Below are positions 1 to 20,306 of a DNA stretch of 20,306 nucleotides, in pieces (position 1 is the stretch's first letter; each line of letters begins with the position of its first letter). Location: contig WAKA01000025.1 of NCBI GenBank assembly GCA_015523565.1, positions 1-20,306 of the forward strand. Direction: 5' to 3'. The position numbers were made by a program, and so were the translations under genes. The notes beneath the pieces were generated by a model. That model did no database searches, had not been told where the DNA came from, and saw only the letters and a program-made list of their open reading frames with translations. The DNA is from Candidatus Heimdallarchaeota archaeon (lineage in GTDB: Archaea > Asgardarchaeota > Heimdallarchaeia > Heimdallarchaeales > Kariarchaeaceae).

Positions 1-101
1 ATTTAAATGTGTCCAAAAAAGTAAATTAGTGGTGAGGAAACGAGACAAGGTTGAATCCAAGTTTCTAAAAATTCTTAATCAACAAATAAAAAGAAAGAGT
101 T

Positions 102-371
102 GTGCTAGATGAAATCCTTGTCGTTTGTGATTCATGCAAAAAAGTATATGAAGTTGACAACTGGAAGCATGTAAGAACAATGATAGAGGCAGTTGATGGA
201 CATAGTGCCTTTCGGTATGTCTATCTTTTTGAGAAGGAGTGCATTTGCGGATCAACATTTGTTGTTGAGGCTCAAGGTTACGAACCTCCAGGTGAAGATA
301 TCGTTCATGAATGGTTCTATAGATATTTTGATTGTGAACAACTTGAAAGCACTAAAGTCAATCTTGTTTGA
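102..371 (+). CDS. Small hypothetical protein, putative zinc-binding (CxxC ... CxC)
   Basis: 89-aa ORF from GTG at 102 with in-frame stops upstream. It has CDSC near the N-terminus and ECICG later, and overlaps the nitrilase 3' end convergently by 14 nt. Confidence 0.6.
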   Translation: MLDEILVVCDSCKKVYEVDNWKHVRTMIEAVDGHSAFRYVYLFEKECICGSTFVVEAQGYEPPGEDIVHEWFYRYFDCEQLESTKVNLV

Positions 372-1269
372 GTGGTCTGTTGAAAATGTCCCATCGAGAA
401 TAATGCCCAGAATAATCAAAATTCTGTCTTTCTTCCAAGATTGTATTGAGATCCAAAACTGCTGTCAGAATGCCCTCCTCATTCAGTAACGGACCAGCAA
501 TTATTTCACCTCGAGGATTGACAACTAAAGAACCACCATTCTTGATAATGTCTTGCCCTGCCATTTGAGCTTTCATAGGGAATTCTTCTTCACTTAAGTG
601 AGAAAAGTCTTGTCCTCTAAGAAAACCCGATGCTGCGAGCACATACATTCGACCCTCAAGTGCAGAAAATATAGATATGTTTTCAGTCAATGACAAGCTT
701 CCAGGCCATAGCGATACATGAATGAACTCCCCTTGAGAATGCAAAGATGCACGGGCAAGAGGAATCCAATTCTCCCAACAGTTCAGAGCACCAATTTTTC
801 CCATAGGGGTAGAATATACAGTAAGTCCTGAAGCATCCCCATCTGCCCAAACCAAGCGTTCTTCATAAGTGGGTTTTATTTTTCGATGCCTTCCCAAAAG
901 CCGACCATCTTGACCAATGACAACATAAGTGCAATAAAGGGATCCTCCAGATCTTTCTGTTAAACCACCAATCAACATTGTCCCAGTCTCTTTTGCAACT
1001 TCGAAAAGTGGAACAAGGTCATTAGATTCAAAGTCAACACTGTTTTTCCAATAGGTGGAATAAGCTTTTTTTTGATCAGGATCATTGAATTTAGCACCTC
1101 CAGTCATGGCAAGCCATTGAGGATATCCAGGGATTAGGGATTCACCCCAAACAACAATATCAGAACTTTTTGCCTTTTTGATATATTGGACTAATTTCTG
1201 AATTGTCCTCTCTTTGTTCAAGAAAACTGGGGCAATCTGTAGTATTGAAACCTGTATTTGCTCCTGCAT
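358..1269 (-). CDS. Nitrilase (carbon-nitrogen hydrolase family, branch 1)
   Basis: Glu-Lys-Cys triad motifs WGESLIPGYP, HRKIKPTYEERLVW and LNCWEN, plus C-terminal FDYSGHYSR. The likely start is ATG at 1269 (MQEQIQV); the ORF track extends it to GTG 1293. Confidence 0.93.
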   Translation of the reverse strand: MQEQIQVSILQIAPVFLNKERTIQKLVQYIKKAKSSDIVVWGESLIPGYPQWLAMTGGAKFNDPDQKKAYSTYWKNSVDFESNDLVPLFEVAKETGTMLIGGLTERSGGSLYCTYVVIGQDGRLLGRHRKIKPTYEERLVWADGDASGLTVYSTPMGKIGALNCWENWIPLARASLHSQGEFIHVSLWPGSLSLTENISIFSALEGRMYVLAASGFLRGQDFSHLSEEEFPMKAQMAGQDIIKNGGSLVVNPRGEIIAGPLLNEEGILTAVLDLNTILEERQNFDYSGHYSRWDIFNRPLKQD

Positions 1270-1406
1270 TGTTTCAACAAATAGAAAGTGCACTTAATCA
1301 TTTTAGATTGAACCAAAACAATAATGACAAGTAATGCAAAATATATTCATTAATAATTTAGGAACATGTAAGAACATTTTTCTAAACGTAATAACAGTAT
1401 ACGGGT

Positions 1407-2267
1407 ATGGAAAACAACCCGATTGTCAAGGAGAGAAATGATTATCAGCTTCTGACGGAGCTGGAGAAGAAAATTGGAACATATATTCAAGGAAACAGGG
1501 TAGAGTTCAAAGAAGGAAAACTAATCTATTTGGATTTGTCATCCCTCATATTGGAAGAACTCCCAGAGGTTATAGGCTATTTTAAACATGTTGTCTCTTT
1601 GGACCTCTCCTACAATCGACTAAAAGAATTACCTGAAACAATGGGACAGATGGAATCATTGGAATTTTTAAACCTCAGACACAATAAGTTAACTGAATTC
1701 ATAAAAGAAACATCTAGATTGCAAAGATTGGAGGAAATTGATTTTACTGAGAATCGTCTGCGGGAATTGCCAATACAGATCTGCTATCTCCCTAACTTAA
1801 GAAGACTTCACCTTGACAAAAATCCATTGGACACATTCCCCTCTGCGGTAGCAAACATGAAGAAACTATATAGACTGTATTGCAACCGATGCAACCTTAA
1901 ATTATTACCTGAAAGTTTTGGAGAAATGACGGCATTGGAAGAATTATATCTGGAAGGCAACAGATTGACATCATTACCTGAAAGCTTTGTCAATCTGAAA
2001 AAATTGATTTCACTTGATCTAAGCGAGAATCCACTGCCCACCTTCCCAGAAGTTTTGACTCGGATGTACGTATTGGAAGAATTAAAAATGAGGAATACTG
2101 GGATAAGAACACTTCCGAAAGAAATCAAAAATCTCAAACAGCTTCGGCAGTTGGATCTGACAGGTACGAAAATCATGCCGATATCCAATAGAAAATTGTG
2201 GGGAGGCTTTGCAGGGAACCACAGTGAAGTTCAGAAGTTTCTTCAGAATTTAACAATGTCACATTAA
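1407..2267 (+). CDS. Leucine-rich repeat protein (about 10 x 23-aa LRRs, no other domain)
   Basis: Repeating LxxLxLxxNxLxxLPxxhxxLxx units, e.g. LEELYLEGNRLTSLPESFVNLKK and LISLDLSENPLPTFPEVLTRMYV. Confidence 0.95.
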   Translation: MENNPIVKERNDYQLLTELEKKIGTYIQGNRVEFKEGKLIYLDLSSLILEELPEVIGYFKHVVSLDLSYNRLKELPETMGQMESLEFLNLRHNKLTEFIKETSRLQRLEEIDFTENRLRELPIQICYLPNLRRLHLDKNPLDTFPSAVANMKKLYRLYCNRCNLKLLPESFGEMTALEELYLEGNRLTSLPESFVNLKKLISLDLSENPLPTFPEVLTRMYVLEELKMRNTGIRTLPKEIKNLKQLRQLDLTGTKIMPISNRKLWGGFAGNHSEVQKFLQNLTMSH

Positions 2268-2301
2268 TTGCAAGAAACAATGTAAAATGCGCAAATCTTG
2301 T

Positions 2302-2316
2302 GAAACGCTTTATTAA
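2302..2316 (+). promoter_or_regulatory. Candidate archaeal BRE/TATA promoter for the 2339-3837 gene pair
   Basis: GAAACGC followed by TTTATTAA (2309-2316), about 25-30 nt upstream of ATG 2339. This spacing fits a leaderless archaeal transcript. Confidence 0.45.
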
Positions 2317-2338
2317 GAAAAAAAACATGATGATAGTA

Positions 2339-3025
2339 ATGGACACAAGTGATGTGGGATTGGCGTTGGTTGTCAACCTGGAGTCAACAGGCCCATCATA
2401 TGTTTTGGATACTGGTCTGTCTTTCATGAATCCTGCATCACAGATGTTATTTGCATCACGAGTTGTCATATTATGTGGAATGGCAAACCATAGGACACCC
2501 ACATTGCAGTTGCAGGGACCAGTCCCCATTTCCGAGGTCGAGGGAAAAAATCTTGAATTTTATTTTTTTCAAGTCAGACCATCCAATCCAGAAATGGTGA
2601 ATTTACACATCATCATGGTAGTGATTTTCCCGATAACTTGGAAACAAGCCATACGAAAGCTAGAAGTTCAGTTGGAAAGCAAATTGAGGGCATTAGCTGA
2701 AAAAATTGATTTTTCAACCATGACACCATTATCCCTTAGTGAAGAATTTAAATCAGTCATGCAACAAGAATTGACAAAGATCAGGAACTTTCTTACTAGT
2801 GAGCTTCCAAATGCCCCCATTGGGGAAAAGAGCCTTTTCAATCTGGGGTTCCTCGTAACATTGCCCAATGACCTACAAAAGGCAGGAAAACAGCTTATTC
2901 TTCATCCTGAAGGAATAAAAAAAGGGGAGTTCAGTTTTGAAGAAAATGTTTTGGAAGATTTAATTCGATATGGTCTTGTGAAAATTGAAAATAGGGATAA
3001 TGAAGAATGGATCATTCCAATTTAG
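2339..3025 (+). CDS. Hypothetical protein: N-terminal longin/uDENN-like alpha/beta domain plus C-terminal winged-helix-like segment
   Basis: An opening hydrophobic strand followed by GP (LALVVNLESTGPSYV), a helix, a second GP (LQGPVP), two strands and a long helix. The C-terminus LEDLIRYGLVKIENRDNEEW resembles the recognition helix and wing of a wHTH. The start is chosen at ATG 2339 from promoter spacing (ORF track: 2300). The fold call is inference. Confidence 0.55.
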   Translation: MDTSDVGLALVVNLESTGPSYVLDTGLSFMNPASQMLFASRVVILCGMANHRTPTLQLQGPVPISEVEGKNLEFYFFQVRPSNPEMVNLHIIMVVIFPITWKQAIRKLEVQLESKLRALAEKIDFSTMTPLSLSEEFKSVMQQELTKIRNFLTSELPNAPIGEKSLFNLGFLVTLPNDLQKAGKQLILHPEGIKKGEFSFEENVLEDLIRYGLVKIENRDNEEWIIPI

Positions 3026-3029
3026 GAGG
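3024..3029 (+). promoter_or_regulatory. Shine-Dalgarno AGGAGG overlapping the upstream stop codon
   Basis: tttAGGAGGagaaaagTTG places AGGAGG 7 nt before TTG at 3037, suggesting translational coupling. Confidence 0.7.
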
Positions 3030-3036
3030 AGAAAAG

Positions 3037-3837
3037 TTGAATAGAACAATTACGATTTATTCTACAAGAGGAGGTTCAGGAAAGACAATTACTTCATTGG
3101 GAATTGGTGTTACGCTTGCCCAAAAAAGTTACAAAACATTGATTATTGACGTCGACATTGAGGCGCCATCACTATTGCACCTTCTCCCCCCCCAATCCAA
3201 GAAAATCCAATATTGGACAGATTTTTTGGAAAAAGGGACAGAATTGGAACTAAAAAGCCTTATGCAACCAACAAAATTTGAAAATTTGGATATAATCTAT
3301 TCTTCATCTCCAAAAATGGGATTAAGGTTCCTTAAGGGAAATGCAGACCAATGGTGGGAACAGGCATTGAAACATAGCCTGATTGCACAAAAGCAATTTT
3401 ATGAAATGGGGTATGATTTCATTGTTTTAGACAACCAATCAGGGACGTCGATGAATTCAATAAACAACCTAATTTTGGCAGACATTAGCGTGTTAGTTGT
3501 TAGACCCACAAATTATGGAGTCGGAGCAACAGAATTGTTCATTCAAGAGCTGTTTCGCATATTGAAGGACATGAAACCAAGGGAAGACCTCTTTGTTTGG
3601 AATCAAGTGCCAAAGGTAACAAAACCTCAAGAAAAGGAATTGTTGGATAAATTCATTACATCATGGACAAAAAGATTGGAAAGTATGGGATTGAAACATG
3701 CCGCGAGTTTTCCACTTGATATGATGTTTAACCTTCAACTATTGAATGACATGGTTGAAAACGCTATTTTCAAGGATTCAGAAGTGGGAGAAAAAATTGA
3801 AGAGTTTGTGGACCAGTACATACTTAACAAAAAGTGA
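3037..3837 (+). CDS. MinD/ParA family (SIMIBI) ATPase
   Basis: Deviant Walker A RGGSGKT, switch I IDVDIEAP and Walker B YDFIVLD. TTG start at 3037 after a strong SD (ORF track starts at 3007). Confidence 0.9.
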   Translation: MNRTITIYSTRGGSGKTITSLGIGVTLAQKSYKTLIIDVDIEAPSLLHLLPPQSKKIQYWTDFLEKGTELELKSLMQPTKFENLDIIYSSSPKMGLRFLKGNADQWWEQALKHSLIAQKQFYEMGYDFIVLDNQSGTSMNSINNLILADISVLVVRPTNYGVGATELFIQELFRILKDMKPREDLFVWNQVPKVTKPQEKELLDKFITSWTKRLESMGLKHAASFPLDMMFNLQLLNDMVENAIFKDSEVGEKIEEFVDQYILNKK

Positions 3838-3955
3838 ATGGAAATCATTTGTAGGACAACTGAAAAATTCATTGATGGAAAGAGCATCTTTTGTCAATGA
3901 AAAATCCCATCTTGTAATGTTACACAATATTGAGACATGGAGAGGCAAACAGGAC

Positions 3956-4465
3956 ATGTCAACTACACCTAAAATCGAAAAAGAGACAAACAGGAACATT
4001 ATTTTCGAAAAAGCAAAATCCCATCTGGAATTATTGAAAAAAAATGAACTTAAGGCAAATGACTTTGTGATGATGTTCAATTGTTTTGAGATAAGGGTCT
4101 TGTTGGGACAAAGATTCACCCAAGGAAGCATCACAGATTGTAATTTCAAAATTCCAGAAAGAAAAGAACTAATAGAACTGTATCAGCAACCTTACAATGA
4201 AACAGGACTTTCGGTAGGGGCAAGGGCACTTACAAAACATTATTTGAGATCAACATTTTGGAACAGACCAAGAGGAAAGACAGATCAAAAGAATCTAATT
4301 GCATTGCAACAGATCGAAACAATTTTGGAAAATGTGGTCTGGTGGAACATGTTTTACCATTTTAAGCATGAATATGTTTTGGAAATAAGAACAGAAGGAG
4401 GATATGGGGCAAGATGGGGAAAGGAAAAATTCATCGGGTTTGTTGAACCGTTCTTTATGGACTAA
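3956..4465 (+). CDS. Hypothetical protein, putative toxin-like ribonuclease domain (GARALxKH ... EIRxxxGYGARW ... FIGFxEP)
   Basis: The motif string LSVGARALTKH, KN, EIRTEGGYGARW and KFIGFVEPF looks strongly conserved. ATG 3956 is preceded by GGAGAGG. The ORF track start at 3746 would overlap the ATPase by 92 nt, and ATG 3875 is an alternative start. Confidence 0.7.
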   Translation: MSTTPKIEKETNRNIIFEKAKSHLELLKKNELKANDFVMMFNCFEIRVLLGQRFTQGSITDCNFKIPERKELIELYQQPYNETGLSVGARALTKHYLRSTFWNRPRGKTDQKNLIALQQIETILENVVWWNMFYHFKHEYVLEIRTEGGYGARWGKEKFIGFVEPFFMD

Positions 4466-4940
4466 ATTTCCAATATTTATCTGTCAAGTGATGAAGAACT
4501 TTTATTGCTTTTCCTTTTTCCATTGCATCCATGTCTACAGCATCATATTTTGAGATCCCTATAGCCAAGGGAGAATTTCTTGTTTCTTCAACAATCAGTA
4601 CAGGCTCGTTTTCCACAACATTTGGATCAATCCAGACAATTCCAGGTCTCATCACGTCTGCACCGTTTGTGACAAATTTGATTGCACCCGTATCAACTTT
4701 AACAATCGGAAGATTCACATTATGACTCTGGACAAATTGAAGTGTTGGGATAATATAATCATTTAAACGTATCAGGATAGGGACTCCGTCCAATGCAATG
4801 ACATTGCCATCCTCCATTTTGTATTCAACTGCATTTGCCTTCTTTGTTAAGAGAGACCCCAAACTGGGTATTATATCAGAAAGTTGCCGAACAAGCTCTT
4901 TTTTTTCTTTTCCCGACAAGGGCACCATTTTTTTTTTCAT
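4455..4940 (-). CDS. DUF1947 + PUA domain RNA-binding protein (archaeal MCT-1/Tma20 homolog)
   Basis: Signature VKVDTGAIKFVTNGADVMRPGI, PLAIG and KGKAIKVLHHLTDKYW, with N-terminal pre-PUA IPTL. Start is ATG 4940 or TTG 4946. Confidence 0.93.
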   Translation of the reverse strand: MKKKMVPLSGKEKKELVRQLSDIIPSLGSLLTKKANAVEYKMEDGNVIALDGVPILIRLNDYIIPTLQFVQSHNVNLPIVKVDTGAIKFVTNGADVMRPGIVWIDPNVVENEPVLIVEETRNSPLAIGISKYDAVDMDAMEKGKAIKVLHHLTDKYWKFSP

Positions 4941-4989
4941 TTGCAAGATAATGTTGTTTCATGACCTTTTATTTTTTAGCATTGAGATG

Positions 4990-6903
4990 CTAGGTTAAAC
5001 GAATGGTGGTTCCAATAGGAGGAGCCAATGACTCACGCTTGACTGCCTTGCCGACACTCTTTGCAAGATTTCGACATTTTGTTTCCTCACCATGCACCAT
5101 GACAAAACGTTTTGGACGGGGAACCAGCCTCCTTACGTATTCCATCAATTCCTTTCTGTCACTATGACCAGTAAATCCAGATATCTTATGAACCTCCAAA
5201 TTGACTTTCAACACATAAGTCCTACCCTTCTCATCTTTCATCTTAATTTCCCTTGCCCCATCTTCCACTTTTCTTCCCAAAGTTCCTTTTCCTTGATATG
5301 AAACAATGACAAGTGAATTTTTTGGGTCCTCGGCAAGTGCAGTGAAATATTGTACGGAGGGACCACCTGCCAACATACCACTTGTTGCGAAAATTATGCA
5401 GGGGTCACCCAATACAATTTCCTCTCGGGTTGTTTTGTCAGAAATGTTATGAAAGAAGGGGGCGAGAAATGGATTGTCTTGGTTTTGCAATATGCGTTCA
5501 CGTAGTTCCTTTGAAAGAAATTCAGGAAATGCAGATGTAATGGCATTTGCCTCGCGGATCATACCATCAACAAAAACAGGAACTTCAGGTATCGCCCCAG
5601 AACGGATCATATCCTCAACGATCACCATCAATTCTTGAGCCCTGCCAACAGCCAATACAGGGATGAGAACTTTACCCCCACGATTGATAGTATCATTGAT
5701 GATTTGCTTAAGTTTTTCCTCCGATTCTTCTCGGCTTGGCACAACATCCTCAGGGTTGCCATAAGTAGATTCCATAACCATTGTCTCCAAACGAAGGAAT
5801 TTAGAAGTGGCACGATCCAAAGTCCTTGACTTGGCAAATCGAAAGTCATGGGCAAAAGCAATGTTATGAAGACCATTGCCAATATGCATATGCGCAATTG
5901 CAGATCCCACAATGTGACCTGCATTATGAAATGTAAGCTTGACGCCTGCGGCAATATCGGTAACCTCACCATAGTTAAGTGGGATTGAATGCAGAACCAT
6001 TTCGCGAATGTCATTTTTTGAGTATGGCAAGAGTTTTCCTTCAGCTTCAGCAACATCCAAGTAGTCCAGTTGAAGCAAGGTCATGAGATAGAGTGTAGGA
6101 GGGGTGCAATAAACAGGACCACGATAACCGTATTTGAAAAGATACGGAACAAAGCCAGAATGGTCAAGATGGGCATGCGTAATTACAACTGCATCCAACG
6201 TATTGATATCAAATTCTGGAAGGTCGAAACGAGGCAGGTATTGAACGGGGGCGTCATACCCGACATTAACACCGCAATCAACAATGATGTTGGAATCCCC
6301 TGTTTGTAAAAGGGTTGAAGATCGCCCAACCTCCAAATACCCCCCCAATGCAGTGATACGCAGAATTTTCTCTCTGAAAAAAGTTGGACGATTTATGATA
6401 TGACCAATCTTCCTTAACGCCTTTTTTCGATTTTCCGTTTCTGAAAAAAGAATATGGCGAATTGACCGGATCATACTGGATTCTATTGGCGGGGTTCGGT
6501 AGAAATTTGGACGCCAACCAGTTTTGCGGAGTATTTCTAGAGATTCAGAATTGTTTTTTGTCTTGAATAATTCAGGTCTATCAAGTTCTATAATAACTTC
6601 ACCAAGAGCATGATCGAAATCAATGTAAGAAATTGAAACGCCATCACCAAGAACTGACTTGACAATTTCTTCAGTTTCTTTTGTATCTGTTCGAATTGAG
6701 GGATCAGATCTAAGAACAACACGTCTTCTTAATGACTTTGCCAAATTTGACACGAGATTCGGGTCTTCAATTGAAACACCTATGTTTTTACAATAGATTG
6801 CAACTTCAGACCCTTCAAACTCAATGTTGGTTACATTTGCAGCTTTGGGAACTAATCTATTTACTTCTCTTTTGATTTCGTCAAGCGTTTGATAATCTTT
6901 CAA
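4990..6903 (-). CDS. fttA: beta-CASP ribonuclease aCPSF1 / transcription termination factor FttA (KH-KH-MBL-beta-CASP)
   Basis: 637 aa with an N-terminal KH region (IEFEGSEVAIY, GWRP), MBL motif THAHLDHSG, AGHIVGSA, and beta-CASP motifs GHSD and VHGE. Confidence 0.96.
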   Translation of the reverse strand: MKDYQTLDEIKREVNRLVPKAANVTNIEFEGSEVAIYCKNIGVSIEDPNLVSNLAKSLRRRVVLRSDPSIRTDTKETEEIVKSVLGDGVSISYIDFDHALGEVIIELDRPELFKTKNNSESLEILRKTGWRPNFYRTPPIESSMIRSIRHILFSETENRKKALRKIGHIINRPTFFREKILRITALGGYLEVGRSSTLLQTGDSNIIVDCGVNVGYDAPVQYLPRFDLPEFDINTLDAVVITHAHLDHSGFVPYLFKYGYRGPVYCTPPTLYLMTLLQLDYLDVAEAEGKLLPYSKNDIREMVLHSIPLNYGEVTDIAAGVKLTFHNAGHIVGSAIAHMHIGNGLHNIAFAHDFRFAKSRTLDRATSKFLRLETMVMESTYGNPEDVVPSREESEEKLKQIINDTINRGGKVLIPVLAVGRAQELMVIVEDMIRSGAIPEVPVFVDGMIREANAITSAFPEFLSKELRERILQNQDNPFLAPFFHNISDKTTREEIVLGDPCIIFATSGMLAGGPSVQYFTALAEDPKNSLVIVSYQGKGTLGRKVEDGAREIKMKDEKGRTYVLKVNLEVHKISGFTGHSDRKELMEYVRRLVPRPKRFVMVHGEETKCRNLAKSVGKAVKRESLAPPIGTTIRLT

Positions 6904-7014
6904 CAGAAAAACCCCGAAAAAACTTTAGGAGATGCAACAAAAGTGAGGTTGATCTCCAATAATCCATCAGATTTCAATTATTTATTAATTTCTAGATAAA
7001 AACGGACGGCTTCG

Positions 7015-9966
7015 CTAGAATTGGGCATTTTGCTTTCTGACAATAAATTTATACAATTCAAGGACACCTACAGGGAATAAGCCAAAGATTATTGACAAGA
7101 TGAGATCAAGCGGACCCAAAAAAACAAGATCAAAGTTTATGCCCAAATAATTTACCAAAAAGAACTGAATCGGATAAATATACATCAATCCAAAATGAAC
7201 CACCAGTGGTAGGAGAACCATGCTCCAGATAAACAGATTTGCGTCCTTGGATCCAGAAATAATGTCTTTGTTCACTCGTCGGATGCTAAGGGTAAGCATT
7301 GTTTCTGCAATAAAAATCACTGTCAAAAGCATTGTTCTTGCCTTGGCTTGTTCAAGACTCCTAGGTTGCTTATACCCACCTACATCAGAAAGGACAGGTA
7401 CATACCCCCAATTGTTGAATGAAGACAAGCCAAAAATCCCCAAAAATTGTTCGTCATGCCCAAAATAGATGAAAAGAACGGAGCCCGCAAGAGCAAGCCC
7501 AAATAAAAACAACCCAACAATTAATTTTTTGGACAAGAGTTCACTGTGTTCCCTTGGTTTGAGTTTCATGATATCCCTGTCTTTGTTTCCGAAAATAATA
7601 GCCAAAGGCGGGAATGCATGGGCGACTGTAAAAATATATGTCCGCTGAAAATTGTTGAGCAACTGCAGAAAGTCACCATTGACCAAGAGAAATTGGGTAG
7701 AAAAGTACATTATTGCTTCGCCAAAATTTACCGCTATATAGAAGAAAATCATCATTCGTATCTTTTCGTAAAGGTTTCTGCCTTCTTCAACACCTGTAAC
7801 TAAACTCACATAGGAATCATCTGCCAAAATAATATCGGCAGCATCCTTCGTCACTTCTGTCCCCGTTATGCCCATAGCAACACCTGCATCAGCAAGGGTT
7901 ATTGCCAATGCATCATTTACACCATCTCCTGTCATTGCAACGACCCGTCCCTTGTCTTGATACCGTTGGACAATGATCTTTTTGTCTTGAGGAGATACAC
8001 GGGCAAAAACAGAGACTTTGAAGAAATCGTCTTCTGAAAGGGATGAAATATCCTTACCTTCAACCACTTTTTCATCTGGATCCAAAATGCCAACTTGACG
8101 GGCAATGGTACCTGCTGTTTCAGGGGCATCACCCGTGATCATGACTGGAAAAATCCCTGCCGCATCTAGTTTGGCAACTGCCTCTTCAACACCCTGCCGA
8201 GGAGGATCCAAAATGCAAGCAAAACCAAGATAAACCAGTTCAGATTCTGCGAGCTTTCTTTCTTCCGCCTCTGAAAGGTTGGATGGAAATTCCTCATTAA
8301 GCACTTTATATGCAAATGAAATCACACGGAACCCCAAGGATGCAAATCGATTGGCACGTTCCATTATTTCCTCAGCTTTCTTTGTTGTTAATTCGTGAAC
8401 CTCAAGATTTTCGGAATAATATTTGCAAAGCGGTAGAATGAAATCAGTTGCCCCTTTTGTAAAAATGAGATGCCTATTGGATTGTGAATCAAAAAAGAGA
8501 CCAGACATTCGTTTGACTGAAGAATCAAATGGGTATGTTTTTACCCGTTCAAACCTCAATGACATTTCCTTTGGGTCTATGCCTGACTTCAGAAGAAGAC
8601 GCAACATTGCCCCGTCTGTTGGATTTCCAATAACATTGTAACCAAGATGGGCTTTTTCTGTCAATTCCTCTTGAACCAATGTAGCATCATTGTTCCTTGA
8701 TGCATTGGCAAGAATAAGATAAAGCTGTGAATCACGGTCTATATCCTTTAACCCATCCTCTTCAGGATCAACAAGTGTAGAAGAGTAAAGACTTTCCCCA
8801 TCTTCCATCGGAAATATTGCAAAGACACCATCATCTTTCTTGACGCCATAGTATCGAGAAACATCCCAAAGACGGACAACAGTCATTTTTGAAGTGGTGA
8901 TTGTGCCTGTCTTATCAGAACAAAGTACAGAAATCCTACCAAGAGTTTCTACGACAGAAAGTTTCTTTACAATTACATTGATTGTAGCCATTTGCAAAAC
9001 TCCCGTAATCAGGACGACCGTTGTAAGCAATGGAATATTGATAGGCATGACAGCCATGGCATTGACTATACTATCAGTGAGATCCTTTGCAAAGAGAAAG
9101 AATGTGAGATTGACATTTGATTTAAGTCTCAAATAGAGCCGAACAAGAATTGCAATAATCAAAAAGAAAACCATAAGTGTGCCCAATCCCTTGCCCAAAC
9201 GGTTTATTTTCGTCCGTAAGGGAATTTCAACAGTTTGAAGCTCATTCATTGTAGATGCAATTGCACCCAATTCTGTCCTGTTACCAGTAGCAACCACTAC
9301 TGCCCTAGCAGAACCTGTTTGGACAAATGTGCCCAAATAAACCATATTACGGCGTGCGTCTATTGGTGTTTCAGGGGGAAGAGGGGAAGCCAATCCCTCT
9401 GTAGAGAATTTTTGGACAGGATGACTCTCTCCAGTCAGGGATGCCTCATTCACTGAAAAATTGCTTGCGGATATCAATCGTGCATCTGCTGGGATTTTAT
9501 CCCCAATAGACAACTCTAAGATATCCCCAACAACAAGTGTTTCTGCAAGCACTTCAGTCTTAATCCCATCACGCAAAACTCGTGCCGTGGGAGGGCTTAA
9601 GTTTTTCAATGATTCTATTTTTCTTTGGGCACGATATTGCTGGAAGATTGCAAGCAACATATTCAATGCAATGACCACAAGCCAAAAGGTAACTTGTCCT
9701 CTCACCTCAGGGACAATGAATGATAGAGTAAGCATGATAGCAGCCATTATGAGGTAAATTGTAATTAATGTGTCAAACAAGGGAGCCAAGTAAACAGTCC
9801 AAATTCCAGGTTTTTTAACTTCAATTACGTTTTTCCCCATCTGGGAAAGCCTGTCTTTGACTGTTTCGGATGATAAACCTGTTTTCGGGTCTACATCACA
9901 AAGCTTGAATGTTTCTTTAAGATTAAGTGCATGCGGCGATACGATAACAATTTGTCTTGTGTCCAC
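7015..9966 (-). CDS. P-type ATPase with P2A/SERCA-like architecture and a non-canonical membrane binding site
   Basis: TGES, DKTGTIT, KGATD, DPPR, TGD and TGDGVNDA are all present, with about 10 TM segments. TM4 reads PINIP instead of PEGLP. The likely start is GTG 9966 (ORF track: 10005). Confidence 0.95.
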   Translation of the reverse strand: MDTRQIVIVSPHALNLKETFKLCDVDPKTGLSSETVKDRLSQMGKNVIEVKKPGIWTVYLAPLFDTLITIYLIMAAIMLTLSFIVPEVRGQVTFWLVVIALNMLLAIFQQYRAQRKIESLKNLSPPTARVLRDGIKTEVLAETLVVGDILELSIGDKIPADARLISASNFSVNEASLTGESHPVQKFSTEGLASPLPPETPIDARRNMVYLGTFVQTGSARAVVVATGNRTELGAIASTMNELQTVEIPLRTKINRLGKGLGTLMVFFLIIAILVRLYLRLKSNVNLTFFLFAKDLTDSIVNAMAVMPINIPLLTTVVLITGVLQMATINVIVKKLSVVETLGRISVLCSDKTGTITTSKMTVVRLWDVSRYYGVKKDDGVFAIFPMEDGESLYSSTLVDPEEDGLKDIDRDSQLYLILANASRNNDATLVQEELTEKAHLGYNVIGNPTDGAMLRLLLKSGIDPKEMSLRFERVKTYPFDSSVKRMSGLFFDSQSNRHLIFTKGATDFILPLCKYYSENLEVHELTTKKAEEIMERANRFASLGFRVISFAYKVLNEEFPSNLSEAEERKLAESELVYLGFACILDPPRQGVEEAVAKLDAAGIFPVMITGDAPETAGTIARQVGILDPDEKVVEGKDISSLSEDDFFKVSVFARVSPQDKKIIVQRYQDKGRVVAMTGDGVNDALAITLADAGVAMGITGTEVTKDAADIILADDSYVSLVTGVEEGRNLYEKIRMMIFFYIAVNFGEAIMYFSTQFLLVNGDFLQLLNNFQRTYIFTVAHAFPPLAIIFGNKDRDIMKLKPREHSELLSKKLIVGLFLFGLALAGSVLFIYFGHDEQFLGIFGLSSFNNWGYVPVLSDVGGYKQPRSLEQAKARTMLLTVIFIAETMLTLSIRRVNKDIISGSKDANLFIWSMVLLPLVVHFGLMYIYPIQFFLVNYLGINFDLVFLGPLDLILSIIFGLFPVGVLELYKFIVRKQNAQF

Positions 9967-10038
9967 AAGATGTAAATTAAAATATAGCTTTAGTAATTTT
10001 CCCAATATTGAGATTTATTATGTTAAATTTGAATTATT

Positions 10039-11061
10039 TTATTTTCTTTTACGAACAATGGCAACAACTGCAAAGAGTCCTGCAAGAGGTGCAAGAATGT
10101 TGATTGGGGAGGTTTTCCCTTCTGCGGGCTCAGAGGTTGCTTCTTCTTCAAAGAGGAAGGAGATCAAAGCATCAACCATAATAGAACCATAATGGAAAGT
10201 ACCAGCCTTTTCCAAGACATTGCCATACATGTTCTTGTAGTCTGCAAAGTTTACTTCACCAGACACAATAACAGAGCTTGTATTCATTGATTCAACAACA
10301 AGCATTGGCAAATTGCCTGTTGCGTTGATGCTTGCATAATAGTCAAAAGCAGTTGCACTAAGATCTTGGTCAATACCTTTTGCCTTGTCAGAACTGGAGA
10401 TAACAACTTCAACGTTATCAACATTTGCATTGCGCAAGTCTGCTGGAGCACCGTCCTTCATGTAGAAAACGGCGGTAGGACCGTGGAATGGCATCCTGAA
10501 TGGGGCAACTGTGTCATTGACATATTCCTTGAGTTCTGTGGCAATAGGACCACTGCCCAATGTATTGGCAACAACCCTGTAATCAGCCCCGTCATTGCTT
10601 GTGTCATCACTGACAGCACCTGCATCAAGCCTTAAAACAGAGCCGACGGTTTCAAGAACAGGGTTAAGAAGGCTTGCATTAAAGTAGCTGCCATAATCAC
10701 TATCACCTGCAACCCACAAGAGTTTGTCACCCTTTTCAAACCATGTCTTGATGAAGCTCAGGTCATCAGATGAAGTGAATTGATTCCCTGGCAAGAGCAA
10801 TACATCAACATCATCAGTCAATTTTGCCTTGAGTTGATCAATGGTCTCAACATCAGTCCCATTGATAACAGTATTGCCTGCATTTGTATAATTGGTGTAG
10901 AAACCATTAAAGTCACTGTGAGATGGATCATTGCCACCGTAGATCAAAAATGTCTTGCCAGTGACCAATGATAGCTCGTGACCAACAACAGGAGTATTGA
11001 ATGCTGAAAATGCCATGATTGCAACCATAAGCATTGCAGCAGTGAATAGTTTTCCTTTCAT
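10039..11061 (-). CDS. Secreted, C-terminally anchored cell-surface glycoprotein with a GATase-like (GIFT/DUF4350-like) domain
   Basis: Signal peptide MKGKLFTAAMLMVAIMAFSAF. Core DVDVLLLP...LSFIKTWFEKGDKLLWVAGDSDY...LNPVLE. Six N-x-S/T sequons. C-terminal KTSPINILAPLAGLFAVVAIVRKRK. GGAGAG SD upstream. Confidence 0.8.
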   Translation of the reverse strand: MKGKLFTAAMLMVAIMAFSAFNTPVVGHELSLVTGKTFLIYGGNDPSHSDFNGFYTNYTNAGNTVINGTDVETIDQLKAKLTDDVDVLLLPGNQFTSSDDLSFIKTWFEKGDKLLWVAGDSDYGSYFNASLLNPVLETVGSVLRLDAGAVSDDTSNDGADYRVVANTLGSGPIATELKEYVNDTVAPFRMPFHGPTAVFYMKDGAPADLRNANVDNVEVVISSSDKAKGIDQDLSATAFDYYASINATGNLPMLVVESMNTSSVIVSGEVNFADYKNMYGNVLEKAGTFHYGSIMVDALISFLFEEEATSEPAEGKTSPINILAPLAGLFAVVAIVRKRK

Positions 11062-11231
11062 ATTCTATTTTCTCTCCTAGCAGTATTGAACTGCCTGTGT
11101 TAAAAAATATAAGTCGGTACTTAAATTAATCGGAGGCGATCGCGTAAACTATATATAAAGGACCAAAATTTTTTGCCATTTGGAAGAAAAAGAGACAAGG
11201 GTTTTATTATTGACAAAAAAGACGGACAATT

Positions 11232-12035
11232 ATGCAATGTCCAAATTGTGGAATGGACAACACAAAAAGTGCCAGATTTTGCAGAAATTGCCGTTATGCC
11301 TTCCAGAAAAGCAGTGATATGCAATTGCAAACATTTGTAAAGCAACATAGGGGATGGGAAAAAGGCGGGATTTTAAGGGCAGTTACACTTTTTGTTAGAT
11401 CACCAAGCAAAACAGCCACACTTTTTGAAGATCCAAGGGCACCAAAAGGATATATTCTTTTTGTGATTGGAATGTTTACAGCCGCATTGGCGGTAACGCT
11501 GATGAACTCAAAGACCATAATAATAAATAGTTTTGATGGGTCAGTTAAGAGACAATCAAATGTGGTTTTTGATTTTGCAGGAGAAATTGTCAAATGGCTT
11601 TTTGGATCAGTTATAATTGCAACCATAATATCCAAAAATCTTCCACAAGACTCGGCATTGCGAAACAGAAACCCAATAATTTTGGCAATTAGTGTGAATG
11701 GATTTAGATGTGTAATTGACTTAATCTATTATTTCATAGTCCTCATATGGTTGCCCTTTGAGGCAGATACAATTGTAGAGGTAAAAGAAGAAAGTGGTGC
11801 AGACATTTTTTCACTGGCACAGCCGCAATTCACAATTCTGCAGGCTCCATCCATAATTTATCAGGCAGTCACACAAGCGGTATTGATTATGACATTTGTT
11901 TATTCATACTATTTACTTTATCAAGTACTGTCAAAAGCCATGAGGTTAGAAGGGATCACATACAAGTTATTGATATTCATTTATGTGGTACCTAACGTTA
12001 TAAGTAAAATAATTCTGTTTGTAAACTTATTTTAA
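11232..12035 (+). CDS. Zinc-ribbon + Yip1-like multi-pass membrane protein
   Basis: N-terminal CPNCG...FCRNC zinc ribbon, then LFVRSPSKTATLF (resembling the Yip1 'l..P...f' lead-in) and about 5 hydrophobic segments. Confidence 0.7.
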   Translation: MQCPNCGMDNTKSARFCRNCRYAFQKSSDMQLQTFVKQHRGWEKGGILRAVTLFVRSPSKTATLFEDPRAPKGYILFVIGMFTAALAVTLMNSKTIIINSFDGSVKRQSNVVFDFAGEIVKWLFGSVIIATIISKNLPQDSALRNRNPIILAISVNGFRCVIDLIYYFIVLIWLPFEADTIVEVKEESGADIFSLAQPQFTILQAPSIIYQAVTQAVLIMTFVYSYYLLYQVLSKAMRLEGITYKLLIFIYVVPNVISKIILFVNLF

Positions 12036-12737
12036 TCGGTCAATCAATTTGAGCAATCCTTCTTTTCCACGGTACCAATGATCGTTATACTTGATTCTGA
12101 AATATGAATCGATCTTGATTTCCTTAAGCTTTGCAAGTGCCCCATTGTCTCCAAAGACAGATAAGGCAAATAATGCGACAATTTGAATCTCATCATGCCG
12201 AGCATTGTCAAGAATTTCTCGGATGGCTGGTTCAGCACCATGATACTTCCAAATTGCCAACGCTTCAAGCAAATTGCGTTGAGCAAGCGAATATGTTTCA
12301 GTCTGTAACGCTTCCAAGAATAAAGGCGCCATTTCAGAGGCACCTTTCATGAAAAGTTCCCGGATTGCCAAAGAACGAATTTTTTCATCTGAGCTTTTGA
12401 TCAGTTCCTTCAGGAAGGGCAGAGTCACCTCATCATCTAGTGTTACAAGCATTGAAAGGGCATTCAGTCGGACATATGAATCAAAATGAGTCTCAACAGC
12501 TCTTTTTAATTCAGGGACTGCATCATTCTTCATAATTTCTGCATAACTGGTGATGGCAGCCTGCCGAACACCACTTTGAGAATCCTCCCAAGCAACTTTC
12601 AATAGAATTGGTGCAACTTCAGGAGTCCCGACCTCACCTAACTCAGCAGCGGCCTTCACTCGGTCTGTAGCATCAACCGATGTCTCTAGACGTGCCAAGA
12701 TTGAATCAAATGACATAACCTTCGGTTGATTTCGCAT
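12027..12737 (-). CDS. HEAT-repeat (PBS-lyase-like) protein
   Basis: Repeats DRVKAAAELGEVG, GVRQAAITSY, YVRLNALSML, KIRSLAIREL and AQRNLLEALA. The true start is ATG 12737 or 12716; the track extension to 12872 overlaps the divergent gene. Confidence 0.88.
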   Translation of the reverse strand: MRNQPKVMSFDSILARLETSVDATDRVKAAAELGEVGTPEVAPILLKVAWEDSQSGVRQAAITSYAEIMKNDAVPELKRAVETHFDSYVRLNALSMLVTLDDEVTLPFLKELIKSSDEKIRSLAIRELFMKGASEMAPLFLEALQTETYSLAQRNLLEALAIWKYHGAEPAIREILDNARHDEIQIVALFALSVFGDNGALAKLKEIKIDSYFRIKYNDHWYRGKEGLLKLIDRLK

Positions 12738-12814
12738 TAGAAATAGTAATAGATGGAGGCATAGAAAAGAGACTTTCGGAACAGAAATATAAGACAAAAT
12801 TTCAATAGACACTA

Positions 12815-13492
12815 GTGACTCGTGCAAAAAAAATAGAAGCAAAAGAAATAGAGGTATCAACGGATCCACCAATCAATGGGCAACTTTTTGAGACAGACGG
12901 CAATTGGGGTATCATTCTCACGCATGGAGAAAAATCAGACATAACTGATGAAATCTTTCAGGAACTTGCAAAAGATTTGGTCAAAAAAAACATTACAGTA
13001 TTATATTTTCGAATGCCTTTCCGAATAAACAAAAAGAGGATACCAGATAGACCCAACATACAGGAAGATGCATTTCTGAAGGTTTGGGAATGGGTGCATC
13101 AGCAACAAACATTAAATAACAAGAGATGGGCCATTGGAGGTCATGACATTGGAGCAAAAGCCGCAATACGGGCATCCATGCAAATATCAATGTTTGGGGA
13201 AATCCCACCGATAATTGCTTTAAGTTTTCCTTTGTATCCGCCAAATCGACCAGAAAAACTCAGGGTTGATGAACTCAGTGCGATCATGGGACCCATTTTG
13301 TTTTGTCAAGGAAATAAGGGGAACCAAGGCACATATGATAGATTAACTAATCAACTTGCAATGATGGCTAATTTTGCAGAAGCAAAACTTATCAAAGATG
13401 CAGACCATAATTTCAATGTTCTCGGCAAGCCACCGAAAATTGTGTCCAAATGGCTTGCAAATGACATTAGCTCATTTCTGTCTAAGGTTTGA
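12815..13492 (+). CDS. Alpha/beta-hydrolase, KANL3/Tex30-like family, with Asp at the nucleophile elbow
   Basis: IILTHG, FRMPFRINKKRIPDR, AIGGHDIGAKAA, LSFPLYPP, ILFCQG and DADHNF match the layout of this family, whose canonical elbow is GGxSxGG. Confidence 0.8.
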   Translation: MTRAKKIEAKEIEVSTDPPINGQLFETDGNWGIILTHGEKSDITDEIFQELAKDLVKKNITVLYFRMPFRINKKRIPDRPNIQEDAFLKVWEWVHQQQTLNNKRWAIGGHDIGAKAAIRASMQISMFGEIPPIIALSFPLYPPNRPEKLRVDELSAIMGPILFCQGNKGNQGTYDRLTNQLAMMANFAEAKLIKDADHNFNVLGKPPKIVSKWLANDISSFLSKV

Positions 13493-13535
13493 AACATTCC
13501 CAATGTTCAAATAGATAGATTCCTATTTTTTATAG

Positions 13536-13691
13536 ATGTTTGCTAACTTGTGTGCCAATTGCCGTACCAGACCTGGAAAAATAAGATGCAAGGTCTGTGG
13601 AAGATCTTATTGTGAATTCTGTGCCAATTTTATGAATGGCATTTGCCAAAATTGTATGAGGCTTTCAAAAGACCCGTTACAATTTAAATAG
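13536..13691 (+). CDS. Small 8-Cys zinc-finger protein (51 aa), absent from the ORF track
   Basis: ATG 13536 to TAG 13691 translates as MFANLCANCRTRPGKIRCKVCGRSYCEFCANFMNGICQNCMRLSKDPLQFK. It has four CxxC pairs and fills the gap between two same-strand genes. Confidence 0.88.
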   Translation: MFANLCANCRTRPGKIRCKVCGRSYCEFCANFMNGICQNCMRLSKDPLQFK

Positions 13692-13734
13692 TACATCACT
13701 AGAGTTAATATAATCATAATCCCACAAAAATATC

Positions 13735-14430
13735 GTGGCTACACTTCTTGCTGTTTTTGCCCATCCAGATGATGAATTGAATTGCGCAGGTACATTGATC
13801 AATCATTCAGAAAAAGGAGACAACGTCCATTTGCTTTTTTTGACTAAAGGGGAAAATTCGTCCTTTTTGGATGGAAATCCAGAAGAACGTGCAAACAAAA
13901 GAAAGGAACATACCAAGAAAATTGAGGAACTGCTTGGGGTTACTGTGCACTTTTTGGATTTTCCGGATTCCCATGTCGCGGTTACAGTTGAAAATGCCTA
14001 TGAATTGGCAGAAAAGATAAAGGAAATTAGACCCAACGGAATTATCACATGGAATCTCCCAAACAGACCAGGTGCCGCACATCCCGATCATAGGGCCTGT
14101 TCTCGATTGGTTTTTGACTCCATCCATTATGCAAGGTATCGGAATCAAAATTCACCATATGAACCATGGAGAGAACCCGTTTCACTTTATCAATATTATG
14201 ACCCACAAGTGGATCAAGGATGTCAAGTGTATTATGTTGATGTAACAGACCATGTCAAGCAGATTTATAAATTTATTGAGATTTACCAAGAAGCCTATGG
14301 GGATTGGCCAATCAAAAAATTCAAGGAAACATTGATGAGATCATTTGGAAGGGAGGCAAATGTCGAATATGCGGAAGCCTTCAAAATCGTGGTCAATACC
14401 GCAAAAGCACCCAAAACATTGCCATTATAA
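13735..14430 (+). CDS. PIG-L / LmbE / BshB family de-N-acetylase
   Basis: AHPDDE, TKGE, HPDH and C-terminal YAEAF motifs; GTG start. Confidence 0.93.
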   Translation: MATLLAVFAHPDDELNCAGTLINHSEKGDNVHLLFLTKGENSSFLDGNPEERANKRKEHTKKIEELLGVTVHFLDFPDSHVAVTVENAYELAEKIKEIRPNGIITWNLPNRPGAAHPDHRACSRLVFDSIHYARYRNQNSPYEPWREPVSLYQYYDPQVDQGCQVYYVDVTDHVKQIYKFIEIYQEAYGDWPIKKFKETLMRSFGREANVEYAEAFKIVVNTAKAPKTLPL

Positions 14431-14485
14431 GCGAAATGTAGACGAAAAGGCATAATAAGGGGATAAAACCTAGAAATCAAAGGGA

Positions 14486-14965
14486 TTGCTTAAAAACAAT
14501 GAAACGATAAATATAATTGTGGAAATGAAAGGAGAAGCTGTAAAAATTTCAGAGATAAAAGGTGAAAACCATGCCACCATTTTTAACAAACTTCTTGGAA
14601 CCAATGGCATTTTCCTTTCATTTTTTCCTCATTTAGATACACCAGTATCAAGATTCCAATTACAGAACATTCGAGAGACCTATAGCAAAATAAGGGATAA
14701 GGGATACGACGTCATAGTTGTGACATTGAAGGAAACACCCGACATCATCAAAAACCAGAAAATGCCATTTACAATAATAAATGACTTGTCAGGAACTTTA
14801 GCGGAAACGTTTAATGTACTAAGAAAAGGTCTTTCTGGAATAACTTGCTTAAGAAGAACATTTTTCATCTTGCCAAATTGCAAAGTATTTACAGTCATTA
14901 ATGATATTGAAGCCATATTGGAAAACGTTGAAAAATATGCAATTGACGAGCAACAGGAAGTTTAA
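14486..14965 (+). CDS. BCP/PrxQ-like peroxiredoxin-fold protein lacking the peroxidatic Cys
   Basis: FFPHLDTPVSRFQ corresponds to FYPxxxTPxC. Also MPFTIINDLSGTLAETFNV and RRTFFILP. The start is uncertain (TTG 14486, GTG 14519 or ATG 14525). Confidence 0.8.
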   Translation: MLKNNETINIIVEMKGEAVKISEIKGENHATIFNKLLGTNGIFLSFFPHLDTPVSRFQLQNIRETYSKIRDKGYDVIVVTLKETPDIIKNQKMPFTIINDLSGTLAETFNVLRKGLSGITCLRRTFFILPNCKVFTVINDIEAILENVEKYAIDEQQEV

Positions 14966-14991
14966 GGGGCAAAATATTCTTCAAAACCAGA

Positions 14992-15936
14992 TTGGAACAC
15001 CAGATTGTGAGCAGAAACGTAATAATAATGTATAATAAAAATGCAAGGGCAGGGAAAAGCAGGAAAAACGCGGAAATTGCAAAAAAACGCCTATTTGATG
15101 CAGGATATGATACACGGTTTGAACAAACAACGTCCATTAATGAAGCGTTGTCAATGATACAAGAGGCCAAACAAGACGGTTACTCTGAACTCTTGGCAAT
15201 AGGGGGAGACGGTACAATGCACCACTTGGCAAACGCGGCAATTGAAAACAATATGAAACTTGGACTGATCCCTTCAGGAAGTGGCAATGATTTTGCCAAT
15301 GCCCTTAACATTCCTAAAAATGCAGAAAAAGCAGTTGATTCCTTCATCGAGGGGGCGTATAAAAAAATCAATGCATTGGAAGTGTCAACATCCCAAGAAA
15401 AATATTATTCCGTAAATATCACAGATGTGGGATGGGGAGCAAAGGTTGTGAAAACCAGTGAAAAACACCTGAAATGGTTGCCAGGACTTATCAAATACAA
15501 TTTGCTTGCACTTTGGGAATTCCTTTGGTACAAGCCAAGAAATTTGACATTGGTTATGGATGGAAAAGAGGAAACATTTCATGCCAGAATAGTTGCCGCA
15601 GGTTTGGGACAGACATTTGGGTCAGGGATGCGTATTTTGCCCGATGCCCGATTTTGCCATGAAAAGATGCAGATTGCTGTTTTGTATAATGCAAATAGGT
15701 TTCAAACATTGAAGGCATTGACTAAGGTTCCCAAAGCAAAACATGTGGGATTGCCCTATATAAAAATCATGGAAAGCAAAGAAGTAACCATAAAGGCAGA
15801 ACGCCCTACACTTGTTGAATCCGAAGGAGAACTCCATGGAACCACTCCAATAACACTTAGGGTCGTCAAAGACATTCTAGAAGTGGTCGTGCCAAAAGAT
15901 TATTCCCTTGAAAAACCGACTCTTTATGCACGATGA
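14992..15936 (+). CDS. Diacylglycerol-kinase family lipid kinase (YegS/BmrU/DAGK_cat)
   Basis: YNKNARAG, GGDGTMH, IPSGSGNDFA, FGSGMRILPDA and ESEGE motifs. Confidence 0.93.
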   Translation: MEHQIVSRNVIIMYNKNARAGKSRKNAEIAKKRLFDAGYDTRFEQTTSINEALSMIQEAKQDGYSELLAIGGDGTMHHLANAAIENNMKLGLIPSGSGNDFANALNIPKNAEKAVDSFIEGAYKKINALEVSTSQEKYYSVNITDVGWGAKVVKTSEKHLKWLPGLIKYNLLALWEFLWYKPRNLTLVMDGKEETFHARIVAAGLGQTFGSGMRILPDARFCHEKMQIAVLYNANRFQTLKALTKVPKAKHVGLPYIKIMESKEVTIKAERPTLVESEGELHGTTPITLRVVKDILEVVVPKDYSLEKPTLYAR

Positions 15937-15968
15937 TTATTGCAGATAATTCACACTATACGAGAAAA

Positions 15969-16682
15969 TTAACCTGTGGTAGAAACGGACATGACTGCAT
16001 CATAAAATTCAGTGACAGCCTCAAAGAAATAATCCGTGAACACTATTTCAGGAATGTGGGTACCATCCACATCGGGTCTCTCAAAGATCCTGTACTTTGA
16101 AAACGTATTGAAAGAAGCAGGAGAACCAACGGAGAACAGTTTTGCGTGGGCAAGGGAAGAGACAATGTAACTAAAGTTTGAAATGTTGACAACGGGATCC
16201 TTGGAATCCCAAAAGCAATAAACAGGATTTTTCCATCCTGTCAGAACAGATATTATCTCACTGCTGACAGCAGGGGCAATGAGGAAAAGACCATTGACAC
16301 GATGTTGAAGCTCGTCTGCCAACCTTAAGGCAAGATATCCGCCATATGACCTTCCAAAAATCACAAGTGAACCAATTGCATGTGTAGTCTGGATTTCAAG
16401 GAGCAATTCCAAAAGGGCGATGATTTGTTTGTCAGAAGGAATCCTTTGGTTACTATCAGTAAATTCAGACTTGCCATGTCCAAGCAAATCCACATAGATT
16501 GGATTAAACATTTCTTGCAGTTTTTCTGTCAGGGGATGCCAAAATTCCGCATTTTGCAAAGTACGATGGGCACCATGGATAAAAAGAGCAGAAGGTTTAG
16601 TTTCATCAAAATGATCTAAGGTTTCATAATGGATTTGACCAACTGAAGTTTGATGAAAGTGGGATTGATAAACAACCGGCAT
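15969..16682 (-). CDS. Alpha/beta-fold hydrolase (Ser-Asp-His)
   Basis: LFIHG oxyanion motif, VDLLGHGKS, nucleophile GRSYGG, WDSKDPVV (Asp) and GTHIP (His). Confidence 0.9.
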   Translation of the reverse strand: MPVVYQSHFHQTSVGQIHYETLDHFDETKPSALFIHGAHRTLQNAEFWHPLTEKLQEMFNPIYVDLLGHGKSEFTDSNQRIPSDKQIIALLELLLEIQTTHAIGSLVIFGRSYGGYLALRLADELQHRVNGLFLIAPAVSSEIISVLTGWKNPVYCFWDSKDPVVNISNFSYIVSSLAHAKLFSVGSPASFNTFSKYRIFERPDVDGTHIPEIVFTDYFFEAVTEFYDAVMSVSTTG

Positions 16683-16740
16683 TTCGTTTTTGAATTTGAA
16701 TTCAGCTTATTTAACTTTAAGCCAAAGTCAATGGAAATTT

Positions 16741-17331
16741 CTACAGTCCCATTTTTCTTCGGGGATCAACACCGAAAATCCTGCTTAAGAGAAATGAGGT
16801 GAATATTGCACTTAAGAAATACCAAAAGCCAAATCCAGCGGCACTCAGATTGGGATCCATAACATAGGAACTAAACCAGTTGCCAATAAGCGGAAAGGAT
16901 CTTGGAATATGAAAAGGAAGAACAGCCACTATGCCACCTCGATCAGGTTCTGCATTTAATGAGGGATCGCCCATTGATTTTCTTAAGATACCAAAGAATA
17001 TAATGAAAAAGAAAGATATGACAAGTTGAGGAAGAAGCTGCTTCATGGTCATTTGCTGCTGTATTTCAACCATTCCTGCCTCATGGTATTTGACAGTGAT
17101 CCATAGTTTTGGGTCTTTTTTGCCAATTGCCTCGCTTTTTCTGTCATTGAATTCCTTTTGCATTTGTTGTAATCGTTTAATCTCTTTGCTGTTGATCAGC
17201 AAGTTGCTTACGAAACCAGAAAAATAGGTTATGAAAATAGATACAAGGACAAGAAAAATTGAGGAAAGGGGAGGTTTATGAAAATTAAGGGCATGTACTA
17301 TCTCAAAAAACCAATCGTCATACCAAGCCAT
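16741..17331 (-). CDS. EMC3/TMCO1 (DUF106) family membrane protein, Oxa1 superfamily
   Basis: TM1, then a cytosolic coiled coil (EIKRLQQMQKEFNDRKSEAIGKKD...EIQQQMTMKQLLP), TM2, a loop with LPF, and C-terminal GFWYFLSAIFTSFLLSRIFG. Start at ATG 17331 (track: 17337). Confidence 0.88.
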   Translation of the reverse strand: MAWYDDWFFEIVHALNFHKPPLSSIFLVLVSIFITYFSGFVSNLLINSKEIKRLQQMQKEFNDRKSEAIGKKDPKLWITVKYHEAGMVEIQQQMTMKQLLPQLVISFFFIIFFGILRKSMGDPSLNAEPDRGGIVAVLPFHIPRSFPLIGNWFSSYVMDPNLSAAGFGFWYFLSAIFTSFLLSRIFGVDPRRKMGL

Positions 17332-17375
17332 AATCAAAGAAAAAGAATGGAATTCATAAGTTATTGGACAGTTAC

Positions 17376-18722
17376 CTATACTGGAGAAAGAAATTTGGGA
17401 TCAACAAAAATAACAAGCAATATAAGATAAATTGCGGCAATGATAAGCCGAAGAATTGTTGCAACCCCTACAGTTTTGAAGAATTCACCCCAACCAACCT
17501 TAATTCCCTTTTCTCTTTGAAGGATTCCCAAACCAAGCACACATGGGGGGGCTCCGATAGGAGTCAGTCCCCCACCCAAGTTGGTTCCTATGATTAGAGC
17601 CCAGACCAACGGACCTGCATTCAGGCTCGAGGTGGCAGAAATGTCCGAGATGATGGGGGTCAAGGTAACAGCCAACACCACGTTGTCCAAGACGCCGCTG
17701 AAAATAGTTGAAAATATCAATAATACAATACTTGCAATAAGGTCATTTGACCCCAGAAAAATGACCAAAAAACCAGCAAGTAGCTTCAAGACACCTACAA
17801 GCTCCAAAACCTTAATCAGGATGAAAAGGGATGCAAAAAAAGTTAGAAGGGTCCAGTCAACCTTGGGAAGAACAGTTTCAAATTTCTTTCCTGAGACATA
17901 CATCATTAGGAGACCACCACCAACAGAAATGACGGCAATACTAAAGCCAATTGTATCAGAAAGAAGCAGGAAGAACATGGATATAGCAAAAACTGCAGAG
18001 GTCATATAGAATTTTGTTTTGTCATCAACTACACTCCATTCATTGAACTCACGGATTTTCTCTATTCGATGCTTTGCATCGCCACCATCATCAATCGGTA
18101 CTGCAAAATACATGAAGACCATGCTTACAATAAAAAGAATAAGAGATAAAGGACCACCAATGATCATGAAACGCATAAATGAAATCCCAAATGGGATGGC
18201 AATGATAAGATTGGTAATGGAAGAAAGCAGGGTTGTCAATCCTCCTGTATTGGTCACCACAATTTCCATTAAAATATATGGCTTGGGATTGTATCCGAGT
18301 TCTGTACATGCAACAATTGTAAGGGCACCGACAACAAGGATTGCAGGAATTGTATTGACAACGGATGAAAGTAAAAGGGTTAATGTTCCGAGAGAGAAAT
18401 AAAGCAATTTCGGGTCTCCCTTGGTTGCCTTAAGAAGTTTAATGGATATGAATTGGAAAAGACCAACTTCCGATGCAACCACAACCATAAGTAGATTTCC
18501 CAACAGAATAGCCAAAATGATATAGTCATGCCCCATTTCCTCTGCTAAAAATGTTTCTTGGTCAAATATTGAAAGAAGGCTTCCAACTACCAATGAAGTC
18601 AATGCCCCAAGTGCTGCGGCAATATTTTTGTCAAAGCTTTTTTTGATAATGAGGTAGTAAGTGCCTATAAAGATGGTCAGCATGATGAGGATGTTTAGAT
18701 AATTCAAAGATTCAGTTTCCAT
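17376..18722 (-). CDS. ArsB/NhaD (IT superfamily; SLC13/P-protein-like) permease
   Basis: 448 aa with 11-13 TM segments. Motifs LSSVVNT, TNTGGLTTLLSSITN, VDWTLLTFFASLF, SGVLDN and GTNLGGGLTPIGAPP. Confidence 0.9.
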   Translation of the reverse strand: METESLNYLNILIMLTIFIGTYYLIIKKSFDKNIAAALGALTSLVVGSLLSIFDQETFLAEEMGHDYIILAILLGNLLMVVVASEVGLFQFISIKLLKATKGDPKLLYFSLGTLTLLLSSVVNTIPAILVVGALTIVACTELGYNPKPYILMEIVVTNTGGLTTLLSSITNLIIAIPFGISFMRFMIIGGPLSLILFIVSMVFMYFAVPIDDGGDAKHRIEKIREFNEWSVVDDKTKFYMTSAVFAISMFFLLLSDTIGFSIAVISVGGGLLMMYVSGKKFETVLPKVDWTLLTFFASLFILIKVLELVGVLKLLAGFLVIFLGSNDLIASIVLLIFSTIFSGVLDNVVLAVTLTPIISDISATSSLNAGPLVWALIIGTNLGGGLTPIGAPPCVLGLGILQREKGIKVGWGEFFKTVGVATILRLIIAAIYLILLVIFVDPKFLSPV

Positions 18723-18734
18723 GAGAAAACACCC

Positions 18735-19853
18735 CTAAAAAGTCAGGAACACTGAAATTCCTTCCGTTAACAAAAACTTGCTGATGTCTGCGGTAGTTTC
18801 ATCATAGCTTCCCTCTTGGGTGAGCTTTGGGGAAAGAAAGACCAATTGGGGGTTGAATTCACGAATAATGACCATCAGATCATTCTCAATGTCTCCAAAT
18901 TCGATTCTTATGTCTGGTACCTTACCTTGGATTCTAATCCGACGAAATTGATCTTTGAGCTTCAATTCAATTTTCTTACGAAGTTCAGCTTCATTTTCTT
19001 CGGCAACTAAAGTTGCCATTTTAAGTGAGTTTAAGGGGATTAGCCCTAGAAAAGTAATCGTAACTTTGTCAGGTGAAAAAATGCTTAGCAAGGCTTGGGA
19101 GTTACGCAGAAGTACTGCTTCATCATCTCCACCTAGAATGAGGCAGACGACATTCTCCACTTTTGATAAAGGTGTAGAACCCTCAAAAAATACCCAAGCC
19201 CCATCTTCTTTGGACCTCAATATTGACTTTTCAAGCTTGCCTAAAGGAGGGGTTTCATCTCTGTTTCGCAAGAGTGGAGGTTTGCAATAAATCAGTTGAG
19301 GTTTCTTTTCTTTTATGAGATTTTGCAATTCTGTTGACAAGTTGTCTTCTCGTTCCCCATAATCATCAAGAAAGAATCCTGCAAGAGCAAGAATGTCTTT
19401 TTTCTCCAATTGGGCATTTTCCTTGTTTGCTTGCCGCAAATCACGAATTTTGTAGAGAAGCGATTTAAAGCCATCTTCTAGAAGAATCTGGCTGTTTTCC
19501 TGTTTTAATTCCTTGATTTTTTTGGAATGTTCCTGCAATGCATTGATTAAATTTCTCTCCTGTTCCGAAATTTCATCTTCCAATGCAGACAATTCAATTT
19601 TCAGCTCATCTCCATCTAGCACAACATCTTTCAACAATGTTGAAGTCAACTCATAGAGATAGACCCTGAGAACCTCTGATTTCAATATTGAGGCAAGATA
19701 ATCCATTTCACTGAATCTTTGAATATAATCATCTTTCCCATCAGTCACGACCATGCTTAACTTGATCTGGCGTTTATGCTCAACATCAAGGATAGTATCT
19801 TTTGCATGTTCCAATGAGTGTTTTAAATTGGAAAATAAGCTCTCTTCACTCAT
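18735..19853 (-). CDS. Hypothetical protein, divergent tandem universal-stress-protein (USP)-like domains with a coiled-coil insert
   Basis: Two segments show a USP-like pattern (NLIKEKKPQLIYC..P...LGKLEKSIL...WVFF and EFGDIENDLMVIIREFNPQLVFL...ISKFLLTEGISVFL). An E/K/L-rich helical insert lies at about aa 80-150. The gene ends 12 nt upstream of the permease. Confidence 0.6.
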   Translation of the reverse strand: MSEESLFSNLKHSLEHAKDTILDVEHKRQIKLSMVVTDGKDDYIQRFSEMDYLASILKSEVLRVYLYELTSTLLKDVVLDGDELKIELSALEDEISEQERNLINALQEHSKKIKELKQENSQILLEDGFKSLLYKIRDLRQANKENAQLEKKDILALAGFFLDDYGEREDNLSTELQNLIKEKKPQLIYCKPPLLRNRDETPPLGKLEKSILRSKEDGAWVFFEGSTPLSKVENVVCLILGGDDEAVLLRNSQALLSIFSPDKVTITFLGLIPLNSLKMATLVAEENEAELRKKIELKLKDQFRRIRIQGKVPDIRIEFGDIENDLMVIIREFNPQLVFLSPKLTQEGSYDETTADISKFLLTEGISVFLTF

Positions 19854-20279
19854 GTTCTATTAAACACAATTACTTCTTAAAATATTTGTACTTTTTTCTA
19901 GGTAATGTGGATAATAAATATTTGAATGTGATCTAAAAATCGACAAAGCAAATTATTTAATGAAATATTGTTGGAGATTAGAGTAATCTTAAACTTTCAC
20001 TTAAATTCATTATACACAGAAAGGAACCTTTATGTTAAATTAAGCCAATCTATATTGAGAGTGGACATAAATAATAAATAAGACAAAGAAATCTTAATAA
20101 ATCGAGGATTGACAAATAATCCGAATTTTGCACCCAAATCAAGAGAAAGGGGTACTAGATTCAACTGTTATGGAAGACTTCTTTTGTTGTGGTGTACGGG
20201 CTAACTATTCAAAAGTCTATATCCATGATAAAACTTTTTTTTATATTATATTAAATCATAGTGAAATTTAATATGATAG

Positions 20280-20306
20280 CTGTCTCTTATACACATCTCC
20301 GAGCCC
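20280..20306 (+). other. Nextera/Tn5 adapter read-through (sequencing artefact)
   Basis: CTGTCTCTTATACACATCT is the 19-bp Tn5 mosaic end (20280-20298). It is followed by CCGAGCCC, the start of the Nextera index adapter, at the extreme end of the window. Confidence 0.98.

Follow-up and report, generated by a model that had tools for sequence, protein, structure and literature searches.

A family of P2-type ATPases with a rebuilt, histidine-containing transport site, found almost only in Asgard archaea, and its possible role as a single-site cation pump

The window analysed here, a stretch of 20,306 nucleotides of DNA from a Candidatus Heimdallarchaeota archaeon, encodes a P-type ATPase in which the PEGLP motif of the fourth transmembrane helix (TM4) is replaced by PINIP. 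Sequence comparisons lead us to place this protein in a large, old and apparently undescribed subfamily that branches next to the P2A-like Ca2+ pumps of prokaryotes and is seen almost exclusively in Asgard archaea. Our leading interpretation, held with slightly better than even confidence, is that the PINIP pump would act as a single-site pump for a small cation other than Ca2+. A literature search found neither a paper describing the family nor an experimental report on any of its members.

The reading frame of the ATPase is open over positions 7015..10005 of the minus strand. It contains a GTG codon at 9966, which is also the start of an identical database entry (P0002), and an in-frame TTG codon at 10005 that would add 13 amino acids, so that the start at 9966 is provisional. 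LTGES, CSDKTGT, FTKGA, DPPR, MITGD and TGDGVND were all read in the translation, in agreement with the first-pass annotation, which had described the catalytic motifs (TGES, DKTGT, KGA, DPPR and TGDGVND) as intact. The coding sequence and its catalytic landmarks are:

7015..9966, minus strand: P-type ATPase coding sequence, 983 amino acids from GTG 9966
9424..9435, minus strand: A-domain dephosphorylation motif TGES (T178-S181), from the translation, with G179 and E180 invariant in the alignment
8902..8916, minus strand: phosphorylation motif D351-K-T-G-T, 43 residues past P308, as in canonical P2 pumps
7912..7929, minus strand: hinge motif GDGVND (G680-D685), from the translation and the family alignment

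Pfam domains assigned to the protein (Cation_ATPase_N, E1-E2_ATPase, Cation_ATPase, Hydrolase and Cation_ATPase_C) make up the full P2 architecture, and its score against TIGR01494 (HAD-IC superfamily) was 259 bits versus a cut-off of 62. The P-type ATPase superfamily's hallmarks are present (DKTGT, a TGES-type loop, a GDGxND hinge, A, N and P domains, and a transmembrane bundle), with TGES found in 235 of the proteins collected. An AF2 model (pLDDT 87, pTM 0.83) displays a P2-type fold with 10 transmembrane helices, and all of the top 50 Foldseek matches to that model (50/50) were P2 pumps, with TM-scores of up to 0.77. Its best relatives of solved structure were SPCA1, LMCA1, Na,K-ATPase and SERCA, as identified by alignment. 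As judged from its sequence, the gene product is a complete, functional-type P2 ATPase with an intact catalytic engine.

The transport-site residues were located by HMMER alignment to human SPCA1 and by alignment to SERCA2:

9031..9045, minus strand: TM4 motif P308-I-N-I-P312, where P2 pumps read PEGLP (placed by HMMER alignment to human SPCA1)
7717..7731, minus strand: TM5 V-N747-F-G-E750, equivalent to SERCA N768 and E771, site I ligands that are kept (SERCA2 alignment, vNfgE on sNvgE)
7606..7647, minus strand: TM6 QRTYIFTVAHAFPP, from Q774 to P787 and including F779, A782, H783 and P786 (alignments to SPCA1 and SERCA2)
7303..7305, minus strand: TM8 E888, equivalent to SERCA E908 (SERCA2 alignment, iaEtm on tiEmc)

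In the SPCA1 alignment PINIP lies on PEGLP and the TM6 segment 'yiftvahafpp' on 'lwiniimdgpp', while in the SERCA2 alignment N796, T799 and D800 correspond to F779, A782 and H783. I309 sits at the position of the site II glutamate (SERCA E309), followed by N310, a polar residue peculiar to the PINIP family. The first-pass annotation had reported PINIP at nt 9031-9045, a TM6 stretch at about nt 7600-7650, the four changes E309 to I, N796 to F, T799 to A and D800 to H, and retention of N768 and E771 in TM5 and of E908 in TM8; the coordinates and letters agree, and the alignments bear out the substitutions and the retained ligands. It had also described an added arginine in TM6: this residue (R775, following Q774) is genuine in the protein studied, but it is conserved in only 64% of the family. 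A generic TM2 asparagine (N102) is present as well. In the PINIP pump SERCA site II is erased (E309 to I, N796 to F, D800 to H), and the site I ligands together with H783 and N310 form a strictly conserved polar cluster across TM4, TM5, TM6 and TM8.

Residue conservation was measured on 139 family homologues, down to about 31% identity. In TM4, P308 is conserved in 100%, I309 in 89%, N310 in 91% (with serine in a further 9%) and P312 in 96%; the E309 position is hydrophobic in 139 of 139 members. The corresponding values are 94% for N747, 100% for E750 and 96% for E888 in TM5 and TM8, and 98% for Q774, 82% for F779, 99% for H783 and 99% for P786 in TM6, where the T799 position is also hydrophobic. 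Both PINIP and the TM6 pattern are conserved in the Asgard clade, with P[IV][NST]IP and QxxYIFxxxHxxP occurring together in all 120 of the 120 closest homologues (41-74% identity). In an exhaustive representative search, proteins scoring less than about 470 bits abruptly carry the canonical PEGLP/NxxTD instead. Coincidence falls far short of accounting for such a pattern.

The first-pass annotation had read the four concerted changes as a substrate switch rather than decay, and their conservation across the whole Asgard-centred clade upholds that reading. The contrary explanation, in which one-off decay, pseudogene formation or an assembly error has altered a former Ca2+ pump, has nothing in its favour but the loss of three classical ligands, and we consider its likelihood negligible: the frame of 983 amino acids is open, the motifs are kept in the 139 homologues and throughout a deep clade, and contigs from sister samples, assembled separately, span TM4 and TM6 with zero differing letters there (the sister samples differ at four places, two of them synonymous). 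Assembly error and one-off decay were excluded on these grounds. In the same comparison, the conserved DNA of the GDGVND region also pulls in contigs from other organisms.

In a phylogenetic tree rooted with P1B pumps, the PINIP family and the canonical pumps each form one clade, and the nearest canonical PEGLP pumps are the sister group of the PINIP clade. The tree was built from PINIP members, unlabelled canonical P2 neighbours and the P1B outgroups, and placement among the P-type subfamilies rests on curated profile scores together with this tree. Of the 101 Asgard genomes sampled, 52 encode PINIP-type pumps, frequently in multiple copies or in tandem. A scan of 185,579 species for the motif PINIPLL[TV]T returned 210 loci, and the best 80 of those 210 are nearly all Asgard; a few members of the family occur in Korarchaeota and Nitrososphaeria. 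The source genome itself holds one canonical P2 pump (PEGLP/NLVTDG), two of the PINIP type and four P1B pumps.

The best-scoring profiles were all of type II (PMR1-type TIGR01522, 457 bits; ENA-type TIGR01523, 398 bits; SERCA-type TIGR01116, 396 bits), with the P5 profile (220 bits) and the P4 profile (105 bits) both well under them. The PINIP pump could still transport Ca2+ (or Mg2+) on the retained site I alone, as database annotations say, and the equivalents of N768, E771 and E908 are indeed retained. Databases name members of the family Ca2+-transporting ATPase, and a transporter census lists Asgard homologues as putative Ca2+ ATPases under TC 3.A.3.2.21 (PMC7997004); the database annotations, however, are automatic. 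All NCBIfam Ca2+-pump equivalog cut-offs were missed (457 versus 798 bits for TIGR01522, 396 versus 703 for TIGR01116, and 350 versus 507), and a canonical PEGLP/NxxTD pump coexists with the PINIP type in the source genome and is present in nearly every Asgard genome sampled. In SERCA, D800 bridges both Ca2+ ions; its position is histidine in 99% of PINIP members, next to a hydrophobic residue at the T799 position. On this evidence we regard a Ca2+ pump as improbable.

The first-pass annotation had also raised the idea of a lipid-flippase-like pump, intermediate or convergent with P4 ATPases. Such an enzyme, a prokaryotic counterpart or precursor of the P4 flippases, would pass an archaeal lipid headgroup through a TM2-4-6 groove beyond a TM4 isoleucine gate. 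TM4 (PI[N/S]IP) does carry isoleucine at the E309 position followed by asparagine or, in 9% of members, serine, close to the PISL of P4 pumps, whose isoleucine forms the hydrophobic gate (PMC11460456). A nearly Asgard-specific, multi-copy family might suit a role in membrane biology, and at a single Thorarchaeote locus, genes for Glycos_transf_4, MMPL and polyprenyl synthase proteins lie close by, an anecdotal observation. The TM4 isoleucine and the polar residue after it are nevertheless the sole P4-like mark, with the other P4 marks that were tested absent, and the idea is poorly supported. The A-domain reads TGES (178-181) rather than DGET, the Asp of which is unique to P4 (PMC11460456), and TM5 reads VNFGE, with no lysine, both as the first-pass annotation had itself conceded; where DGET does occur, in P0078 and P0170, it is a coincidence adjoining a true TGES. 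An invariant mid-membrane E750, together with E888 and H783, is found instead of the TM5 lysine, and the second proline of the P2-type PxxxP is kept in TM4. P308 and D351 are spaced 43 residues apart in 154 of 155 proteins of the family, the same spacing as in all 102 canonical P2 proteins compared (102 of 102), and the P4 TM4-P insert is therefore absent. The score against P4 profile TIGR01652 was 105 bits versus a cut-off of 431, with the best stretch (480-648) confined to the cytoplasmic N and P domains, and P4 structures were absent from the top 50 Foldseek matches. P4 pumps also keep an asparagine at the TM6 position where the PINIP family has phenylalanine.

Nor did gene neighbourhoods supply a partner. 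The window contains no CDC50-like gene, as had been remarked at first pass, and a survey of gene context in eight loci (the window and seven related loci, representing seven distinct contexts) found neither a CDC50-like gene nor any other conserved neighbour or substrate hint, although such a survey would miss a partner encoded far away and unlinked. The gene upstream of the pump encodes a 340-aa secreted, C-terminally anchored protein and is adjacent to it in close kin only. A functional tie to the downstream gene FttA/aCPSF1 was rejected as general lineage synteny, its orientation differing in locus L017. We judge a lipid or amphiphile translocase to be quite unlikely, and the broader proposal that the family is not an ion pump at all but an Asgard-specific translocase, of lipids or other amphiphiles and perhaps the prokaryotic stock of the supposedly 'eukaryote-only' P4 (or P5) ATPases, to be a very distant prospect. 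If true, archaea would possess a flippase driven by ATP, and membrane asymmetry would be linked to eukaryogenesis.

Transport of an organic cation, here a polyamine-like amine, or of some other non-classical cargo, after the fashion of P5B, seems to us highly unlikely. An amine could bind the two conserved intramembrane carboxylates, and the range of substrates handled by P5 pumps came as no less of a surprise; the P5 profile, however, scores only 220 bits, TM4 reads PINIP rather than the PPALP or PPELP of P5 pumps, the fold matches are P2 pumps, and gene context is again without a hint.

As a single-site pump for a small cation, the enzyme would run an ordinary Post-Albers cycle, in which D351 is phosphorylated and TGES dephosphorylates, and one small cation would be bound and moved per cycle at a rebuilt central site composed of two carboxylates (E750 and E888), an imidazole (H783) and amides (N310 and N747). 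With E750, E888, N747 and H783 conserved in 94-100% of the family, the central site has not been emptied, which points to a bound small cation. Since the source genome also encodes the canonical PEGLP/NLVTDG pump, such a pump would not duplicate Ca2+ pumping. The earlier suggestion that His and Arg act as a built-in cation is half right at best: the histidine is nearly universal, but the arginine is not. The resemblance of TM4 PI[N/S]I to P4 PISL is a counterpoint to any cation pump.

Two kinds of cargo may be envisaged. The Glu-His pair might handle a proton or a monovalent ion, a serious possibility that falls short of being probable. Histidine coordinates Na+, K+ and Ca2+ poorly. Slightly less likely, in our view, is a transition metal in divalent form, for example Mn2+ or Fe2+, to which carboxylates, imidazole and amides would be suited; P1B-4 pumps for Co2+ and Fe2+ have a His-Glu pair in their last helix. 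The 139-member family alignment has no conserved Cys or Met in the membrane helices, which argues against soft metals. A precedent for the monovalent cargo is P2D/ENA, a P2 pump that lacks the M6 Asp and yet pumps Na+ or K+ (PMC3355532); as a counterpoint, that precedent lost the TM5 and TM8 glutamates, which the PINIP family keeps. Transfer among sediment microbes is what one would expect of a pump for metal detoxification, yet the family is nearly confined to Asgard archaea, a pattern that a cell-biological role peculiar to the lineage would explain no less well.

It is the transport site that defines a subfamily of P-type ATPases, and every new type of site has meant a new class of substrate. 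The PINIP site is strictly conserved and His-centred, is built on a calcium-pump scaffold and occurs in about half of the sampled Asgard genomes, in proteins routinely mislabelled 'Ca2+-transporting ATPase'. Knowing the cargo would fix thousands of annotations, give the classification of P-type ATPases a further branch and shed light on how the archaeal lineage nearest to eukaryotes maintains ion, metal or membrane homeostasis.

Among known pump classes, the P4 flippases (ATP8A1/2, Drs2 and Dnf1 with CDC50) share with the PINIP pump the isoleucine and small polar residue of TM4, but differ in having DGET, a TM5 lysine, a TM4-P insert and a CDC50 partner, in profile and fold matches, and in the acidic central site that the PINIP pump retains. 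The P3A pumps (AHA2, Pma1 and archaeal MJ1226-type) likewise have a TM4 P-I-x-x-P with isoleucine at the E309 position, and a TM2 asparagine (N102 here). Their essential TM6 Asp (AHA2 D684) is histidine in the SERCA2 alignment of the PINIP pump, in line with the first-pass remark that the Asp required by P3A is missing; TM5 has NxxE rather than the P3A arginine, and the P3A profile (TIGR01647) scores 292 bits versus a cut-off of 615.

The P2D pumps (ENA, of fungi, mosses and protists) also lack the otherwise universal M6 Asp, and their profile, TIGR01523, is the second-best match to the PINIP pump, in a single stretch over TM1-6, although 398 bits falls below the cut-off of 645. The hallmark of P2D is a nearly charge-free membrane domain, with neither the M6 Asp nor other negative charges (PMC3355532), whereas the PINIP family keeps E750 and E888 and adds a histidine; P2D is eukaryotic and the PINIP family archaeal. 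The P2A pumps (SPCA1/PMR1, Listeria LMCA1 and SERCA1/2) are the best sequence, profile and fold matches, with the same domain order, 10 transmembrane helices, TGES, TM4-DKTGT spacing of 43, site I ligands and SERCA-like TM7-10. The PINIP pump departs from them at E309 (I), G310 (N), N796 (F), T799 (A) and D800 (H), with loss of the bridging Asp, in its shortfall from the TIGR01522 equivalog cut-off, and in belonging to a clade of its own beside the canonical PEGLP pumps.

The transport site of the pump was examined in the minus-strand frame that encodes it:

7015 to 10005, minus strand: P-type ATPase open frame (window translation), with phosphorylated Asp D351 in the numbering of P0002
9031 to 9045, minus strand: TM4 P-I-N-I-P, residues 308–312 of P0002, aligned on P-E-G-L-P

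P0002, the identical database protein, has 983 residues and starts at GTG 9966; a start at TTG 10005, in the same frame, would lengthen it by 13 residues, and the sequence upstream, rich in A and T, favours neither start. The translation is a complete P-type ATPase whose Pfam domains (Cation_ATPase_N, E1-E2_ATPase, Cation_ATPase, Hydrolase and Cation_ATPase_C) follow the P2 order. TGES, DKTGT, KGA, DPPR, TGD and GDGVND were each found in it, in agreement with the intact catalytic motifs described by the first-pass annotation, and with this ordinary catalytic machinery ATP-driven E1/E2 cycling is expected. An AlphaFold2 model, computed from 65 sequences of the PINIP-type family (homologues with a P-I-N-I-P-like TM4 motif and a TM6 His), contains ten membrane helices and is of high confidence (mean pLDDT 87, pTM 0.83).

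A HMMER alignment with human SPCA1 placed P-I-N-I-P opposite P-E-G-L-P, and TM6 ‘yiftvahafpp’ opposite ‘lwiniimdgpp’. Alignment of SERCA2 with the C-terminal third of the pump likewise reproduced the TM6 substitutions reported earlier (N796 to F, T799 to A, D800 to H), together with retention of N768 and E771 in TM5 (N747 and E750) and of E908 in TM8 (E888). Across 139 family sequences, P308 is invariant, I309 is conserved in 89% (and hydrophobic in all), N310 in 91% (Ser in the other 9%) and P312 in 96%; the corresponding values are 94% and 100% for N747 and E750 in TM5, 98%, 82%, 99% and 99% for Q774, F779, H783 and P786 in TM6, and 96% for E888 in TM8. The added TM6 Arg that had also been pointed out is present here (R775), but is conserved in just 64% of the family. 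No conserved Cys or Met was found inside the site helices in the family alignment.

These changes could in principle reflect decay or assembly error. The gene is covered in full by contigs assembled separately from a second sample of hydrothermal-vent origin in the same study; in these, as in one short contig of a third sample, no letter of TM4 or TM6 differs. The sister-sample contigs differ at four positions, all of them outside the site motifs, and this is strain variation at low depth: two are synonymous (window 8134 and 8167), and C>A at 7441 and 9130 gives Leu842Phe and Leu279Phe. Both P[IV][NST]IP and QxxYIFxxxHxxP are present in 120 of 120 best homologues (41–74% identity), and this conservation, with the sister-sample agreement, excludes decay or error in the site motifs; the earlier reading had likewise taken the changes for a switch rather than decay. 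Apparent depth is doubled at window 7909–7943 (GDGVND-coding DNA), an artefact: in all four runs this DNA also attracts numerous short contigs from P-type ATPases of other organisms.

When 1.84 billion cluster representatives were searched exhaustively, matches above about 470 bits carried a PxN[IFL]P-type TM4 and the TM6 His, whereas those below about 452 bits were canonical PEGLP/NLVTDG pumps. A FastTree phylogeny, with the P1B pumps of the window's own genome as outgroup, placed 40 family rows in one clade (support 87, or 98 without the two deepest rows) and the 31 nearest canonical pumps in a sister clade (support 96). Branches are as long inside the family as they are inside the canonical clade, which makes the family old.

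Of the seven P-type ATPases in the window's genome, four are P1B and one, on contig C126 (locus L008), is a canonical PEGLP/NLVTDG pump; the other two are of PINIP type. The second of these, on contig C61 (L010:3525-6428, plus strand), is 968 residues long and about 51% identical, with the TM6 sequence QRAYIFSIMHGIPP. When the family profile was run on 101 genomes of the phylum, 52 had a match of at least 1000 bits, many with two to five copies, which bears out conservation of the pattern in an Asgard clade; all 20 matches checked in the 760–863-bit band were canonical PE[GAS]LP pumps. Head-to-tail tandem pairs, 60–1000 nt apart, are frequent and occur in nine of these genomes (G008, G019, G025, G030, G040, G049, G057, G071 and G083), as well as at L017:4848-10949; such pairing hints that the paralogues may have divided specificities or be used together.

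A scan for PINIPLL[TV]T in one genome per species (185,579 prokaryotic species) confirmed 210 loci, of which the best 80 are labelled Heimdall-, Kari-, Hod-, Hermod-, Thor-, Prometh- or Odinarchaeota or ‘uncultured archaeon’, with one exception, a contig labelled Candidatus Nanopelagicaceae bacterium (L098, DATKTW010000083.1). That contig has 31% GC, two adjoining P-type ATPase ORFs (one PINIP) and a zinc-ribbon TFB-like ORF, and is probably a misbinned archaeal contig rather than a transfer to an actinobacterium. Among remoter family members, the labels are Korarchaeota, Helarchaeota and Nitrososphaeria.

No mention of the motif was found in the literature searched, and a 2023 review of open P-type ATPase questions does not mention such archaeal pumps; an Asgard transporter census lists the homologues as putative Ca2+ ATPases (PMC7997004). 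We regard the family as a P2-like subfamily that has apparently not been described before and is set apart by its transport site.

Three genes flank the pump:

10039 to 11061, minus strand: 340-residue protein, directly upstream
4990 to 6903, minus strand: FttA/aCPSF1 (KH, metallo-beta-lactamase and beta-CASP), after the pump
4455 to 4946, minus strand: PUA-domain gene, after the pump

Comparison of the window with seven related loci showed no common partner gene apart from lineage-level synteny. The upstream protein has a signal or anchor helix at its N-terminus, then an ectodomain that contains several N-x-S/T sequons and gives a weak DUF4350 match, and at its C-terminus a TM helix that ends in RKRK; this topology loosely recalls pump beta subunits. 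Its gene adjoins the pump in 74%-identical kin only, is displaced in a 60% relative and is not beside remoter family members. FttA comes after the pump in the 74% relative and in the 60% relative as well. The stop codon of the pump is followed by a T-run, so the pump and the two genes after it are probably transcribed separately. Genes for small GTPases of the Arf/Ras/Roc type are found no more than 2 kb away from family members in one Kariarchaeaceae contig (L017:3967-4518) and one Korarchaeota contig (L019:9548-10129), which may be coincidence, such GTPases being numerous in those genomes.

The substitutions abolish SERCA site II (Ile for Glu, Phe for Asn, bridging Asp gone). Site I keeps its Asn and two Glu; a His joins them, as does a new Asn on the unwound stretch of TM4. 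We lean towards a single-site cation pump, since the canonical pocket contains ionisable residues that hardly vary, the hallmark of a small cation being bound. Its substrate we infer from the ligand set: two carboxylates, an imidazole and amides, without thiol or thioether, would suit a divalent metal of borderline type, for instance Mn2+ or Fe2+, and the Glu–His pair could just as well deal with a monovalent ion or with protons. That the family scarcely occurs outside Asgard archaea counts to some degree against a general role in detoxifying metals.

In overall similarity the pump is clearly type II, with profile scores of 457 (PMR1-type), 398 (ENA-type), 396 (SERCA-type), 371 (Na,K-type) and 350 bits (PMCA-type), against 322 (Mg-type), 292 (H+-type), 220 (P5) and 105 bits (P4). 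The top 50 Foldseek matches were to SPCA1, SERCA, Na,K- and H,K-ATPase and LMCA1; the generic P-type model was the only curated one whose cut-off was reached, and no subfamily cut-off was. The lipid-flippase-like reading preferred by the first-pass annotation fares poorly here: among the P4 hallmarks (TM4 Ile, DGET, an insert between TM4 and the phosphorylation site, TM5 Lys and a CDC50 partner; PMC11460456), the pump has the TM4 Ile alone. DGET and the TM5 Lys are both missing, the spacing of 43 residues is that of canonical pumps, and no CDC50-like gene was found in the window, as already remarked, or in the seven related loci. The scaffold is that of P2 pumps, but the protein does not show the ligand pattern that defines P2A, nor that of P2D, P3A or P4. 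P2D/ENA pumps are P2 ATPases that lack the M6 Asp yet pump Na+/K+; they also lack the TM5 and TM8 glutamates (PMC3355532), both of which the PINIP-type family retains.
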